A stretch of DNA of 64,000 bases from Oscillospiraceae bacterium. GTDB lineage: Bacteria > Bacillota > Clostridia > Oscillospirales > CAG-382. The stretch spans positions 25,665 through 89,664 of the forward strand of contig SVTM01000007.1 of NCBI GenBank assembly GCA_015063785.1, written 5' to 3'. The translations under genes were made by a program, and so were the position numbers. The notes under the pieces were generated by a model, which ran no database searches, had not been told where the DNA came from, and worked only from the letters and a program-made list of their open reading frames with translations. Every line of letters begins with the position of its first letter. Position 1 is the first letter of the stretch. Of this stretch, positions 1-64,000 are shown piece after piece.

Positions 1-951
1 ATCGAATCGCAGGGTTCGCTAAGGGTGTTTATTGCATATTTCGCGTCTGCAAACATATCGTTGAAAGCCACGCTTCCGAGAACGTTTTTTTCGTGCTCGG
101 TGATGTTATCCGCAAATATCTTTACGGCGTCGAAATATTTCTCCTCACCCGTCACGAGATAAAGCTCCATAATGCCCTCAAAGCAGGACATCATTTCGTA
201 TGCCTTTGCCCAAAGCCCCGGTTCGGGGTACCAATCTGCCACCTTTTTGCCCGAAAGGGAATTTTTAATAAGGTTTGGCATGGCGCCGTCCTCGCGCTCC
301 CAATTGTCGGCGATATCGTGAAGTGAAAAATCAAGAAATTTCTTGTTGTTTGTGTGACGATAAAGCAAAAGCATGGGTTTCAGGATCGAACAGCTGGGCA
401 TACCCGAAAAAGTTCCGGTGTTTCTTATCTCGATATTTTCGGCATGAAGCTCGTCGATAAGCTGGACGGCAAATTTTTCGGCGGCGTCAAGGATCTCTTG
501 GTTGCCTGTGATTTCGTATACTCCCACAAGTCCCCAAAGGGTATATTTTCTGCCCCAGATGTTCCAGTTGCTGGCACCCTCCACGCTTTTGTCAAGCACC
601 ACGTTTTTCGAATCGCGGTAGGAGCCGATATAGCCGTCCTCGCGAGCGTAGGAGATGACCTTTTTTGCGGAATTTTCGATAAGCTCTTTCAGCTTTTCGC
701 TGTTTTTGTATTTATAAACCTCGATGGCACTGAGAATCTGTTTTCCCCAAAATTCTCCCTGCCAGATGCCGAATTTTGGCTGTTCGTCGTCTATCATGTT
801 TTTGAAGACTTCCTCGGCCTCTTTAAAAACTTCGTTTTTTGCAAAATCCGAGAAAAAGCGGTTTTCAAAGAAAACCTCGGCACGTCTTGCCGTTTCGCCA
901 AAAAGCCTTGTATCGCAAAGCTTGGGCGAAAAAACCATTCTTTTTGTCATG
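1..951 (-). CDS. DUF1680/GH127-like glycoside hydrolase, N-terminal 317 codons (gene runs off the left edge)
   Basis: Absent from the ORF track because there is no stop in the window. My reverse-strand translation from the ATG at 951-949 gives MTKRMVFSPKLCDTRLFGE...WGRKYTLWGL...AKAYEMMSCFEGIMELYLVTGEEKY. This is colinear with and similar to the 8416-10692 protein (WGRKYILLGL, TKAYEMMSNFEGLMEYYRVTG). The track ORF 354-1256(+) is its antisense shadow. Confidence 0.6.
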
Positions 952-1036
952 TCTGCCTCCCGTGGGGTTTTGATGATTCCATTATATACCATGAGGTAAA
1001 ATTTGTCAAACGGCAAACATTTGCAAAAAGCGACGG

Positions 1037-1810
1037 TTATATCTGCTTTTTTATCTGCAAAAGAGCACCTTTTTCAAGCCGCGACACCTGCGCCTGGCTG
1101 ATGTGTATTTCCTGTGCCACCTCCATTTGTGTTTTCCCTGCAAAAAAGCGAAACTCAATGATATTGCGCTCACGCTCGGGAAGTGAGCGGATGGCCTCGG
1201 AAATGGCAATCTTTTGCAGCCAGCTTTCGTCGGTGTTTTTGGTGTCGCTGATCTGATCCATAACGTATATCGAATCGCCGTTTTCCGAAAAAACCGGCTC
1301 GTAAAGCGAAATCGGGTCAACTATGGCGTCAAGGGCGTTTACCACCTCCTCCTTGGGGGTGTCAAGCTCTTTGGCGATTTCCTCGATCGACGGCTCGCGG
1401 CCAAGCTTTGAAACAAGCGTTTCTTTGACGTTCAGCGCCCGATAGGCAAGGTCGCGGGTCGAGCGCGAAACGCGGATGACGTTGTTATCGCGCAAAAATC
1501 GGCGAAGCTCGCCGATTATCATGGGTACGGCATAGGTGCTGAACTGTACACCCAGGGTCATATCAAAATTGTCGATGGCTTTGATCAGCCCGATACAGCC
1601 GATCTGAAAAAGATCGTCGGGGTTTTCCCCACGGGACGAAAAGCGTCGGATAACGCTTAAAACAAGCTTCAGATTTCCGTTTATCAAAGCCTCGCGGGCT
1701 TTTTGGTCCCCTTCTTTTGTGCGCCTTAAAAGCTCTGCTTTTTCGGCGCCCGAAAGAACGGCAAGCTTTGACGTATTTACTCCGCATATTTCCACTTTGC
1801 AATTGTGCAT
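1037..1810 (-). CDS. sigG: Sporulation sigma factor SigG (forespore, sigma-70 family)
   Basis: The 257 aa protein matches Bacillus SigG-specific segments: VEICGVNTSKL, NGNLKLVLSVIRRF, FSTYAVPMIIGELRRFLRDNN, GDSIYVMDQISD, ISQAQVSRLEK. A GAGGT RBS lies before the ATG. Confidence 0.85.
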   Translation of the reverse strand: MHNCKVEICGVNTSKLAVLSGAEKAELLRRTKEGDQKAREALINGNLKLVLSVIRRFSSRGENPDDLFQIGCIGLIKAIDNFDMTLGVQFSTYAVPMIIGELRRFLRDNNVIRVSRSTRDLAYRALNVKETLVSKLGREPSIEEIAKELDTPKEEVVNALDAIVDPISLYEPVFSENGDSIYVMDQISDTKNTDESWLQKIAISEAIRSLPERERNIIEFRFFAGKTQMEVAQEIHISQAQVSRLEKGALLQIKKQI

Positions 1811-1940
1811 AAGATACCTCGCAGATTTTTCTTATACACAAAGTATTTCCCAAAAAAGAAAGAAAATGCGCAGGGCAGAAAATAAAAAAAGGTTGCAGGA
1901 ACGAACCTGCAACCGCTATCTGTCGACAAAATATTTTTCT

Positions 1941-2125
1941 TGAAATAATTAAGAGAGAACCCCCGGCGAGGGTTCTCCCTCTTTTCAACCGCGAAACGGT
2001 TGAAAATTCACCCTCTCCTGCGCTTTTTGAAGGCAAAGGATATTTCGCTCTCTGCGGAGAGCGATTTAAGGCTCCGCCTTAAAAATCCGAAAACTTTTTT
2101 GTAAAAAAGTTTTATCAAAAAACTT
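1941..2125. repeat. Mosaic hairpin repeat, locus A (module II type)
   Basis: A chain of hairpins: GAGAACCC-ccggcga-GGGTTCTC, CAACCG-cgaaa-CGGTTG, TCGCTCTC-tgcg-GAGAGCGA, AAGGC-tcc-GCCTT, AAAACTTTTTT-gt-AAAAAAGTTTT. It is colinear with 54395-54585 and with the reverse of 37691-37905. Confidence 0.75.
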
Positions 2126-2151
2126 AAGTTAATGGGTTGTGCAATTGCTAT

Positions 2152-3360
2152 TTATAACACCTCGGTGTTTTTATATCCCACAAAAAGTATCTTTCCGCAA
2201 AAGCTCAAAAATGCGCTTTCGGTGTACTCGCTTTCAAAATCCTCGATCGACATGACAAAGGCAAGATATTCGTCGGGGTCGGAATTTTCAAAGGTTTCGT
2301 AGGATATGGCGTCGGGATAGAACTGCGAAAGCACCTTGTATATCTCGGCGGCATCGCTGTCCTTTGTTATTTTTGAAAGAAATGCGTTGAAATCAAACGT
2401 CGTGGTCTGAAGGCGAACGTCATCTTCCTCAAATTCGTCGTATTTGGGATCATCCGGAGCTTTGGCAACTCCGCCGCCACCCATACTCGCGCCTCCGCTT
2501 GATCCTCTGCCTGCGCCTGCGCCTGTGCCCGTGTCTGTGCCTGTGGGATCAAACGCCGCGGTGGTTTCGCCCGTTTTGTCGGAAAGGGGTGCGCGGACAT
2601 CTTCGTTTGCGGCATCGTTTATGCCTTGCGTGCCGTCGACCTCTGATTTGTCCGAAACATTGTCGCGTCCCAGGGGGGAAACGGTGTTCTTTCCGCCGTC
2701 GGTTAAGTGGGGAGGAGCTGTTGAAAGAAGGTGGTCTTTTTCCACTATACCGTTGCTCTTTTCGTCCTCTGCGTTTTCGGGTTTTGCCGATTGCAGGCTT
2801 TTGTGCTCCTCGGGGGCTGTGTTTTCGGCTTCGGCTTCAACACTTTCGGTTACATCGTCGGTTTCGTCTTTCGAATACATCACGGTTGGAGCTTTGTCGG
2901 TTTCGGGAGCCGCCAAAAATATCCCCTGTGCGCTGTCGCACGAAAGATCAAGTACGTCGCTTGCTTCTTCTTCGGCAGCCTCCAGATCTGCAACATAGAT
3001 CATGTCGCTGCCTTTTTCGACGTTGTTTACCTTGTCAAGAATATCGCCCTTGTAAACGAGTATTCCCACAGCAAAGACTGCCGCTGCGGCGGCTATGGTG
3101 CCAAAGGGAATATGTCTGCGAGGCGATGTGACGGGGGCAGGGGAGATGTTTTCGCGCTCGATTTTTGAAAGAACCGCGTCTTTCATGCTTGGTACGGCAG
3201 GGGCTGCGGATTCCAACAAAGCATCAAGCTTTTTGATCTTTTCAAGCTCTGCCTTGCACTTTTTGCAGCTTTCGACATGAGCCAAAGCCTCGGGCGAAAG
3301 ATCAGCAAAGTCGGAAAGCATTTCCGAGATCACGCTGTCGCAATTTTTTTCGTTTCCCAT
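2152..3360 (-). CDS. Anti-sigma factor, zf-HC2 type, single-pass membrane protein with a long acidic/Gly-rich extracytoplasmic region
   Basis: N-terminal H-x3-C-x2-C motif (AHVESCKKCKAEL), one hydrophobic helix (FGTIAAAAAVFAVGILVY), located directly downstream of an ECF sigma gene, GGGAGG RBS. Confidence 0.65.
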   Translation of the reverse strand: MGNEKNCDSVISEMLSDFADLSPEALAHVESCKKCKAELEKIKKLDALLESAAPAVPSMKDAVLSKIERENISPAPVTSPRRHIPFGTIAAAAAVFAVGILVYKGDILDKVNNVEKGSDMIYVADLEAAEEEASDVLDLSCDSAQGIFLAAPETDKAPTVMYSKDETDDVTESVEAEAENTAPEEHKSLQSAKPENAEDEKSNGIVEKDHLLSTAPPHLTDGGKNTVSPLGRDNVSDKSEVDGTQGINDAANEDVRAPLSDKTGETTAAFDPTGTDTGTGAGAGRGSSGGASMGGGGVAKAPDDPKYDEFEEDDVRLQTTTFDFNAFLSKITKDSDAAEIYKVLSQFYPDAISYETFENSDPDEYLAFVMSIEDFESEYTESAFLSFCGKILFVGYKNTEVL

Positions 3361-3452
3361 TTCACATTCCTCCCTTCTCGTTTTTGTGGTTCTGTATATG
3401 TAGACGAATCATTTTCAATAAAGTTCCGCTTAATTTATGAATATTTTGTAAA

Positions 3453-4076
3453 TTAAAGCAGACCTGTTCCCTCCAGCTTCTTTTTCAGCGCGGCGCGTGC
3501 CCGTGACAGGCGGGATTTCACCGTGCCCTCCTCCAACGACATCACGTCGGCGATCTGCGAATAGCTCATGCCCTCGATGTCGCGCATGACGATGATGGTG
3601 CGGTGTTCTTCCGAAAGAGTGCGGATGGCATCGTTTACGATGCGAGCCGTTTCGTTGGACACGGCGGTCTTTTCGGGATCATAATTGCCGCTGGTGTCGG
3701 CAATGTCAAATTCTCTGTCGCCGTCTTCGGGCGAAGAAAGCTCGGAAAAGAGCAGGGGTTTTTTCTTGGCGTTTTTGCGCAGGTAGTCATATACCGTGTT
3801 TTTGCAGATCCTATATAGCCAGGTTGTAAATTCGCTGTCGGCGCGGAAGGATGAAAGAGCCTTGTACGCCTTGATAAATATTTCCTGCGAGATGTCCTGC
3901 GCGTCCTCGTGGCTTTTCAGATCGTAAAAGACGGTTCTGTAAACAAAGCTTTGGTATTTTTCCACCAGCTCGCCAAAAGCCGCGGCGTCGCCGTCGATGG
4001 CTTTGCCGACAAGCACAGCGTCGTCAGACAGTTTTTCGGGCGTGTCGTCCCGGTTTTTCGATGTGAAAAATGCCAC
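3453..4076 (-). CDS. ECF-type RNA polymerase sigma factor (sigma-70 regions 2 and 4)
   Basis: 207 aa; region 2 (FGELVEKYQSFVYRTVFYDLKSHEDAQDISQEIFIKAYK) and region 4 (EHRTIIVMRDIEGMSYSQIADVMSLEEGTVKSRLSRAR). GTG start with a GAAGGTG RBS. Confidence 0.85.
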   Translation of the reverse strand: MAFFTSKNRDDTPEKLSDDAVLVGKAIDGDAAAFGELVEKYQSFVYRTVFYDLKSHEDAQDISQEIFIKAYKALSSFRADSEFTTWLYRICKNTVYDYLRKNAKKKPLLFSELSSPEDGDREFDIADTSGNYDPEKTAVSNETARIVNDAIRTLSEEHRTIIVMRDIEGMSYSQIADVMSLEEGTVKSRLSRARAALKKKLEGTGLL

Positions 4077-4127
4077 TTTGTTTACACCTTCTTTCTTTTA
4101 CGATTTTTCACCGCCGTATTAGACGTA

Positions 4128-5525
4128 TTATTCTGCGGAAAGTTCCGCGTTTTCGGAAATATTTTCGGAATTTTCTTCGGCGATTGCCTCGGTTTCGTTT
4201 TCGGGCTGTTCGATCACGGGCAGAGGTTCTTTTTTGTTGAATATCTGCCATCCGCATTCGGAAGAATACGCACAGATAACACCGCCCGAGCAGTCGGTTA
4301 TCTCGTCAAAAACAGGGGCGAGAACATAGTTTCCGTCGCGGTCGATCATGCCTTTTTTGCCGTCCTTTTCGCCAACCACCGCAAGACCTTCAAAAAATGG
4401 ACGGGCATATGTGTATTCCGGGGGACATATCCAGCGTCCGCGCGAGGTCATGTATCCGTGTTTTCCGTCTTTTACAAGAAGTATCCTGCCGTTGCTGTAT
4501 GAATACACACTGTAATCGGCAGGGGTTTTGAATTCGTCCCCCTCGCGGTCGATAAAGGTGCTGTACTGCGAGATCAGCTTTCCGCGTGAAAAGCTTTTTT
4601 TGGTAACCCTTGTCAGTCCTTCGTCAAAATAGTAATAGCCAAGGGACCTTTCGTCCAGCATGTCGCCGCAGCCGTAGAACATGATCACCGAAAGGCCGCC
4701 GATGCGGAGTCTGCCCTCTTCGTTGAAGAAATACAGCCTGTCCTGCGCATCCACGGCAACTCCGTAGCCTTCGGAATAGTTGAAAGCCTTGCGATAATTG
4801 GTGATGACGTCGCGTGCATCCTCGCCGTCGATGGTATAGCCAAAGCCTTTTTGGGTATAAACGCGCTGACACGCCTCGTTGTCGGTGACACCGTAGTACG
4901 AGGGATAGTCAAAATTAAGTCCGCGCATATCGCGCACAGGATCATAATCGGACGGTGCCACACTGCCATCGGGCATAAGGGTGACGTAAGCTCCGCCTGC
5001 CGCCCAATCGCGGAAAACGGGAGTGCCGTTTTTGTCGCGCGCGCCTGCCATGGCAAGATCATGCCCCTCGGGCACAGGCACCGGTGCGCCGTTGGGATAA
5101 AGCAGATTTTTCTGTGTGCCGTCGGCAAGGACGATATATCCCATTCTCGGCCACATGGTAAAGTATGTTCCGCCGTCCACCTCGTATTTTGCATTCTGCG
5201 GAACAAACAAGCCTTCGGGCATCTCGCAGAGGGCAAGAATGCAGGTGTCGCCAAACACCGTGTCGGTTACTATATATCCGTCGTCGGGAGTGCTTTTGTT
5301 AAATGAAGAAAGATATTCGTCCATCGAAAAAGGCGGAATATCCTCTTTTGTTTCGTCATCGGGCGGTGTGATATCGGGGGGCAGGTTTTCGCTTTCGTTT
5401 TCGCCCGAAATATTGCCGGCATCAGCCTTTTTTTGCGCGATGGCAGAAAGCGCGTAGTTAAAGAGATAAACGGATATTGCCGCAAGGCACAAAATCAAAA
5501 ATATCCGAATGAAAAAACGTTTCAT
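4128..5525 (-). CDS. WG-repeat (KWG-like) protein with N-terminal signal anchor
   Basis: Start moved to the ATG at 5525 (MKRFFIRIFLILCLAAISVY, GGGAGG RBS); the track ORF extends to 5765 through a repeat element. Repeated F.EGLA.V...GK.GYIDR.G motifs (PFFEGLAVVGEKDGKKGMIDRDGNYVLAPVFDEI). Confidence 0.6.
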   Translation of the reverse strand: MKRFFIRIFLILCLAAISVYLFNYALSAIAQKKADAGNISGENESENLPPDITPPDDETKEDIPPFSMDEYLSSFNKSTPDDGYIVTDTVFGDTCILALCEMPEGLFVPQNAKYEVDGGTYFTMWPRMGYIVLADGTQKNLLYPNGAPVPVPEGHDLAMAGARDKNGTPVFRDWAAGGAYVTLMPDGSVAPSDYDPVRDMRGLNFDYPSYYGVTDNEACQRVYTQKGFGYTIDGEDARDVITNYRKAFNYSEGYGVAVDAQDRLYFFNEEGRLRIGGLSVIMFYGCGDMLDERSLGYYYFDEGLTRVTKKSFSRGKLISQYSTFIDREGDEFKTPADYSVYSYSNGRILLVKDGKHGYMTSRGRWICPPEYTYARPFFEGLAVVGEKDGKKGMIDRDGNYVLAPVFDEITDCSGGVICAYSSECGWQIFNKKEPLPVIEQPENETEAIAEENSENISENAELSAE

Positions 5526-5703
5526 GTCCGTTACCTCCCATGAAAATATCGACAATATTATTCTACCACTTTTTATGGTCGTTTGCAACTGTATTTTTGA
5601 TTTTTTTGAGGATTTTAAACCTACCTCCGAAAAGAGTGGCATTCTCCGGGGCACGGAACGTGACGGGGAGAGTCGGAAATTCATCAATGACAAAAAACAG
5701 AAA

Positions 5704-5755
5704 CATTGTAGGGCAGGGGCCCAATCCTGCCGAATGGTGGGGGATTTTATCAATG
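5704..5755 (+). repeat. Mosaic repeat module IV copy (52 bp, first of a perfect direct pair)
   Basis: cattgtagggcaggggcccaatcctgccgaatggtgggggattttatcaatg is identical to 6040-6091. It contains the hairpin GGCAGG-ggcccaat-CCTGCC and the terminal ATCAATG motif. Confidence 0.9.
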
Positions 5756-6039
5756 TGAAAAACACAATGCGAGAGGGGATATCGCACCCCTCTCACACTC
5801 ACCCTCTCGTCATTTCTTTTTCAAAAAGAAATGACAGTAGAAAATAATTATCGAAATCGGTTTGTCGATATCAGCCCCGTTTCCGATATCTGGGTACGGC
5901 AAAGGTTGAGGTTTTTACTGCAAGGGCATATCGGCATCAAAAGGCGGAGTCATCACGGTTGATTGGTGTGCCATTTTGCCGATATCAGAAAATATACGTC
6001 GGTCATATCGGCGGATATGTTTGGCATCGGTTTCCATCC

Positions 6040-6091
6040 CATTGTAGGGCAGGGGCCCAATCCTGCCGAATGGTGGGGGATTTTATCAATG
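6040..6091 (+). repeat. Mosaic repeat module IV copy (52 bp, second of a perfect direct pair)
   Basis: Identical to 5704-5755 by direct reading. Confidence 0.9.
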
Positions 6092-6287
6092 GCAAAAACG
6101 GGCAAAAAACCGCGCAAAAATACAGGGGGTTGCAATTTTAGATAATATATGTTATAATAACTACATCTGCGTTCAGAAAAGTTCGTTAAAAAACTGTCGC
6201 AAAAGGCGAAAAAAACGCAGAAAACCACTAAAAAAGACCTATATTTTCTCTAAAAAAACACAGTTTCGGAAAGGAGATTCGGAAAAA

Positions 6288-6875
6288 ATGAAAAAGCATT
6301 TTGATTCATCAAAGAAAAAAACAACCGCACTTATCGTGGCGGCAGTGCTTTGTGTTATTGCTCTTGTTTTTCCCTGTTTTGTCCTTGCAACAGACTATGT
6401 ACCCGAAAACGATCCGCTGGTCACTCTCAGCTATATGAAGGACGTTTTCGGCCCGTCCCTTAAACAGGAGATCAAAGACGAGATCAGGGCAGAGGCTGCG
6501 GCTGAAGCCGAAAAAGAAATTGAAAAAGAAACAGAAACAACACCTGAACAGGGAGAAGCTGAAACTGCCCCCGACACCGACGATACAGCTCCCGTAAACG
6601 TGGGATACGCGGTTGTCGAGCTTTGCGCAGGTCAGAAGCTTTCATCCAAAAACGGCACAGTCGAGCTTATCGTACGTCCCGGCTCGTCTGCTGTTGCTTT
6701 TTCGGAAATTCCCGAAAACGGACTTTCGGACATTTCCGAAATGAGAGAAGTACTTAACGGTGAAGAAGTTGGCATAAACCACGCCATCATCATTCCCCGA
6801 AACGACGGAAGGGGTATTGTGATCACCTCGGACAAGGCATACGTTCTTGTACGCGGAGATTACATCGTTGAATGA
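6288..6875 (+). CDS. Membrane-anchored hypothetical protein, overlaps the spoIID start by 4 nt
   Basis: 195 aa; N-terminal Lys-rich segment plus TM helix (ALIVAAVLCVIALVFPCFVLA), acidic linker, AAAGGAG RBS. The ATGA overlap with the next gene suggests translational coupling. Confidence 0.5.
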   Translation: MKKHFDSSKKKTTALIVAAVLCVIALVFPCFVLATDYVPENDPLVTLSYMKDVFGPSLKQEIKDEIRAEAAAEAEKEIEKETETTPEQGEAETAPDTDDTAPVNVGYAVVELCAGQKLSSKNGTVELIVRPGSSAVAFSEIPENGLSDISEMREVLNGEEVGINHAIIIPRNDGRGIVITSDKAYVLVRGDYIVE

Positions 6876-8323
6876 TTATGAAAAAGACGAACAAACGCCC
6901 CGACAGCAAAAAAACGCTGGTAAGAATTTTGTGTCTTGCTCTTGCAACCCTTTTTGTTCTGGTCACCATACTCACGGCATGGCCGTCGCTGGTAGGAGCG
7001 CAGGCATATTCTTACACTGCCGACAGACTTATCCGCGTGGGACTGAATTTTGGCGCGAGTGCCGTTTCATCGGTGGCTTTTACCTCGCAAAGCGGCTTTG
7101 ATATCGGCACATTTGACAGCGAAAGCCGTGTTTTCACAAGCGTGGCATCGTCCGACAGCACCGCCCTTGTGGCATCCTGTGCCGAAAACGGCACCATCAA
7201 CATAACCACTCCCGAATGGGCGTCGGTTTATTCGCACACATCCGCCGGCAGCCCCGTCTGCGTGCGTGCACGCGGCGACAATGCAGAAATCGGCGTTGGT
7301 GCAAACACCTATACCGGCTTTGTCGAGCTTACTTTTATCGGCGGAGCAATGCGCGTTGTCAGCGTGGTGTATCTTGAAGATTACATCCGAGGTGTCGTGG
7401 CGTCCGAGGTATACAACTCCTGGCCTGCCGAAGCGCTGAAATCCCAGGCTGTTGTGGCACGAAGCTTTACACTTCACAACGGTACAAAGCACAAGTCTGA
7501 CGGCTTTGACATTTGCGACAAGCCCCACTGTCAGGCATATACGGGGGTTGGCAAATGCGTCGAGGCAATCGATGCGGCAGTGCGCGACACCCGAGGAGTC
7601 ATTGTGGCATATGAGGGCAAGCCTGCCCTTACAACATACCATTCGTCGAGCGGCGACACCACCGAAAGTGCAAGCTCGGCATGGGGAAGCGTGCCCGAGG
7701 CATATCCGTATCTTTCAAGCGTAAACGTCGGCTTTAACGAGACAGAAAACTATGTCAACGGCAAGTGGAGCTACACCGTTTCGGCATCCGAGCTGACCGA
7801 TTACATCAACTCCAAAGAAGACTACGCAGGTATACTGAAAGGTGACGTGCAGACCATCGAATGCGAGCGCAAGGACGGCTCGGATTATGTATACAAGCTG
7901 ACGGTTTCGGATGCTTTCGGCAACGAGATCGTTGTGGAAAAATCCACCCATGTGCGCAATTTTATCACAAAATATTGCAAGAGCGCCTGCTTTACCATTT
8001 CGTCCCACACCACCGTGAAGGCGGCGGATCAGAAAGATCTTATCCTTGATTCGGGCAATATGTACGTCATATCTGCCCAGGGCGAGCAGAACCTTTCTGC
8101 CATGTCCACCGACATCGAGGTGCTGACCTCGTCGGGACTTAAAACCATTCCCCACACGGGCGAGCGTGTTTTCACCATTGCGGGCGAAGGCTACGGCCAC
8201 GGCGTGGGATTGAGTCAGTACGGTGCCATGACTCTTGCCGAAAGAGGTCACGATTATACCTACATTCTCGGTCTTTATTATCCCGGTACACAGATCGTGG
8301 ATTATGCGACGTTGGGATTGTGA
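6872..8323 (+). CDS. spoIID: SpoIID/LytB-domain protein (stage II sporulation protein D-like)
   Basis: 483 aa with a signal anchor. SpoIID-domain motifs: LEDYIRGVVASEV, AEALKSQAVVARSF, FDICDKPHCQAYTG, TTYHSSSGDTTESA, GYGHGVGLSQYGA. Confidence 0.8.
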   Translation: MIMKKTNKRPDSKKTLVRILCLALATLFVLVTILTAWPSLVGAQAYSYTADRLIRVGLNFGASAVSSVAFTSQSGFDIGTFDSESRVFTSVASSDSTALVASCAENGTINITTPEWASVYSHTSAGSPVCVRARGDNAEIGVGANTYTGFVELTFIGGAMRVVSVVYLEDYIRGVVASEVYNSWPAEALKSQAVVARSFTLHNGTKHKSDGFDICDKPHCQAYTGVGKCVEAIDAAVRDTRGVIVAYEGKPALTTYHSSSGDTTESASSAWGSVPEAYPYLSSVNVGFNETENYVNGKWSYTVSASELTDYINSKEDYAGILKGDVQTIECERKDGSDYVYKLTVSDAFGNEIVVEKSTHVRNFITKYCKSACFTISSHTTVKAADQKDLILDSGNMYVISAQGEQNLSAMSTDIEVLTSSGLKTIPHTGERVFTIAGEGYGHGVGLSQYGAMTLAERGHDYTYILGLYYPGTQIVDYATLGL

Positions 8324-8375
8324 TGAATATGAAAATCCGCCTTTCGTGGCGGATTTTTTGTGCCTCTGCAAAAAC

Positions 8376-8405
8376 AAAAGCCCGCGGTATTGCGGGCTTT
8401 TTTAC
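8376..8405. terminator. Bidirectional rho-independent terminator between convergent genes
   Basis: AAAGCCCGC-ggtatt-GCGGGCTTT flanked by an A-run and a T-run, between the spoIID stop (8323) and the GH127-like stop (8416). Confidence 0.65.
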
Positions 8406-8415
8406 TGTTTTTATG

Positions 8416-10692
8416 TCAGTTCTTAACTGCAAATTCTCTCCAGATGCAGGTGTCGTAAACGAAATGCTCGGAGAAGGGTTTTTCGAGAAGGAAGGAATCT
8501 GTGCCTCTGTCGTAAAAGAGCTGCAGACCGAAAAGCTTGTTTTCAAGGGTATAGCGGTTAAGGGTTGCCTTGGTAAAGTTCCATTTAAGGCAATCGCAAT
8601 CGCAGGCGGAAACCATTTCAAGACGGCAGACGTCGTCTTTCTTTATCATGGCAAGATATTTGCCGCTCTTTACGTTTTTCAGACGGATATAATAGCCGCA
8701 TCTTTCGATCTTCCATTTCTGTGCCTCTTCGTTAAGGCAGACCTTGCCGTCGATATCGCAAAGATACTTGCCGACATTGCCTAAGAAGAAGGTAACAGCC
8801 TTTGTTTCCGAGAAGCTCCAGTAATTCTTTGTGGGCATCCACACGGTCATGCGCGAGTCGCGGCGCCAGGTTTTTCCTGCCGAAGCGTAATCGACCACGT
8901 GGATATAGCTTCCGTCGTTCTGCTTGACTGCAAATTCAAGATGCTTTACAAACTTTGCGGTGTCGCTTTCTTTAACTATTGCAAAGCCGTTCTTGTCAAC
9001 CGCAAGGTCGATGACGGTGTCTATCTCCTCGCCAAGTCTTGCATCGCGGGCAAGCACGATGGGACCGCGGATAAGAGCCTTGTGGAACTTGGAATTTTTG
9101 TCGTCCTTGTCCACGGGGGCATCAACGATGCGAACGCGCATATCAAGGGTAAGAAGAATTTCGTCGTTCTTGCTCCACACTCTTGTGATCTCGGTGTAGC
9201 CTTTGTTTGCCTTATATGATTTTCCGTTTACCTTGATGCTTGTTTTTTCGCTCCATTTGGGAATACGCAGAGCGACAGTAAACTTTTCTTCTTTTGCAAG
9301 CGAAAGCTTTATTGCGATCTTGCCGTCGTAGGGGTATTCTGTGTCAAAGGCAAGCTTCAAAGCCTTGCCCGATGGGGTGACGGCGGTGTATTCGCCCTTT
9401 TCATAAAGGTTTACGGCAACGCCGTCGCGTCTGCCCATGACAGCGATGGAGGGAATATGGCCTGTGCCTGCCGCACCGATGGCAACGCAGCAGCCGAAAA
9501 CTTCGGTGTCGTTGCGCATTCTCTGGGTGCCGCCCAGCTGACGGGCGCGTGTGCCCATAAGAACGGGGCTGTAGCTATCAAAGGTAAAGCCTGCAAGAGC
9601 GTCGCTGTGCTCGGTGTTGATGGCACCGATAAGGGCGTTGTAGATGGAATTTTCAATGTCGTCCACAAGGGAAGCGTCGCCGCACAGCAAAAGCACCTGG
9701 GTGATAAATTTGATCCAGGTAACAGTTACGCAGGTTTCAAGCATGATGATGAGATTCTTTGTGTTTGCCTGCTTTACGGTGGAGTGGTCAAACAACTCGT
9801 GGGTGCAGCCCGACGAACCGATGATGGTCAGGTCGGATTCTGCCACCAGCTTTCCAAAGTTGCAGGATGCAACACGCCACTTTTCAATACCTGTTACGCG
9901 GTAGTATTCCATAAGTCCTTCGAAGTTGGACATCATCTCGTACGCCTTTGTTACGGGGTACTGGTAAGGATAGAGCTTTCCTTCGTATGCAAGCTCGTAG
10001 ATATTGCCGTTTTCAATACCGCCTGTGGAAACGATGTAGTCGGCAAATTCAAGATATTCTTTTTTGCCTGTCAGGCTGTAAAGTCTGACAACAGGCTCAA
10101 GAATCGAGCAGGAGTTGAGACCCTGCCAGATGGCAGAAGTTCTTGTGATGGGAAGCTTGCCGTCCTCTTCCTTGCCCACCTTCGAGATGATATAGTCAAG
10201 GTTGCGGCACATGGTGGCAACGCACTTTTCCTTAAGAGCCTCGTCCTTGCAGATGTCGATGAAATACTGCAGACCGAGAAGGATATACTTTCTGCCCCAC
10301 ATATCCCAGCCGTGAAATTCGTTTTCAACGCTGTAGGTGGAAATTCTGCCCAGATCGTCTTCGGTGGTCAGAAGATCGTTTACCGTTTCGACCATGATGT
10401 CATAAAGCTCGGGATCCTGGGTGTAGGCGTAGGTAAAGGATGCGCCACGCATCATCTTGCCCCAATATTCGCAGCGCCATGCGTTGGTGGGATCGTCGAC
10501 GTTCGAGCGGAACTGCTCGACAAAAAGCGCCCAGTTGTGCTTGTTTTTGCACTGGTTTTCGGCAACAAATCTTATTGCCTCGTCAAAAACTCCCTTGAAT
10601 TTTGCGCTGCCCTGTGGCAGAATAAAAAGCTCGTCCTTTTCATATCTGGGAGCGTAGACGGGGTTTTTCATATACATTTCTTTGATATTCAT
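8416..10692 (-). CDS. DUF1680/GH127-like glycoside hydrolase with C-terminal ricin-type (QxW) lectin-like domain
   Basis: Start set at the ATG at 10692 (MNIKEMYMK, GGAAGGAAG RBS). Family-like motifs: WGRKYILLGL, AYEMMSNFEGLMEYY, LETCVTV, FGCCVAIGAAG. The C-terminus has QKWKIE and LKWNF motifs. No signal peptide seen. Confidence 0.7.
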   Translation of the reverse strand: MNIKEMYMKNPVYAPRYEKDELFILPQGSAKFKGVFDEAIRFVAENQCKNKHNWALFVEQFRSNVDDPTNAWRCEYWGKMMRGASFTYAYTQDPELYDIMVETVNDLLTTEDDLGRISTYSVENEFHGWDMWGRKYILLGLQYFIDICKDEALKEKCVATMCRNLDYIISKVGKEEDGKLPITRTSAIWQGLNSCSILEPVVRLYSLTGKKEYLEFADYIVSTGGIENGNIYELAYEGKLYPYQYPVTKAYEMMSNFEGLMEYYRVTGIEKWRVASCNFGKLVAESDLTIIGSSGCTHELFDHSTVKQANTKNLIIMLETCVTVTWIKFITQVLLLCGDASLVDDIENSIYNALIGAINTEHSDALAGFTFDSYSPVLMGTRARQLGGTQRMRNDTEVFGCCVAIGAAGTGHIPSIAVMGRRDGVAVNLYEKGEYTAVTPSGKALKLAFDTEYPYDGKIAIKLSLAKEEKFTVALRIPKWSEKTSIKVNGKSYKANKGYTEITRVWSKNDEILLTLDMRVRIVDAPVDKDDKNSKFHKALIRGPIVLARDARLGEEIDTVIDLAVDKNGFAIVKESDTAKFVKHLEFAVKQNDGSYIHVVDYASAGKTWRRDSRMTVWMPTKNYWSFSETKAVTFFLGNVGKYLCDIDGKVCLNEEAQKWKIERCGYYIRLKNVKSGKYLAMIKKDDVCRLEMVSACDCDCLKWNFTKATLNRYTLENKLFGLQLFYDRGTDSFLLEKPFSEHFVYDTCIWREFAVKN

Positions 10693-10861
10693 ATTAAAAA
10701 AACACTTCCTTCCGCCAGGTTGTGAACCTGCCATATTTTCCTATTTTTAATAATACCAATCTTTTCGTATTTTGTCAATAGCAACAATGGCAAATACCTT
10801 ATTCGCTGCCGACGAAAATCAATACCGCGCACCGTCGGGGACGGCGAGCGATACGGCTATA

Positions 10862-10975
10862 TTTGCACCCCAACCATGCCGCCCTCTTGGGGGAGATGGC
10901 ACGGCGTTGCCGTGACGGAAGGAGTTGGAATTTCATGGGTGGCAAAAACAACGGGCCGACGAAAAAAAACGTCGA
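10862..10975. repeat. Mosaic repeat, module I type copy plus module III fragment
   Basis: atttgcaccccaac...cacggcgttgccgtg...ggagttggaatttcatgggtggcaaaaac parallels 54303-54390 (tttgcacccaac...ggaccgtcgaagacggtgg...ggattttggaatttcatcaatg), with different hairpin stems. Confidence 0.5.
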
Positions 10976-11000
10976 CCCGTCATATCAGAAAGGAGAAAAC

Positions 11001-12419
11001 TTAATTTGTCTGCATATCAAGGGCAAAGGTAATATCAATATTTCCCTCGCCGTCGCGGAATACGGTCAGCGTGACCTTGTCGCCTGCGTTAAAATCTTCC
11101 TTGATGGTGTTGATTTCGTCGGTGGATTCAACCGTTTTGCCATTGAAGGCGATGATGATATCTCCGCGGCGCAGACCTGCCTTTGCGGCAGAGCCGTCTT
11201 TGTTTATCTGCATTACAAGGACGCCCTTGGGAATACCGTAATAGTCGGCTTCCTCCTCGGTCACGTCCACACACTGGATGCCGATGGATGCTTTGCCGGT
11301 GACAAGGCTGTCGCTTCTGTCAGAAACAGCGCCGTCGGCGATAAGCTGGTTCATAATGCTCACTGCGCCGTTGATGGGAATGGCAAAGCCGATGCCCTCG
11401 TACTGGTCGGTAAGCTTCAGGGTGTTGATGCCGATGACCTGACCATAGCGGTTGATAAGCGGACCGCCGGAATTTCCGGGGTTTATGGTGGCGTTGGTCT
11501 GGATAAGGGTCATGGTTTTTATCACTCTGCCGTAGTTGTCGGTGATGTCGATCTTTCTGTTCACCGCCGAGATAATGCCGTCGGTGACGGTGCCGGCAAG
11601 CTCGATGCTGGCAGGTGTGCCGATGGCAACGGCAAGATCGCCCACAAGAACTTCGTCGGAATTACCGCGCTCCATAACGGGCAGATCCTTTGCATCAATC
11701 TTGATGACGGCAATGTCGGTTATGCTGTCCGAGCCCACAAGCGTAGCTTCGTACTCGGTGCCGTCGTGAAGAACCACGGTTATCTTTGATGCGTTTTCCA
11801 CAACGTGGTGGTTGGTGGCGATATATCCGTCGTCAGAAAGGATAAATCCCGAGCCCACGCCCGATGCGGCGTATGCTCTGCCAAAATAATACTGGGTGGT
11901 TTCAACCATTATACCCACAGAGCTTTTGGTGCACTTCTGTGCAATCTCGTTTACCGAAAGAGCGCCTGTGCCGTCGTTTCGGACAGATGCCATCTGATCC
12001 ATCTGCACCTTGCTGTCGGATTTGGGAATTTCCATCTGGAAAACGTCCTTGTCGACACCAAGCGGAATATCAAGCTTTTCCGAAAGGTTTGCGATCACGT
12101 CGGACGAGAGAATGGCGGTGAGGTTTTTGTAGATATAGGTGCCCATAAAGGCGCAGAGGGTGAGGGTGAAGATCGCCGCGATGATGACGGCGGCAACCTT
12201 TATGCCATAGCCTTTTGGACGGGGAGTTTTTTGCTTTTTGACCTTTTCGGTGGTGGTGACGTAGTTTACGTTGTATTCGTCGCTCTTTTTGTCGGCGTTG
12301 TAGATTATCTCGTTGCGCTCGGACGCGACGGGGGCGTTTTCTGCTTGGACTGCTTCGTTTGTCGGCAATTCGGGCGATGGGGTGTTGTCAAGTATGGGAT
12401 CGTTGTTTTCGTTGTACAT
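11001..12419 (-). CDS. htrA: HtrA/DegP-family trypsin-like serine protease with a PDZ domain, membrane anchored
   Basis: 472 aa; TM helix (IKVAAVIIAAIFTLTLCAFMGTYIY); catalytic motifs GSGFILSDDGYIATNHHVV, DIAVIKI, GNSGGPLINRYGQVIGINT; C-terminal PDZ-like segment (GSAAKAGLRRGDIIIAFNG). Confidence 0.85.
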   Translation of the reverse strand: MYNENNDPILDNTPSPELPTNEAVQAENAPVASERNEIIYNADKKSDEYNVNYVTTTEKVKKQKTPRPKGYGIKVAAVIIAAIFTLTLCAFMGTYIYKNLTAILSSDVIANLSEKLDIPLGVDKDVFQMEIPKSDSKVQMDQMASVRNDGTGALSVNEIAQKCTKSSVGIMVETTQYYFGRAYAASGVGSGFILSDDGYIATNHHVVENASKITVVLHDGTEYEATLVGSDSITDIAVIKIDAKDLPVMERGNSDEVLVGDLAVAIGTPASIELAGTVTDGIISAVNRKIDITDNYGRVIKTMTLIQTNATINPGNSGGPLINRYGQVIGINTLKLTDQYEGIGFAIPINGAVSIMNQLIADGAVSDRSDSLVTGKASIGIQCVDVTEEEADYYGIPKGVLVMQINKDGSAAKAGLRRGDIIIAFNGKTVESTDEINTIKEDFNAGDKVTLTVFRDGEGNIDITFALDMQTN

Positions 12420-12730
12420 GATCTTCCTCCGTTTCCTGAAAGTTCGCTGTTTGAGTTTACGGTTTCATTATAGATAATCATTTTGTAAAATCTATGTTTT
12501 CTATGTGATAATTTTGTGATTTTTTGAGGATAATATTCCGAAACGAAAATCCCTTTTGCCTTTTGTGCCGATATATGCGTATCAATCAAGCCATTCGTCG
12601 ATTTGACGGAAACAAATAAACCTCAAATCATACAAATGAGCCACAGGAGATTATAGGGCAAAACAACAGGAGCAAAGGCATACACCTCTGCTCCTTAACC
12701 GTTTGGACATATTGGATTTTATCGCAAATA

Positions 12731-13300
12731 TCATATTTTTTGTTGTAGAAGATTTAACCCGAGCAGAAAAACGATGACACACACCGCAGAACCGGTTGCA
12801 ACATTCATAATACGAATCTCAATTTCCGTCATTCCCTCAAAGGATACAAGCATTGACCTTTGCAAAGAAAATATTGAGACAAAGGCATCGGCAAAGGATA
12901 TGTTTCGCAATGTGATCAATTCTGCAGATTTGCTTTTTCGTGCCTTTATCCATTTTATTGTTGCAAGTGTGATTTTGGTAAAAGCATATACAGCAATCGC
13001 AAGCATAATAATCAGATGAAATTCGGTGCCTCTATCTTTGACAAAAGCAAGAATTACTGTTCCGACGAGCGATACGGACAGCACCATCAGCATTATTCCG
13101 GTAAACCGAAGGACAAAGCGTTTTTCGCCTTTGTGCCTGAAAAGCACAAAGCGGACAATACTCAATATTGCATAGTAAATGCCGATTGTAAAAAACCACC
13201 ACGAGGATGTTGTTATGCCAAAAATGATGTGATAGGCACTATACACCATATCAAACAACAAACTGACAAGTGCGAGTTTGCGTGCCCTATCCATTCGCAC
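12731..13300 (-). CDS. Polytopic membrane protein of unknown function
   Basis: 189 aa with about 5-6 hydrophobic helices. It overlaps the TetR gene stop and lies in a visibly AT-rich segment. Confidence 0.5.
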   Translation of the reverse strand: MRMDRARKLALVSLLFDMVYSAYHIIFGITTSSWWFFTIGIYYAILSIVRFVLFRHKGEKRFVLRFTGIMLMVLSVSLVGTVILAFVKDRGTEFHLIIMLAIAVYAFTKITLATIKWIKARKSKSAELITLRNISFADAFVSIFSLQRSMLVSFEGMTEIEIRIMNVATGSAVCVIVFLLGLNLLQQKI

Positions 13301-13883
13301 GATCTTTCCCGAAAATACAGACGACGATTATTTTTGATAGTTCATCGGTTGACTTGTCACACCCGTTTTTTAGCCATTCAACAATTATGGCATTGATGCC
13401 GTTCAGATAGTACATCATCACATATTGCCTGATGTCTGCCGGATAGTGAAATCTCTGAAGAATCGGGTTGAATATATTTTCAAACATTCGCTTGTACACA
13501 TCTTCGAATCCCAGAATTTTGTTTTGTGACAATGCAACCGAAAAAACTTCTTTGTTGTCTTTGATATATGTGAAATACGGTGTCAGATACTTGTCGCAAA
13601 TAAACACCAACTCACTCAGTTCGCAGTGCAGAAGATTGAGAGCAATAGATTGTGAATCGGTTGGAAAATATGACAAAAACCCATCCAACAAATACCGTGT
13701 TGTTTCATTCAGCAAATCTCCGATGGTTTCATAATGCAAGTAAAAGGTGGAACGATTTACTCCTGCCGTTTCGCAGATCTCACTGACAGTAATATATTCA
13801 AACGGTTTCTTTTTCAGCAAGGCAATCAACGCAAGGTCCATTTTCGTGGCAGTATTAAAATATTTACTTTCAGATTTGTTCAC
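13287..13883 (-). CDS. TetR/AcrR-family transcriptional regulator
   Basis: 198 aa; N-terminal HTH (FEYITVSEICETAGVNRSTFYLHYETIGDLL), typical of TetR_N. Confidence 0.8.
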   Translation of the reverse strand: MNKSESKYFNTATKMDLALIALLKKKPFEYITVSEICETAGVNRSTFYLHYETIGDLLNETTRYLLDGFLSYFPTDSQSIALNLLHCELSELVFICDKYLTPYFTYIKDNKEVFSVALSQNKILGFEDVYKRMFENIFNPILQRFHYPADIRQYVMMYYLNGINAIIVEWLKNGCDKSTDELSKIIVVCIFGKDRANG

Positions 13884-13907
13884 ATTACCACTCCTTGCAG
13901 GTTTTGA

Positions 13908-14249
13908 TTATTTGTCTGCGATTTCGCGGGCGAGTTGTACGATTTCATAGGCATATTTTGCCTTGCCGTTTTCAAGTATTTTCTTGTAAATCGGATAATT
14001 CACGACGCATCCGATAAGTCCGACGATGCCGACAACGATACCAAGCGCCATACTGTTTCCGATAACTTGCATTGCCAAGGACATACCTGTGCCGAAAACA
14101 AGAGCAAATACAATGCCCCAAGTGTAAGTGAAAATGGCGGCAGGGAGTTTTGCGCGGTTGTCCAGTTTTTTCAGGGCAACGATTTTTGAATCCTCTTTGG
14201 GTGCATAGTCCTTTGCGATTGATTCTGCTAAAATTTTGTCTGTGTTCAT
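13908..14249 (-). CDS. Small two-helix membrane protein of unknown function
   Basis: 113 aa; two hydrophobic helices (AAIFTYTWGIVFALVFGTGMSLAM and ALGIVVGIVGLIGCVV); AAGGAGG RBS. Confidence 0.5.
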   Translation of the reverse strand: MNTDKILAESIAKDYAPKEDSKIVALKKLDNRAKLPAAIFTYTWGIVFALVFGTGMSLAMQVIGNSMALGIVVGIVGLIGCVVNYPIYKKILENGKAKYAYEIVQLAREIADK

Positions 14250-14596
14250 ATCAAGAACCTCCTTTTTGATTTTACAGTGATATTTTACTGCTCAAAAAGG
14301 AGGAATTGAACAACACAATGTTTGAAATCTGTTGATTTATATAAGATAACTTCAGTTTTGTCGAATTCTTTCACATTTCATTGTACAATATGTTTATGAA
14401 TATTTCAAGGTATGGGGAACAAAGCCGGGCACAGATGCGGCTTTGTCCGCTGAAATGCGAACGGTTTTCGGCGAAATCGACGGTTTTTTCCATCAGCACA
14501 AAAGGTAAAGGGAGAAATGAAAAAACCGATTGAAAAATAACACATTTTGTGATATAATAATCTAATATGCAATTATTTTTTGCAAAAGGAGATAAA

Positions 14597-15619
14597 ATGA
14601 ACACTTTTGACATACCCGAAAGAATTGATAGCGCGGCTTTTGCCGCCGAGATACTTTTGCACGACGAAATTCTGATACTTACCCACAGCCATCCCGACGG
14701 TGACACGGCAGGCACGGGCATTGCCCTTTACAACGCCCTTCTTGCGGCAGGAAAAAAAGCCGCCGTTGCCTGCACCGACGAGCTGCCGGTGCATCTTTCG
14801 TTTCTCTATTCCTTTGCCAACGGAAAGGATCTGTTTTTCGGCAAGAGCTTTGAGGGCGAATTTTGCCCGTCGTATATCGTATCTGTTGACGTGGCAAGCG
14901 CAATGCTTATCGGCTCGTCGCTTTCGGAATATGCCAATAATATATCGCTTGCCCTTGACCACCACGACGTGAACACTTTGCCCTGCGGCAAGCTTTTTGT
15001 CGAAGAAATTGCAAGCTCGGCAGGCGAGACCATGTATTTTGCCATTCTTGAAATGGAAAAAATTTCGGGCAAAAAGCTTATTGACAAAAACACGGCGTGC
15101 GCCCTTTTTGCCGCCGTGGCGTCCGATTCGGGAAATTTCAAATTTTCCAACACCCGCGGACGCACCATGAACGCCGCAGGCGCGCTTATCGAGCTTGGTG
15201 CCGACAACGCCGAGATATCGCGAAAACTTTTTGACATAAAATCGTTTGGCACCTTCAAGGCAGAGGCGCGTTGCACCCAAAACGTGCAGTTTTTTGAGGG
15301 CGGCAAGATCGCTGTGTCTTTTGTTTCGCGCCGCGAGCTTTTTGAAAACGGAATTGACGAAACAGAGCTTGACACCTGCGTTCAGCTTTTGCGCATGATA
15401 GAAGGTGTGGAGGTGGCAGTTTTTGCCAAGGAAAAGACGGGAGACGACGGCGTCGAAAAATACCGTCTTTCGATGCGATCGAACGAATACGTCGATGTGG
15501 CGAATATCTGTGCCGCATTTGACGGCGGCGGCCACAAAAAAGCGGCAGGCTGCACCGTTTTTGGCAGTTTTTTGCAGGTGAGGGAAAAAATCGTCGAAGC
15601 TATTGCAAATAAACTTTGA
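14597..15619 (+). CDS. nrnA: DHH/DHHA1 phosphoesterase (NrnA-type oligoribonuclease / pAp phosphatase)
   Basis: Start at the ATG at 14597 after an AAAGGAG RBS. Motifs: LTHSHPDGDTAGTG, LDHH, DSGNFKFSNT, GGGHKKAAG. Confidence 0.8.
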   Translation: MNTFDIPERIDSAAFAAEILLHDEILILTHSHPDGDTAGTGIALYNALLAAGKKAAVACTDELPVHLSFLYSFANGKDLFFGKSFEGEFCPSYIVSVDVASAMLIGSSLSEYANNISLALDHHDVNTLPCGKLFVEEIASSAGETMYFAILEMEKISGKKLIDKNTACALFAAVASDSGNFKFSNTRGRTMNAAGALIELGADNAEISRKLFDIKSFGTFKAEARCTQNVQFFEGGKIAVSFVSRRELFENGIDETELDTCVQLLRMIEGVEVAVFAKEKTGDDGVEKYRLSMRSNEYVDVANICAAFDGGGHKKAAGCTVFGSFLQVREKIVEAIANKL

Positions 15620-15753
15620 AAAAGACATAAAAAGGGCCGATGTTGCCGAAAATAAAAAGTATTTTGCACCCTTTGGCGGTATAATATATTAAGAAGTCGA
15701 AACAGGGGAACGTGGAATTTTTTCGCACCCCATATTTCGAAAGGGGCGGTTTT

Positions 15754-16776
15754 ATGAGCTTTTCTTACATCGAAATGCAAAATCGCAGGGAGGCGGAGTT
15801 TTTATCCGAATTTGCCTTCAGATCCTGCGACACCCAAGGCAGACTTTTTCCCATCGACAAGTGCGATCTGCGCACCGATTTCCAGCGCGACCGCGACAGA
15901 ATAATCCACGCCAAATCCTTCAGACGCCTGATGCACAAGACCCAGTGCTTTCTTTCTCCCGAGGGCGATCATTACAGAACTCGCCTGACCCACACCCTTG
16001 AGGTATCGCAGATCGGACGAAGCATTGCGCGCTTGTTGCGACTTAACGAGGACTTGGTGGAGGCGGCGTGCCTTGGGCACGATCTCGGCCACACGCCCTT
16101 TGGCCACGCGGGCGAGAGGGTGCTGAACTCCCTTTGTCCCACAGGCTTTGCCCACAACGAACAGAGCGTGCGCACCGTCACGGTGCTCGAGCGAGACGGC
16201 AAGGGGCTGAACCTTACGGTGGAGGTCATCGACGCCATTTTGTGCCACACCGGCCCTGTTGCCGCAAAGACCCTTGAGGGCAGGCTTATCAAATACGCCG
16301 ACCGGATCGCCTACATAAACCACGACATCGACGACGCCATACGCGCAGGCATTCTCACCGATGCCATGATCCCCGAAAAATTCAGCCGCATCCTTGGCTG
16401 CAACCATTCGACAAGAATAGACACCATGGTCAAAAGCCTTGTTTCGGGCACCCTTGAAAACTTTAAAAACGGAAAAGCAGAGCTTGCCATGGCTCCCGAG
16501 GTGGAGGAGGCAACGGCAGGGCTTCGCGAGTTTATGTTTGAAAACGTATATATAAACAGCAAGGCAAAAAAAGAAGAAGGCAAGGCGTGCGAGGTGCTTG
16601 CCGCCATCTATAATTATTACTTAAAGCGTCCCGAGCTGATGCCCGACGACAACAAGAAATTCCTTGCCGACTATCCTGTCGAGCGTGTTGTTGCCGACCA
16701 CGTGGCAGGCATGACCGACAGATACGCACTTGAAACCTACAAAGAGATCTTCCTGCCCAAGATGTGGGGCAGATAA
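15754..16776 (+). CDS. dGTP triphosphohydrolase-like HD-domain protein
   Basis: Motifs: FQRDRDRIIHAKSFRRL, RTRLTHTLEVSQI, LGHDLGHTPFGHAGE, DRIAYINHDIDD. It sits in the conserved position upstream of dnaG. Start is either the ATG at 15754 (better RBS) or the GTG at 15712. Confidence 0.8.
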   Translation: MSFSYIEMQNRREAEFLSEFAFRSCDTQGRLFPIDKCDLRTDFQRDRDRIIHAKSFRRLMHKTQCFLSPEGDHYRTRLTHTLEVSQIGRSIARLLRLNEDLVEAACLGHDLGHTPFGHAGERVLNSLCPTGFAHNEQSVRTVTVLERDGKGLNLTVEVIDAILCHTGPVAAKTLEGRLIKYADRIAYINHDIDDAIRAGILTDAMIPEKFSRILGCNHSTRIDTMVKSLVSGTLENFKNGKAELAMAPEVEEATAGLREFMFENVYINSKAKKEEGKACEVLAAIYNYYLKRPELMPDDNKKFLADYPVERVVADHVAGMTDRYALETYKEIFLPKMWGR

Positions 16777-16802
16777 ATTATTGAAAAAGGAGGAAAGAGC
16801 GC

Positions 16803-18629
16803 ATGGCTTTTCCGCAGAGCTTTATTGAAGAACTGAAAATGCGAAACAGCCTTGAAGCTGTTATCGGCAAATACGTCGATCTCAAGCGCGCAGGCTCGAA
16901 CCTTGTGGGCTGCTGTCCTTTTCACAGCGAGCGCACCCCCTCCTTTACCGTTTTTCCCGAGAAGAATTTTTATTGTTTCGGTTGCGGTGCCGGCGGCGAC
17001 GTCATCACCTTCACCATGCGCATTGAAAATCTCGACTATCGCAGCGCCGTCATCCAGCTTGCCGATGCCGCGGGCATTCCCGTTCCGCAGGACGACGATT
17101 TTGCCGCCAAAAAGCAAAAAGAGATCCTCTCTCGCGAGCGCAATTTTGAAATGAATAAGCTTGCCGCACGGCATTTTCACGAAAACCTTATGTCGCCGCA
17201 GGGACGCGAGGCTTTGGAATATCTCACCTCCCGAGGACTTGCACCGTCAACCATCCGACGCTTTGGTCTTGGTTTTGCCAAGGATTCGTTCGACGATCTT
17301 TACAAATTCCTTTTGTCAAAGAGCTACACCGTTGACGAAATGAAAGAAGCGTTTTTGTGCGGCATTTCGTCCCGTGGCACTCCCTTTGATATGTTCCGCA
17401 ACCGCGTTATCTTCCCGATAATCGACACGTCGGGCAGAGTCATCGCCTTTGGCGGCAGAGTCATGGACGATTCCAAACCCAAATATCTAAACTCGTCCGA
17501 CACCCCCGTTTTCAAAAAGCGCAGCAACCTTTTTGCCCTGAATTTTGCCAAAAACGCCTGTGTCGGCACCGTCGGCAACTCCAGCGACAGAGTGAACTCG
17601 GGCGAGATGATACTTTGCGAAGGCTACATGGACGTTATTGCCCTGCATCAGGCAGGCTTTTCGGGCGCGGTGGCAACCCTTGGCACCGCCGTCACCCCCG
17701 AGCAGGCGCGCGTGATCTCGCGCTATGCCAAAACCCTTTTTGTATCCTACGATTCGGACGATGCCGGCCGCCGCGCAGACGAAAAGGCGATTAAATACAT
17801 GACCGAAGTCGGCGTTGACGTCAAGATACTGAAAGTGACCGGCGGCGCAAAAGACCCCGACGAATATATCAAAAAATACGGCCCCGAAAGCTTCCGCCGT
17901 CTTATGACGGGAGCATCCGGCCAGATAGACTATCGTCTTTCCGAAATAATCGGAAAATACAACATGGATATCCCCGAAGAAAAGCTTTCGATGATAGAAG
18001 AAGCCTGTACCCTTGTGGCAGGGGTGTATCCCGAAATGAAGCGCGAGGTATATATTTTGCGTCTGTCCGAGCTTACGGGCATCGGCAAGGATACCATTGC
18101 CGCCGATATCAAGCGCCGCACACGCAGAATGGCGACGGCACAGAAAAAAGAGATTGCAAAATCGGGCGAGGAGGCTCTGCGCCACTATGGCGACAGGATA
18201 AACCCCGACGCCATGAAGAGCATAAAAGGGGCGTCGGCAGAAGAGCAGATTCTCGGCATACTTCTGCTTTATCCCGAATATTTTTCCCGTCTTTCTTCCG
18301 ATATCCTGTGCGAAAACGATTTTGTCACAGAGTTCAACAAGAGCGTTTTTTGCGAGCTTAAGGGTCTTTATGATGCGGCAGGCGCAGGAGAAGTTGACCT
18401 TTCGGCGCTCAACGAGATTTTTTCGCCCGAGCAGATGGGCAGAATCCACGCCATGTACCGCAAAAGACGAGCTCTCACCGTAAACGACGTGCAAACCCTT
18501 ATCGAGCTTTGCGCGGTACTTAAAAACGAAAAACAAAAAATGTCGGCAACCCCTGCCGACAAGATGTCTGTGGATGATCTTCAGGCGTATCTTGCAGCCA
18601 AGCGTTCGTCCCAAAACGGCAATAAATAA
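16803..18629 (+). CDS. dnaG: DNA primase
   Basis: 608 aa; zinc finger [30 protein letters not shown]; TOPRIM region ([24 protein letters not shown]). Confidence 0.95.
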
Positions 18630-18669
18630 ACACAGCAACACACGGAAAGGTAAAGGTTACATCATCACA

Positions 18670-19794
18670 ATGGCAAAGGCAAAGAACACCGAAAACCAGT
18701 CGGGCGAAAAGAAAAACGAGATACTTCGCCTGATAGAAAAAGGCAAGGCAAAGGGACATCTGACCACCGAAGAGGTGCTGGAGGTCATCGACGAAACAGA
18801 TCTTGACGTTGAACAGATAGAAAAATTATACGAAACCTTCGAAGAGCAGGGCATTGAGGTCATCGGCTACGAGGAGGATATGAACCTGGACGAGATAAGC
18901 TCGGAAACCTTAAGCGATTATGCCGACGACGAAACCGACGACGGCGCCCTCTCGCAGGAAGGTATGCTTATCGACGACCCCGTTCGAATGTACCTTAAAG
19001 AGATCGGAAAGGTCGAGCTGCTTGACACCGAAAAAGAGCTTGCCCTTGCCGAAAAAATGGCAAACGGCGACGAACAGGCAAAGAATATATTGGTGGAAAG
19101 CAACCTGCGCCTTGTTGTCAGCATTGCAAAAAGATATGTGGGCAGAGGAATGTTTTTTCTCGACCTTATTCAGGAGGGAAACCTCGGCCTTATGAAGGCG
19201 GTGGAAAAGTTTGACTATACCAAGGGCTACAAATTCTCTACCTACGCCACCTGGTGGATCAGACAAGCCATCACCCGTGCCATCGCCGACCAGGCGCGCA
19301 CCATCCGAATCCCCGTACATATGGTGGAAACCATAAACAAGGTACTGCGCGTTTCGCGCCAGCTTCTGCAGGAGCTGGGACGCGAGGCGACCACCGAGGA
19401 GATTGCAAAGGTTATGAACATGGCCCCCGAAAAGGTGCGGGACATAATGAAGCTGGCGCAAGAGCCCGTGAGCCTCGAAACCCCCATCGGCGAGGAGGAG
19501 GACAGCCACCTTGGCGATTTTATTCCCGACGACGATGCTCCGGCACCTGCCGATGCGGCATCCTACGCGCTGCTTCGCGAGCAACTGAACGAAGTGCTCC
19601 ACACCCTCACCCCAAGAGAAGAAGAGGTGCTGAAGCTTCGCTTTGGTCTTGAGGACGGCAGAACGCGCACCCTTGAAGAGGTGGGACTGGAATTCAACAT
19701 CACCCGAGAGCGCATCCGTCAGATCGAAGCCAAGGCGCTTCGAAAGCTTCGCCATCCCAGCCGTTCCAAACGGCTTAAAGACTATCTTGACTGA
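18670..19794 (+). CDS. rpoD: Primary RNA polymerase sigma factor (RpoD/SigA)
   Basis: Start at the ATG at 18670 ([10 protein letters not shown]). Canonical group 1 motifs: [94 protein letters not shown]. Downstream of dnaG. Confidence 0.95.
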
Positions 19795-19806
19795 GGAGGA
19801 GCAAAA

Positions 19807-20505
19807 ATGAAAAAAATCGGACTTATCGGCGCCATGGACAGCGAAATCGCCGCCTTCTGCCGCGATTTTGATGCTGAAAAAACGCATATTCCCGGCATTT
19901 TCCTCGGAAAATACAACGGCTACGAAATATACATCTGTGTCAGCGGCATCGGCAAGGTAAACGCCGCCATTGCGGCACAAAGGCTGGTGGACATTTTCGC
20001 GGTCGACTGCATCATAAATTCGGGTGTTGCCGGCGGCATATACGAAAAGCTTCAAAAGCTGGACATCGTCATTTCAAAGCGGCTGACCTACCACGATTTT
20101 GACCCCCTTGACATTCTCGACAGAAATCCGCCGTACACAATGTATTTCGATGCAGATACGGAACTTTCGGACAAGGCGACAAAAGCCTGCGACGCCCTTA
20201 ACACAAAGCTTTGCGCCGAGGGCAAGGATTCGTTTTGTGCCTACTGCGGAACGGTGGTTTCGGGCGATTGCTTTGTAAGCTCGGCGGCAAAGGCAAAAGA
20301 GCTCCGCGATAAATTTGATGCCTACTGCACCGAAATGGAAGGCGCCGCCATTGCCCACACGGCGTACGTGAACAAAATTCCTTTTCTCATCATCCGCGCC
20401 ATATCGGATTTTGCCGACGAGGACGCAGAAAATTCGTTTGACAGCTTCGAAAACGTTGCGGCAGACCGCGCGGCGTTTATAGTAAAAGAAATGTTGTCGG
20501 TCTGA
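19807..20505 (+). CDS. mtnN: 5-methylthioadenosine/S-adenosylhomocysteine nucleosidase
   Basis: 232 aa; [47 protein letters not shown]. Confidence 0.85.
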
Positions 20506-20536
20506 CAAAAATTTATTAAAAAACAGGAGAACAGCC

Positions 20537-21694
20537 ATGGCAAAATCTGCTTCAAAGAAAAAAAGCGCATCTCCCGACAATTCCATAGTAACAAACCTTG
20601 CAGAGCTTCTTACCGAGCGTGCAAAAAACACCGGCTCTCTTTCGAGCGCCGACATTCTCGATTGCATCGAGGATTCCCACATCTCGATCGAACAGATCGA
20701 AATGCTCTATGACATTCTCGACAGCCGCGGCATCGAGATAACCGATTTCAGCGAGGAGGACGCCTTTCTTGACGATATCCTGAAGGGTGACGAAAACCCC
20801 GACAGCCACGAGAACGACGAGTTTGAAGAAGCTCTTGAGGAAGAGCTTGCCCAGGACAGCTCTGTTGTAAACGACTCGGTGCGCGTCTACCTTAAGGACA
20901 TCGGAAAGATCGAGCTTTTAAGCGCCGAACGCGAGCTGGAACTGGCCGAAAAAATGGCAAACGGCGACGAGATCGCCAAGGGCGAGATCATTGAAAGTAA
21001 CCTGCGCCTTGTCGTAAGCATTGCAAAAAAATACACCGGACGCGGCATGCCTTTTCTTGATCTTATCCAGGAGGGCAACATCGGCCTTATGAAGGCGGTG
21101 GAAAAGTTTGACTATACCAAGGGCTACAAGTTCTCGACCTACGCCACCTGGTGGATCAGACAAGCCATCACCCGTTCTATCTCGGTGCACGGCAGAACCA
21201 TCCCCCTTCCGGTACATATCGTTGAAAAAATAAACAAGCTTCGCCAGATCTCCCGTGCTGCAATGCAGCGTCTTGGCCGCGAGCCCAACGACGCCGAGAT
21301 TGCACAGGAAATGGGATGCTCGGTGGAAAAGGTGCGCGAGATCATAAAGTACGCCCAGGACCCCATCAGCCTTGAGGAGCGCGTGGGCAAGGAAGAGGAC
21401 AGCGTTATCGGCGATTTTATTCCCGATGCCAACGCCCCCGACCCCGAACAGATCGTTTCGCGCACTATCCTGCGCGAGAAAATAATGGAAGCTCTCGACA
21501 GCCTGACTCCCAGAGAGGCAAGCGTAATCAAGATGCGCTTTGGACTGATTGACGGCAGAGTCCGCACCCTTGAAGAGGTGGGCGAAGAATTTAACATCAC
21601 CCGTGAACGTATCCGTCAGATCGAAGCAAAGGCTCTGCGCAAGCTGCGCCATCCCAGCCGTATCAAGATGTTCAAGGAATTTGGCGGAGAATGA
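20537..21694 (+). CDS. Second RpoD-like sigma-70 factor (paralog of the gene at 18670)
   Basis: 385 aa with full regions 1.1-4.2. Regions 2.3-2.4 and 4.2 are nearly identical to the first copy, but the invariant [15 protein letters not shown] is changed to [15 protein letters not shown] and region 1.1 is divergent. Confidence 0.85.
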
Positions 21695-21695
21695 T

Positions 21696-22412
21696 ATGAC
21701 CCCTCGTGACACACAAAACACCCACGCCGACCACAGAAAACGCTTGAAAGCGCGTTTTCTGGAGCACGGTCTTTCGGCTTTTGATAAGCACGAGGTGTTG
21801 GAAATGCTTCTTTTCTACGCTCTGCCGCGAAAAGATACCAACGCCATCGGCCACGCCCTTATTGACAGATTTGGTTCGATAAGTGCCGTTTTTGATGCAA
21901 GCATCGAAGCTTTGTGCTCGGTGCAGGGCATTTCGGAACACACGGCTATTCTTTTGAAGATGATGCCGCAGCTCGTGGGTGTATATCTTTATGATCTTGA
22001 CCGTGAGGGCAACAAGGTAAAATATTTTGACTATAACGAAATGGGCAGATTTTTTGTTTCAAAATTCGTCGGAAAACAGACCGAAGCTTTGTACGCCGCG
22101 TATTTTGACAACGGAATGCACCTTATCGACTGCACCCTTATCAGTGATGGTGAGGTAAACGGTTCGCACATGAGCGTGCGCAAGGTGGTTTCGGGCGCTT
22201 TGGCAAACGACGCATCGTTTGTGGTTTTGGCGCATAACCATCCCAAGGGCACCGTGCTTCCCTCCGACTCGGATATTACGGCAACAAACGTTTGCAAGGC
22301 GGCTCTTAACGTGGTGGACGTGGTGCTTTACGAGCATTACATCATTTCGGGCACAAGGTACATGGGCCTTTGTACGGCGCAAAAAATGGTAGACACCGAA
22401 AAAAACAAATGA
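21696..22412 (+). CDS. radC: RadC-like JAB-domain protein
   Basis: Start at the ATG at 21696, immediately after the upstream stop. HhH-like N-terminus (ELLEMLLFYALPRKDTN) and JAMM motif (HNHPKGTVLPSDSDITAT). Confidence 0.8.
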   Translation: MTPRDTQNTHADHRKRLKARFLEHGLSAFDKHEVLEMLLFYALPRKDTNAIGHALIDRFGSISAVFDASIEALCSVQGISEHTAILLKMMPQLVGVYLYDLDREGNKVKYFDYNEMGRFFVSKFVGKQTEALYAAYFDNGMHLIDCTLISDGEVNGSHMSVRKVVSGALANDASFVVLAHNHPKGTVLPSDSDITATNVCKAALNVVDVVLYEHYIISGTRYMGLCTAQKMVDTEKNK

Positions 22413-22419
22413 CTTCCTT

Positions 22420-23004
22420 TCAGTAGTCGCACCCCGACGCCGAAAACAAAAGATAGATACAGATGGCACACAGCGAAAGATTGCACGACGAAAAAACCAA
22501 GGTCGCGCAGACGCACAAAGTCAATAATACCAAAGAAACAAGCTCTGAGCTTTTTATAAGCGTCAGGGCTTTTTCATACGGAAAATTTTGCAAAAGGGCG
22601 CATTTCAGTATGCGTGCACCGTCAAACCCCCGCGCCGGCAGAATATTTATTGCCGACAGCCACAAAGAGCAGACGGCGCAGAAAAAAAGAAGCTCCGAGC
22701 GCAAAAACGTGGACAACGGAAAAAGAAAAGCCGAAAAAAGTGCACCGAAAATCGGGCCTGATGCGGCGATGATTGCCTCCTTTTTGTAGCTCACCTCGCG
22801 AGAAAGAGTTATTTGTGCCCCAAAGGGCAAAAGCGAAAGCTCGGCAACCGACGAACCCAGCGTGTATATTGCCGCCAGATGCCCCAGCTCGTGGACGGCG
22901 GCACAAAAAAGCACGGCGAGCGAATAGACGCTGTTTTCGGCAAGAAAAAAGCAAAAAAGCGTGAAAGCAAAGGCGGGATGGATCAAAAGACGGCCGATGC
23001 GCAA
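22420..23004 (-). CDS. Short M50-family (site-2 protease / SpoIVFB-like) zinc metalloprotease
   Basis: 194 aa polytopic protein; the HELGH motif sits in a TM helix and NILPARGFDG is present (NxxPxxxxDG). No PDZ or CBS domain. Apparent TTG start 5 nt after the upstream stop. Confidence 0.6.
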   Translation of the reverse strand: MRIGRLLIHPAFAFTLFCFFLAENSVYSLAVLFCAAVHELGHLAAIYTLGSSVAELSLLPFGAQITLSREVSYKKEAIIAASGPIFGALFSAFLFPLSTFLRSELLFFCAVCSLWLSAINILPARGFDGARILKCALLQNFPYEKALTLIKSSELVSLVLLTLCVCATLVFSSCNLSLCAICIYLLFSASGCDY

Positions 23005-23009
23005 AGGTC

Positions 23010-23189
23010 TTATCTTCTTTCCCTTCCTTCAAAAAGCTCGTTTGCAAGATCCGCAAGGGTGACAGATGCGTTTCCTTTGTATTCCTGACCACCCATAACG
23101 GGGATAAAGTCGTTTTTCGTATCAAAATAGCGCACTGTCAACGAAAACAAAAGCGAGATCGCGGCGGCAAGGATATATTTTCGGTTCAT
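23010..23189 (-). CDS. Small signal-anchored hypothetical protein (59 aa)
   Basis: Start moved to the ATG at 23189 (MNRKYILAAAISLLFSLTV) behind an AAAAGGAG RBS. Tightly linked to the M50 protease gene. Confidence 0.4.
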   Translation of the reverse strand: MNRKYILAAAISLLFSLTVRYFDTKNDFIPVMGGQEYKGNASVTLADLANELFEGRERR

Positions 23190-23357
23190 GGTTTTGCTCC
23201 TTTTTTGGGTTTTGTAAAGCATATTTTTCGCTGCTTTCGAATATTCATTGGAGCAGGGAAAAGAAGGGATTTTGTGCATTTTTCATAATGAAAAAGCGAA
23301 AATTTTCTTTTTTATTTGTTCTTGATGCCGAAATTGTCGGGAAGTGTCAAAAAAAGA

Positions 23358-23386
23358 TTGACAAAGGGGATTGGAGATATTATAAT
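23358..23386 (+). promoter_or_regulatory. Consensus sigma-A promoter of the feo operon
   Basis: TTGACA (23358-23363), 17 nt spacer, TATAAT (23381-23386), read directly. Confidence 0.65.
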
Positions 23387-23393
23387 ATCAATG

Positions 23394-23409
23394 GTTAGCG
23401 AAAGCTAAC
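23394..23409. promoter_or_regulatory. 16-nt perfect palindrome GTTAGC-GAAA-GCTAAC at the predicted feo transcription start
   Basis: Begins 8 nt after the -10 box. A near-identical copy lies at 23714-23729. Either a repressor operator or a 5-prime RNA stem-loop with a GNRA loop. Confidence 0.5.
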
Positions 23410-23457
23410 TTGACAAAGCTTTTTGTTTTGCGTTACATAATACAACGGAGGAAACGC

Positions 23458-23679
23458 ATGAGAACTTTGAATGAAGCAAAGATCGGTCAGACCGTAAAAG
23501 TAGTGAAGCTCCACGGCGAAGGCGCGCTGAAGCGCAGGATCATGGACATGGGCATAACCCGCGGCATCGAGATCAAGATCCGCAAGGTCGCCCCCCTGGG
23601 AGATCCCATTGAGCTTACTGTGCGAGGATATGAGCTTACCTTGCGAAAAGCCGATGCACAGACCATCGAAATTGAATAA
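23458..23679 (+). CDS. feoA: Ferrous iron transport protein A
   Basis: 73 aa from the ATG at 23458 (GGAGGAAA RBS): MRTLNEAKIGQTVKVVKLHGEGALKRRIMDMGITRGIEIKIRKVAPLGDPIELTVRGYELTLRKADAQTIEIE, a typical FeoA SH3-like domain. Confidence 0.9.
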   Translation: MRTLNEAKIGQTVKVVKLHGEGALKRRIMDMGITRGIEIKIRKVAPLGDPIELTVRGYELTLRKADAQTIEIE

Positions 23680-23682
23680 AAG

Positions 23683-23703
23683 CAGGGAAGTCCCTGTTTT
23701 TTT
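23683..23703 (+). terminator. Terminator-like hairpin between feoA and feoB (possible attenuator)
   Basis: CAGGGA-ag-TCCCTG followed by TTTTTTT, 4 nt after the feoA stop. Confidence 0.45.
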
Positions 23704-23713
23704 GAAGGCATCG

Positions 23714-23729
23714 GTTAGCGCAAGCTAAC
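23714..23729. promoter_or_regulatory. Second copy of the palindrome, GTTAGC-GCAA-GCTAAC, upstream of feoB
   Basis: Same 6-bp arms as 23394-23409. The central tetranucleotide differs (GCAA vs GAAA) but still fits GNRA. Confidence 0.5.
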
Positions 23730-23773
23730 AACGCTGTGAAAAAGCACGCTATTTTCAGAAAGGAAAAGACAGA

Positions 23774-26485
23774 ATGAAGATCAGAATTGCCCTTGCAGGC
23801 AACCCGAACTGCGGCAAGACCACTCTTTTCAACGAGCTGACCGGATCAAACCAGTATGTCGGAAACTGGCCGGGGGTTACGGTTGAAAAAAAGGAAGGAA
23901 ACGTAAAACAGTACGAGGACGTGTCGCTTACAGACCTTCCGGGTATATATTCGCTTTCGCCCTACACTCTCGAGGAGGTAGTTGCCCGAAACTATCTTGT
24001 GGACGAGCGCCCCGATGTTATCCTTAACATCGTTGACGGAACGAATATCGAAAGAAACCTGTACCTTACCACCCAGCTTATCGAGCTTGGCATCCCCGTT
24101 GTGGTTGCCATAAACATGATAGATATTGTCCGCAAAAACGGCGATACCATAAACACCCAGCTTCTTTCGGAAAAACTCGGTTGTCGCGTGGTCGAGATCT
24201 CGGCTCTCAAGGGCACCGGAACAAAAGAAGCCATCGAGGCGGCAATTGCCGCGGCACAGACGCCAAGGATCGTTCCCCACCACATTTTTTCGGGATCTGT
24301 CGAGCACGCCATTGCCCACATCGAGGAAGAGGCTGTGCACGGACTGCCCGAGGAAAGGCAAAGATGGTATGCCATAAAGATCTTTGAGCGCGACGAAAAG
24401 GTGCTGGAAAAGCTTGCCCTTTCAAGCCAGAAGATGGCGCACATCGAAGCCGACATTGCCTCCACCGAAAAGGAAATGGACGACGATGCCGAATCGATCA
24501 TCACAAACGAGCGTTACGAATATATTGCCCGTATCCTTGAAAAATCCTACCGCAAAAAGAATGCAGGCAGACTTTCCACCTCTGACAAGATCGACAAGGT
24601 GGTTACAAACAGAATTCTTGCCCTTCCCATCTTTGTCGTTATCATGTATCTCGTATACACCCTTTCGATCGGAACTGTCGGTGACTGGACGGTCGGATTT
24701 GTAAACGATCAGTTCTTTGGCGACGGCTGGTTTGCCCTGGGCATAGGCCGCGGCGAATACGACGAGGCTGTGGGCGAATACGAGGGCGAGAGGGCAAAGA
24801 TAGATGCCTACGTTTCTGCGGCAATACCCGAAGAAGTAAGCTCGGCAAAGGCTTCCCTTGAAAACGTCGATCTCACCGTCGATGACGAGGCGATCGCAAA
24901 CTTCAAAGTATTTGCCGACGGCCGCGATGCCACCTTTGCCACCGAAGAAAACGGCGAAGAAACCGTTATCACGGCGGCAGATTTTGACTCGGCACTATTG
25001 CAGTACACACAAGCTCACGAAAATTCCGACGAGTGGCAGGAAAGCCGCGCTACTCTTATCGGCTACATAGAATATTTTATCCCCGAGGATGTGGCGGCGC
25101 TCGTAGCTTCCGTGGAAGAGGGAAATCTTGACGCGGCAGGCGAATTTGCAGCGGCAAATCCCGAACACACAGGCATCATCGAAGCGCAGGAAGAAGGAGA
25201 GGAAGGGGCGGTTGTTGATGCAGACAGCTTTGTTGCCGCCCTTTCGGCGCAAGAGCCCGATCCTTCACAGTTTGGCCCCTTTGTTCCCGGCATCGGCGAT
25301 CTTGTAACACGCCTTCTTGAAAAAATAAACGTTCAGGGCTGGCTGCAGAGCCTTATTGTCGACGGTGTTGTCGGCGGAGCAGGTGCCGTGCTTGGATTTG
25401 TTCCCCAGATGCTCATTCTCTTCCTTTTGCTTTCGCTTCTTGAGGATTGCGGATATATGGCGCGTATCGCCTTCATCATGGACCGCCTTTTCCGCAAATT
25501 CGGTCTTTCGGGCAAGAGCTTTATTCCCATGCTCGTTGCCACAGGCTGCGGCGTGCCCGGCATTATGGCAAGCCGCACCATCGAGCAGGACCGCGACCGC
25601 AAAATGACGATCATGACCACCGGCTTTATTCCCTGCGGTGCAAAGATGCCAATAGTTGCATTCATTGCAGGCGCGCTCTTTGGCGGCAGCGCTATCGTTG
25701 CCGTGGCGGCGTACTTTATCGGTGTTGCAGCGGTGGTTGTTTCGGGCTTGATACTTAAGAAAACCAAGCTTTTTGCAGGCGATCCCGCCCCCTTCGTCAT
25801 GGAGCTTCCCGCATATCACGCACCCCTTGCCAAAAATATTTTCAGAGCAACCTGGGAGCGCGGATGGTCGTTTATCAAGCGTGCCGGCACCGTTATCGTT
25901 GCGGCAAGCATCATCATCTGGCTGCTCAACAGCTTCTCGTTTACAGGCGGCTTCCACTTTATGACCGAAGCAAACGGCGGCAAGTCTATTCTTGAAGTCA
26001 TCGGCAGCGCTATCGCATTCCTTTTTGCCCCTCTTGGCTTTGCAAGATGGGAAACGGCTGTTGCAACGGTTCTTGGCCTTCTGGCAAAGGAAGAGGTTGT
26101 CGGCGTATTCGGTTCGCTCTCGTCTATGGCAGACGTGGATGCCTTTGCAGCGGTGGACGGCGCAGATTTCAACACCCTTCGCAGAATCGGCGCATGCTTC
26201 TTTGACAACGGACTGCAGGCGTTCTCGTTTATGATCTTCAATCTTCTTTGTGCCCCCTGCTTTGCGGCGATGGGCGCCATCAAGAGAGAAATGAACAACG
26301 GCAAGTGGACAGCCTTTGCCATCTCGTATATGTGCGTTTTTGCATACGCTATCTCGCTTATCGTTTACCAGCTGGGCAGCCTTTTTGCGGGCGGCGGATT
26401 TGGCATCGGAACAGTGGCGGCATTTATTGTGCTTGCACTTCTTCTCTATCTTCTTTTCCGTAAAAACAAATACGAAACAAAATAA
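23774..26485 (+). CDS. feoB: Ferrous iron transporter FeoB, long form with an acidic insertion
   Basis: 903 aa; G-domain motifs GNPNCGKTTLFN, DLPGIYS, NMID; polytopic C-terminal permease. It carries a segment of roughly 170 residues rich in Asp/Glu/Ala, encoded at about 24750-25270 after the first TM helix. Confidence 0.9.
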   Translation: MKIRIALAGNPNCGKTTLFNELTGSNQYVGNWPGVTVEKKEGNVKQYEDVSLTDLPGIYSLSPYTLEEVVARNYLVDERPDVILNIVDGTNIERNLYLTTQLIELGIPVVVAINMIDIVRKNGDTINTQLLSEKLGCRVVEISALKGTGTKEAIEAAIAAAQTPRIVPHHIFSGSVEHAIAHIEEEAVHGLPEERQRWYAIKIFERDEKVLEKLALSSQKMAHIEADIASTEKEMDDDAESIITNERYEYIARILEKSYRKKNAGRLSTSDKIDKVVTNRILALPIFVVIMYLVYTLSIGTVGDWTVGFVNDQFFGDGWFALGIGRGEYDEAVGEYEGERAKIDAYVSAAIPEEVSSAKASLENVDLTVDDEAIANFKVFADGRDATFATEENGEETVITAADFDSALLQYTQAHENSDEWQESRATLIGYIEYFIPEDVAALVASVEEGNLDAAGEFAAANPEHTGIIEAQEEGEEGAVVDADSFVAALSAQEPDPSQFGPFVPGIGDLVTRLLEKINVQGWLQSLIVDGVVGGAGAVLGFVPQMLILFLLLSLLEDCGYMARIAFIMDRLFRKFGLSGKSFIPMLVATGCGVPGIMASRTIEQDRDRKMTIMTTGFIPCGAKMPIVAFIAGALFGGSAIVAVAAYFIGVAAVVVSGLILKKTKLFAGDPAPFVMELPAYHAPLAKNIFRATWERGWSFIKRAGTVIVAASIIIWLLNSFSFTGGFHFMTEANGGKSILEVIGSAIAFLFAPLGFARWETAVATVLGLLAKEEVVGVFGSLSSMADVDAFAAVDGADFNTLRRIGACFFDNGLQAFSFMIFNLLCAPCFAAMGAIKREMNNGKWTAFAISYMCVFAYAISLIVYQLGSLFAGGGFGIGTVAAFIVLALLLYLLFRKNKYETK

Positions 26486-26509
26486 ATCATCAAAAAGGAG
26501 GATTTGTTT

Positions 26510-26677
26510 ATGAACACACCAACGATTATAGTCCTTGCGGTTGTCGTTCTCGTTTTCGCGGCGATCGTTGTAAACGAGATACGCAAGAAAAAAGCGGGCA
26601 AGTCCTCTTGCTCGTGCGGCGGTTGTTCGGGATGCGGCATGAAAGGTCAGTGTCACGGCACGCCGGAGGAAAAATGA
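26510..26677 (+). CDS. FeoB-associated Cys-rich membrane protein (55 aa, below the ORF-track size cut-off)
   Basis: My translation: MNTPTIIVLAVVVLVFAAIVVNEIRKKKAGKSSCSCGGCSGCGMKGQCHGTPEEK. One TM helix plus a Cys cluster, AAAGGAGG RBS, directly after feoB. Confidence 0.7.
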   Translation: MNTPTIIVLAVVVLVFAAIVVNEIRKKKAGKSSCSCGGCSGCGMKGQCHGTPEEK

Positions 26678-26684
26678 AAAAATT

Positions 26685-26711
26685 CAGGAGCCGAAAGGCT
26701 CCTGTTTTTTT
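26685..26711 (+). terminator. Rho-independent terminator of the feo operon
   Basis: CAGGAGCC-gaaa-GGCTCCTG followed by a T7 run. Confidence 0.75.
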
Positions 26712-26813
26712 GCCGTTGATCAAATTTTACACCGAACGGCAGGACGTGGCGCCTGCCCCGCGGCAAAAGAAAGGCACGGCAAAGATGCCGTGCCATACGT
26801 TTTTCTTTTGTTC

Positions 26814-27446
26814 TCACAACAATTCTTCAAACGACGTGATATATCTGTCCACCGATTTTTTTATTTCCTCGGTATCGCCATCCGACGATGCATCGTAAAC
26901 TCCCACCGTTTCAAGTCCGGCTTTTTTTGCCGCTTTTATGGCGGTGAGATTATCGTCAAAAAAGGTGATCTGCGAAATATCGGTGCCAAGGGCTTTTGCC
27001 GTTTCAAAATATATTTCGGGCTGAGCCTTTACAAGGCCGAAATCGTCGACGGTAAAGACCTTTTCAAAAAGATCGTATATGCCGTTTCTTTTCAGGCAAA
27101 CATCGACGGTATAATGTGGACTTGCGGTGAGAACAGCAAGAACATGCCCTTGCGAAAGCAGCTTTTTCAGATATTCGGGCACGCCCTTTTTGGTGACGAT
27201 GCGGTGGGTGTATGCATCGACGGCATAGCTGCACATTCTGTCGACAATCTCGTCAAAGCTGCCCTTTACGCCAAGCTCTGCAAAAAGCTCTGCGGCGCCG
27301 CGATAGCCAAGGGGTGTTATTACCGAAATGATGTTTTCGGGATAATCAATGCCGTCTTCTTTCAGAATATCAAGCATTCTGTTTGCCCATTCGCCCATGG
27401 AATCCATCAGCGTTCCGTCCAGGTCAAACACGCAGTATTTTTTCAT
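26814..27446 (-). CDS. HAD-superfamily phosphatase
   Basis: Start at the ATG at 27446 (MKKYCVFDLDGTLMDS, AAAGGAG RBS). Motif I is DLDGT; a later TASP motif and FFDDN are present. Confidence 0.75.
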   Translation of the reverse strand: MKKYCVFDLDGTLMDSMGEWANRMLDILKEDGIDYPENIISVITPLGYRGAAELFAELGVKGSFDEIVDRMCSYAVDAYTHRIVTKKGVPEYLKKLLSQGHVLAVLTASPHYTVDVCLKRNGIYDLFEKVFTVDDFGLVKAQPEIYFETAKALGTDISQITFFDDNLTAIKAAKKAGLETVGVYDASSDGDTEEIKKSVDRYITSFEELL

Positions 27447-27496
27447 TTTTTCTCCTTTTATTCTTACACGGAAAGCTGTTGTTTCCAAAGCGCAAT

Positions 27497-28567
27497 TTAT
27501 GCAAGCTCGTGCGAGAGGATATATCCCCTTACGTTACCGTATTCCACGGCGTACCATTCAAAATTTTCGTCGTATTCGATCGTTTGCATGCCCTCGGCAA
27601 GAGCCGCCTTGCAGATAACCGAAAGCTCTGCTCCCTTTTCAAGCACGGCAAGAACCTCGGCTTCGGGGGTGGGGGTGGCGTAGATGTGGGCGTTGTTTGT
27701 TGCCGTTGCTTTTTCAAAAATTATCTCTTGTGTCGGGATCTTATCGAAATAATATCCGTAGTCGCTCGAAAATTCAATATTTACAAAGCCTTCCTCTTCG
27801 CAAGGCATAATATCCGTGCCGATATCAATATATACGTCGGCAAATCGCATATCGTAAGAGCCGATTCCGTCGCAAGTGGCGGTTTTGATGTAACGAGTTT
27901 TCACGGCGTTTTGCTTTACGGTTTCGTAATCAATGCCAAGGGCGTCGAGATAGTCTGACGCCGCAACCTCGCAATCGTTTTTCAGATCGTAATAAAGGAA
28001 TATGTTGCGTGTGTAGCCTTCGGAATAGTAATAGCCAAGAGATTCGGTGATGGCAAGGGCAACAATGGCGTTGTCTGTGACGTCGTAGGAATAAGAATAG
28101 TTAAAAATACATTCTGTGGGCACAGGTTCGTCGGAAAAATCCTTTTCAAAGGCAAGGTCGGGGTAAATGTCAAGGATCTTTTGGTTAAAAGTTGCCACAT
28201 TGTCGCTTTGCGCTTTCAGTTGGGGGATGGAAAAGCTCGATGTAAATTCATCGCCGAAATCAAGCCCTTCCATGTCGGGCTTTGTGTTGCGCACGACGTT
28301 TATGTATTCAAAAACCACGTCGTCTTCGGTGGGCACGGGGTCTGTGCCGACGTTTTCGGGGATCTCTTCTTTTTCGTCCGTGTTTACGTTTTCGTTTTCG
28401 GTTTCTTGCTTTTCTTCTTTTTCTTCTTCCTTTTCGGTTTCGTCCTCTTTCACTTCAACCGTTTCTTTTTCTTCTTTTTCGTTTTCGGTGGTCTTCACAA
28501 AGGTGCAGGATGCGGCAAGCAGAGCGGATGCCGAAAGAAGAATACAGAACAATTTTTTTGCTGTCAT
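27497..28567 (-). CDS. Lipoprotein with Glu/Lys-rich linker and C-terminal SH3b-like domain
   Basis: Start at the ATG at 28567 (AAGGAGG RBS). Lipobox LLAASC, then a roughly 60-residue E/K-rich low-complexity linker. The C-terminus (NAHIYATPTPEAEVLAVLEKGAELSV...WYAVEYGNVRGYILSHEL) resembles bacterial SH3. Confidence 0.5.
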   Translation of the reverse strand: MTAKKLFCILLSASALLAASCTFVKTTENEKEEKETVEVKEDETEKEEEKEEKQETENENVNTDEKEEIPENVGTDPVPTEDDVVFEYINVVRNTKPDMEGLDFGDEFTSSFSIPQLKAQSDNVATFNQKILDIYPDLAFEKDFSDEPVPTECIFNYSYSYDVTDNAIVALAITESLGYYYSEGYTRNIFLYYDLKNDCEVAASDYLDALGIDYETVKQNAVKTRYIKTATCDGIGSYDMRFADVYIDIGTDIMPCEEEGFVNIEFSSDYGYYFDKIPTQEIIFEKATATNNAHIYATPTPEAEVLAVLEKGAELSVICKAALAEGMQTIEYDENFEWYAVEYGNVRGYILSHELA

Positions 28568-28583
28568 GGTAAAAACCTCCTTG

Positions 28584-29390
28584 TTAATTCGCGGAAATGC
28601 CAAAGAGCTTTTCCGCATTTTTGTGGAATATCTTTTCGTAATCCTCGTGCGAAAGTCCGAGCGACAGAAGCCTTTTGACCTCTGCCTCTGCGTCCCACAT
28701 GGGATAATCGGTGCCAAAAAGCACGCGGTCGGTGCCAAAAGCGTTGATGGCACAGCGGATCTCATCATCGGTCATGGCAAAAAAGCTGGACGAGCAATCG
28801 ACAAACAGCTTTTTGAACCCGGGAAGCTCGCGTTCTGCATCCTCCCAAACCGAATAACCGCCAAAATGTGCGCCGATGACAGTGAGGTCGGTGTAGGTTT
28901 CGAGTATCGGCACAAGCCTGTTGGGGTTTGACATATCATATCTTTTGTCGCCGGTGTGGAAAAGAATGGGCAGTCTGCCCTCGCACAGCTCGTATATTTT
29001 AAGGCAACGGTAGTCGTCGATCTTAAAGCCTTGGATATCGGGATGAAGCTTGACTCCGCGAAGTCCCAGAGATATCAGTTCTTCAACATCTGCCGCCTGA
29101 TCGGGGCTGTCGGGATGAAGAGTGCCAAGGCCTGTCATTTTTCCGCCGCTTTCGGCAACAGCCTGTGCAATGAAGCGGTTGATGGACGAAACCTGCTCGG
29201 GCTTTGTTGCCACCGACTGGACGATAAAATGGTCGATGCCGCCGCGCTCGCCCACTTCTTTCAGGGTAGATACCTTGCCGTCGTAGGTCATGGTTATATC
29301 ATAAAATTTGCCGGTGCTGAGAGATGCTTTTTCGGCGATTTTGTCGGGATATATGTGGCAGTGAGCATCTATGATCCTGTATTTGTTCAA
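28584..29390 (-). CDS. Amidohydrolase-2-family metal-dependent hydrolase (TIM barrel)
   Basis: 268 aa; IIDAHCHIYP N-terminal metal motif, LHPD, FGTDYPMWD C-terminal motif. Confidence 0.7.
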   Translation of the reverse strand: MNKYRIIDAHCHIYPDKIAEKASLSTGKFYDITMTYDGKVSTLKEVGERGGIDHFIVQSVATKPEQVSSINRFIAQAVAESGGKMTGLGTLHPDSPDQAADVEELISLGLRGVKLHPDIQGFKIDDYRCLKIYELCEGRLPILFHTGDKRYDMSNPNRLVPILETYTDLTVIGAHFGGYSVWEDAERELPGFKKLFVDCSSSFFAMTDDEIRCAINAFGTDRVLFGTDYPMWDAEAEVKRLLSLGLSHEDYEKIFHKNAEKLFGISAN

Positions 29391-29419
29391 CTTTTTTACC
29401 TCCTTTTGATTTTTTATTT

Positions 29420-29434
29420 AATTGTACTACAATT
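29420..29434. promoter_or_regulatory. Candidate LacI-family operator AATTGTA-C-TACAATT
   Basis: Perfect 7+7 inverted repeat, 30 nt upstream of the amidohydrolase start and in the divergent region shared with the LacI gene. The outer arms match the AATTGT...ACAATT ends of symmetric lac operators. Confidence 0.45.
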
Positions 29435-29479
29435 CGCCCTGCCAGTCAAGAGAAATGGTGGGATTTTTTTGCTTTCGGG

Positions 29480-29508
29480 TTGATAAACGGTGCGTTTTGT
29501 GGTAGAAT
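29480..29508 (+). promoter_or_regulatory. Sigma-A type promoter of the LacI-family gene
   Basis: TTGATA, 17 nt spacer, TAGAAT. Confidence 0.5.
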
Positions 29509-29564
29509 GGTCAAAAGTGGAGTTGGATTGGTTGCCGCAGGCAATTCACAAAGGAGAAAACACA

Positions 29565-30545
29565 ATGACATTGCAAAAAGTCGCAAAACTTGCCGGGGTG
29601 TCGGTATCCACGGCGTCAAAGGCTCTTTCTGACAGCAAAGAGGTCAGCGGTGAAACCAAAGCGCTTGTTATGAAAGCGGCGGAAGAGCTTGGATATTTTA
29701 CAAAGGTAAAAAAGCGCCGTTTTGAAAACCGCCGCCATTCCTCCTCTGTCATCGGCATAATCTGTCCGGAGATAATCAGCGTGCACTATTCCGAGCTTGT
29801 CACGGCGCTCTGTCGCAAGATCGACGAGATGGGCGGCAAGGTTTCGGTTTTTATCAGCGAATTTGATACGAAAAAACTAAAGAGTATTTTTGACAGATGC
29901 GTTTCTGAAAACGAGATAGACGGCATTCTCTGCCTTGAGGGTGGGGAAATGCCTTTTGAAACGCTTGATTATCCCATTCCTGTCGTGTATCTGAGCAATT
30001 GCGGCAGATACAGCGTACACACCGATATGCGCGACGGCATTTACAAGGCGGTGGCGCACTTTGTCGAAATGGGACACAAAAAAATCGGCTTTGCAGGCGA
30101 GCCGCTTACCGTAATAAAGCAGGAGTGGTTTAAGCAAGCCATGGAAGATATGACGGGATCGTTTGACGAAAAGCTGATCTTTTGCGAAGAAGGGCGTTTT
30201 GAACAGTCGGGCCATGCGGCAGGGATGCGGATTGTCGGACTTGAAAAGAAGGACCGCCCCACGGCTATCCTTTGTGCATACGACGAGATCGCCTATGGGC
30301 TTATGCGCGTTTTGCGCGAAAACTTTTTGCGTATTCCCGATGACATTTCGGTTATCGGCATAAACGACATTCCCACCTCGCGTTTTCTCGACACCCCCCT
30401 CACCAGCGTTCGCAACGATACCGAAAAGATCGTGGAAAAAGCCATGGAAATGCTGCTTTTGCAGCTTTCGGGCGAAAAAACGGGCGAAATGCACCTTGCC
30501 GTTCCTTGCGAGCTTGCCGTGCGTTCAAGCGTTGCCAAAATATAA
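29565..30545 (+). CDS. LacI/GalR-family transcriptional regulator
   Basis: Start at the ATG at 29565 (AAAGGAG RBS). HTH MTLQKVAKLAGVSVSTASKALS followed by a periplasmic-binding-protein-like sugar-binding core. Confidence 0.85.
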   Translation: MTLQKVAKLAGVSVSTASKALSDSKEVSGETKALVMKAAEELGYFTKVKKRRFENRRHSSSVIGIICPEIISVHYSELVTALCRKIDEMGGKVSVFISEFDTKKLKSIFDRCVSENEIDGILCLEGGEMPFETLDYPIPVVYLSNCGRYSVHTDMRDGIYKAVAHFVEMGHKKIGFAGEPLTVIKQEWFKQAMEDMTGSFDEKLIFCEEGRFEQSGHAAGMRIVGLEKKDRPTAILCAYDEIAYGLMRVLRENFLRIPDDISVIGINDIPTSRFLDTPLTSVRNDTEKIVEKAMEMLLLQLSGEKTGEMHLAVPCELAVRSSVAKI

Positions 30546-30646
30546 GAGCATTTTTTGCAACGATTCGAGTATTTTTTGCACTGTACATTGCAAATAGTTT
30601 TTAATATAATAGACAATAAGAGTTTCATAAGGGAGAGTGTTTTTCG

Positions 30647-31423
30647 ATGCTGCTTGATGTGTGCGGCGAAAAACTGAATATTGAATATATCGACGAGGGG
30701 CAGGGGGATGTTGTGCTGCTTCTGCACGGCTGGGGGGCACGTGCTTCCACCTACCGCTGCATCATCGATATGCTTACCCCCCATTTTCGTGTGGTTGCCC
30801 CCGATATGCCGGGTTTTGGCGGATCGGATGAGCCGTCGTTTGCCTATACGGCAGAAAACTATGCCGATTTCGTCGCCGCCTTTTGCAGAGCGCTCGGTAT
30901 AAAAAAAGCTGTCCTTATCGGTCATTCCCACGGGGGAAGAACCATAATAAAGCTTGTAACTTCCGACAAAACCTCTCTTGAAGTGCCAAAAATCGTCCTT
31001 TTTGACAGCGCGGGACTTATCCGAAAAAAGAGCTTTTCGCAAAAGTTCAAGATCGCAAAATTCAAGATCGCCAAAAGGATATTTGGCACAAAGCTCGGCG
31101 AAAAATTTTTCCCCGACCTTATCGAAAAAATGCGCAAAAAGAATGGATCTGCCGACTATGCGGCGGCGTCGCCCATCATGCGCAAAAGCATGGTTTGTGT
31201 GATCAACGAGGATCTTTCGGAAAATCTTTCAAAAATTTCTGTCCCCACCCTTCTTATCTGGGGCGACAAGGACACCGATACTCCCATGTATCAGGCAAAA
31301 AAGATGGAAAGCACAATCCCCGATTGCGGACTTGTCACCATTCCCGGCGGCGGACATTTTTCGTTCCTCACCGATCCGGTGCTGACAAGAAACGTGCTTT
31401 ATTCCTTTTTAAACGTAAAATAA
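30647..31423 (+). CDS. Alpha/beta-fold hydrolase
   Basis: 258 aa; HGWG oxyanion region, nucleophile elbow GHSHGG, C-terminal GGHF. Confidence 0.7.
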   Translation: MLLDVCGEKLNIEYIDEGQGDVVLLLHGWGARASTYRCIIDMLTPHFRVVAPDMPGFGGSDEPSFAYTAENYADFVAAFCRALGIKKAVLIGHSHGGRTIIKLVTSDKTSLEVPKIVLFDSAGLIRKKSFSQKFKIAKFKIAKRIFGTKLGEKFFPDLIEKMRKKNGSADYAAASPIMRKSMVCVINEDLSENLSKISVPTLLIWGDKDTDTPMYQAKKMESTIPDCGLVTIPGGGHFSFLTDPVLTRNVLYSFLNVK

Positions 31424-31440
31424 AGCTTTTGAGGTGAAAA

Positions 31441-32979
31441 ATGAACTACAAAGGACTAATATACATCGCCTTTGCCGCCGCGGCATTTGCTTTTGCGCTG
31501 TTGAACCGCGTGCATATGTTCCAGCTTAATGCGTACAAATACACTTTTCACAAGGATTGGATAAAGAGCAATTTTGTCTCTCTTGCGGCAAAAGCCGCAC
31601 TTCCTGCCATATCGTTTGGTATGTGCTTTATCCCCACCGATTGGGCATTGTACGCAGCAATTGTTCCGAATATTGTTTTTCTTCTTTTAAATCTTCCCAA
31701 AAAAGCCAAAAAACCCCTTGTTTTCACCGCCCGTGTAAAAAGGCTTGTTGTCATGTGCATCTTTCTTTTTGCTCTTACTTGCGGTGTATCAAACGTCTTT
31801 AATATATTTGTCTGTCAAATCGCGCTTTTTGTTCCCTCTTTTTTGATGCTTTTTGCAAATATTCTCAACCGCCCTGCCGAAAACGCGGTGAGAAGAAAGT
31901 ATATCAACGAAGCAAAGCGCAAAATCGCGTCACTTCCCAACCTTGTCGTCATCGGCATTACGGGAAGCTACGGCAAGACCGGCACAAAATATATTCTTGA
32001 AAAGCTTCTTTCCGAAAAATACAACGTTCTCATGACGCCTGCCAGCTACAACACCACCATGGGCGTTGTAAAGGTGGTGCGCGAAAATCTGACAGCGGCA
32101 CACGATATTTTTATCTGCGAAATGGGCGCAAGATCGCGCGGCGAGATCAAAGAAATTTGTGACATCGTAAAGCCGAAATACGGCATCATCACCTCGATCG
32201 GCCCATGCCATCTTGAAACCTTCGGAAGCATTGAAAACATTGTAAAAACAAAGTTCGAGCTGTGCGATGCTCTGCCCGATGACGGCATCATTTTCCTCAA
32301 TGCCGACAACGAGCATATTGCAAACAAAACCGATATCACCAAAAAAGCCGTATATTACGGCATTGAAAACCGCGAAAAAGCGACGTTTTCTGCCGAAAAC
32401 TTTGCCCTTTCGGAAAACGGCACTTCGTTTGACGCCATCTTTGGCGATGAAAAAGTGCGCCTTTGCACAAAGCTTCTCGGTGCGCACAACATTGTCAACA
32501 TTCTCGGCTGTGTCGCTGTGGCAAAAACGCTGGGGGTAGAAAACGCATCTTTGGTGCTCGGCACAAGGCGGGTTGAGGGTGCTCCCCACAGACTTTCGCT
32601 GATAAAGGGTGCGGGCTTTGTTATTATCGACGATTCTTTCAATTCCAACCCTTCGGGCTCTCGGGCGGCGCTTGACGTTCTTTCGGGCTTTGACGGGCAG
32701 AAAACAATCATCACCCCCGGCATGATCGAGCTTGGCGAAAAGCAGGATGAGCTGAACGAGGCACTTGGAGAATATGCCGCAAAAATCTGCGATTTCATCT
32801 TTCTTGTGGGCGAAAAGCAAACAAGAAGCATAAAAAAAGGCGCACTTGATGCCGGCTTTGACAAAGAAAAGCTTGTGGTGTTTGAGCGCGTTGAAGATGC
32901 GATAAACGCCGCCAAGGCATTGCCTTGCAGCAGCCGCAACTGTATTCTTATCGAAAACGATCTTCCCGACAATTTTTAA
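31441..32979 (+). CDS. Mur-ligase family protein (MurF-like) with an N-terminal four-helix membrane domain
   Basis: 512 aa. The first roughly 150 residues are hydrophobic helices, followed by the Mur ligase P-loop GITGSYGKTGTK and central/C-terminal domains (DDSFNSNP, PGMIELG). Confidence 0.65.
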   Translation: MNYKGLIYIAFAAAAFAFALLNRVHMFQLNAYKYTFHKDWIKSNFVSLAAKAALPAISFGMCFIPTDWALYAAIVPNIVFLLLNLPKKAKKPLVFTARVKRLVVMCIFLFALTCGVSNVFNIFVCQIALFVPSFLMLFANILNRPAENAVRRKYINEAKRKIASLPNLVVIGITGSYGKTGTKYILEKLLSEKYNVLMTPASYNTTMGVVKVVRENLTAAHDIFICEMGARSRGEIKEICDIVKPKYGIITSIGPCHLETFGSIENIVKTKFELCDALPDDGIIFLNADNEHIANKTDITKKAVYYGIENREKATFSAENFALSENGTSFDAIFGDEKVRLCTKLLGAHNIVNILGCVAVAKTLGVENASLVLGTRRVEGAPHRLSLIKGAGFVIIDDSFNSNPSGSRAALDVLSGFDGQKTIITPGMIELGEKQDELNEALGEYAAKICDFIFLVGEKQTRSIKKGALDAGFDKEKLVVFERVEDAINAAKALPCSSRNCILIENDLPDNF

Positions 32980-32996
32980 TTTTACAGGAGAAAACT

Positions 32997-34202
32997 ATGG
33001 CACTGAAAGTAAAGGTCGGAGTTATCTTCGGCGGAAAAAGCGTGGAGCATGAGGTCTCGATAATTTCGGGATTGCAGGCACTTAAAAATCTCAACACCGA
33101 AAAATACGAGCCCCGCGCCATATATATCAATAAAAAGGGCGAAATGTACACCGGCGACGAGCTTTGTGAGATAAAGAATTTTGCAGGCAACATCGACGCT
33201 TTGTGCGCAAAAAGCACCCGTGTGACGATTGTAAACGACGGCGGAAAGATAAATCTTGTCCGTTATCCTGCAAAGGCTTTTGGCAAAAACGTCATTGATT
33301 ACATAGACGTGGCACTGCCTGTGGTACACGGCACAAACGTCGAGGACGGCACCCTTGCGGGATTTTTGCATTCGATCTCCTGTCCGTATGCAGGATGTGA
33401 CATTCTTTCGTCGGCGCTTGGCATGGATAAATATGCCGCGAAGGTCGTGATGAAAGCAGCAGGGCTTCCTGTGCTTGACTGTGTTGTCTTTTCGCGCCGC
33501 GAGTACGCGCTTGGCGTTGATGCCACCATCGAAAAGATCGAGGCGGCAACCAGATATCCCGTCATTGTAAAGCCCGTAAATCTTGGCTCGAGCGTTGGTA
33601 TCAAAAAGGCAAAGGACAGAGCTGCCCTTGCCGATGCCCTTGAATATGCCTTTGAATTTGCCGACAGAGTGCTGGTGGAAAACGCCGTTGTCAATATGCG
33701 CGAGATCAATTGCTCGGTGCTGGGCGACAAGGACGGCGCACGCGCATCCGAATGTGAAGAGCCGATAAACCACGACGAAATTTTAAGCTATGCCGACAAA
33801 TACCTTGCAGGCGGAAAAAGCGGCAGCAAGGGTGGCACAAAGAGCGCAGGTATGGCGGATACAAAGAGACTTTTGCCTGCTCCCATTTCGGCAGAAATGA
33901 AAGAAAAAATTCAAAATTATGCTGTCGGAGCTTTTCTGTCGCTCGGTTGTTCGGGCGTTTCAAGAGTCGATTTTCTTATCGATAAGGACACCGACGAAAT
34001 CTTTATCAACGAGATCAATACCATCCCCGGTTCTCTGTCGTTTTATCTGTGGGAGGCAACAGGACTCAAATATCCCGAGCTTCTCGACGAGATAATCCGC
34101 CTGGCGCTGAAGCGCGAGCGCGAGGAGGGAAAGATAAACTATTCCTTCGATACCAATATCCTTTCGGGCGTTTCTTTTGGCGGAGCCAAGGGAAAAGCGT
34201 GA
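32997..34202 (+). CDS. ddl: D-alanine--D-alanine ligase (long form)
   Basis: Start at the ATG at 32997. GVIFGGKSVEHEVSIISG, HGTNVEDGTLAGFL, ATP-grasp core, EINTIPG. Gly/Lys/Ser-rich insertion after the YADKY omega-loop motif. Confidence 0.85.
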   Translation: MALKVKVGVIFGGKSVEHEVSIISGLQALKNLNTEKYEPRAIYINKKGEMYTGDELCEIKNFAGNIDALCAKSTRVTIVNDGGKINLVRYPAKAFGKNVIDYIDVALPVVHGTNVEDGTLAGFLHSISCPYAGCDILSSALGMDKYAAKVVMKAAGLPVLDCVVFSRREYALGVDATIEKIEAATRYPVIVKPVNLGSSVGIKKAKDRAALADALEYAFEFADRVLVENAVVNMREINCSVLGDKDGARASECEEPINHDEILSYADKYLAGGKSGSKGGTKSAGMADTKRLLPAPISAEMKEKIQNYAVGAFLSLGCSGVSRVDFLIDKDTDEIFINEINTIPGSLSFYLWEATGLKYPELLDEIIRLALKREREEGKINYSFDTNILSGVSFGGAKGKA

Positions 34203-34223
34203 GGGATCCTCTGTAATAAAAAA

Positions 34224-34260
34224 GCCGACCACTCTTTTTAAAAAGGGTGGTCGGTTTTTG
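34224..34260 (+). terminator. Rho-independent terminator of ddl
   Basis: GCCGACCAC...GTGGTCGGT hairpin followed by TTTTTG. Confidence 0.6.
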
Positions 34261-34261
34261 T

Positions 34262-34465
34262 GTGGGTCTCCATATAAATCCCGCACCCAATGATAAAGTT
34301 TCGGTCCACCCTTTTCAAAGGGTGGCGGATTCCAAATCAATGATAAAAATCCCAACCGTAGGGGCGAACTGCGTTCGCCCGTTTTTGCCATCGGTTAAAT
34401 TCCATACAAAACGGCAGGAGCAAGCCCCTGCCCTACGATAAGGGCGGGAGGCTTTTATTGAAATA
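34262..34465. repeat. Mosaic hairpin repeat, locus C (module II fragment, III, IV, I fragment)
   Basis: Contains CCACCCTTttcAAAGGGTGG, gtaGGGGCGAACtgcGTTCGCCC and GGCAGGagcaagccCCTGCC units separated by CATTGAT/ATCAATG-like junctions. Confidence 0.8.
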
Positions 34466-34485
34466 TAGATCGTTTGCACCAAAAA

Positions 34486-35376
34486 TCATATCATGGGTGT
34501 TTTGTAATATGCGTTTTTCATACATTCGTCGATGTTGGGCACACCAAATGCCTTGTAGGGCATCTTTTGGGTGCACGCCTTGTAATTTTCGACAAAATCG
34601 GCATAGGTAAGGTCGCGTCTTGTGATGGTGTTGGGGGTTTTAAGCTCGATCTCGTACATAAAAGGCCCTGCGTATCCCACGTCTTCAAGGGCGTCCACAA
34701 TCGCCACCCAATCGTTCTTTCCCTCATAGGGCAACCAATGGCGCTCGTTAAGAAAATCATAGTCCGAAACGTGAAGGGTTACAATCTTGTCGCCCAAAGC
34801 TTTGATAAAATCCACGTTTTTCTCGGTGAGCAGGTGGTTTGTATCAAGGCAAACGCGAAGCTTGTCGTTAAGCGCGATCAGCTTTTTTATATCGTCCGAA
34901 CAGTTGCCAAGGCAGGTGCGGGGCAGATCCTCAACGGCAATTCTCATTCCGCATTTTGCGGCGCTTTCCGCAAGCTCGGCAAGAGATTCGGCACCGACCT
35001 TTATAAGCTCCTCACGCTCGTTTTCGGCGTAGGGTTCGGCACTGGGGTGGATGACGGCGGTTTTTATTCCGATGTCGGCGCCGCGCTTGATGTAATTTTC
35101 GGTAAGAAACTCTATGCTGCGGTTTCTTAACTTTGTGTCGTTTGTGGCGATATTAAGAGTTTCAAAGGGATAAAAGGGCAGATGCAAGGACCAGAGCTCA
35201 ACCCCGGAATCTCGGGAAAGTGCCAGGGTGTTTTTCCAATCGACGGGGGAGTGCTCGTTACCGAGAGATACCTCCATGCAGGAAATTCCGTTTGCGGCAT
35301 AGCCGTCAAAGGTTTCTTTGTCAAGATTTCCTGTCGAACAGGAAGACATACCAAGTTTCCATTCTGTTGCTTTCAT
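34486..35376 (-). CDS. Sugar phosphate isomerase/epimerase (xylose isomerase-like TIM barrel)
   Basis: Start at the ATG at 35376 (GAGAGGA RBS). Features typical of the AP_endonuc_2 fold: AVIHPS, AVEDLP, LDTNH, HVSDY. Confidence 0.65.
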   Translation of the reverse strand: MKATEWKLGMSSCSTGNLDKETFDGYAANGISCMEVSLGNEHSPVDWKNTLALSRDSGVELWSLHLPFYPFETLNIATNDTKLRNRSIEFLTENYIKRGADIGIKTAVIHPSAEPYAENEREELIKVGAESLAELAESAAKCGMRIAVEDLPRTCLGNCSDDIKKLIALNDKLRVCLDTNHLLTEKNVDFIKALGDKIVTLHVSDYDFLNERHWLPYEGKNDWVAIVDALEDVGYAGPFMYEIELKTPNTITRRDLTYADFVENYKACTQKMPYKAFGVPNIDECMKNAYYKTPMI

Positions 35377-35390
35377 GATTTTTTGTCCTC

Positions 35391-37490
35391 TCATATATTT
35401 TTTTGTTTTTTTGCGTTTATTTCGTCTGCAAGCTTTTTTGTTTCTTCGATCAACTTCATATCTGCGGCAAGGTCGGCGATCTTAAAGGCAAGCTCGCCGT
35501 GCTGGCGTTTTCCAAAGAAATCGCCGGGACCGCGCATTTCAAGATCGTATTCCGAGATCTTGAATCCGCTTTCGTTTTCGCACATAATATTAAATCGCTT
35601 TTCGGCAGGATTTGCGCCGTCGGCAAGCTTTCCGCGGATGATGGGCGACATAAGCACGCAATAGGATTTGTGCACCCCTCTGCCCACTCGACCGCGCAGC
35701 TGATGCAGCTGGGAAAGTCCGAAGCGTTCGGCGTTTTCGATCACCATAAGGGCAGCGTTGGGCACGTTGACACCCACCTCGATAACGGTGGTCGAAACGA
35801 GAATGTCGGTTTTGCCGTCTGAAAAGGCACGCATGATCTTGTCCTTTTCGGCAGGCTTCATTTTGCCGTGGACAAAATCTATGCGAAGCTTTGGGAAAAT
35901 CTCGCTTTTCAGCTTTTCGCAATACTCGGCGGCAGATTTAAGCCCCGATTCATACATCTCTTCCGAAAGTTCTTCGTTCATGTTTTGTGCCAAAGGGCAG
36001 ACGATATAGCATTGACGCCCCTCGCAAACCAGCTTTTCGATGAATTTATATATTCTTTCGCGCATACTTTCGCCCACGGCAAAGGTATCCACCTTTTGAC
36101 GTCCCGGGGGCAGCTCGTCGATGATGCTGATGTCAAGATCGCCGTAAAGAATAAGGGCAAGGGTACGCGGTATTGGGGTTGCCGACATAACGAGCATATG
36201 GGGCACGACATTTTTTCCGTCGTCGGAAATTGCCGTTTTGCCCGACAGCTTGTCGCGCTGTTTCACACCAAAGCGGTGCTGCTCGTCGGTTATGGCAAGG
36301 CCCGGGGTTTTGAATACCACGCTGTCCTCAATAAGGGCGTGGGTGCCGATGATCAGGTCGATCTTTCCGTCGGCAAGGGCGGAAAGGATCTTTTTCTTTT
36401 CAGAAGCTTTTGTGCTTCCCGTCAAAAGTGCCGTGGCAATGCGGTGCTTTTCCATAAGCGGCAAAAGCGAGGCATAATGCTGCTCGGCAAGGATTTCTGT
36501 CGGCACCATAAGGGATGCCTGAGCTCGGTTTTTGACACAGGCGTATATCGCCGCGGCGGCAACAATGGTTTTGCCGCTGCCCACGTCGCCCTGTACCAGA
36601 CGGCGCATGGGTTGAGTGTATTCGCGCAATATCTGCGGCTCGGTTTGCACGTCGCTTCGCGTCATGTCATAGATAATGTTTTCGACGGCGTTTTTTTGTG
36701 CCCCTGTGAGGGTATAGTCAAGGCTGTCGAAAAAGGGAGTCATGTCGGGACGGAAAAATTTGAAAGACCTGCCGTTTTTGTTGCGGTTTTTAAGAGCTCG
36801 CAGGCGCAGCTGGAAGAGCAAAAGCTCTTCAAAGGCAAGCCTTTTTCGAGCTTCCTTCATTTTTGCGTCGTCGGTGGGAAAATGAATGGCGCAAAGAGCG
36901 TCGTAAAGTCCCATGAGGTCGTATTTTTTTATGATGTCTGTCGGCAGACTTTCCACGTTTTTGTATGCTTCAAGAGCCTGCTTTACCAGCATCGAAAGCA
37001 TCTTGCAGGTGATGCCCTTGGTCAGGGGATATATGGGCACAAGGTTGTCAAGGGTGGCGTTTGTGTAATATGGCTCGTATGCAGGCGAGAGCATCTGGGG
37101 AGAAAGAAAACTGCCCCCCACCATGCCGTAAAATCTGAATTTTCTGCCTGTAACAAGGGTGGTTTTCAAAAAATCGCGGTTGAAAAAGGTGATGTGGACG
37201 CTTCCCGTTTCGTCGTGGGCTGTCACCTTTTGCACCGTCATGGCACGCCCCTTTTTTGACGAGATGCGCGTGCTTGACAGGGGAGAGGATATTTCGAGTA
37301 TGCAGGAGGCCACCTCGCCCGGCGAAAGCTCGCAGACCTTTTTGGTCATGCCGCGGTTTTCGTAGCCGCGCGGATAATGCCGCACAAGATCGTCGACAGT
37401 GCAGATCTCGAGGTTTGCAAGAAGTTTTGCCCTTGCTTCGCTGACACCGTAGAGTTTTGTTACCGAATCGTTTGGGGTAAATGACGGCAT
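35391..37490 (-). CDS. recG: ATP-dependent DNA helicase RecG
   Basis: Start at the ATG at 37490 (AAAGGAGG RBS). Wedge domain followed by helicase motifs GDVGSGKT, DEQHRFGV, MSATPIPRT, QLHQLRGRVGRG. Confidence 0.95.
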   Translation of the reverse strand: MPSFTPNDSVTKLYGVSEARAKLLANLEICTVDDLVRHYPRGYENRGMTKKVCELSPGEVASCILEISSPLSSTRISSKKGRAMTVQKVTAHDETGSVHITFFNRDFLKTTLVTGRKFRFYGMVGGSFLSPQMLSPAYEPYYTNATLDNLVPIYPLTKGITCKMLSMLVKQALEAYKNVESLPTDIIKKYDLMGLYDALCAIHFPTDDAKMKEARKRLAFEELLLFQLRLRALKNRNKNGRSFKFFRPDMTPFFDSLDYTLTGAQKNAVENIIYDMTRSDVQTEPQILREYTQPMRRLVQGDVGSGKTIVAAAAIYACVKNRAQASLMVPTEILAEQHYASLLPLMEKHRIATALLTGSTKASEKKKILSALADGKIDLIIGTHALIEDSVVFKTPGLAITDEQHRFGVKQRDKLSGKTAISDDGKNVVPHMLVMSATPIPRTLALILYGDLDISIIDELPPGRQKVDTFAVGESMRERIYKFIEKLVCEGRQCYIVCPLAQNMNEELSEEMYESGLKSAAEYCEKLKSEIFPKLRIDFVHGKMKPAEKDKIMRAFSDGKTDILVSTTVIEVGVNVPNAALMVIENAERFGLSQLHQLRGRVGRGVHKSYCVLMSPIIRGKLADGANPAEKRFNIMCENESGFKISEYDLEMRGPGDFFGKRQHGELAFKIADLAADMKLIEETKKLADEINAKKQKNI

Positions 37491-37518
37491 TTTTTTGCCT
37501 CCTTTCGCGGTTGTGTTG

Positions 37519-38100
37519 GTTTTTGCCATTTGTTAAATTCCAAAATCCCTCCACCGTCTTCGACGGTCCCCCTCCCTTTAGGCAAGGGAGGCGTTTGTTG
37601 GGGTGCAAATTTTTAACCATTGATAAAAAACCCAATCGTAGGGTGAGGTGTGTTCGCCCGTTTTTGTCATCGGTTAAATCCCACAACAAATAATAAAGTT
37701 TCGGTCCACCCTTTTCAAAGGGTGGCGGATTCCAAAGGCGGCGCCTTTGGTCGCTCTCCGCAGAGAGCGAAACACTCTTTTTCCTTCCCAATGCGCAGGG
37801 AAGTTGCAAGCAACTTCTGAAGTTTGTTGCACAAACTTCGACGGGTGAATTGCACGAAGTGCAAGAGGGAAACCCTCGCCGGGGGTTTCCCTTTTTCAAG
37901 CATTGATTAAATCCCACACCAAACGGCAGGAGCAAGCCCCTGCCCTACGATAGGGCGGGAGGCGTTTGTTGGGGTGCAAATTTTTAACCATTGATAAAAA
38001 ACCCAATCGTAGGGGCGAACTGTGTTCGCCCGTTTTTGCCAATGATTAAATTACACACCAAACGGCAGGAGAGAACCTATGCCCTATGATTAAGGTAGGA
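37519..38100. repeat. Mosaic hairpin repeat, locus D (largest array, about 580 bp, at least 7 modules)
   Basis: By direct reading the module order is I, III, II (with two extra hairpins), IV, I fragment, III, IV, all reverse-oriented relative to locus E. There is an internal direct repeat of about 55 bp (37590-37645 vs 37962-38015). Confidence 0.85.
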
Positions 38101-38168
38101 TTTGGGATAAAGGTAAAAATTTTATTTGCAGTGACCGATGTCCTCGGTGGTCTGTGGCGCGCACTGTC

Positions 38169-39872
38169 TTATTTCACACAAACCTCGATCTCTTCGGGTG
38201 CTTTATAACTTGTCACGATCTTTCCGTCCTCGCCCTTTTCGTGACGGACAAAGATGTTGCCGTAGGGGGTGGGATATGTGCCCTCGGCAAAGGTGAGATC
38301 GCCGAGATCGGGGGAAATTTCTATCTTTTTGCAGCCCGGTTCTTTCACTTTTATACCGAGAATATATTCCGACATATATGCCGCAACGCCCGACGACCAG
38401 CCGTGGCAAAGGCTGTGGCGAAAACCGACGTAGCAATATGCTCCGCGATCGCCGTGGATATCGTCAAGACCTTCGGGGGTAAGCTCGTCAATACGCCCTG
38501 CGTTTTCGCACCAGGCAGGGTCAAAATCTTCAAAAAAGCTGGTGGCACCGATATCGAGCATCTTGCCGTACATTCCGCGGATGTTGGAGATCGCACCTGC
38601 CGTGTCGCCTGCCTGCGAGCGTGCCGCAAGGGTGAACATCGAGAGGAAGGTGGAAATGCCGCTGTCGCCGTTTTTGCACAGAAGTCTTTCGTTTTCTTTC
38701 TTTGCATCGCGCATTCCTGCCACAACACGCATTGCCGAAATCTGCTTGTAGTCATAATCGGGATAGTCGAACGAGGCAATTTTTTTGGCAACGTCGGCGC
38801 AGAAAGCTGCATTTTCGCAGTCAGCAAGCTTTTCAAGCATAAAAGCCGCCGCCTCAAAGGTCAGCTTGAATATGGCGTGCACGCCCGAATCGCTCATTTC
38901 GCGGCTGTGGTTGCTGGGCCAATCAAAAAGTGCCCAGGAATATTTGGCATCAAAACTGCCGTCTTCTCTTATAAATTCGGCAAGCTGATGGGTAAGCTCC
39001 ACAAGGCGTGTGTGCTGTTCGGAAAGATATGCAACGTCGCCGTTTTGCATAAAATATCGGTGATGACAAAGCACCCACCAGGCGTTGTAGGTGATGATGG
39101 TGTTCATAAACTTGTCGGGGGCGGTGTGGTCGCGGACGATATCAAGACTGCGGCGCACCGTCACGTCATCGCCAAAAACCGAGCAAAGGGTGGCAACCTC
39201 GGGATACATATCGCCGATCCACACCAGCCTGTCGCGCTTGATACCGTCCCAGATATAATCCTGCATACAAAGATGAAGCGTATATGCCGCCGTGTCAAAA
39301 ACGCGGTTCAAGGTATCGTCGTTGCATCTGAAACTGCCCTTGTATTCGATGTCTCTGAAATAAGCGTAGGCGTTCACCGTCTGCAAAAGCAGGGTGTTTT
39401 CCTTGTCCACATTGTCAATGCGCACAAAGCGGAAGCCCGTGTAGCCAAATTCTGCCATGCTCATAACGCCCGACTGCACCGTAAAATCACGGGGGTTGTG
39501 GTCGTTGGTGGTGCCGCTTTCGTGAAGCTCTGCCATGGCCTCGTTTGCCGATTCGCCAAAGCGCAGACGAAGCGAAACGTCCATCTTGTCGTTGCCCTTT
39601 TCGTCTTTCATCACCTTGACAAACAGCTTGACTCCGCCGCAGATCTCCTTGCCAAAATCAATAAGCACTGCACCTCCCGGGGCGATCCATGCGTGGTTGC
39701 GCACGTTGTTTGATTCGCCTGCCATCATCTGGTGGTCTTCGTTGATGATAATGTTTTCGCAATCGACAGCCGCATCGTTGTGCCAGACAATGCGAGTGGG
39801 GCGGAGGTATATTTTTTCAAGAAGACAATCGGTGACGTTTGAGGAATTTAACGATTTTGGCAGAAATTTCAT
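38169..39872 (-). CDS. GH78-related (alpha-L-rhamnosidase-like) six-hairpin glycosidase
   Basis: 567 aa, no signal peptide. WDGIKRDRLVWIGDM resembles the conserved GH78 D-x-R-x-R-x-W-x-GD segment. C-terminal LCHGWSSGVAAYMSEYILGIK. Confidence 0.55.
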   Translation of the reverse strand: MKFLPKSLNSSNVTDCLLEKIYLRPTRIVWHNDAAVDCENIIINEDHQMMAGESNNVRNHAWIAPGGAVLIDFGKEICGGVKLFVKVMKDEKGNDKMDVSLRLRFGESANEAMAELHESGTTNDHNPRDFTVQSGVMSMAEFGYTGFRFVRIDNVDKENTLLLQTVNAYAYFRDIEYKGSFRCNDDTLNRVFDTAAYTLHLCMQDYIWDGIKRDRLVWIGDMYPEVATLCSVFGDDVTVRRSLDIVRDHTAPDKFMNTIITYNAWWVLCHHRYFMQNGDVAYLSEQHTRLVELTHQLAEFIREDGSFDAKYSWALFDWPSNHSREMSDSGVHAIFKLTFEAAAFMLEKLADCENAAFCADVAKKIASFDYPDYDYKQISAMRVVAGMRDAKKENERLLCKNGDSGISTFLSMFTLAARSQAGDTAGAISNIRGMYGKMLDIGATSFFEDFDPAWCENAGRIDELTPEGLDDIHGDRGAYCYVGFRHSLCHGWSSGVAAYMSEYILGIKVKEPGCKKIEISPDLGDLTFAEGTYPTPYGNIFVRHEKGEDGKIVTSYKAPEEIEVCVK

Positions 39873-40013
39873 GAAAAGTTTCTCCTTTTATATACTAAAA
39901 TGATAAAACAAACAGTAATTTTATTGAATTATACCACAAACGCCCTTTGTTTTCAATAGAATTTGCCGTATTTTACAAATGTTTTAAGAATGTGAAAAAT
40001 TTAATTATCCCTA

Positions 40014-40042
40014 TTGCAAAATCGAAAAAAATGTATTATAAT
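40014..40042 (+). promoter_or_regulatory. Sigma-A promoter of gap
   Basis: TTGCAA, 17 nt spacer, TATAAT, within an AT-rich upstream region. Confidence 0.55.
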
Positions 40043-40106
40043 AATGAGGAATGGGAAAAATAACCTATATAAAAAGCAAAAATTTATTTTTTAGGAGGAC
40101 ATAAAA

Positions 40107-41135
40107 ATGTCAGTTAAAGTTGCCATTAACGGTTTCGGCCGTATCGGTCGTCTCGCATTCAGACAGATGTTTGGTGCAGAAGGCTATGAAGTTGTTGCTA
40201 TCAACGACCTCACCAGCCCCGCAATGCTCGCTCACCTTCTCAAGTACGACACAGCTCAGGGTTCTTACCTCGGCTATATCGGTGAAGGCAAGCACACTGT
40301 TGAAGCAACAGAAGATTCCATCATCGTTGACGGAAAAGAAATCAAGATCTACGCTTGCAAGGACGCAGCAGAATGTCCTTGGGGCGCAATCGGTGTTGAC
40401 GTTGTTCTCGAGTGCACAGGCTTCTACTGCTCTAAGGAAAAGTCCATGGCTCACATCAACGCAGGCGCTAAGAAGGTTGTTATCTCTGCTCCCGCAGGCA
40501 ACGACCTCAAGACCATCGTTTACAGCGTAAACGAAAAAACTCTTACAGCTGATGACCAGATCATCTCTGCTGCATCCTGCACAACAAACTGCCTTGCTCC
40601 CATGGCAAAGGCTCTTAACGACTACGCTCCCATCCAGTCGGGTATCATGACAACAGTTCATGCATACACAGGCGACCAGATGATTCTTGACGGTCCCCAC
40701 AGAAAGGGCGACCTCAGAAGAGCACGCGCAGGCGCACAGAACATCGTTCCCAACTCCACAGGCGCAGCTAAGGCAATCGGCCTTGTTATCCCCGAGCTCA
40801 ACGGCAAGCTCATCGGCTCTGCTCAGAGAGTTCCCACCTGCACAGGCTCCACAACAATCCTCGTTGCGGTTGTTAAGGGCAAGGATATCACAAAGGACGG
40901 CATCAACGCTGCAATGAAGGCTGCTGCTTCCGAATCCTTCGGCTACAACACAGAAGATATCGTTTCTTCCGATGTTATCGGTATGAGATACGGTTCTCTC
41001 TTCGATGCAACTCAGACAATGGTTGCAAAGATCGACGACGACACATATCAGGTTCAGGTTGTTTCGTGGTATGACAACGAAAACTCCTACACAAGCCAGA
41101 TGGTTCGTACAATCAAGTACTTCGCAGAAATCTAA
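40107..41135 (+). CDS. gap: Glyceraldehyde-3-phosphate dehydrogenase, type I
   Basis: 342 aa; INGFGRIGR, active site [14 protein letters not shown]. Strongly biased codon usage consistent with high expression. Confidence 0.95.
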
Positions 41136-41160
41136 GTTTGGTTTAAACTTCAATATGAAA

Positions 41161-41190
41161 AAACGGAAGCTTCGGCTTCCGTTTTTTTTG
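41161..41190 (+). terminator. Rho-independent terminator of gap
   Basis: AAACGGAAGC-ttcg-GCTTCCGTTT followed by a T-run. Confidence 0.8.
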
Positions 41191-41282
41191 GTTGTGCCGC
41201 GATTTCGCCGGTGGCAAAAACAAACACCGTGGGCAGAATATTGCCCCGGCTCCACAGTCGATACGCAGGAGCAAAAATAGGA

Positions 41283-41308
41283 GGGGCAAGCCCCTCCCAT
41301 GACAGAGA
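41283..41308 (-). terminator. Terminator of the minus-strand phage-like operon
   Basis: On the minus strand, GGAGGGGC-tt-GCCCCTCC followed by TATTTTTG, 14 nt after the lipoprotein stop. Confidence 0.6.
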
Positions 41309-41321
41309 CGGGATATCTCCG

Positions 41322-41564
41322 TCAAAAATTGATATTTGCCGAATCGGGCGAATCCTTGGTGATATGATTGTCGGGCACACTGCGCCTCACACCTTTTGCG
41401 CCGTCATCTGTCATGCCGTCGGTCATATCTTTTACGATGCTTTTGTTGTCGTTGTCATCCATGGGAGTTTTGCCGTCCTTGTCGGCATCGCCGCAGGAGG
41501 CAAGAAAAAGAGACGCCGCTGTTGACAGGGCAAGAAAGCCTGCCGCATATTTTGAAAATTTCAT
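41322..41564 (-). CDS. Small acidic lipoprotein (80 aa), last gene of the phage-like operon
   Basis: Start at the ATG at 41564. Lipobox LFLASC. Only 62 nt downstream of the preceding gene, with no intervening terminator. Confidence 0.5.
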   Translation of the reverse strand: MKFSKYAAGFLALSTAASLFLASCGDADKDGKTPMDDNDNKSIVKDMTDGMTDDGAKGVRRSVPDNHITKDSPDSANINF

Positions 41565-41626
41565 TTTTTCTTTTCCTTTCTCTGTTCCCACCATAGCTTT
41601 GCCAAAAACGGCACCGATTATACCCG

Positions 41627-43033
41627 TTAATCTTCCACGTATCTTATGCCCAGGTACGAGCAGATCTTCTTTTTTTCCGAAACAGAAAGGTCAAAGCCGC
41701 GTATCCATTCAAGAAGCTCCTGCGCACTGTAGGTGGGGACGTATGTTTTCAGCTCCTTGTCATATCTGTGAAGCTGCGCCATGCGCCTTGCCACGTTAAG
41801 GCAGGTTTTGTAATAATCCCCGTACTCGCCCGAGCCGAAGTTGGTTTTTTCGGCGTTGCTTTCGGTTTCTTTGTCGGATTTGCCGTCGGCGTCGTCGGGA
41901 TCTGAAGCATCGTTGTTCTGATCCTTTTCTTTTTCAAACTTTTCGCGCGCGAGATCAAGGCTTTCGCGGTCGATGGCATTCTTTTCCTTTTTGTCGGCAA
42001 TGTCGGCATAAAGCTTTGCGTTGTCATACTGCTTTTGTGCCTCAAATTCGGCAAGCCATTTTTCATAATCGGCGGCAGACGCGCTTTCTTTAAAGGCAAG
42101 CTCCTTCAAGGCAAGCTCGCGGTCGTTTGCCTCTTTTTCTTTCTGCAACAAAAGCTCGTCTTTTCGTGCTTCTTCATTTTTTAAAAGCTTGGCTTTTTCA
42201 AGCTCGAGCTCGTGCCACCATTTATCGTCGGCAATGGCATCGCGGGATTGTTCGTACTGCTCCGCCTGCTCGTTTGCAAGCAGCGAATTGTAGCGATAAT
42301 ACTCGTCGGCGATGTTTTTCATGGCGTTTTCCGAAAGGCCATAAAGGCTTGCTTCAAGCTCTGTGCGCGCTTTCTGCTTCAGATCGTTTTTTTCTTTTCT
42401 CAAACCGTTTACATAATCATACACCGCCTCGCGTGCCGCTGTTTTTTCGGTGAGGCTTCTACCGCCTTTTTGAGAATACCCTTTGTTCAGAAGGGCTTCT
42501 TCGTGCAGTTTTTCGTTTTCTCTGTATGCCTTGAAGGCGTCGGATATCTTCTTGTCATATTCTGCGTCAAGCTCGTTTTTGTATTCATTGTACTTGCTCG
42601 ACAAAAGGGCGGCTCTGTCGTTGATGCCCCTGATGTACGAATTTTTAACCGATTCTGCAACGTCGTCGCGGCTCATGGTTTTGTAGTCGGAATAGTATTT
42701 TTTGTCAAAGATGGGCAAAGGTTTGTCCTGCGACGAGATTTTTTTGTTTCCCACGCTTTCTGTCATGTCGCCAAAAAGTTTTTGGGCATAGCCGTCCTTT
42801 GAAACCGACGCCTCGTCGATACCCATACCTTTTGCCTTTGAAAGATTGTGGTTGTACGAAACGGTGTCTGCCCATTTCATCTGCTCGGAAACGTCAAGCC
42901 CTGCCGCAAGGCGGTTGGATATTGCATCCTTGGTGCGTGCAATCTCCTCTTTGTACAGCTCGTCGTTGCCGCTTTTCAGCATGCTTAATCTTTGTGCTGC
43001 AGGGATAGTTGCATATTTCCATTTTGTTGCCAT
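41627..43033 (-). CDS. Coiled-coil-rich hypothetical protein (468 aa), phage-like cluster
   Basis: Long E/K/A-rich heptad-like stretches and a C-terminal globular segment. GAAAGGA RBS. No motif I can assign. Confidence 0.5.
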   Translation of the reverse strand: MATKWKYATIPAAQRLSMLKSGNDELYKEEIARTKDAISNRLAAGLDVSEQMKWADTVSYNHNLSKAKGMGIDEASVSKDGYAQKLFGDMTESVGNKKISSQDKPLPIFDKKYYSDYKTMSRDDVAESVKNSYIRGINDRAALLSSKYNEYKNELDAEYDKKISDAFKAYRENEKLHEEALLNKGYSQKGGRSLTEKTAAREAVYDYVNGLRKEKNDLKQKARTELEASLYGLSENAMKNIADEYYRYNSLLANEQAEQYEQSRDAIADDKWWHELELEKAKLLKNEEARKDELLLQKEKEANDRELALKELAFKESASAADYEKWLAEFEAQKQYDNAKLYADIADKKEKNAIDRESLDLAREKFEKEKDQNNDASDPDDADGKSDKETESNAEKTNFGSGEYGDYYKTCLNVARRMAQLHRYDKELKTYVPTYSAQELLEWIRGFDLSVSEKKKICSYLGIRYVED

Positions 43034-43050
43034 AGTTTTTTTATCCTTTC

Positions 43051-44877
43051 TTACAAATTAAATTTTTCCCGTGACACGGGCACATAACAAAATTCCAGCC
43101 CCGAAACTCCGATGCGCGCCCCGTGAAAGCTGAATTTTACGGCGAATTTATCGGCATATCGGGTGGGAACCTTGATTTTCAGCCGACGGCTTTTTTCGCA
43201 AAGAGGCGGCACAAACGACCAAAAACTTTCGCCGTCGGCAAAAAATTCCACCGTCATTCCGCCGCCCTTTTCATATACGTCGCAGTCAAACGAAAGGCTG
43301 ACCAGCTTTTTCCTGTGGCTCTTTGCGCCAAGATCATACCCCTTGGTCACAAAAAATGCGCTTATCGGCGACCTTGTGATATTGCTTTTGTCCTGCCCGT
43401 CAAAGTCGGAGTCAAAGGAAAGGGTTGGAAGACAGGCAAAAACGCCCACCTTTTGGTTTTCGGTCAGAAAATAAAGGGTGCCGCCGTGGCTGAAGATAAA
43501 TTTGCACCCTGACGGTGCCGAAAGCCTGTACCACGCCAGGCGCGTTTCTGCCGCGTCAAAATCTGCACTGTTGTAATAGGGCGTTTTGCCGTAGTCCCAG
43601 ACAAAGATGCTTTTGCCGTCGCAGATATAATATTTTCTGTCGTGATCGCAGGAGGAAAAAACGGCGTTTTCATCGTTTTCCACCCTCCAATACCCCGAAA
43701 GGTTTGCCGAAATGTGCTTTACGTTAAGCTCGTCAAAAATGTCTGTTGACTGCAAAATATAAACGCCCGATCTTTTGTCGGCAAAAACAGGAGTGTTGTC
43801 CACCGACTTTACGGTGTTTTTCATGTCGCAGCCGACGGTAGAATATATTTCTGTCACAGGAAAGGAAGCTCCCTCTTCTGCGGAAAAATCGTACTGCATC
43901 GAATAGATGCTCTTTTCGGTGAAGAAAAAGAGCTTTTCGTATCTTTTCTGCGCCGCCGTGATTTTTTCGCCGTCGCCGAGTATCTCGCCGCCGTTATCGG
44001 GAAAATAAAGGGGATCGCGAAGCTCGCTTTTAAAATATGCTCCGGGATATTCGTCGTTTGCGGCAAGAAAAGCGCGCGTTCCGTCGTTTGATGTGCCGCC
44101 ATAGCAAAAGGCGATGTCACAGCCGTAGATCTTTTTTAAGTTTTCCTGCACCACAGGCTCGTCGGGCGATATGGCAAAAACCAGCGACACTGTTTCCACC
44201 CCCGAAAGTGTGCCTGTGCCGCGCATCGAAAGCTTTTTCGGATCGCCAAAGCCCATCACAAGGTTGGGGGCAAAAACACCGTCGGTATAAACCTGCACAG
44301 GCACGCTTTCGTCCGCCTCAAAGGGCAGGGTGTATATGGCGTTGTCGGTGTAGGTCTTGTAGCTGCACTTGACCATGCGCGTCAAAAGATTTACAGGCTC
44401 AAGCGTGTCAAAATCGGTCATGGACAGATTTCGCGAGTAGGTGACCTCGGGGATATACGGCTGAACCTTTTGCACCGTCATATCCTTATTTATCTCAAAA
44501 ACATCAAACGACGAGCAATAAAGATACACCTTTGCATTCATGGCAAGAAAAACGCTGTTGCAATCGGGAATATCTTTGCTTATTTCAAAAAAATTCTCGC
44601 TGTCAAACGAAAAAAGCGATGTGCCGACGTGCAAAAGCACCTTTCCCTCAAAGCCTGCCTCGAGAATACTGTGAAATTTGCCTTCGGCTTCGTCTTTTTT
44701 GCAAAAGCCTGCACGCGGGGCAAGCTTTCCGTTTTCAAACATCATATCCGAAAGCCCCTGCAGGGCGCCGTCATTGCCGTTTTCAAAAAGAGAAAGTCCG
44801 CCCGAAAGAGAGCCGGGAGAAAAATACCGTCTGCCCCTGCCGGAGATGCTGCCCACATTTACACGGTTGTATGCCAT
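43051..44877 (-). CDS. Large hypothetical structural-type protein (608 aa), phage-like cluster
   Basis: Beta-rich composition, GGGAGGGA RBS. Its position after the capsid genes suggests a tail, nozzle or stabilisation role, but no motif was recognised. Confidence 0.5.
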   Translation of the reverse strand: MAYNRVNVGSISGRGRRYFSPGSLSGGLSLFENGNDGALQGLSDMMFENGKLAPRAGFCKKDEAEGKFHSILEAGFEGKVLLHVGTSLFSFDSENFFEISKDIPDCNSVFLAMNAKVYLYCSSFDVFEINKDMTVQKVQPYIPEVTYSRNLSMTDFDTLEPVNLLTRMVKCSYKTYTDNAIYTLPFEADESVPVQVYTDGVFAPNLVMGFGDPKKLSMRGTGTLSGVETVSLVFAISPDEPVVQENLKKIYGCDIAFCYGGTSNDGTRAFLAANDEYPGAYFKSELRDPLYFPDNGGEILGDGEKITAAQKRYEKLFFFTEKSIYSMQYDFSAEEGASFPVTEIYSTVGCDMKNTVKSVDNTPVFADKRSGVYILQSTDIFDELNVKHISANLSGYWRVENDENAVFSSCDHDRKYYICDGKSIFVWDYGKTPYYNSADFDAAETRLAWYRLSAPSGCKFIFSHGGTLYFLTENQKVGVFACLPTLSFDSDFDGQDKSNITRSPISAFFVTKGYDLGAKSHRKKLVSLSFDCDVYEKGGGMTVEFFADGESFWSFVPPLCEKSRRLKIKVPTRYADKFAVKFSFHGARIGVSGLEFCYVPVSREKFNL

Positions 44878-44898
44878 ACAAAAATCCCTCCCTTCAAA

Positions 44899-45855
44899 CT
44901 ACCCTCTGAAAAGATAGCCGCGGCGGCGTCTGCCAAAAATGCCGCCGGCAAAAAAGCTGTTTTTTCTTTTCAGATTGTTTTTGGGATAAATGTTTGCAAG
45001 CATTTCGCGGTATTTGTAGGTAAGGCGCGAATAAAGCTCGCCGTTCTCAACTTCGCACAGTGCCGCGGCAACGGCAAAAACAGCCGCTTCATAGCATCCT
45101 GGCGAAAGAAATACGGGTGTGTCGGGCGGATCGCTTTCATCAAAGCTTTGGGGATATTCAAAAAATTCAAAGGTATATGCCCCTGCATATTTTTCGTCGC
45201 AGCAAACATATTCACCGCAAAGCTCAAAAAGGTCGCAGGGGAATTCTCTTTTTCCCGAATATTTTGTGCCAAAGACCGAGATGAGCTCGGAAACGCGCGA
45301 CGAAAGGGCGCAAAAAAGCTTTTTTCCGTCGGGCAAGGCGTTTTCGTCGGTACAGCCAAAAAGCCCCCCTTTGTCATAGCACTTCAGCTTTTCGACCACA
45401 AGGCTTGTGTCGGCACAAAAAACCATGCGCACAGCGTCCTGCGGCACAAAAAACTTTGCCGTTTCGATATTGCCGTATCTTCCCTCAAAGACAAGCTCTG
45501 TGATCTTTTCATTGTCGGCATCGAAAAAGGCAAGCTTTCCGCAGCCCTTGAAGTCAAACGACAAAGAACCGCACAAAAAAGGCATCTCAATGCTTTTTTC
45601 ACCGTCCGAAAGCTCAAAAGAGCAGGCTTCTAAAAGCACTTCGGGACGGAAAAAGTAGACGTTTTTTCTTTTTCTTTCGCTGCCCACGGCGTGATTTATC
45701 AGACAAAGGGCGCTGTTGAGTGCCGAAACAAAACGGTTTTCCATATCGCCCGTTCCACCCGAAAAAACATCGTGGCTCTCGCCGTTGCGGCTGTATTCAT
45801 CAAGAACGCGAAAAACGTCGGCGCGCATACCGCCAAGGGTATGGGTGTTGTTCAT
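44899..45855 (-). CDS. Hypothetical protein (318 aa), phage-like cluster
   Basis: Start moved to the ATG at 45855 (MNNTHTLGG) behind an AAAGGAG RBS. No motif recognised. Confidence 0.45.
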   Translation of the reverse strand: MNNTHTLGGMRADVFRVLDEYSRNGESHDVFSGGTGDMENRFVSALNSALCLINHAVGSERKRKNVYFFRPEVLLEACSFELSDGEKSIEMPFLCGSLSFDFKGCGKLAFFDADNEKITELVFEGRYGNIETAKFFVPQDAVRMVFCADTSLVVEKLKCYDKGGLFGCTDENALPDGKKLFCALSSRVSELISVFGTKYSGKREFPCDLFELCGEYVCCDEKYAGAYTFEFFEYPQSFDESDPPDTPVFLSPGCYEAAVFAVAAALCEVENGELYSRLTYKYREMLANIYPKNNLKRKNSFFAGGIFGRRRRGYLFRG

Positions 45856-45925
45856 AAAAATATGATCTCCTTTCATATCGTATTTTTTTGAAAAAGGGGC
45901 AATTTTCTTGCCCCTCAAAGTCTTT

Positions 45926-46201
45926 TCAGATCGAATCGTAATGCATCACCGAAAGATACACCGAACTTTCGGTGCCGGTGTTGCAAAGTTCTGCACAGCC
46001 CGAAAATTCAACGATCTCGCCGTCGGAAAGCGCATAGCCTGCACTCTTGTCGTGGGTGCCGCACGGGGTGAGCACCAGCCCTTCGCCGTGAACCTTTATT
46101 CTCGTGCCAAGTCCTTCGCATCCAACCGTTGTGACGCCTGACGAAACGATCTCTTCGTATTTTGTCCCCACTATTCTCGGGGGCAGATTTGTAACGAACA
46201 T
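45926..46201 (-). CDS. Small hypothetical protein (91 aa), phage-like cluster
   Basis: Start at the ATG at 46201 behind an AAGGAGG RBS. Its size and position after the capsid gene fit a head-completion or connector protein (inference only). Confidence 0.4.
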   Translation of the reverse strand: MFVTNLPPRIVGTKYEEIVSSGVTTVGCEGLGTRIKVHGEGLVLTPCGTHDKSAGYALSDGEIVEFSGCAELCNTGTESSVYLSVMHYDSI

Positions 46202-46221
46202 TTTCTCGTTCCTCCTTTTGA

Positions 46222-47139
46222 TCACGCAGGGTCAGAGAAGATGATGGGACGTGCATCGCCAAAGCCAAATCCAAAGTCCACGTAGCCGATATAATCGGTG
46301 AGAAGAGGATTTGTGCCGCCCGAAACAAGCACTGTGGGCTCGGTGATGTAAACAAGCTTAAGAATCTCGGGCATAAGCATCGAATCGGCGATCGCCCACT
46401 TTTTGCCGCAAAGTCCGATGCCGCCGCCACCCACGACAAGGTATTTCATGCCGTAAACGGGGTTTGCCGCATTGGTGTTTGCGTCGCCGTCGGGGTTCTT
46501 TTCGGGGATCAGGCGCGAGTTGGGGCCGCAGATCTCCTTTGCCTTGGGTTCGAGCTCGGGGCTGACAAGGAGCAGGTCAAAATTGCCTGCAAAGGGAAGC
46601 CCGTCGGGAGTGACAAAAGCCGATGCCTTGGTCTGTGCCGCTGTGATGGCAGAAACCGAAAGGTTCGAGTGAATAACATTCGAGAAGGTCTCGTCAGACT
46701 CAGAATTGATCTTGTGGTTGTCGGATGCCCACGCCACGCCGTCAGAGCCGATGGTGGTGAAGGCATTGCCAAACAGGCGGTAAAATTCGTTGAGCACCGT
46801 CATATATGCCGAGTCGGCAAGGCGTGTGCCCACCTTTTCGGATTCCTTGGACTGGTCGATCTTTGTCTTTTTGTAGGACATGGTGACCTTCAGCGCGTGC
46901 TCCTTGGGGGTGACGGTGGTGATGAAGGCGCGCTTCTGATCGGCGGATGCGATGTTTGTGCCGTCATAAACGGGGATCTCGCCGTAGCCGCCCACGCCTT
47001 CAAAGCGATAGTCCACGCTGTCCTGGGTTATCACCTCAGCAAGGTTTGAGATAACGTCCATGCGGTCGGCATAGCGCAGATCAAATCTTTTCTTAACAAG
47101 AGGATAAAGGTCCTGGGGCCATGTATAGATATCATTCAT
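46222..47139 (-). CDS. Putative major capsid protein (305 aa)
   Basis: Called from its position after the portal and scaffold genes, its size, an AAGGAG RBS and a beta/Gly-rich C-terminus. No database check was possible. Confidence 0.55.
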   Translation of the reverse strand: MNDIYTWPQDLYPLVKKRFDLRYADRMDVISNLAEVITQDSVDYRFEGVGGYGEIPVYDGTNIASADQKRAFITTVTPKEHALKVTMSYKKTKIDQSKESEKVGTRLADSAYMTVLNEFYRLFGNAFTTIGSDGVAWASDNHKINSESDETFSNVIHSNLSVSAITAAQTKASAFVTPDGLPFAGNFDLLLVSPELEPKAKEICGPNSRLIPEKNPDGDANTNAANPVYGMKYLVVGGGGIGLCGKKWAIADSMLMPEILKLVYITEPTVLVSGGTNPLLTDYIGYVDFGFGFGDARPIIFSDPA

Positions 47140-47169
47140 ATTCTGTAATCTCCTTTTCTCTTTTGGTTA

Positions 47170-47808
47170 TCAGTTGAAAAACGTGTTTGCAAAGCCGATC
47201 TCAAAGCTTGCGTTTTCGGGATGGGCAAAAACCACCTTTTCGTTCTTGCTTGTGGCTGTGGCAAAGCCGACGCCTGTGTTTGTTATGGCAAGATGCGCAA
47301 AGCCTGCAGGGGGAATGATGGCATATCTGTCGCCGGGCTGGGGTATGCCGCCCTGTTCGACGGTAAGCTTTGTGCCGGATGATGCCGTGATGCGGCGAAG
47401 GGTGCCAACGCCGTCCTTGTTTGCAGAAGCCTCGGGCTTTGAAACAAGCTTTACAAAACCGCCTGCAAGGGCGTTTGCGGCAGAGGGCATCGAGATGCCG
47501 CTGACGTTTACTGTGGCGGCATCGCCTGCCGTCACCACGTCAAATTCGGGGGCTTTTTCAATGCAGATGGTGCCGGGCGAAACGATGACCTTGACCTTGC
47601 CTGAGCCTGCCCTGTGGTTAAGCTCGTCCTTTTCCACCTTGTAATCCTCGGCAAGAACGCCAAGCACAGTGTCGCCCTCGGCGGCGCGCTTTGCCTTGCC
47701 CAAAGCAAGGGTGACAACACAGCCCTTAAAAAGATCTGTCGCTGTGTCCACCTCATATTCGCGGATGCAGGGATGGGAAATACCTGCGCTGTTCATGTAA
47801 TAATCCAT
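47170..47808 (-). CDS. Hypothetical head-associated protein (212 aa; decoration or second capsid component candidate)
   Basis: Located between the scaffold and capsid genes, beta-rich sequence, AAAGGAG RBS. Confidence 0.4.
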   Translation of the reverse strand: MDYYMNSAGISHPCIREYEVDTATDLFKGCVVTLALGKAKRAAEGDTVLGVLAEDYKVEKDELNHRAGSGKVKVIVSPGTICIEKAPEFDVVTAGDAATVNVSGISMPSAANALAGGFVKLVSKPEASANKDGVGTLRRITASSGTKLTVEQGGIPQPGDRYAIIPPAGFAHLAITNTGVGFATATSKNEKVVFAHPENASFEIGFANTFFN

Positions 47809-47853
47809 AAAAAAATCTCCTTTTCTTTTTTGTTACGAGCCAAAATTTTTGGC

Positions 47854-48582
47854 TCAAAGTCTTTTTGTGGGTATCTGCGAAAGAAGCTCGGAATATTGTC
47901 TGTATGACATTCCTGCCGCCTTGGCGATACGCTTTTGATTATCCGAAAGCAAGCTTCCGTAGTCTGTGGCACAAGATGCCCCTCCCGAAAATCCGGTGGA
48001 GGCAAGCTCTCTTTGTGCGGCGCGGTATCTTTTTGCCTCGGGGCTTTCCGAAAGCTGCGAAAGAAAACCGCAATATTCCTCGTAAATTGACAGAATATCC
48101 CCGTACCTTCCGCGGGAAAAGCTTCTGAAGGCAGGGTCGGACAATATGTCGGTCAGTTTTTCCTCGCCGTAGGCGGCAAGAAAATCCGAAAGTTCCTTTT
48201 TTCGCCCGTCCTGCACCTTTTGGGTTGGGACTTGCATGGTGCTTTCGTTTTCCGCGACATTCGCGTTTGCCTGCTCTGTCACAGCATCTGCCGCATTGTC
48301 GGGAGTCGCCGCGGCATCTGCCTGCAAAAGAGCAGTGTTTTTTGCATCCTCCCTTTCGCTCACAAGTTCTTCAAGCGTTTGGGCGATGGATGCGTTGGAT
48401 GTATTTTTGAAAAGCTCTTTCTTGCGCAGCTGTGAAAGAACTCCGCGCACCTTTTCGAGGTGTTCAAAATTCTTTCGCTCGCGCAGGATGCGCTGTTCAA
48501 CAATTTTTTCAAGCTGTTCTCTGGTAAACAGCCTTTGGCTTTCGCCGATATTTTCGGGGGAGGTTGTCATTTCTTCACTCAT
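47854..48582 (-). CDS. Putative phage scaffolding protein
   Basis: 242 aa, acidic and helical (FTREQLEKIVEQRILRERKNFEHLEKV). Overlaps the portal stop by 8 nt. AAAGGAGG RBS. Confidence 0.55.
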   Translation of the reverse strand: MSEEMTTSPENIGESQRLFTREQLEKIVEQRILRERKNFEHLEKVRGVLSQLRKKELFKNTSNASIAQTLEELVSEREDAKNTALLQADAAATPDNAADAVTEQANANVAENESTMQVPTQKVQDGRKKELSDFLAAYGEEKLTDILSDPAFRSFSRGRYGDILSIYEEYCGFLSQLSESPEAKRYRAAQRELASTGFSGGASCATDYGSLLSDNQKRIAKAAGMSYRQYSELLSQIPTKRL

Positions 48583-50356
48583 CTGTCGTTTCCTCCTTTA
48601 AGATATGCGAAAGCTCGGGCACACCGCTTTCGCCTTCGCCGTATTTTCTTTCAAGGGCGTCGCATATCTGCGCACGCATGGGCAGACCGATCATTTCGAC
48701 ATAGCTCTGTACCAGTCTGAAATTGTCGGGGGTCACCGGCACTTTTATCAGCTCGCTCAGCGCCTGCACCGTAAAAGCTTTGGAATTTGCAACGCCGTCG
48801 CCCACGTGGATTTTTACGTCAACAATGGGAATATACGCGCGGTCGTCGTCACCGTCGGGATAGGTGGCAAAGTCGGCAAAGCGGTATATCACCTCGCCGA
48901 TATTTACGGCACCGATGGTGATTATTCTGTCGTCGTCGTAATATTCAAGCGCTGTGCGGTCGCAAAGCTCGTAAAGCCGTCTGAAACCTTCGGATTTTAT
49001 CACCTTTTTCATCATCTGGCGGTTTTTTGCCCGCTCGTTGAGTAGAGCAATGCCCGACGCCGTTGTCACACGGGTGGGCTCGACGCCCTGGTTCAGCTCG
49101 TGATTTCCCGTGGTGTCCTTCATGATATCTCGCCAGAAGGACGAGTTGGCATACTGGTTGTTTTGCGAATAGCCGGCGTTGCCCAGCCTTTGGATCTTGC
49201 CCATCATGCCGGGGCGCAGCTTCCACACGGCACCCGGCGAATTGTCAAGCTCGCCATCGTCCGAAAGGGCGTTTTCCTCGGCAACGATGATATCGTTGGA
49301 CGAAAAGGCAGAGTTCATCTGGGCGTACGACAGCTCTCTGTCGGATGCGTCGATAAGGGGGATTATGGCTTCAAGCTCGCTTTTGCCCCAGATGCTGTCT
49401 TCGTTGGGAATTTTTGAATAGATGACAAAGGGGAACATATTGCAGACGGTGTTTTTCCAATATTTGGGGATATATCGGATCTCCTTGCCGCCCAGCAATA
49501 TCGAAAGGGCAATATCGCCTGCGCGCCAGCTGTATTTTACGTTTACCTGCTTGCCGTCGATCTCGCTTTTAATGGTTTCGCTGCCGTCTTTGGGCTGTCT
49601 GAACCACCATTCGGTGACGGTTATGGTGTCGTCGCCCGTCTCGCCTGCGTTGCGCTCGTCGCCGGTGTATTCAAAATAGCGTGCGTTTTTGTAGCTGTCA
49701 ATATAGTCCGAAAGCTCTTGGTTTCCTTTGATATCCTTGCCAAAGATTCTCTTTGCCTTCTGCTTGTGCAGGCGATAAACATAGCCGATGTATTCGCAGC
49801 CGTCCACGGTGGAAGAAGATGGATCGGTGAAGATCTGCTCGGGCTTTGGCACGTCAACAATCACCTCGCCGTAAGATTTGCCGTCAAAAACAGAGCTGTC
49901 CCAGCAGACCTTGTAAACTGCAGAGCCAAGAATATTGAGCCGCCTTTCGTTGATGGCGTTTTTTTGCTCGAGGCAGTTGATATCGCAAATAAAACGGGCA
50001 ATCTTTTCACGCTGTTTTGCCCTTTCATAATCGTTTGATGCACGGGGGGAAAATTCGAAATCGGGCAGTTTTGTTTCGATCTGACTTTCCACATGGATAA
50101 ATCCGTCGGTCGACTGCGCCGCCTCCCAGGGGATGTCCTGTTCGCCTGCAAAGGCGCTGTTGTGGGCGGAGATCTCGTGGTCGCCGTCATAATATGCACG
50201 CATCTTTTTCCAGTATGCGTTTGTGGGCATTTTGCATCTTGCGGCGGTGTCAAGAAGCGATTTTACCGTTTCCTCGCGCGATGTGCGCACAGAATAATCA
50301 TAGTCGCAAAAGCTTTTGCCGTTTCTTGTGTTGTTTTTATACACTGTGTTTCTCAT
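48575..50356 (-). CDS. Putative phage portal protein
   Basis: 593 aa, immediately downstream of the large terminase. Start at the ATG at 50356 (AAAGGA RBS). Size and position are typical of portals. Confidence 0.6.
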   Translation of the reverse strand: MRNTVYKNNTRNGKSFCDYDYSVRTSREETVKSLLDTAARCKMPTNAYWKKMRAYYDGDHEISAHNSAFAGEQDIPWEAAQSTDGFIHVESQIETKLPDFEFSPRASNDYERAKQREKIARFICDINCLEQKNAINERRLNILGSAVYKVCWDSSVFDGKSYGEVIVDVPKPEQIFTDPSSSTVDGCEYIGYVYRLHKQKAKRIFGKDIKGNQELSDYIDSYKNARYFEYTGDERNAGETGDDTITVTEWWFRQPKDGSETIKSEIDGKQVNVKYSWRAGDIALSILLGGKEIRYIPKYWKNTVCNMFPFVIYSKIPNEDSIWGKSELEAIIPLIDASDRELSYAQMNSAFSSNDIIVAEENALSDDGELDNSPGAVWKLRPGMMGKIQRLGNAGYSQNNQYANSSFWRDIMKDTTGNHELNQGVEPTRVTTASGIALLNERAKNRQMMKKVIKSEGFRRLYELCDRTALEYYDDDRIITIGAVNIGEVIYRFADFATYPDGDDDRAYIPIVDVKIHVGDGVANSKAFTVQALSELIKVPVTPDNFRLVQSYVEMIGLPMRAQICDALERKYGEGESGVPELSHILKEETTDE

Positions 50357-50375
50357 GCTTTTTCCTTTCAAAAAG

Positions 50376-51710
50376 TTATAGTTTTTTTGCGTTCATTTTT
50401 GCCAGCTCTTTGTTCAGCCGCACCCTTTTTGTCTTTTTTTCAAAAGGCTTTTTGGCAAAGGTGCGGAAGGATGCAAAATATCGCAAAGCGTCGGGGGCAT
50501 GGGTTATTTCGTGGGGTTGGGTGGCGGCATCCTGCGGCCGTTTGGTGTCGTGCATCAGCTGGGGCAGCGACCTTATAAGATTTGCGCAGTTGCGGCAGAT
50601 CTTCAGCATACTGTCGCGCCTGCCGTCATCATAGGATATGGGCTTCAGCCATTCTTTAAGGCAGATCCAGCCGCCGATGCGGTCGGGGTTGATCTTTGTC
50701 AGATAAACGCCGTTTTCACAAAAAAGCTCAGCTATGCTTTTGCCCGAATCCTTTTGCCTTGCCCAAAGATCCGACGGGGCAATAAAGGTGCACACGCCGT
50801 GGGCTTTTTCTTTAATCAGCTCTGCCGCCGCGCTGACCACAAGGCCGCTTTGATACACCTCGTCGTACACGGTGGCGTGTCCCGTGGCATCCACCGCCAC
50901 AAAAATTGCCGCCAGCATATCAAGACCGTAGTCTATGGCGCAATACTTTGTGCAATTATCGTCGGGGATAAAGGGGGCGACGGTGTGCAGATCCATGTCG
51001 AATTCGGGGAAAAACTGCCCTGCAAAGGCGTCCCATTTTCCCAAAAGCCACGCATCGCGCAGATCTTTGGGCAGGCTTTGCAGCCGCATAAGGTATTCGG
51101 GATCACAGGTCAAAAGAACCTTGTTGTCATAAACCTTTGCAGGAATAAAGCGATAGTCGTCGGGGTTTTCGTATGCTTTGTATTCGCGGTCGATAAAAAG
51201 CCGCTTCACCCAGCCGTGGCCGACACCGCCGGGATTGCAGGTGATGTACATTCTTTTGGGAAAATCGTTGGCACCGCGCAGGCACGCCTTGAAGGTCTGA
51301 AACTGATATTCGGTAAGCTGAGTCGCCTCGTCAAGAGCGATGATATCAAATTCCTGTCCCTGATACCTGTCCACATCGTTTTCGCTGTCGCAATAGCCCA
51401 GCTTTATGACCGATCCGTTTTTGAACTCGAAGCTCTTGCGCGATTCGACAAAATCCGCAAGTCCCAAAAGCTCTTTTTTCATGGGGCGGATGTGGTTTTC
51501 GCGCAGTTCCGGAAAACTGCGCCGCACCACAAGAACACAAAGACCGGGGTATTTCAGGCACATCAATATCACCTTTCGACGCAGTGCCCAGCTTTTTCCG
51601 CCGCCCCTTGCGCCGCCATAGGCAACGTATTTTTCGGTTGCCTCAAAAAACTGCTTTTGCTTTTCCTGGGGCAGACCGAAAAAGGTGTGCTTTTTCAGTT
51701 TTTTTGGCAT
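50376..51710 (-). CDS. Phage terminase large subunit
   Basis: Start at the ATG at 51710, adjacent to the upstream stop. Walker A YGGARGGGKSWAL, Walker B IIALDEATQL, C-terminal nuclease-like region with conserved acidic residues. Confidence 0.8.
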   Translation of the reverse strand: MPKKLKKHTFFGLPQEKQKQFFEATEKYVAYGGARGGGKSWALRRKVILMCLKYPGLCVLVVRRSFPELRENHIRPMKKELLGLADFVESRKSFEFKNGSVIKLGYCDSENDVDRYQGQEFDIIALDEATQLTEYQFQTFKACLRGANDFPKRMYITCNPGGVGHGWVKRLFIDREYKAYENPDDYRFIPAKVYDNKVLLTCDPEYLMRLQSLPKDLRDAWLLGKWDAFAGQFFPEFDMDLHTVAPFIPDDNCTKYCAIDYGLDMLAAIFVAVDATGHATVYDEVYQSGLVVSAAAELIKEKAHGVCTFIAPSDLWARQKDSGKSIAELFCENGVYLTKINPDRIGGWICLKEWLKPISYDDGRRDSMLKICRNCANLIRSLPQLMHDTKRPQDAATQPHEITHAPDALRYFASFRTFAKKPFEKKTKRVRLNKELAKMNAKKL

Positions 51711-51711
51711 T

Positions 51712-52113
51712 TTATGCTCCGAACCTTTCGGCATCGTCCGAAAGCTCGACGGTGAAACCCTCTGTTTCGTCCTTTTCGCTCTCTTTTGCGCTCCAGCCAA
51801 AATGCTCCTTCAGGCTGTTAAACGCCGCCGTTGCCGAAAGGTTTCCGTTCAAGGAATTTTCTTCGATATACGCTTCGATCCTTCTTTTTGCGCCCGAAAT
51901 AACGCGCGAGGGGGCACGCACCTGCAAGAGGGTGTCCAGCTCCTTGGCGCTCATATCAAGGTGAAAAAGCAGACCCGAAAGGGTATAGGGCTTTATGGGC
52001 TTTGTCGCCTTTTTTTCGCCGATCCCTCCGTTTGCGCTGTCGCACAGCGAAAAATATTCTTCGATTTTTTTGGCAAGCTCTGCGCTGCCTTTTTTTGTTT
52101 TGTAGTTTGTCAT
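51712..52113 (-). CDS. Phage terminase small subunit
   Basis: 133 aa from the ATG at 52113 (AAAGGAGG RBS). The N-terminal segment AKKIEEYFSLCD...KPYTLSGLLFHLDMS resembles terminase small-subunit HTH regions. Confidence 0.6.
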   Translation of the reverse strand: MTNYKTKKGSAELAKKIEEYFSLCDSANGGIGEKKATKPIKPYTLSGLLFHLDMSAKELDTLLQVRAPSRVISGAKRRIEAYIEENSLNGNLSATAAFNSLKEHFGWSAKESEKDETEGFTVELSDDAERFGA

Positions 52114-52130
52114 TTTGCCTCCTTTGTGTT

Positions 52131-52379
52131 TCAGCTGCCGAGTGTGTTGCACAGCTCGTCAAAATATTCTTCGGCATAATCTCTCCAACAGTCCTCGTGG
52201 ATCAGATCGCCGGTGGTATAGACTCTTGCCCCCACCTGTCCTGCGCTTATGGCTTCGCCGCAATAGGCGCAGGTGTCGTGGTCGAAGCAATCGTCAAAAT
52301 AGTCGCCCGATTCAAACATTCCCTGTTCTTCAAGTATCTCGCGGCTGATTTCATACGGATCTTTCTTTTTTGGGTTCAT
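52131..52379 (-). CDS. Small acidic Cys/His protein (82 aa), first gene of the phage-like operon
   Basis: A CAYC...HEDC spacing suggests a zinc-ribbon-like site. GGAGGGAGG RBS. Confidence 0.45.
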   Translation of the reverse strand: MNPKKKDPYEISREILEEQGMFESGDYFDDCFDHDTCAYCGEAISAGQVGARVYTTGDLIHEDCWRDYAEEYFDELCNTLGS

Positions 52380-52419
52380 CGCCTCCCTCCTTTCAAAACA
52401 TTTGTTCTGTTCGACGTCG

Positions 52420-52446
52420 AAAAAAATCGAGCGTTTCGAACGCTCG
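52420..52446 (-). terminator. Leader terminator-like hairpin between the promoter and the first gene of the phage-like operon
   Basis: Minus strand: CGAGCGTT-cga-AACGCTCG followed by ATTTTTTTC. An overlapping alternative hairpin, CGAAC-gagc-GTTCG, is possible. Confidence 0.5.
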
Positions 52447-52460
52447 TTCGTTGTGACTTA

Positions 52461-52489
52461 ATTATACTACCGTCCAAAGGCTTTGTCAA
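52461..52489 (-). promoter_or_regulatory. Perfect consensus sigma-A promoter driving the phage-like operon
   Basis: Minus strand: TTGACA (52489-52484), 17 nt spacer, TATAAT (52466-52461). Confidence 0.65.
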
Positions 52490-52689
52490 GCGATTTTTCG
52501 AATATTCGTTCGTTTTGTAACTTTGCACAAAGCCCAAGCCTGCACGCAGGCAAATAAAAAATCAAATTTGTATATTTTACCACTTGACTTTTGCGAACAT
52601 TTGTGCTATATCTTCCTTTCATATTTTCGCCGCCGAAAAAATAAAATATATAGCCTGCGGCAATTTTTTATTTGAAAGGAACAGACAAA

Positions 52690-54204
52690 ATGAAAAACGA
52701 AAGCTCGCGCACGATCTCGTCGATCAAAAACCTGCGCGCAAGCACGGCAGGGATATTCATAAACGTGATATTCAGCTTTTTCTCGCGAAAGATCTTTGTT
52801 CTTGTGCTGGGCAAAGAATACGTGGGGGTATCGAGCCTTATCGGCAACATCACGGCGCTTATATCTCTTGTGGATTTTGGTGCCGCCACCGCCGTGACCT
52901 ATCGGCTTTATCGCGCCCTTGCCACGGGTGATGACAAATCTGTTTGCGGATATCTGCATTTTTATCGCCGCATCTGCGCCCTTTCGTCTGTCCTCACCTG
53001 TGTTGCAGGGGCGGCTTTGAGCGTGATACTGCCAAAGCTTGTGCGCGGATTTGACGATGCCGTCACCCTTTATGTGGTTTTTGCCGCAAGCATTCTGACC
53101 AGTGCCGCCGAATATTTTTTTATGCCCGAAAGGGTGCTTCTGTTTGCCGATCAAAAAAGCTATGTTGCCCAGCTTTTTTCGTATGCGTTCGGGGCGGTCA
53201 CGGTGGTTGCAGACGCCGTGGTGCTTGTGGTTTTCAAAAGCTTTTCGGCACATCTTCTTGTCCATTCGGCGCTGAGCATACTGCAGGATATCTTTGTGGT
53301 GCGCCACGTCAGGCGGCAATATGCAAAGCTGGGCATCTCGTCAAAAAAGAGGTATGACAAGGCTTTTTTTAAGGATCTTGTACGCGAAATGGTGTCTCTT
53401 GCACCGTCGAATATTGCCGGCACACTTTCGCGCACCGTCGACAATTTTATTGTGGTGTCGCTTTTCGGTGTGTCGCAAAACGGGGTATATTCAAACTACA
53501 ATATGCTGCTTTCGTATGCGGCAATTTTTTCGGTGACGGTGGTGGGGGCGATCTCGGCAAGCGTGGGAAACCTTAACGCCAGCGCATCACGGGCGCGGTC
53601 GATGCGCATTTTCGGCATGACAAGTCTTGCTTCGTTTTTTCTTGTAAATATCAGCACAACTTTGCTTTTTGTCATGTCGGGAGATATAATGACGGCGTGG
53701 CTGGGCAGCACGATGGCGCTTCCTTTTTCGTGCTCGTGCGCTCTTGCCGCAAATTTCTTTATATCCGGCGTGCGCCGTGTTCCCGTGGTTTTCCGCGACA
53801 GTCTGGGGCTTTACAGGCACGAAAAAATAAAATCCTTCGTCGACCTTTTTGCTTCTGTGGCTCTGTCGGTATTTTTTGGCAAAAAGTTTGGAATTGCAGG
53901 CATATATCTCGGTCAGGCGGTGGCGGCGTTTGTGGTATGCCTGTGGTACGAGCCGTACGTGCTTTTCAAATACGGCTTTGGCACGGGGGTGTGGCGGTAT
54001 TATATGCGCTTGCTTTCATATGCCGCCGTGTCGGCGGCGTCGTGCCTGTGCTCGCTTTCGCTGTGTCATGCGGTGGGAAGCTTTTCGGTAAAATTTTTGG
54101 TGTGTATTGCCGTTTCGGCGGTATTCTTTTTTGCCTGCTTTGCAGGGTGCCGCGATCTTTCGGGCATTTTCGAAAAGTTCTCGGCAATGCGCGCAAAATC
54201 GTAG
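52690..54204 (+). CDS. MOP-superfamily polysaccharide/oligosaccharide flippase (Wzx-like)
   Basis: 504 aa from the ATG at 52690, roughly 12-14 hydrophobic helices, N-terminus typical of Polysacc_synt proteins. Its TAG stop lies inside the first repeat module (cgTAGggcag). Confidence 0.6.
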   Translation: MKNESSRTISSIKNLRASTAGIFINVIFSFFSRKIFVLVLGKEYVGVSSLIGNITALISLVDFGAATAVTYRLYRALATGDDKSVCGYLHFYRRICALSSVLTCVAGAALSVILPKLVRGFDDAVTLYVVFAASILTSAAEYFFMPERVLLFADQKSYVAQLFSYAFGAVTVVADAVVLVVFKSFSAHLLVHSALSILQDIFVVRHVRRQYAKLGISSKKRYDKAFFKDLVREMVSLAPSNIAGTLSRTVDNFIVVSLFGVSQNGVYSNYNMLLSYAAIFSVTVVGAISASVGNLNASASRARSMRIFGMTSLASFFLVNISTTLLFVMSGDIMTAWLGSTMALPFSCSCALAANFFISGVRRVPVVFRDSLGLYRHEKIKSFVDLFASVALSVFFGKKFGIAGIYLGQAVAAFVVCLWYEPYVLFKYGFGTGVWRYYMRLLSYAAVSAASCLCSLSLCHAVGSFSVKFLVCIAVSAVFFFACFAGCRDLSGIFEKFSAMRAKS

Positions 54205-54585
54205 GGCAGGGGGCCCGTCCTGCCGTTTGGTATGGAATTTTGCCTATGGCAGAACGGGCGAACGCAGTTCGCCCCTACGATTGGAATTTTTATCATTGAT
54301 TTGAAATTTGCACCCAACACAAGCCTTCTCCTATTAGGAGAAGGGGGACCGTCGAAGACGGTGGAGGGATTTTGGAATTTCATCAATGCTTGAAAAAGGG
54401 AAACCCCCGGCGAGGGTTTCCCTCTTGCACTTCGTGCAATTCACCCATCCTGCGCATTGCGAACGCAAAAAGGGGGTGTTTCGCTCTCTGCGGAGAGCGA
54501 CCAAAGGCGCCGCCTTTGGAATCCGCCACCCTTTGAAAAGGGTGGACCGAAACTTTACCCTTTGGGCGGTGTAAATGCGCCATTT
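54200..54585. repeat. Mosaic hairpin repeat, locus E (modules IV, III, I, II in forward orientation)
   Basis: Read directly: cgtaGGGCAGGgggcccgtCCTGCC; GGGCGAACgcaGTTCGCCC; tttgcacccaac...GGACCGTCgaaGACGGTGG...ggaatttcatcaatg; GGGAAACCCccggcgaGGGTTTCCC...CCACCCTTtgaaAAGGGTGG. Confidence 0.85.
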
Positions 54586-54738
54586 GTGAAAAATTACCAA
54601 AAATAACAGGGTGAATTTCTACCCTTTGACGGAAGTTATTTTTGGTATTTTGTTGAAATAAATTGCGGTTTATGGTATAGTTGCATTAAGGAAAATATTT
54701 GCTATTCTTACGATTTTTATGCAGGAAAGGAATACCCT

Positions 54739-56172
54739 ATGGCAAGCTCACAATACATGGCAGAATTTGAAAAAATGCCGCCTGCGCAGGTTCGCGAAAA
54801 GGTGGATATCATGGCGCAGGAGATACGCAACAAGGTTATATCAGCCAAAAACTACATCCCCCACGGCGAGCGTGTGATATATCTTTCAAACGCAGGCTGC
54901 GACGAAAACGACGGACTTTCGGTTGAAAAACCCATCCGCACCATCGAAAAGCTGAATTCCATAACGCAGGACGGCGACACCGTGCTTTTCAAGCGCGGCG
55001 ACATCTTCCGCGGCAGTGTAAAAGTGGTGCACGAAAACATGACTTTTTCGGCGTACGGCGAGGGCGTAAAGCCTATTATCTGCGGCTCGCTCAAAAACTA
55101 TGCCGACCCGGATCTTTGGCAGCCCACCGAGTACGAAAACGTATATCGCCTTACCGAAACGCTCGACAACGTGGGACTTATCATCTTCAACCCCGGCTAC
55201 ACCTACGGCTCGACCGACGAGATATATGCCGACAGAGCCATGCGCGGCAAAAACGGCTTTATGGAGCTTTGCGATCTTCGCGATGACCTTGTTTTTTACA
55301 ACGACTACGAAACAGGCGAGCTTTATCTCTGCTCGCACGGGGGCAACCCTGCAGAGCGTTTTTATGACATCGAGATCGGCGCAAAAGGATGTGTTTCTGC
55401 CGTGTTTGACGGCGGAGCTCCCGGTGCCACCTTCGACAATCTCTGGGTGCTTTTTGCAGGTTGCCACGGCATAAGCTCGGGCACGGCAATAAACAGAACC
55501 GTAAAAAACTGCATCTTCGGTTGGATCGGCGGTGCGGCATTTGGCGGCGAAAAGCGCGGCGACGGCAGCTGGAATACCACACGCTACGGCAACGCCGTTC
55601 AGATATACGGCGGATGCATCGGTTTTCACGTCGAAAACAACTGGATGTATCAGATTTTTGACACAGCCATCACCCATCAGTACGGCGGATATTCCGAGGG
55701 CGACTGTATTCAGGAGGACGTTATCTACCGCGGAAATCTCACCGAGGGCTGCTTCTGGCACATCGAATTTTACAACGGCGGCCGCGAGGGCACAAAACGC
55801 TATGTCAAGGATGTATATATGACCGGCAACATCTGCCGCTACGGCGGATGGGGATGTACCGGAAGATGCGGCGGAGCCCCCATGTTCTGCGGCGCGGGAA
55901 TGTGCGAGGATGTGGAAAACTTCGTTGCAGAAAGAAATATCTTCTGCCACTCGCCGGGCGTTCTTGTCCAGTTCATTGACGAGGGCAACCGCAAGATTGT
56001 TATGCGCAACAACGTATATATCGACCCGATGGGCGCGCGTCTTGGCAGAATGTACGGCAACATCTATCCTTTTGACGATACGGCAAAGGACACACTTAAA
56101 AACCTTGTGCACGAGCAAGAGCCCACCGTCGTATTTATGCAAAAACCCAACATGAATTATCTGAAATACTGA
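54739..56172 (+). CDS. Right-handed parallel beta-helix protein, paralog 1 of 3 (477 aa)
   Basis: No signal peptide. Shared motifs with paralogs 2 and 3: GDTVLFKRGD.FRG, NNWMYQI.DTAITHQY, NCIF.W.GG, and a Cys-rich C-terminal part. Confidence 0.6.
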   Translation: MASSQYMAEFEKMPPAQVREKVDIMAQEIRNKVISAKNYIPHGERVIYLSNAGCDENDGLSVEKPIRTIEKLNSITQDGDTVLFKRGDIFRGSVKVVHENMTFSAYGEGVKPIICGSLKNYADPDLWQPTEYENVYRLTETLDNVGLIIFNPGYTYGSTDEIYADRAMRGKNGFMELCDLRDDLVFYNDYETGELYLCSHGGNPAERFYDIEIGAKGCVSAVFDGGAPGATFDNLWVLFAGCHGISSGTAINRTVKNCIFGWIGGAAFGGEKRGDGSWNTTRYGNAVQIYGGCIGFHVENNWMYQIFDTAITHQYGGYSEGDCIQEDVIYRGNLTEGCFWHIEFYNGGREGTKRYVKDVYMTGNICRYGGWGCTGRCGGAPMFCGAGMCEDVENFVAERNIFCHSPGVLVQFIDEGNRKIVMRNNVYIDPMGARLGRMYGNIYPFDDTAKDTLKNLVHEQEPTVVFMQKPNMNYLKY

Positions 56173-56197
56173 AAACATACATCAGGAGGAAACAAAA

Positions 56198-57622
56198 ATG
56201 GCAACAAAGAAGTTTATGGCGGAGCTTGAAAAAATGACTCCTGCCGAAGTAAAAAGAGCACTCGACCTCAAGGCGCAGGAAATGAAGGATTCGGTTATCT
56301 TCACTCCCAACTACCAGCCCAAGAGCGAAAGAGTTATTTACGTTTCAAATTCGGGTTGCGACTGCAACGACGGTCTTTCGGTTGAAAAGCCGATTGCTAC
56401 CCTTAAAAAGGTTTATGAGATCACACAGCCCGGCGACACAGTGCTTTTTAAGCGCGGCGACCATTTCAGAGGAACCATCACAGTCGATAAGGACGGCGTG
56501 ACCTACGCTTCCTACGGCGAAGGTATCAAGCCCATCATCGACTCGTCAAAGAAAAACTATGCCGGCGCAGATATGTGGGAGCCCACCGACGTTGAAAACG
56601 TTTATGTTCTCAAGGAAGAGATCGACAACCCCGGTCTTTTGCACTTTGACCCAAGCTATACCTATGGCGTATACAACGAGCTTTACGGCCACATGAAGCT
56701 GCGCGGTGCAGGCGGATTTATGAATTATGATCAGCTTTCGTCCGACCTCGAATTTTTTGGCGACAGAGAAACCAACAAGCTCTATCTTTACTCGGACAAG
56801 GGCAACCCCGGCGAAAGATTTCTTGACATCGAGATCGGCGCAGGCGGAAGCACCTTTGGCGGTTCTGCCCACAACGTAACCTTTGACGGACTTTGGATCA
56901 TGCACACAGGCTGCCACGGCATCGGCTCGGGCACCACAGTCAACCGCACCGTCAGAAACTGCATTTTCTCGTGGCTGGGCGGCTCGATGCTGGGCGGCGC
57001 AAAGCGCGGCGACGGAAGCTACAACACCACACGCTTTGGCAACGCTGTTGAGATCTACGGCGGATGCGAGGGCTACACCGTTGAAAATAACTGGATGTAT
57101 CAGATCTACGACACCGCCATCACCCATCAGTACGGACACTATTCCGAGGGCGACTGTATCCAGCACGACGTGCTTTATCGCAACAACCTTATGGAATATT
57201 GCTTCTGGTCGATCGAATTTTATGACGGCGAGCGCGAAGGCACCACCCGTGAGGTCAAGAACGTCTACATGACAGGCAACTTTGCCTACATGGGCGGCTA
57301 TGGCTGGGGATGCAAGGGCAGAGAAGCCTGGGCACCCCTCTGGTGCGGATCGCACGTTTGCAACAACCTTTCAAACTTTGTCACCGAAAACAACATTTTC
57401 GCCATCTGCACAGGATATCTTGTCCGTCTCGAGGACAACCCCGGCGCAAGAAATATCGTCTGCCGCAACAACGTTTACGTTCAGGAAAAGGGCAAAAAGC
57501 TCGGCCATCTTTACGGCAAGGAATATATCTATGACGACAACGCCAAGGAAAGCTTCAAGCAGCTTCTGCACGACGAGGAATCCACCGTTGTTTATATGCC
57601 TGCGCCCGAAATCAGATTTTGA
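56198..57622 (+). CDS. Right-handed parallel beta-helix protein, paralog 2 of 3 (474 aa)
   Basis: Colinear with paralogs 1 and 3 over the full length. AGGAGGAAA RBS. Confidence 0.6.
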   Translation: MATKKFMAELEKMTPAEVKRALDLKAQEMKDSVIFTPNYQPKSERVIYVSNSGCDCNDGLSVEKPIATLKKVYEITQPGDTVLFKRGDHFRGTITVDKDGVTYASYGEGIKPIIDSSKKNYAGADMWEPTDVENVYVLKEEIDNPGLLHFDPSYTYGVYNELYGHMKLRGAGGFMNYDQLSSDLEFFGDRETNKLYLYSDKGNPGERFLDIEIGAGGSTFGGSAHNVTFDGLWIMHTGCHGIGSGTTVNRTVRNCIFSWLGGSMLGGAKRGDGSYNTTRFGNAVEIYGGCEGYTVENNWMYQIYDTAITHQYGHYSEGDCIQHDVLYRNNLMEYCFWSIEFYDGEREGTTREVKNVYMTGNFAYMGGYGWGCKGREAWAPLWCGSHVCNNLSNFVTENNIFAICTGYLVRLEDNPGARNIVCRNNVYVQEKGKKLGHLYGKEYIYDDNAKESFKQLLHDEESTVVYMPAPEIRF

Positions 57623-57685
57623 TAAGGTAATACGTGTTTAAGGGGCACCTATGTGTCCCCTTTCTCAAAAAAGGAGGAAACGAAA

Positions 57686-59095
57686 ATGGCAATAAAGCAT
57701 TATCTTAAAGAGCTTGAAAGCATGACGCCTGCTAAGGCAAAGGAATTTTTGGATATCAAAGCTCAGGAAATGAAAAATTCGGTTATCTCGGCTCCCGATT
57801 ATCAGCCGAAAAACGAAAGAGTTATATATGTTTCAAACAAGGGCTGCGACTGCAACGACGGCCTTACCCCGGAAACCGCCATCGCCACCCTTGAAAAGGT
57901 AAACGAGATTACACAGCCGGGCGATACCGTGCTTTTCGAGCGCGGCAGCCATTTCAGAGGCAGCATCAAGGTGGACAAGGACGGCGTGACATATGCCGCA
58001 TACGGCAAGGGTGTAAAGCCTATTATCAACACTTCGCCCAAAAACTATTCCGATCCTGCCCTTTGGGAAAAGACAGAGGTGGAAAACGTATGGCACCTGA
58101 CCGAAAAGATCAACAATGTCGGTCTTATCCATTTTGACCCCAGCTATACCTATGGTCAGTACAACGAGCTTTACGGCACCATGCAGGTAAAGGGAAGAAA
58201 CGGATTTGAAGGATATGCCGATCTTAAAAAAGATCTTGATTATTATTCAGATTTCCACACCGACGACCTTTATCTTTACAGCGAAAAGAACCCGGGTGAG
58301 CGTTTTCTTGACATCGAGCTTTGCCCGAGAGTAAACACCTTCTCCGGCTCGGCAAACGACGTTACGGTGGACGGTTTGTGGATCATGCACACAGGTGCCC
58401 ACGGCATAGGCTCGGGCACAACAAAGAACCGCACCGTCAGAAACTGCATTTTCTCGTGGTTGGGCGGATCGATCCTTACGCTCAGTTTCAGAGGAGGCGG
58501 CCCTGTGCGCTACGGCAATGCTGTCGAAATTTACGGCGGCTGCGACGGATATACCGTTGAAAACAACTGGATGTATCAGATCTATGATACCGCCGTCACC
58601 CATCAGTTCTCCGGCGGCGATTGCGAATGTCATCAGCACAACGTAAAATATCTTAACAACCTCATGGAGTTCTGCTTCTGGTTTATCGAATATTACAACG
58701 CCGATTGCCAAGGACATCCCCAGAGTGTTAAGAATATCTATATGACAGGCAACTTCTGCCGCTTTGGCGGATATGGCTGGGGATGCAAGGGCAGAGAATG
58801 GGGCACACCCATGTACTGCGGTTCGACGGTTTGCTGCGAGGTCGAAAACCACGTTGCCGAAAACAACATTTTCTATCAGTGTCTGGGATATCTCGTTGTT
58901 CTTGCCAACTGCGAAGGCCACAAGCCCGAGATCATGCGCAACAACGTTTATGTCAACCCCAAGGGCGAAAAGTTTGCCAACGTTTTCGGTCAGATACTTA
59001 ACTTTGACGGCACCGAAAAGGAAATGCTTAAAAAGTATGTGAACGAAGAAGAACCCACCGTTATCTATATGCCAAGACCCGGTTATACCTTCTGA
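57686..59095 (+). CDS. Right-handed parallel beta-helix protein, paralog 3 of 3 (469 aa)
   Basis: Start at the ATG at 57686 (AAGGAGGAAA RBS). Colinear with paralogs 1 and 2. Confidence 0.6.
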   Translation: MAIKHYLKELESMTPAKAKEFLDIKAQEMKNSVISAPDYQPKNERVIYVSNKGCDCNDGLTPETAIATLEKVNEITQPGDTVLFERGSHFRGSIKVDKDGVTYAAYGKGVKPIINTSPKNYSDPALWEKTEVENVWHLTEKINNVGLIHFDPSYTYGQYNELYGTMQVKGRNGFEGYADLKKDLDYYSDFHTDDLYLYSEKNPGERFLDIELCPRVNTFSGSANDVTVDGLWIMHTGAHGIGSGTTKNRTVRNCIFSWLGGSILTLSFRGGGPVRYGNAVEIYGGCDGYTVENNWMYQIYDTAVTHQFSGGDCECHQHNVKYLNNLMEFCFWFIEYYNADCQGHPQSVKNIYMTGNFCRFGGYGWGCKGREWGTPMYCGSTVCCEVENHVAENNIFYQCLGYLVVLANCEGHKPEIMRNNVYVNPKGEKFANVFGQILNFDGTEKEMLKKYVNEEEPTVIYMPRPGYTF

Positions 59096-59107
59096 TTTTG
59101 GTTTTTG

Positions 59108-59137
59108 AAAAAAGGCTTCCGAAAGGAAGCCTTTTTT
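59108..59137 (+). terminator. Rho-independent terminator after the third beta-helix gene
   Basis: AAAAAAGGCTTCC-gaaa-GGAAGCCTTTTTT. Confidence 0.75.
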
Positions 59138-59379
59138 GCGGTTGGGGGGCAAAAACATAACTTTGTAGGGCAAGGTATATTCGATTTTTATTCATTGATT
59201 TATATACCTCACCGCGCACAACCGCGATTCTCGCAAAAATAGACGAAAAATTTAAACAATCTATTGTAACGAGCAAAAAAATATGCTATACTAAAAATAT
59301 ATGTGAAAAATTTTCCGTCCCTTGCGCGAACAGCGCAAAATGCACACAAAAATACAATTCATACCGAAAGGATAGGATT

Positions 59380-61857
59380 ATGGAAAATATAGATCTTTGC
59401 GGCAAATGGCAAGCCTTTGGCAACAACGAAAAAGGCGAAAAAATCAGCTTTGAGGGCACTGTTCCCGGCTGTGTTCACACCGATCTTATCGCCGCAGGCA
59501 TTATCGACGGCAACATTTATTACCGCGACAATGCAAAAAACATTCAATGGATCGAAAACGTTGACTGGCAGTACAAAAAAGAGTTCGAGGTGAAAGAGCT
59601 CGGCGACGGCGCCGTCATTTGCTTTGAGGGGCTTGACGTATACTGCGACGTTTACCTCAACGGCAAGCACATTGGCTATGCCGACGATATGTTTTTCCCC
59701 CACAGATTTCCTGCCGACAAATTTCTTGTGCTTGGCAAAAACGAAATAGAGGTTCGCTTCTATTCTCCCGTTCGCACCGTTTCGGGCAAAAAAGACCACA
59801 ACGGCGCTTTCACCACCGAGCGCATAAACACTCGCAGAATGCAGTGCACCTACGGTTGGGACTGGGTATACCGCTTTGTCACCTGCGGCATCTTCAAGCA
59901 ATGCTACGTTGAGTTTGAAAAAGGCGTTTGCGCCGACTCTGTTTACGTTGTCACCGAGAGTGTTGACGAGTTCAGTGCACAGATATTCTGTGATGTTTCT
60001 TTCAAATCCTACGAAAACGGTGGGGATGTTTCGATTGAGCTCTACGCTCCCGACGGAAGTCTTGCAGCGCACGACGAGTTTTACACGGCAGAAGAGCATC
60101 AGATCAGGTATTTTGACATTGCCGATGCAAAGCTTTGGACACCGATGTGCCAAAACATAGCAGAACTGTATGAAATAAAAGTATATGTTAACGGCAGACT
60201 TGATATCTGCGAAAAATTCGGCATCAGAACAGTAAAGATCCTACAGCTTAAAGACAAAAAAGACAGCTTCGAGCACAACCTTTGCCTGTGGCTGAAAGAG
60301 GACAGCGAGAGCGCCGACGTTTATGACGCAAACACGGAATTTTCGTGTTTCACCCTGATGATAAACGGCAAAAAGATCTTTTGCAAGGGTGCAAACTGGG
60401 TGCCCACCGAGCCCTTTGTTTCGGCGGTGGATCCCAAAAAAATTACGACAATCCTCGAAATGGCAAAGGATGCAGGGCTTAATATGATCCGTGTCTGGGG
60501 CGGCGGGATTTTTGAATGTGATCATTTCTATTCCGAGTGCGACAGGCTGGGTATCATGGTCACGCAGGATTTTCTGATGGCGTGCGGACAGTATCCCGAG
60601 GACGAGGCGCACTTTGTTGAGCTGTTGTCGAGGGAAGCAGAGTATGCCGCAAAGAAGCTGCGCAACCACCCCTGCCTTATGTGGTGGACGGGCGACAACG
60701 AAAACGCCGTCAACGGCTCGGACAAGATGTCCGAATACATGGGCAGAATCTCGGCGCACAAGGCAATTGCTCCCATGCTTCGCAAATACGATCCGCGCCG
60801 CAGATTTTTGCCCTCAAGTCCTTATGGCGGCGACAAATATGCATCCAAGACCGTCGGAACTACTCACAATACCCAGTATTTAGGTATGATTTTCCCGTAT
60901 ATCGAAAAATCCGACATGACCGACTACAAGGAATATTATGAAAAATACCTTGCCCGCTTTGTTGCCGAAGAGCCTGCCATGTGCGCCTGCTCGTACGAAT
61001 CTCTGCACGAGATGATGAACGACGAGGATATCTTTGGCGACGAGCCGTCGCAGCTTCCTGACATGTGGTATTTCCACACACAGTCAAATCCGGCGCTCAG
61101 TGTTGAGCTTATGGACTATGCAAAATTCTTTGCTTCCAAGGTGCTTGGTGACTTTTCTGACCAAAACGATAGGTTTTTCAAGCTCAAGTATATGGGTTAC
61201 GAGTGGGTACGCTTTACGCTTGAGAATTTCAGACGAAATCAGTACTTCTCGTCGGGCATTCTTTATTGGATGCTCAACGATTGCTGGCCTGCTTCTGCCG
61301 GCTGGTCATTCATCGACTATTATTGCCGCCCCAAGGCGCTTTACTATTCATTCAAGCGCTGTGCAAGCCACTGCATGACAAGCGTTGTCAAGCGCGACGG
61401 CAGATATTTTGCCCGTCTTTGCAACGACGGTTATGTCGCCGACAGCGGCGTTGTCAGCTGTTACGCCGTGATGTCCGACGGCAGGGTGGAAAAATGTGAC
61501 GAGGCCACCGTTCTGTTTGCCGCCAACGCCGTGCGTGAGGTTGAGATTTCGGGCGTGCCCGAGGGGGCGGTTGCCGTCATCTGCGATTATTCGTCGCAAA
61601 AATTCCACGACAGATCGTTCCACAAGGACGGCGCGCTCCATATTTCAAGATGCGACGGCGTTGCCATCACCGAGATCACGGCTGATGCCGTAACTCTTAC
61701 CGCCGATCGCTATGTTCACGCTGTTGAGATTTGCGGCGACGGGGTTTTTGCCGAAAACTATTTCAGCATGCTCCCCGGCGAAACAAAGAAAGTGGGCATA
61801 AAAAAGCTTGTCGGTGATATCTCGCTTACCTCTTATACTTTGGCGGAAATTAAATAA
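59380..61857 (+). CDS. Glycoside hydrolase family 2, beta-mannosidase-like
   Basis: 825 aa, no signal peptide. N-terminal WQAFGN...VPGCVHTDL, FEGLDVYCDVYLNG, NMIRVWGGGIFE, FLMACGQYPEDE and WWTGDNE, typical of GH2 beta-mannosidases. Confidence 0.75.
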   Translation: MENIDLCGKWQAFGNNEKGEKISFEGTVPGCVHTDLIAAGIIDGNIYYRDNAKNIQWIENVDWQYKKEFEVKELGDGAVICFEGLDVYCDVYLNGKHIGYADDMFFPHRFPADKFLVLGKNEIEVRFYSPVRTVSGKKDHNGAFTTERINTRRMQCTYGWDWVYRFVTCGIFKQCYVEFEKGVCADSVYVVTESVDEFSAQIFCDVSFKSYENGGDVSIELYAPDGSLAAHDEFYTAEEHQIRYFDIADAKLWTPMCQNIAELYEIKVYVNGRLDICEKFGIRTVKILQLKDKKDSFEHNLCLWLKEDSESADVYDANTEFSCFTLMINGKKIFCKGANWVPTEPFVSAVDPKKITTILEMAKDAGLNMIRVWGGGIFECDHFYSECDRLGIMVTQDFLMACGQYPEDEAHFVELLSREAEYAAKKLRNHPCLMWWTGDNENAVNGSDKMSEYMGRISAHKAIAPMLRKYDPRRRFLPSSPYGGDKYASKTVGTTHNTQYLGMIFPYIEKSDMTDYKEYYEKYLARFVAEEPAMCACSYESLHEMMNDEDIFGDEPSQLPDMWYFHTQSNPALSVELMDYAKFFASKVLGDFSDQNDRFFKLKYMGYEWVRFTLENFRRNQYFSSGILYWMLNDCWPASAGWSFIDYYCRPKALYYSFKRCASHCMTSVVKRDGRYFARLCNDGYVADSGVVSCYAVMSDGRVEKCDEATVLFAANAVREVEISGVPEGAVAVICDYSSQKFHDRSFHKDGALHISRCDGVAITEITADAVTLTADRYVHAVEICGDGVFAENYFSMLPGETKKVGIKKLVGDISLTSYTLAEIK

Positions 61858-61917
61858 CATATTAAAACGATATGATTTGCGCGCAAAAATATCTGCGCAC
61901 ATCGGAGGAGTATAAAT

Positions 61918-62664
61918 ATGAAGATCTTATCCATCGGAAACAGCTTTTCCAACAATTCCACAAGATATCTTTCGGGCATGGCAAAAAAATGCGGCATTGA
62001 TGTCGAAACCTACAATCTTTACATCGGCGGCTGCTCGTTGTACACCCATTACATAAATGCTCTTGAAGATCTTTTTCTGTACAGTTTTATGTTTAACGGC
62101 ATCGATACGCATCTTAAGGTTTCCATAAAGCAGGCGCTTATTGCCAACGAATATGATGTGGTGACCTTGCAGCAGGCAAGCCATTTTAGCTTTAAGCCTG
62201 AAACATATCAGCCTTACACCGATTTTCTCTTTGGTTATGTCAAAAAGTACAATCCCAACGCAAAAATCTACGTTCATCAGACCTGGGGATACAAAAAAGA
62301 TTCGAAAAGACTTGCGGATATGCAGTTTGCAACCCACTCTGAAATGTATGATGCAGTTGAAAGCGCGTACGATATCATGTATAACAGCAACGATTTTTCG
62401 GGACTTTTGCCGTCGGGCAAAGCGATAAATCTGCTGCATACAATGGGATTTTGCGGCGCTGATACTCACAACGACGATATCCACCTGTCAAAAGGTTTGG
62501 GACAGTTCACATCATCGCTTGCATGGCTTGAAACACTCATCGGTTTTTGTGCGCTCGACTGTGACTTTTCGGATTTTGATGCGCCCGTTTCGGATCAAGC
62601 GGCTCTGGCCGCAAAAAAATGTGCCCACGAAGCTTCTGTTTGGGCACAGAAATATAAAAAATGA
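61918..62664 (+). CDS. DUF4886 / SGNH-like hydrolase-fold protein
   Basis: 248 aa. The N-terminus MKILSIGNSFSNNSTRYL is characteristic of DUF4886 proteins. Confidence 0.6.
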   Translation: MKILSIGNSFSNNSTRYLSGMAKKCGIDVETYNLYIGGCSLYTHYINALEDLFLYSFMFNGIDTHLKVSIKQALIANEYDVVTLQQASHFSFKPETYQPYTDFLFGYVKKYNPNAKIYVHQTWGYKKDSKRLADMQFATHSEMYDAVESAYDIMYNSNDFSGLLPSGKAINLLHTMGFCGADTHNDDIHLSKGLGQFTSSLAWLETLIGFCALDCDFSDFDAPVSDQAALAAKKCAHEASVWAQKYKK

Positions 62665-62676
62665 TTTTTTGATGTT

Positions 62677-62710
62677 AAAAAACGGACCCCGCAGGGTCCG
62701 TTTTTTGTTT
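62677..62710 (+). terminator. Rho-independent terminator
   Basis: AAAAACGGACCC-cgca-GGGTCCGTTTTT followed by TGTTTG. Confidence 0.8.
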
Positions 62711-62844
62711 GTGTCTTTTATAACCTACCGATTTGGTGGGAAATAATCGCTGAGGACGTCGGTCGATTTAAAAGTTTATTTATCAATTGTAAAAACAACA
62801 CCTCATCCACCGCCGGCGCATTTTTCACCGTAGGGCAGGACGGA

Positions 62845-63015
62845 TCATTCGTGGGTTTCCGTTTTTTCCTTTGCCATCTCTTTTTCGTATTCCTCAAAGC
62901 TTACTTCGCGATAATTTTCGGCTTTGTCCCAATCGCCAAGAACGATGGTTGTGGCAAAAACCGAGCCGTTAGTCAGCATTTTGCCGTCGCTTGCAGTTAA
63001 AATTTTCCTTTCCAT
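62845..63015 (-). CDS. Small hypothetical protein (56 aa), last gene of a prophage tail-fibre module; below the ORF-track cut-off
   Basis: My translation: MERKILTASDGKMLTNGSVFATTIVLGDWDKAENYREVSFEEYEKEMAKEKTETHE. Strong AAAGGAGG RBS. Confidence 0.5.
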   Translation of the reverse strand: MERKILTASDGKMLTNGSVFATTIVLGDWDKAENYREVSFEEYEKEMAKEKTETHE

Positions 63016-63030
63016 ATATCCTCCTTTTTC

Positions 63031-63759
63031 TTACACAAAGGCAATTGTCCAATTGCGTTTTGTATCTATAAGGGTGTTCCATGCACTCTGTCCGTATTTT
63101 GCAGCATAGGTTGTCTGTGCCGCCGCAGGCAGAGTAAGCGAAAGCCCTGTTGTACTGTCCGACAAAGCGTCAATAACGCTTTTTATACTGTCGGCAGAGA
63201 GCCCTGTGCTGTACTTCAGATTCAGCGCACCCGTGCTTATTTTCCCCTCGATCACAAGATCACAAAGTTCATAACAATAGTTAAACATATCGGTAAACAC
63301 CGTTTTGTCGGTGACAACCAGCTTTTCGATGCCCGTGATCTTGCAGCCGTAAAACATTGCCGTGGTGTTCGAGCCTGCCGACGAGCAATCGATGGTGGGC
63401 AAAACACCGCAGATGCCATAGCCGTATTTCATAAAATTATGTAGGGTTGTCGCCTTTGAGGTATCAAGACGCACGCCCTGTGCCGCCAGTATGCCGCCAA
63501 GGTCGATGGGAGCTGTGTGTTCCCAAAGATAAAAGCACTGTGAACCGCTTTTTTCGATGATGATATCATATTTCGGTTTAAAATTTTCTGCCGTCCAGGA
63601 CATCTGATCATTGGGGCAGGCAAAAGCGCCGGAATAATCTGTGCGCGCGCCGTTTAGCTGATAGCTGTCCCAAAAGCTGTCATATTCTGCTTTTTTCCCT
63701 GCGTCATACACCTTTTGTTCGTTTTGGATGATAGATTTGATTTTTTCGGAAATGCTCAT
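63031..63759 (-). CDS. Prophage tail-fibre-associated protein with leucine-rich-repeat-like segments
   Basis: 242 aa, directly after a tail-fibre gene. Repeated hydrophobic motifs (FYGCKITGIEKLVV, FNYCYELCDLVIEGKI) resemble BspA-type LRRs. Confidence 0.45.
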   Translation of the reverse strand: MSISEKIKSIIQNEQKVYDAGKKAEYDSFWDSYQLNGARTDYSGAFACPNDQMSWTAENFKPKYDIIIEKSGSQCFYLWEHTAPIDLGGILAAQGVRLDTSKATTLHNFMKYGYGICGVLPTIDCSSAGSNTTAMFYGCKITGIEKLVVTDKTVFTDMFNYCYELCDLVIEGKISTGALNLKYSTGLSADSIKSVIDALSDSTTGLSLTLPAAAQTTYAAKYGQSAWNTLIDTKRNWTIAFV

Positions 63760-63763
63760 TTTC

Positions 63764-64000
63764 TCAACCTCCGATCAAGCTTTGCTGATACTCGATCACT
63801 CCGTCAAGGGCGTTTTCGATATCACCAAGCGCTGTGTCCACATATCTCTTTGTGGCAGCGTCGGAAGAAAATTGCGGCTCTGCCACGTCGTGTATGACGT
63901 TTGAACCCACCGAAAAACCGTAGTCGGTGTGTGCAATCGTTACAGAACCGCCGGTTATGGTTACTGTCGAACCCCAAAGTTCTAGTTGGGCGTTGCTGTT
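63764..64000 (-). CDS. Phage tail fibre protein, C-terminal 78 codons (gene continues beyond the right edge)
   Basis: My translation ends ...SSDAATKRYVDTALGDIENALDGVIEYQQSLIGG. This is the KxYVD...ALD.I...Q..LIGG C-terminal signature common in Firmicute phage tail fibres. Confidence 0.6.
   Translation of the reverse strand, partial: NSNAQLELWGSTVTITGGSVTIAHTDYGFSVGSNVIHDVAEPQFSSDAATKRYVDTALGDIENALDGVIEYQQSLIGG

Follow-up and report, generated by a model that had tools for sequence, protein, structure and literature searches.

Our analysis of a 64,000-nucleotide stretch of DNA from an Oscillospiraceae bacterium (hereafter the window) indicates that a repeat designated module II is probably a non-coding, non-autonomous, REP/BIME-like interspersed mosaic repeat in which the constraint on the hairpins acts on DNA, a reading to which we assign a probability of about 0.6. 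The element is multi-copy, widely distributed and intergenic, it shows insertion polymorphism and modular rearrangement, its stems covary in Watson-Crick pairs only, and it is independent of orientation. An earlier note on this DNA had described the replacement of stems with pairing preserved; this observation is confirmed, and its interpretation is supported in part.

Anatomy of the element

Module II is an element of 160-200 nt with three full copies (A, D and E) in the window, which has 49% G+C and in which a scan found no tRNA or tmRNA genes. Folding of each copy gave an unbranched chain of local hairpins in the order H1, H2, a weaker H2b, H3, H4 and H5, and the linkers AGGG..., TTCACCC, TTTCGC..TGCG..GCGA, AAyCCGC and GACCnAAACTTT are kept between them. 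The copies and their parts are as follows.

1952-2125, plus strand: copy A, full, read from the sequence
1955-1962/1970-1977, plus strand: H1 of copy A, GAGAACCC/GGGTTCTC
1982-1991/1997-2006, plus strand: H2 of copy A, (TTTT)CAACCG-cgaaa-CGGTTG(AAAA)
2007-2013, plus strand: TTCACCC of copy A
about 2016-2040, plus strand: H2b of copy A
2045-2052/2057-2064, plus strand: H3 of copy A, loop TGCG
2065-2072/2076-2083, plus strand: H4 of copy A, TTTAAGGC/GCCTTAAA
2084-2089, plus strand: linker AATCCG of copy A
2090-2100/2103-2113, plus strand: H5 of copy A, AAAACTTTTTT/AAAAAAGTTTT
2114-2125, plus strand: tail of copy A
54397-54556, plus strand: copy E, full, likewise read from the sequence
54397-54406/54414-54423, plus strand: H1 of copy E, AGGGAAACCC-ccggcga-GGGTTTCCCT (arms compared with A, GGAAACCC/GGGTTTCC)
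54425-54430/54434-54439, plus strand: H2 of copy E, TTGCAC-ttc-GTGCAA
54440-54446, plus strand: TTCACCC of copy E
54442-54478, plus strand: H2b of copy E
54481-54500, plus strand: H3 of copy E, TCGCTCTC-TGCG-GAGAGCGA
54501-54519, plus strand: H4 of copy E, CCAAAGGC-gcc-GCCTTTGG
54520-54525, plus strand: linker AATCCG of copy E
54526-54545, plus strand: H5 of copy E, CCACCCTT-tgaa-AAGGGTGG
54546-54556, plus strand: tail of copy E, ACCGAAACTTT
37892-37695, minus strand: copy D, full, with H1, H2 and H3-H5 the same as in copy E
37839-37800, minus strand: 41-nt twin-hairpin insert of copy D, between H2 and H2b
34295-34336, minus strand: partial module II (linker, H5 and tail only; AATCCGCCACCCTTTGAAAAGGGTGGACCGAAACTTT), found with covariance model R1 and self-BLAST

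Between copies A and E (self-BLAST, E=9e-14) H3 is identical, H1 differs in two base pairs with both sides changed, H4 differs in three compensated pairs, and H2 and H5 consist of entirely different sequences that are each perfectly paired. The twin hairpins GAAGTTTG..CAAACTTC and GAAGTTGC..GCAACTTC are, within the window, peculiar to copy D. On re-reading the sequence we found every stem that the earlier note had quoted for A and E as well as the extra hairpins of D, and in both A and E the conserved TTCACCC after H2 and AATCCG before H5; the copies are thus real, but the limits given for them had been slightly too wide and are replaced by those listed here. The linkers, which had been described as conserved and single-stranded, are indeed conserved, but part of TTCACCC is paired with GGGTG just 5' of H3 in the weaker helix H2b. 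This helix, the invariant H3 and the three compensated pairs of H4 had been overlooked.

Folding z-scores were -5.2 for A (RNA), -5.4 for E and -7.4 for D (DNA), with no shuffle as good. A covariance model of H3-H5 and the tail (R1; 47 copies, hand-specified structure) found all three copies in the window with 82-101 bits (E=1e-22 to 1e-28), namely A at 2040-2124 (81.9 bits, E=4e-22), E at 54476-54556 and D at 37695-37775 (100.8 bits each), and beyond these three no match above 37 bits. The partial copy at 34295-34336 reached 36.7 bits with only H5 and tail matching, is 93% identical to D and E by self-BLAST and meets a different repeat unit at TTTGG, a microhomology. A coding role was also considered, with an open 62-codon frame in copy E that starts in ATCAATG; however, the 41-nt insert of copy D shifts the frame across H3 and the copies differ in length by non-multiples of three, and module II is therefore not coding.

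Covariation of the stems

Pair statistics were taken from 139 distinct rows of the H3-H5 model alignment. Standard pairs occupied 97.3% of the H3-H5 stem cells as opposed to 78% after shuffling, 502 cells were changed on both sides where about 115 were expected, and changes on both sides were seen for 23 of 24 pairs, a value reached by none of 500 shuffles. The alignment was fitted to the model and seeded through H3, a concern that is mostly met by a control in which the partners were slid by 1-3 columns and only 31-47% of cells paired. With unique stems numbering 24 for H3, 76 for H4 and 57 for H5, the diversity of H4 and H5 together with pairing in register that far exceeds the slid controls places the compensatory pattern far beyond chance. 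RNAalifold was run on the raw MAFFT alignment, in which the stems were out of register; for this reason it recovered no more than H3 and a part of H4, and it was superseded by the hand-specified structure. The exchange of stems under retention of pairing and linkers, which the earlier note had seen in the copies of the window, thus generalises strongly.

H3 covaries too in copies that were not picked by the exact 21-mer, where TTTCGC..TGCG..GCGA is kept while the inner pairs change (for example CGCTTC/GAAGCG, CGCTCGT/ACGAGCG, CGCGATC/GATCGCG). In the 5' half, H1 was clear and mismatch-free in 14 of the 16 copies examined, with at least 8 distinct stems, and H2 was mismatch-free in 14 of 16 and carried one mismatch in the other two, with at least 10 distinct stems. 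Conservation concerns the linkers, the presence of every hairpin, H3 with its TGCG loop and its outer pairs, and the loops of H4 (pyrimidine-rich) and H5 (TTGAAA-type); inside the stems the sequence varies freely and stays strictly Watson-Crick.

Distribution in other genomes

In a collection with one genome per species, exact matches to the H3 21-mer TTCGCTCTCTGCGGAGAGCGA lie at a minimum of 119 loci and come from about 57 Oscillospirales-type assemblies, including the isolate Pseudoruminococcus massiliensis. Among the matches listed, assemblies are labelled Oscillospiraceae, Ruminococcus sp., Acutalibacteraceae, Candidatus Avispirillum, Candidatus Faecivivens and "Clostridia bacterium", several assemblies give 5-13 matches each, and contig ends hold many of the matches, which is what a repeat that is present in many copies and interrupts assemblies should produce. 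Searches with the H3-H5 model gave 144 matches in 100 sources and 41 more in a further scan. Downstream of H3 the order in H3-aligned copies is always H3, a variable H4, AAyCCGC, a variable H5 and GACCnAAACTTT, and the upstream part is of at least two kinds, either H1-H2-TTCACCC as in the window or GCAATTCACA...TGTGAATTGC; a 5' half parted from H3 by a gene was not found. All copies are intergenic, mostly adjoining gene 3' ends, and occur in either orientation. A selfish repeat would not usually retain an exact 21-mer in about 57 species, and its retention could instead reflect a conserved host function.

Phage or plasmid origin was rejected, with one match in 2.9 million viral contigs and none in phage or plasmid collections. 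Rejected as well was a role as cis-regulator of a gene family or as transposon cargo: the 500 ORFs within 3 kb of copies share only generic families, the recurring ones in an all-against-all BLAST being ABC ATPase, Fe-ADH, P-type ATPase and GGDEF/EAL. Neither a transposase nor a RAYT (Y1/HUH, PF01797) was found among these 500 neighbouring ORFs or in Pfam scans of 20 window ORFs, and the genes beside the 119 loci likewise included no transposase. Literature searches on the H3 sequence, on REP in Ruminococcus and on BIME in Firmicutes yielded no description of the element.

Gain, loss and rearrangement

Relatives for comparison of sites were reached through homologues of the flanking genes sigG and recG. 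Copy A lies at the site upstream of sigG. Four metagenome contigs of the same strain have exactly this site, and two relatives whose SigG is 96% identical (L124 and L125) have it almost unchanged. In a third relative with 96% SigG identity (L126) a second H4-H5-tail half in inverted orientation stands in place of the H1/H2 half, and the two halves have a single H3 in common. A relative with 89% SigG identity and the same gene order (L127) has a 105-nt spacer with its own terminator and no element.

At the second site, copy D is part of a larger cluster.

37512-38168, minus strand: cluster D, mosaic repeat units including copy D, about 655 nt, filling the junction from the rhamnosidase-like gene to recG

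This cluster extends from the stop codon of the rhamnosidase-like gene at 38169 to the conserved AACCGC..AAAGGAGG ribosome-binding region of recG, the true start of which is at 37490. Two relatives with 89% and 85% RecG identity (L130 and L131) have the same order of GAPDH, rhamnosidase, recG and AP-endonuclease genes as the window, and in them the spacer between rhamnosidase and recG measures 29-32 nt as opposed to about 655 nt; model R1 found no copy in 26 kb sampled from these two genomes. The 41-nt twin hairpin, which lies between H2 and H2b in copy D, lies inside the H4 loop in two other copies (L048 and L103).

The ends of the element, AGGG... and ...AAACTTT(T), are not complementary and do not form terminal inverted repeats, and the flanks of 14 copies contained no target-site duplication. 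A precise empty-site junction is not definable, the relatives with empty sites being too diverged around sigG. The changes seen at these sites, namely insertion, growth of a cluster at one site and recombination at hairpins, are events at the DNA level.

Neighbouring repeat units

Repeat units identified by self-BLAST are confined to intergenic gaps (5704-5763, 6038-6106, 26707-26744, 34220-34460, 37527-38095 and 54197-54569). They comprise GTAG-tagged palindromes of two families, GTAG-GGCAGG..CCTGCC and GTAG-GGGCGAAC-TGY-GTTCGCCC, at eight sites in the window that all fall within the clusters, and a third hairpin unit that is also found there. A recurring punctuation motif, GGnATTTnATCAATG, closes each unit. 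Apart from cluster D, the following regions were delimited.

5704-5763, plus strand: isolated GTAG-GGCAGG..CCTGCC unit with ATTTTATCAATG punctuation, from self-BLAST
6038-6106, plus strand: second GTAG-GGCAGG..CCTGCC copy, 96.7% identical to 5704-5763
34275-34460, no strand assigned: cluster between the convergent ddl and AP-endonuclease genes, with a partial module II and GTAG palindromes at 34358 (plus) and 34436 (minus)
54197-54396, plus strand: upstream part of cluster E, with GTAG at 54201, a hairpin at 54205-54224, an inverted GTAG at 54278 (minus) and a third hairpin unit

REPs have been defined as extragenic hairpins, present in many copies, that have GTAG or GTGG on their 5' side at a distance of 0-2 nt (PMC6006769; Di Nocera 2013), a fully paired basal stem of 7-20 nt and a loop of 2-5 nt, and BIMEs as clusters in which REPs of alternating orientation lie within 150 nt of each other, with linker motifs between them (PMC6006769). 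The GTAG-tagged units of the window agree with both published definitions (PMC6006769), and inverted pairs occur at 54201(+)/54278(-), 34358(+)/34436(-) and 38009(+)/37948(-). Module II is an additional, non-REP member of these clusters.

Constraint at the RNA or the DNA level

The earlier note had proposed that conserved linkers with freely exchanged stems are expected either of a structured RNA or of a substrate for a hairpin-recognising DNA enzyme. These two possibilities can be told apart to some degree by the kind of pairs that are tolerated. Pair cells in the unique stems comprised 995 Watson-Crick pairs, 19 G-U, 23 A-C and 32 other mismatches, corresponding to rates of 1.8% for G-U, 2.2% for A-C and 3.0% for other mismatches, and G-U was no commoner than other mismatches whichever strand was read. 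Typical structured RNAs do not behave in this way, whereas hairpins or palindromes of DNA would be expected to lack a G-U excess.

Transcription gave a similar picture. Flanking ORFs at 157 H3-like sites showed 15 sense as opposed to 19 antisense placements in co-directional gene contexts (p=0.61), and at the same sites 21 convergent versus 7 divergent contexts were counted, gene 3' ends facing the element on both sides in the former. In the window D and E are sense to their neighbours and A is antisense; just beyond copy A lies a canonical terminator.

1880-1916, minus strand: GGTTGCAGG..CCTGCAACC with T8 after it, intrinsic terminator of the gene upstream on the minus strand, not part of the repeat

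Copy A is therefore placed between stop codon and terminator, in antisense. No promoter or terminator of the element's own was consistent among copies. An outward promoter in copy D, composed of TTGAAA in the H5 loop, a 17-nt spacing and TATTAT in the tail, was considered and is not a general feature: TAnnnT follows at 16-18 nt in only 14 of 56 TTGAAA-bearing copies.

The loops and linkers are strand-asymmetric relative to the element. H3 has the loop TGCG, H4 loops are TCT, GCT, TCC, TTT or GCC and never their complements, and H5 loops read TGAA in 51 cases versus TTCA in 2. Stems that are Watson-Crick only, loops restricted to one strand and independence from transcription fit recognition, by the copying machinery, of hairpins on one DNA strand better than a function in RNA, and the constraint thus points to the DNA rather than the RNA level.

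A structured RNA, either a cis-acting element of 3'-UTRs and intercistronic regions or a multi-copy small RNA with hairpins selected in the transcript, is accordingly an unlikely explanation. In one variant it would be an exonuclease barrier, in another a protein-binding scaffold reading the UGCG loop of H3 (UNCG-type) and the linkers. Such an RNA would account for the strong covariation, for the strand-specific conservation of loops and linkers and for the position of most copies downstream of genes; copy A precedes a terminator, and copy D is probably transcribed, since it sits in what is a tight operon junction in relatives. The conservation of H3 in many species and its UNCG-type loop also keep this explanation alive. 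It is, however, difficult to reconcile with the absence of a G-U class on either strand, with sense and antisense placements being equally common, with the lack of a conserved promoter or terminator, with orthologous sites that are empty or rearranged and with the existence of partial and chimeric copies. Furthermore, a scan of the window against Rfam 15 at gathering scores gave no hits and hence no structured RNA family, and permissive Rfam scans of copies A and E gave best hits at chance level (E about 0.06-0.3). For the alternative put forward in the earlier note this means that the RNA side is disfavoured, while on the DNA side the evidence fits an interspersed repeat, although the enzyme was not found in the ORFs scanned.

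Paired arms without selection on folding

Perfect pairing might also arise without any selection on folding, if the copies were recent duplicates of a few masters and template switching within quasi-palindromes kept their arms complementary. Quasi-palindrome correction by template switch is an established class of mutation. It would explain why the stems consist almost exclusively of Watson-Crick pairs and show no class of wobble pairs, why rearrangements occur at hairpins (in L126 and at the 34295 junction) and why D and E share identical H1, H2 and H3-H5, and the statement in the earlier note that simple duplicated junk would not show such a pattern is in this respect too strong, because switching within a palindrome can restore perfect arms as well. 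We nevertheless consider this explanation improbable. Template switching should often invert the loops, but the H5 loop is inverted in only 2 cases, and the H4 loops TCT, GCT and TCC are never complemented. Linkers, loops and the outer pairs of H3 were conserved through 57-76 turnovers of the inner stems and across about 57 species, so a constraint on hairpin positions and loops is needed, and 97% pairing over such diversity is hard to obtain without purifying selection.

That the elements are ordinary transcription terminators or attenuators, similar to each other through local duplication, is highly improbable even though they lie at gene 3' ends and terminator-like scores were obtained for H1 of copy A and for some neighbouring units (GTAG-GGGCGAAC..GTTCGCCC with GTTTTTG after them). 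An intrinsic terminator has a T-run directly behind a GC-rich hairpin, and no T-run follows H3, H4 or H5 (the tail after H5 being GACCnAAACTTT); a canonical terminator distinct from the element lies beyond copy A at 1916-1880; copies are found in both orientations and also inside an operon junction; and the same H3 21-mer recurs at unrelated loci of about 57 species.

A possible mechanism

For the preferred reading, a DNA-level interspersed repeat, the first part of the course of events is shown by the data. Copies land in intergenic DNA, mostly beside gene 3' ends and in either orientation, they pile up with the GTAG-tagged REP-like palindromes into BIME-like mosaic clusters, and they are reshuffled at hairpins. 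From the one-sided loops we infer that the machinery copying the element may read hairpins on one DNA strand, the likeliest candidate reader being a trans-acting enzyme of the HUH/Y1 (RAYT-like) kind that recognises single strands or hairpins. Self-templated repair within palindromes may help to keep the arms identical. Where copies are co-transcribed, their stem-loops may incidentally act as mRNA 3' barriers, by analogy with REP elements.

A bolder version of this idea is tentative and, in our view, rather unlikely. Module II might be the ssDNA or RNA recognition scaffold of a putative trans-acting enzyme shared across the Oscillospirales, to which the loops, the linkers and the places of the hairpins would be a "bar code" and the sequence of the stems of no account. 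The element would then belong to a new non-autonomous mobile system with REP/RAYT-like logic and a multi-hairpin code of another kind, and H3 (TTTCGC..cTGCGg..GCGA), invariant throughout the order, might serve as primary site of binding or cleavage and as recombination point, as the L126 chimera suggests.

Significance

The repeat family is widespread in abundant and little-studied gut and rumen Clostridia, is absent from Rfam, and no description of it was found in the literature. Bacterial interspersed palindromic mosaic repeats are known as such; none seems to have been described in this clade. Module II also has practical consequences, as it breaks metagenome assemblies, with many matches at contig ends, and a cluster containing it can split an operon, with 655 nt lying between the rhamnosidase-like gene and recG. 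For the discovery of RNA motifs the element is a caution, since it shows very clean "RNA-like" covariation and is probably not an RNA: its stems were replaced 57-76 times at 97% pairing, yet without tolerance of G-U or an orientation to transcription. Covariation statistics should therefore be accompanied by a comparison of G-U with A-C and by a test of orientation. If the enzyme were found, it would provide a tractable system for the recognition of hairpin shape rather than sequence in DNA, and would extend REP/BIME-type biology to Firmicutes.

Comparison with known systems

Among mobile elements a MITE was considered and rejected: the ends of module II are not inverted repeats and no duplication was seen in the flanks of 14 copies. 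Correia elements likewise have terminal inverted repeats, which module II lacks. PATEs derived from IS200/IS605, with their omega/reRNA scaffolds, are multi-copy non-autonomous derivatives; like module II they have ends that are asymmetric, hairpins close to these ends, and neither terminal inverted repeats nor an obvious duplication of the target. In PATEs the sub-terminal hairpins of the two ends are related. Module II differs from them in that H1 has no relation to H5 at the other end and that no TnpA or TnpB gene was present among the neighbouring ORFs of its copies; the Rfam models IS605-orfB, HEARO and related ones did not match it. Single-strand transposition of the IS200/IS605 type is often biased relative to replication. 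The orientation of module II showed no bias when gene strand was used as a proxy, which is not the true direction of replication.

Modular intergenic repeats offer further parallels. BOX (boxA-boxB-boxC) of Streptococcus pneumoniae, RUP and SPRITE are modular, non-coding intergenic repeats of Firmicutes with stable stem-loops. In architecture, which is all that was compared, module II resembles BOX in being modular and intergenic and in having stem-loops and variable combinations of modules, whereas BOX modules are conserved in sequence and limited to few streptococci and the stems of module II are free. The NIMEs of Neisseria are arrays of differing short repeats with a recurring punctuation motif, dRS3. 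The arrays described here are similarly punctuated, by GGnATTTnATCAATG, and grow at one intergenic site, although unlike in NIMEs the punctuation is not of the inverted-repeat dRS3 type.

Module II was also compared with REP/BIME elements. It carries no GTAG or GTGG, H1 being preceded by A or AGGG and H3 by GnnTTT, and without this tag it does not qualify as a canonical REP. A REP/BIME system has a single-copy RAYT gene flanked by the repeats, and none was found among the 500 ORFs near copies of module II or the 20 window ORFs scanned. Six different hairpins make up the fixed chain of module II, where REP/BIME elements have a single palindrome once or twice. About 57 species have its H3 core in common while REP families are usually lineage-specific, and its host is a Firmicute, whereas REP/BIME elements with RAYT (TnpA_REP) belong to Proteobacteria; a survey of GTAG repeats mentions no Firmicutes (PMC3733652). 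The hairpins themselves are nevertheless of REP dimensions, H3, H4 and H5 having 8-bp stems and loops of 3-4 nt in an intergenic, multi-copy setting. Module II shares with REP/BIME elements (REPINs) that it is extragenic, multi-copy and non-autonomous, that it lies mostly at gene 3' ends, and that its hairpin palindromes are assembled, with linker motifs, into mosaic clusters.

Rearrangement and modularity of module II

The intergenic repeat module II appears in other genomes in rearranged forms. One relative, whose SigG is 96% identical, carries upstream of sigG (L126:587-722) a head-to-head chimeric copy in which a single H3 hairpin is common to two oppositely oriented halves, each consisting of H4, H5 and the tail. 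The arrangement points to H3 as a site of recombination or template switching. A 41-nt twin-hairpin mini-module, consisting of GAAGTTTG..CAAACTTC, one base, and then GAAGTTGC..GCAACTTC, was found at the following sites:

37800-37839 (-), in the window
L048:3170-3210, in a different genome
L103:7116-7156, likewise

It is inserted into module II at two different positions in different genomes and behaves as an independent insertable unit.

The L007-type arrangement is a larger composite element:

L007:4408-5275, composite with two H3-H5 units; also at L102, L105 and L107 (Ruminococcus and Oscillospiraceae MAGs)

Here the 5′ part of the H3-H5 units differs, reading GCAATTCACA...TGTGAATTGC; the two units are inverted, about 570 bp apart, flanking a unique core of about 250 bp, with AATTCGGAAT-type tandem repeats bracketing the whole.

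Metagenome assemblies evidently often break at module II: many of the H3 21-mer matches lie within a few hundred bases, or a few bases, of contig ends (L013, L017, L018, L021, L023, L043, L054, L065 and L070). The sole match to a viral contig (L129:2438-2550, IMG/VR UViG_3300021399_005324; 64.5 bits) may represent a prophage or a host fragment that was misbinned.

Repeat clusters and neighbouring genes

The junction between a rhamnosidase-like gene and recG, only 29 nt long in relatives, is split in the window by the repeat cluster at 37512-38168 (cluster D), and recG expression in this organism has to contend with about 655 nt of hairpins. On the recG strand, TTGAAA-17-TATTAT (37718-37690) resembles a promoter but is probably a chance match.

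Two further repeat units, 96.7% identical, are separated by a segment of about 276 bp (5764-6037) upstream of the gene at 6288; CGATATC and ATATCGGC motifs are abundant in this segment, which could represent arrayed operator sites.

Immediately 3′ of cluster E, the cluster beginning at 54197, lie three tandem paralogous genes (54739-59095; 66-71% nucleotide identity), in none of which a Pfam domain was found. A second paralogous pair comprises segments 18974-19764 and 20871-21661 (74% identity).

GTAG-tagged palindromes

The GTAG-tagged palindromes of the window form two families, GTAG-GGCAGG..CCTGCC and GTAG-GGGCGAAC-TGY-GTTCGCCC, each palindrome being closed by a GGnATTTnATCAATG motif:

5708, 6044, 34358, 38009 and 54201 (+), GTAG-tagged palindromes
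34436, 37948 and 54278 (-), GTAG-tagged palindromes

The first repeat unit of cluster E has the TAG stop codon of the ORF at 52672..54204 within its GTAG tag (54199-54204), so that the repeat abuts or supplies the end of the gene.

For this clade there seems to be no earlier report of REP/BIME-type repeats. Both families fall under the published definition of REPs, a GTAG or GTGG tetranucleotide 5′ of a hairpin (PMC6006769), and the palindromes form inverted pairs resembling BIMEs, the REP clusters of alternating orientation.

Follow-up and report, generated by a model that had tools for sequence, protein, structure and literature searches.

The intergenic regions of an uncultured Clostridia chromosome contain mosaic arrays of hairpin-forming repeats, and the largest of these (array F, 37519-38100) raises the question of what such arrays are made of, whether they belong to a known kind of element, and what could spread them. 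The stretch analysed here (the window) is 64 kb long with a GC content of ~49% and is also present in JGI metagenome 3300032167. An earlier note on this DNA had called the repeats REP/BIME-like, and this reading holds more strongly than it was first put, given that modules III and IV consist of GTAG and a GC-rich hairpin and are paired as head-to-head dimers. The repeats belong to the known REP/BIME kind and are not a new kind of element. REP/RAYT systems have so far been studied almost entirely in Proteobacteria and Cyanobacteria. Published surveys deal with Proteobacteria, Cyanobacteria, Chloroflexi, PVC and Bacteroidetes (Di Nocera 2013, PMC3733652; Quentin 2018, PMC6006769), Firmicutes are absent from the text of Di Nocera 2013 (PMC3733652), and no description of GTAG REPs in Firmicutes was found in the searchable literature. 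Here, a dense BIME-like GTAG-REP system is shown in gut or rumen Clostridia.

Recurrence and layout of the modules

Four modules (I to IV) recur at about 10 intergenic sites within the window, far above chance, and repeat searches and nhmmer profiles find them at all six of the main loci named earlier. Array F matches 54197-54565 over 96 nt at 94%, 77 nt at 96% and 63 nt at 89%, and it also matches 34275-34449, 5704-6106 and 2035-2098. Using nhmmer profiles, in which seed copies match by construction, the window contains six copies of module IV (E 3e-19 to 9e-17) plus one at 26710-26758 (E 2e-7), four of module III (E 1e-22 to 5e-20), three of module I plus a head fragment, and three of module II plus a 3' fragment at 34277-34336. 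Compared with shuffled sequence, TGGCAAAAAC occurs 12 times (0.57 expected), CGTAGGG 11 times (2.96 expected) and the 23-nt tail+head linker 6 times (0.01 expected), and strict GTAG plus 8-bp-stem hairpins number 8 against 1.6 +/- 1.3 in Markov shuffles. Single-strand folds of the arrays are far better than those of shuffles (z -6.8 and -7.6). The motif ATCAATG, previously said to mark nearly every module boundary, lies inside arrays in 10 of 16 cases, but it is not enriched across the window (16 versus 11.7 expected).

No copy falls within a long ORF or a called gene, and 9 of the 10 arrays adjoin a gene 3' end, which bears out the intergenic, mostly 3'-terminal placement claimed before. A canonical terminator stands immediately before 5 of the 10 arrays, and array polarity relative to transcription is unbiased (5 sense, 4 antisense). 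As for the claim that modules combine in varying order and orientation, whole arrays are indeed flipped, but relative orientation is constant inside every array.

The layout can be read at 54 kb, where a head-to-head REP dimer (54197-54281, + strand; profile, fold and hairpin scan) consists of REP IV (54201-54224, GTAGGGCAGG-N8-CCTGCC), a 31-nt linker and an inverted REP III (54256-54278, GGGCGAAC-GCA-GTTCGCCC-CTAC), with the 9-nt outer arms ATCGTAGGG and CCCTACGAT. The TAG of its left GTAG foot is the stop codon (54202-54204) of ORF 52672-54204, as had been noticed. Downstream on the same strand are module I (54307-54389, nhmmer E 1.9e-23), with head TTTGCACCCAAC, hairpins CCTTCTCC/GGAGAAGG and ACCGTC/GACGGT and tail GGGATTTTGGAATTTCATCAATG, and module II (54385-54576, nhmmer E 3.9e-64; 102.8 bits with covariance model R1), which forms 5-6 hairpins in a row and has TTCACCC and GACCGAAAC as conserved single-stranded motifs.

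Array F lies on the - strand and comprises a tandem pair of dimers, of which one is interrupted by module II. The uninterrupted one (38005-38096; profile, fold and hairpin scan) has a degenerate IV' (38036-38096, foot ATAG, 5' arm damaged), then the linker and REP III (38009-38031, GTAGGGGCGAAC on the + strand). It is followed by REP IV with its tail (37900-37958), which holds the exact 25-mer GTAGGGCAGGGGCTTGCTCCTGCCG at 37925-37948 and has a module-I head fused to its 5' side (37957-38014); this head is one copy of an exact direct repeat of 58 nt, previously put at about 55 bp. A long version of module II with two extra hairpins (37677-37904, nhmmer E 3.1e-71, R1 104.7 bits) sits between REP IV and REP III, inside the dimer linker, and is followed by its own tail copy (TTGTGGGATTTAACCGATG). 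The array continues with a REP III, with head and tail, in which one arm is damaged (GGGTGAGG..GTTCGCCC; 37604-37664, nhmmer E 4.6e-20) and with module I (37525-37609, nhmmer E 7.4e-25), which stops 35 nt short of the recG start codon (37490). At the corresponding site before recG, L114 (Faecousia) carries only one dimer.

Array E (34277-34446, - strand) is a REP IV-linker-REP III head-to-head dimer (34357-34437) followed by the 3' end of module II (34277-34336), located between convergent ddl-like and AP endonuclease genes with an intrinsic terminator (34222-34262) just before it. Array B (5683-6106, + strand), the sole array in a divergent promoter region, has REP IV plus tail twice in direct orientation (5704-5755 and 6040-6091, 97% identical), with a 284-bp hairpin-rich segment between the copies and linker copies at 5683-5698 and 6085-6099. 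A diverged, solitary module II without a REP lies at 1945-2128 (+ strand, nhmmer E 9.5e-44, R1 104.9 bits), and array C (10829-10975, + strand) holds an ACCGTC-type hairpin, module I (10862-10942) and the linker head TGGCAAAAAC (10940-10949).

The remaining sites are decayed. A degenerate REP IV plus tail whose foot is not GTAG (26710-26758, - strand, nhmmer E 1.9e-7) lies directly after the feoB operon terminator and was absent from the earlier list. The degenerate fragments reported at 41.2, 59.2 and 62.8 kb are detectable by motifs but give no match with the profiles. The first (41190-41330, + strand) follows the GAPDH terminator and combines the linker head TGGCAAAAAC (41212), a GTGG-footed hairpin and an GGAGGGGCAAGCCCCTCC hairpin; the second (59140-59200, + strand) retains GGCAAAAAC, GTAGGGCAAGG without its 3' arm and the III-type tail ATTTTTATTCATTGAT. 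The third is a 5' fragment of REP IV (CGTAGGGCAGGAC, 62826-62846, + strand), which abuts the stop codon (62845-62847) of a 56-aa gene on the - strand (62845-63015, a gene call in L123), in line with the adjoining stop codon reported earlier. Just past the window on its right side, L123 carries a further array at positions 1-105. REPs commonly reach tens to hundreds of copies per genome; the window and about 4 kb of flanks of this organism together contain 11 REPs and 2 fragments.

GTAG-footed palindromes and their linkers

As canonical GTAG-tagged repetitive extragenic palindromes, modules IV and III each have a GTAG foot, an 8-bp stem opening with three G-C pairs and a loop of 3-4 nt, and the basic unit of the arrays is their head-to-head dimer. 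The stem of REP IV contains one G.T pair and closes on a 4-nt loop (-6.3 kcal/mol as DNA), and that of REP III is perfect (-9.2 kcal/mol, z -5.2). Exact GTAG stands directly before the stem in 8 of 11 IV/III copies; among the remaining three are a copy with ATAG, a copy without the foot and a copy with a damaged arm. REPs of the GTAG superfamily are defined by an imperfect palindrome of 20-40 bp with a stable stem-loop, an unpaired 5' GT[AG]G tetranucleotide at the hairpin foot and an extragenic place mainly downstream of genes, and both modules agree with this. The alternation of different REP types with conserved linkers in variable clusters likewise agrees with BIMEs, known examples of which bind IHF, DNA gyrase or Pol I at their linkers or REPs. 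The earlier note had overlooked both the GTAG plus GC-rich hairpin anatomy of III and IV and their role as dimer halves.

Three IV-linker-III head-to-head dimers are present in the window, with GTAG outermost and the conserved 31-nt linker between. When folded, the dimer has an outer 'double foot' of 9 bp, in which only the 9-nt feet pair. Strict REPINs were considered and rejected, given that they require near-identical inverted REPs forming one long hairpin; the two REPs of a dimer here have different stems (GGCAGG..CCTGCC versus GGGCGAAC..GTTCGCCC) and are hence not REPINs in the strict sense.

Every unit is bracketed by a common tail (TTGGnnGGRATTTWAYCAATG) and head (GCAAAAAC), so that the tail/head junction reads GGRATTTWAYCAATG followed by GCAAAAAC. 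This conserved linker is confined to the present lineage: none of the other loci retrieved has it, nor does the metagenome collection that was scanned. The IV tail pattern matched only 8 unrelated terminator hairpins in metagenome contigs, a collection evidently without this lineage. No known REP system accounts for the tail/head linker.

Modules I and II do not belong to the REPs but form hairpin chains carrying the same tail and head linker as the REP units. Neither has a GTAG foot, and hence a RAYT need not act on either. A CGTC-tagged REP identity for module I was rejected, as its CGTC lies within a stem (ACCGTC-GAA-GACGGT) and is not an unpaired tag. Riboswitches or leaders were rejected on inconsistent orientation and position, and CRISPR on irregular spacing.

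Related REPs and RAYTs in other Clostridia

The pattern GTAGGGCAGG-N8-CCTGCCG matched at least 120 genome stretches, and an inverted partner hairpin ending in CCCTAC lies within 130 nt in 51 of 137 matches. The exact IV 25-mer occurs 43 times at 39 loci, all of them in Clostridia MAGs and all with unrelated flanks. At L005, L061, L102, L008 and L107, the ORF adjoining or overlapping the REP encodes a Y1_Tnp protein (Pfam E 5e-5 and 2e-9). In NCBIfam this protein fits 'REP-associated tyrosine transposase' best (79.1 and 69.5 bits, just below the cutoff of 80), and its sole PDB relative is E. coli TnpA-REP (4ER8, E 1.2e-4); one member of the family is named RayT by JGI. Within these RAYT genes, the REP 25-mer and its inverse are read in frame as VGQGLAPA and AGASPCPT, which are present in 107 and 114 of the best 120 homologues. 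One exact 25-nt REP is common to dozens of species and occupies two in-frame positions in a RAYT family that is very large, with 6578 clusters at 90% identity. At L042 a RAYT is flanked by the same REP class.

By their motifs, the clostridial RAYTs carrying the IV 25-mer resemble subclass 2.4 as defined by Quentin. The subclass features are HuH NH[IFV]H, WQ, YIxNNP and in-frame REPs; L005 and L061 have the HuH motif MPNHIH, a Y motif of YIETNP or YIDENP, and WQ in L061 or FQ in L005. A 47-aa chimeric query for RAYTs with a III-type in-frame REP gave no candidates, and a Monoglobus 'transposase' match proved to be a fragment inside a restriction-modification locus and uninformative.

A search for a RAYT had been suggested in the earlier note. 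By tblastn, no RAYT, tnpA or tnpB was found in the 64-kb window, but the REP 25-mer does lie inside RAYT-family genes of related Clostridia. No RAYT could be assigned to this organism by tblastn on the window and all loci or on the contigs of JGI-sourced homologues. The RAYT found in the same metagenome (L153) is on a contig of 36.8% GC compared with 49% for the window, and hence belongs to another organism. That such an enzyme mobilises the repeats in the window is inferred from homologous systems.

Explanations and known systems

We think it probable that the arrays are a clostridial REP/BIME system, in which GTAG REPs mixed with hairpin modules I and II are mobilised by a RAYT and occupy neutral 3' space. 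A single-copy RAYT, that is, a TnpA-REP HUH/tyrosine enzyme most like subclass 2.4, would recognise the folded hairpin and GTAG foot on single-stranded DNA and cut and rejoin there, by which REPs would be spread and maintained. Larger arrays arise by stacking further units in one polarity, including the non-REP modules I and II, and recombination between shared linkers could then shuffle the modules. The elements would collect immediately beyond gene 3' ends and terminators, in neutral space, and each dimer may resemble a convergent pair of terminator or mRNA-stabiliser hairpins, with IV followed by GTTTGG and III followed by GTTTTTGCC on the other strand; a consensus scan scores REP III as terminator-like on one strand and REP IV on the other. 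For the host, the presumed consequence is this accumulation past 3' ends together with a terminator or stabiliser role.

The alternative that survives best, which we regard as unlikely, is that modules II and I form a family separate from the REPs, either a structured non-coding RNA or a mobile element built, like BOX, as a chain of hairpins, and share intergenic 'landing zones' with them. Module II does stand alone at 1945-2128, and its homologues in L108 and L122 have no REP next to them. In the predicted structure 96% of cells are paired, and compensatory covariation appears strong in an alignment of only 5 sequences (double compensatory changes in 14 of 32 pairs, compared with 5.2 in shuffles and <=5 in slid controls). 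Like BOX elements, module II varies in how many internal hairpins it has, and a module-I-like unit with a compensated second hairpin is found in Vescimonas fastidiosa; the sole match in the plasmid collection is the module-I-like unit of V. fastidiosa pMM35_01, a plasmid without a RAYT, and the phage collection gave no match. However, Rfam gave 0 hits at gathering over the whole window and nothing matching even at E <= 10 (the best sub-threshold score is 24 bits against a threshold of 50), and scanning 0.54 Mb of Clostridia loci with a covariance model for the 3' half of module II yielded no additional copies. Module II is inconsistently oriented to transcription and has no consistent promoter or terminator. 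Both modules carry the tail and head of the REP units, module II sits inside a dimer linker in array F, and L168 shows a II-like chain ahead of the tail and a GTAG REP.

Somewhat less credible is that the arrays are structural elements maintained by the host (bidirectional terminators, insulators or 3'-UTR stabilisers), spread by recombination, gene conversion or slippage between linkers, with the RAYT lost or never present. The window without a RAYT, the arrays after terminators and at 3' ends, and the related but truncated RAYT of L102 would fit this, as would the REPs themselves, with III and IV scoring terminator-like in the consensus scan. The exact 58-nt duplication and the 97%-identical local direct copies also look like recombination or duplication. 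Against this, the exact 25-mer is embedded in RAYT genes and common to Clostridia MAG loci with unrelated flanks, the conserved GTAG foot is not needed by a terminator, and genes already own terminators upstream of the arrays.

It is rather doubtful that the shared tail/head linker instead defines a system of hairpin cassettes (a REP either way round, module I, or module II with 5-8 hairpins), each inserted polarly beside an existing unit, with module II an undescribed element targeting REP-dimer linkers that could be either BOX-like mobile DNA or a non-coding RNA. If true, REP systems would be able to take up structured modules unrelated to them and spread these as well, something that the known REP/BIME picture does not include. 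Miniature IS200/IS605 derivatives (PATE/MITE), moved by a classical TnpA and inserted 3' of a short target such as CAATG, are improbable. All units end in ...ATCAATG and stack in one polarity, as expected if the right end recreates the target, and hairpins are subterminal, but the associated proteins fit RAYT (NF047646, 79 bits) far better than IS200 (NF033573, 18 bits) and appear single-copy in a conserved chromosomal context, and the window holds neither tnpA nor tnpB. Metagenome contigs do break inside arrays (the JGI contig ends in one), but chance similarity or assembly artefact can practically be dismissed: over 5.4 kb, of which 544 bp belong to array F, the independently made JGI assembly is 100% identical, and chance is excluded by the profile, motif, linker and hairpin statistics.

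The arrays have practical implications: they break metagenome assemblies, create spurious ORFs and supply stop codons, and they could serve as strain markers. They also offer a Gram-positive test bed for RAYT/REP co-evolution, and one may ask whether the REP system carries along hairpin modules unrelated to it, such as module II.

Compared with the REP/BIME elements of E. coli (Y, Z1 and Z2 REPs; S and L linkers), the arrays share a GTAG foot followed by an imperfect GC-rich palindrome, two REP types alternating in inverted orientation with conserved linkers between them in mosaic arrays, and an extragenic location mostly at 3' ends; the sole solved relative of the RAYTs is 4ER8. The statement that these sequences are unrelated to E. 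coli REPs is true of the stem sequences only; foot and architecture are common to both. The stems here are also shorter (8 bp, no bulge), the arrays also hold non-REP hairpin chains, the host is a member of the Clostridia, and the RAYT relatives are nearer subclass 2.4 than the E. coli RAYT (subclass 2.2). The linker is likewise unrelated and lacks an IHF-type motif; Firmicutes are not known to have IHF.

BOX elements of Streptococcus pneumoniae are modular intergenic repeats of the form boxA-boxB(n)-boxC. Module II is like them in being a modular Firmicute intergenic repeat of ~100-250 nt with conserved ends, a variable number of internal hairpins, strong predicted secondary structure and no encoded protein; it differs in having no sequence similarity to BOX and in sharing its linker with REP units. 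Neither is known to have a transposase. With IS200/IS605-derived PATEs, the arrays have in common subterminal hairpins, Y1 HUH chemistry on single-stranded DNA and polar insertion beside a short target, but the enzyme is RAYT-like and appears single-copy, no IS copy is seen, and the units are much shorter.

The REPINs of Pseudomonas fluorescens SBW25 (Bertels & Rainey) likewise consist of an inverted REP pair as a replicative-looking unit with a single-copy RAYT as putative mobiliser, but there near-identical REPs form one long hairpin, whereas here the stems are GGCAGG and GGGCGAAC and only the 9-nt feet pair. Further parallels are the GTAG-tagged REP superfamily, in which head-to-head dimers 20-100 bp apart between unidirectional or convergent genes are the rule (Di Nocera 2013, PMC3733652), and TnpAY1 subclass 2.4. 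Quentin 2018 (PMC6006769) gives this subclass the motifs HuH NH[IFV]H and Y..NP and describes its REPs as long, with a 'double foot' and a stem closed at the bottom by three G-C pairs, and as also lying in frame within tnpA-REP. The arrays share with the superfamily the GTAG tag, stems of 6-9 bp and the dimer spacing and gene context, and with subclass 2.4, or Bertels group 4 RAYTs, the three G-C pairs, the 'double foot', the in-frame REPs in the RAYT gene, NHIH and YIxxNP. They differ from both in that one exact 25-mer is common to many species and that the RAYT genes carry two REPs, one on each side of the HuH motif.

Repeat arrays in the window

The window is ordinary chromosome of ~49% GC, with genes that include recG, ddl, GAPDH, feoB, an htrA-like gene, sigma factors and glycoside hydrolases. 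At the loci named in the earlier note the repeats occur far beyond chance, as judged by a repeat search, by profiles and by motif counts against expectation. The repeat search links array F (37519-38100, seven modules, upstream of recG) to 54197-54565 in array H (arms of 96, 77 and 63 nt at 94, 96 and 89%), and also to 34275-34449, 5704-6106 and 2035-2098. Profiles built from the window's own copies find six copies of module IV, four of III and three each of I and II; beyond these they pick up a further module IV copy that the earlier note had not listed (26710-26758) and a 3' fragment of module II (34277-34336). The junction motif TGGCAAAAAC is found 12 times in the window (0.57 expected), CGTAGGG 11 times (2.96 expected) and the complete 23-nt tail+head, the shared linker bracketing the units, six times (0.01 expected). 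ATCAATG, said to mark nearly every module boundary, falls inside arrays in 10 of its 16 occurrences but is not enriched window-wide (16 versus 11.7). Modules had likewise been said to vary in orientation; the profile search shows whole arrays inverted, but relative orientation is fixed within each array. Folded as single strands and compared with shuffles, arrays H and F reach z = -6.8 and -7.6, respectively.

Over 5.4 kb the window agrees at 100% identity with an independently made JGI assembly (sample 3300032167), whose contig stops within array F; a second contig of that sample stops within a further array just past the window's right end. JGI contigs of this organism (L001 and L123, both at position 1) end exactly inside repeat arrays, which therefore fragment short-read assemblies.

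The arrays lie mostly at gene 3' ends, as had been claimed: 9 of 10 touch at least one, and a canonical intrinsic terminator stands directly before five of the 10. The single array placed between divergent genes is at 5683-6106. Polarity relative to transcription is unbiased (five sense, four antisense), which speaks against an RNA role tied strictly to one strand. Array H has three tandem paralogous genes immediately downstream (54739-59095; 477, 474 and 480 aa), with DNA segments 63-86% identical and no Pfam match for the first. Two sigma-70-like paralogues (18574-19794 and 20537-21694; DNA identity 72-83%) enclose a 232-aa gene.

Anatomy of the modules

On the appropriate strand, modules III and IV each read as GTAG with a GC-rich hairpin directly behind it, and the stem of that hairpin begins with three G-C pairs: GTAG-GGCAGGGG-CTTG-CTCCTGCC in module IV and GTAG-GGGCGAAC-TGT-GTTCGCCC in module III. 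As this is the defining anatomy of repetitive extragenic palindromes (REPs), both modules are REPs. A strict scan of the window finds eight GTAG + 8-bp hairpins, where Markov shuffles give 1.6 +/- 1.3. At three sites (54197-54281, 38005-38096 and 34357-34437) IV and III stand head to head, their GTAG feet pointing outwards and a 31-nt linker (GTTTGGTGTGGGATTTAATCAATGGCAAAAAC) between them, an arrangement termed 'HH dimers' by Di Nocera (PMC3733652); the 9-nt feet ATCGTAGGG and CCCTACGAT are able to pair as the 'double foot' of the dimer. The arrays thus show the tested features of GTAG REPs and of BIMEs (mosaic REP arrays), which bears out the BIME-like reading. They are not strict REPINs, because the two stems of a dimer differ. 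A consensus terminator scan flags REP IV + GTTTGG and, on the other strand, REP III + GTTTTTGCC; dimers may act as convergent terminator or stabiliser hairpins. The stacking of units in one polarity could have arisen by insertion beside a recreated ...CAATG end, or by linker recombination.

A GTAG foot is missing from modules I and II. In module I, a conserved head (TTTGCACCCCAAC) and the common tail enclose two hairpins, which vary in sequence between copies while pairing is maintained. Module II strings together 5-8 hairpins; its TTCACCC and GACCGAAAC motifs are single-stranded and conserved. Across five module II sequences 96% of cells pair, with both-side changes in 14 of 32 pairs (5.2 when shuffled, at most five in slid controls). 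Homologues occur in a Clostridia MAG (L108) and two IMG/VR contigs; module II matches no Rfam family, and a covariance model run over 0.54 Mb of other Clostridia loci adds no copies. In array F, the linker of a IV...III dimer contains module II, with its own tail copy behind it, and on one IMG/VR contig (L168) a II-like chain leads into a tail-like segment and then a GTAG REP. The linker system of the REPs is thus common to modules I and II, which may nonetheless form an independent family.

On the two IMG/VR 'viral' contigs the hairpin chains lie at 2434-2640 (L122) and 6430-6570 (L168), where one chain separates a terminase-like gene from the gene that follows it, and a GTAGGGGCGAAC REP comes after the other chain. 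In the divergent promoter region, two direct REP IV copies (97% identical) flank a 284-bp segment (5756-6039) that starts in the manner of module II (TGAAAAAC, hairpin, CACTCACCC) and continues with six or more CGATATC/CCGATAT motifs. A promoter-like site (TTGAAA, 17 nt, TATTAT or TATCAT), made up of module II's last hairpin loop and its end, lies on the - strand at 37718-37690 and 34318-34290; the one in array F is directed at recG and is not conserved in the array H copy.

Spread across genomes

The REPs are spread over multiple species. The pattern GTAGGGCAGG-N8-CCTGCCG matches at least 120 genome stretches in a scan of 185,579 species genomes. Among the matches listed, 39 loci together contain 43 occurrences of the exact 25-mer found in the window's IV copies; all 39 are from Clostridia MAGs (Acutalibacteraceae, Oscillospiraceae, Faecousia and others), and their flanks are unrelated. 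Loop variants are present in Verrucomicrobia, Anaerolineae, Planctomycetes and others, and the REP III hairpin pattern in 24 IMG/VR stretches. An inverted partner hairpin ending CCCTAC lies at most 130 nt away in 51 of the 137 matches listed, often with a different stem, so heterologous HH dimers are the norm. The tail/head linker was found only on this organism's own contigs when fetched loci and the metagenome collection were scanned.

A Faecousia MAG (L114; 2741-5188, 2981-3060) has a single REP dimer (GGCAGG + GGCGGG) upstream of a recG homologue, at about the same place as array F, and may provide an orthologous-site comparison. In the cultured Oscillospiraceae species Vescimonas fastidiosa (pMM35_01, NZ_AP023416.1, ~165.2-166.1 kb; L133 2571-3184), an intergenic array adjoining gyrA-like and toprim genes holds several GTAG REPs, a module-I-like unit with its second hairpin compensated, and GTCATTGCGA-type hairpins; tblastn finds no RAYT (REP-associated tyrosine transposase, TnpA-REP) on this 861-kb replicon.

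Transposases of related genomes and known systems

ORF clustering of the fetched loci identifies one small protein family that overlaps REP matches in five of them (L005, L061, L102, L008 and L107). It belongs to Pfam Y1_Tnp. In NCBIfam it matches 'REP-associated tyrosine transposase' best (79.1 and 69.5 bits, cutoff 80), far above its IS200 score, and E. coli TnpA-REP (4ER8) is its sole relative in the PDB. In these related genomes the REP is physically embedded in the RAYT gene: one REP copy and one inverse copy are read in frame, on either side of the HuH motif; GCC GTA GGG CAG GGG CTT GCT CCT GCC encodes A-VGQGLAPA, and the inverse copy AGASPCPT. The family comprises 6578 clusters at E <= 1e-10; the best 120 homologues keep VGQGLAPA in 107 cases and AGASPCPT in 114, including in genomes of 36-37% GC. 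In seven samples one member is found beside unchanged chromosomal neighbours, as expected of a single-copy gene rather than an IS, and at another locus (L042) the RAYT is flanked by REPs of the same class. Clostridia RAYT genes at L005 3926-4438, L135 3001-3507 and L153 1700-2197 contain two exact GC-rich in-frame REP hairpins, one per side of the HuH motif, retained even at 36-37% genome GC; on L153 the two in-gene types (GGCAGG, GGCGGG) also form an extragenic head-to-head dimer (451-529).

Searching the 64-kb window and the fetched loci revealed no RAYT in the window and none tied to this organism; the one from the same metagenome (L153) is on a contig of 36.8% GC, versus ~49% for the window. 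A RAYT in this genome would recognise the folded GTAG strand and cut and rejoin single-stranded DNA, activities which the literature cited for E. coli TnpA-REP describes as biochemically shown.

The arrays fit the known GTAG REP/BIME kind, and the clostridial case appears undescribed, provisionally so because most subscription journals lie outside the literature searched. In that literature RAYT or REPIN is not relevantly combined with Firmicutes, and the REP 24-mer and the two in-frame peptides are absent. The Di Nocera survey reports GTAG REPs in Proteobacteria, Cyanobacteria, Chloroflexi and PVC, with Firmicutes unmentioned (PMC3733652), and Bertels 2017 mentions group 1 RAYTs alone for Clostridia. 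What the known kind genuinely does not account for is the linker specific to this lineage, together with structured module II. The clostridial RAYT and REP features match the description of TnpAY1 subclass 2.4 (Bertels group 4): a HuH motif NH[IFV]H, a Y..NP motif, a double foot, in-frame REPs inside tnpA-REP, and long REPs whose stems have three G-C pairs at the base (Quentin et al. 2018, PMC6006769).
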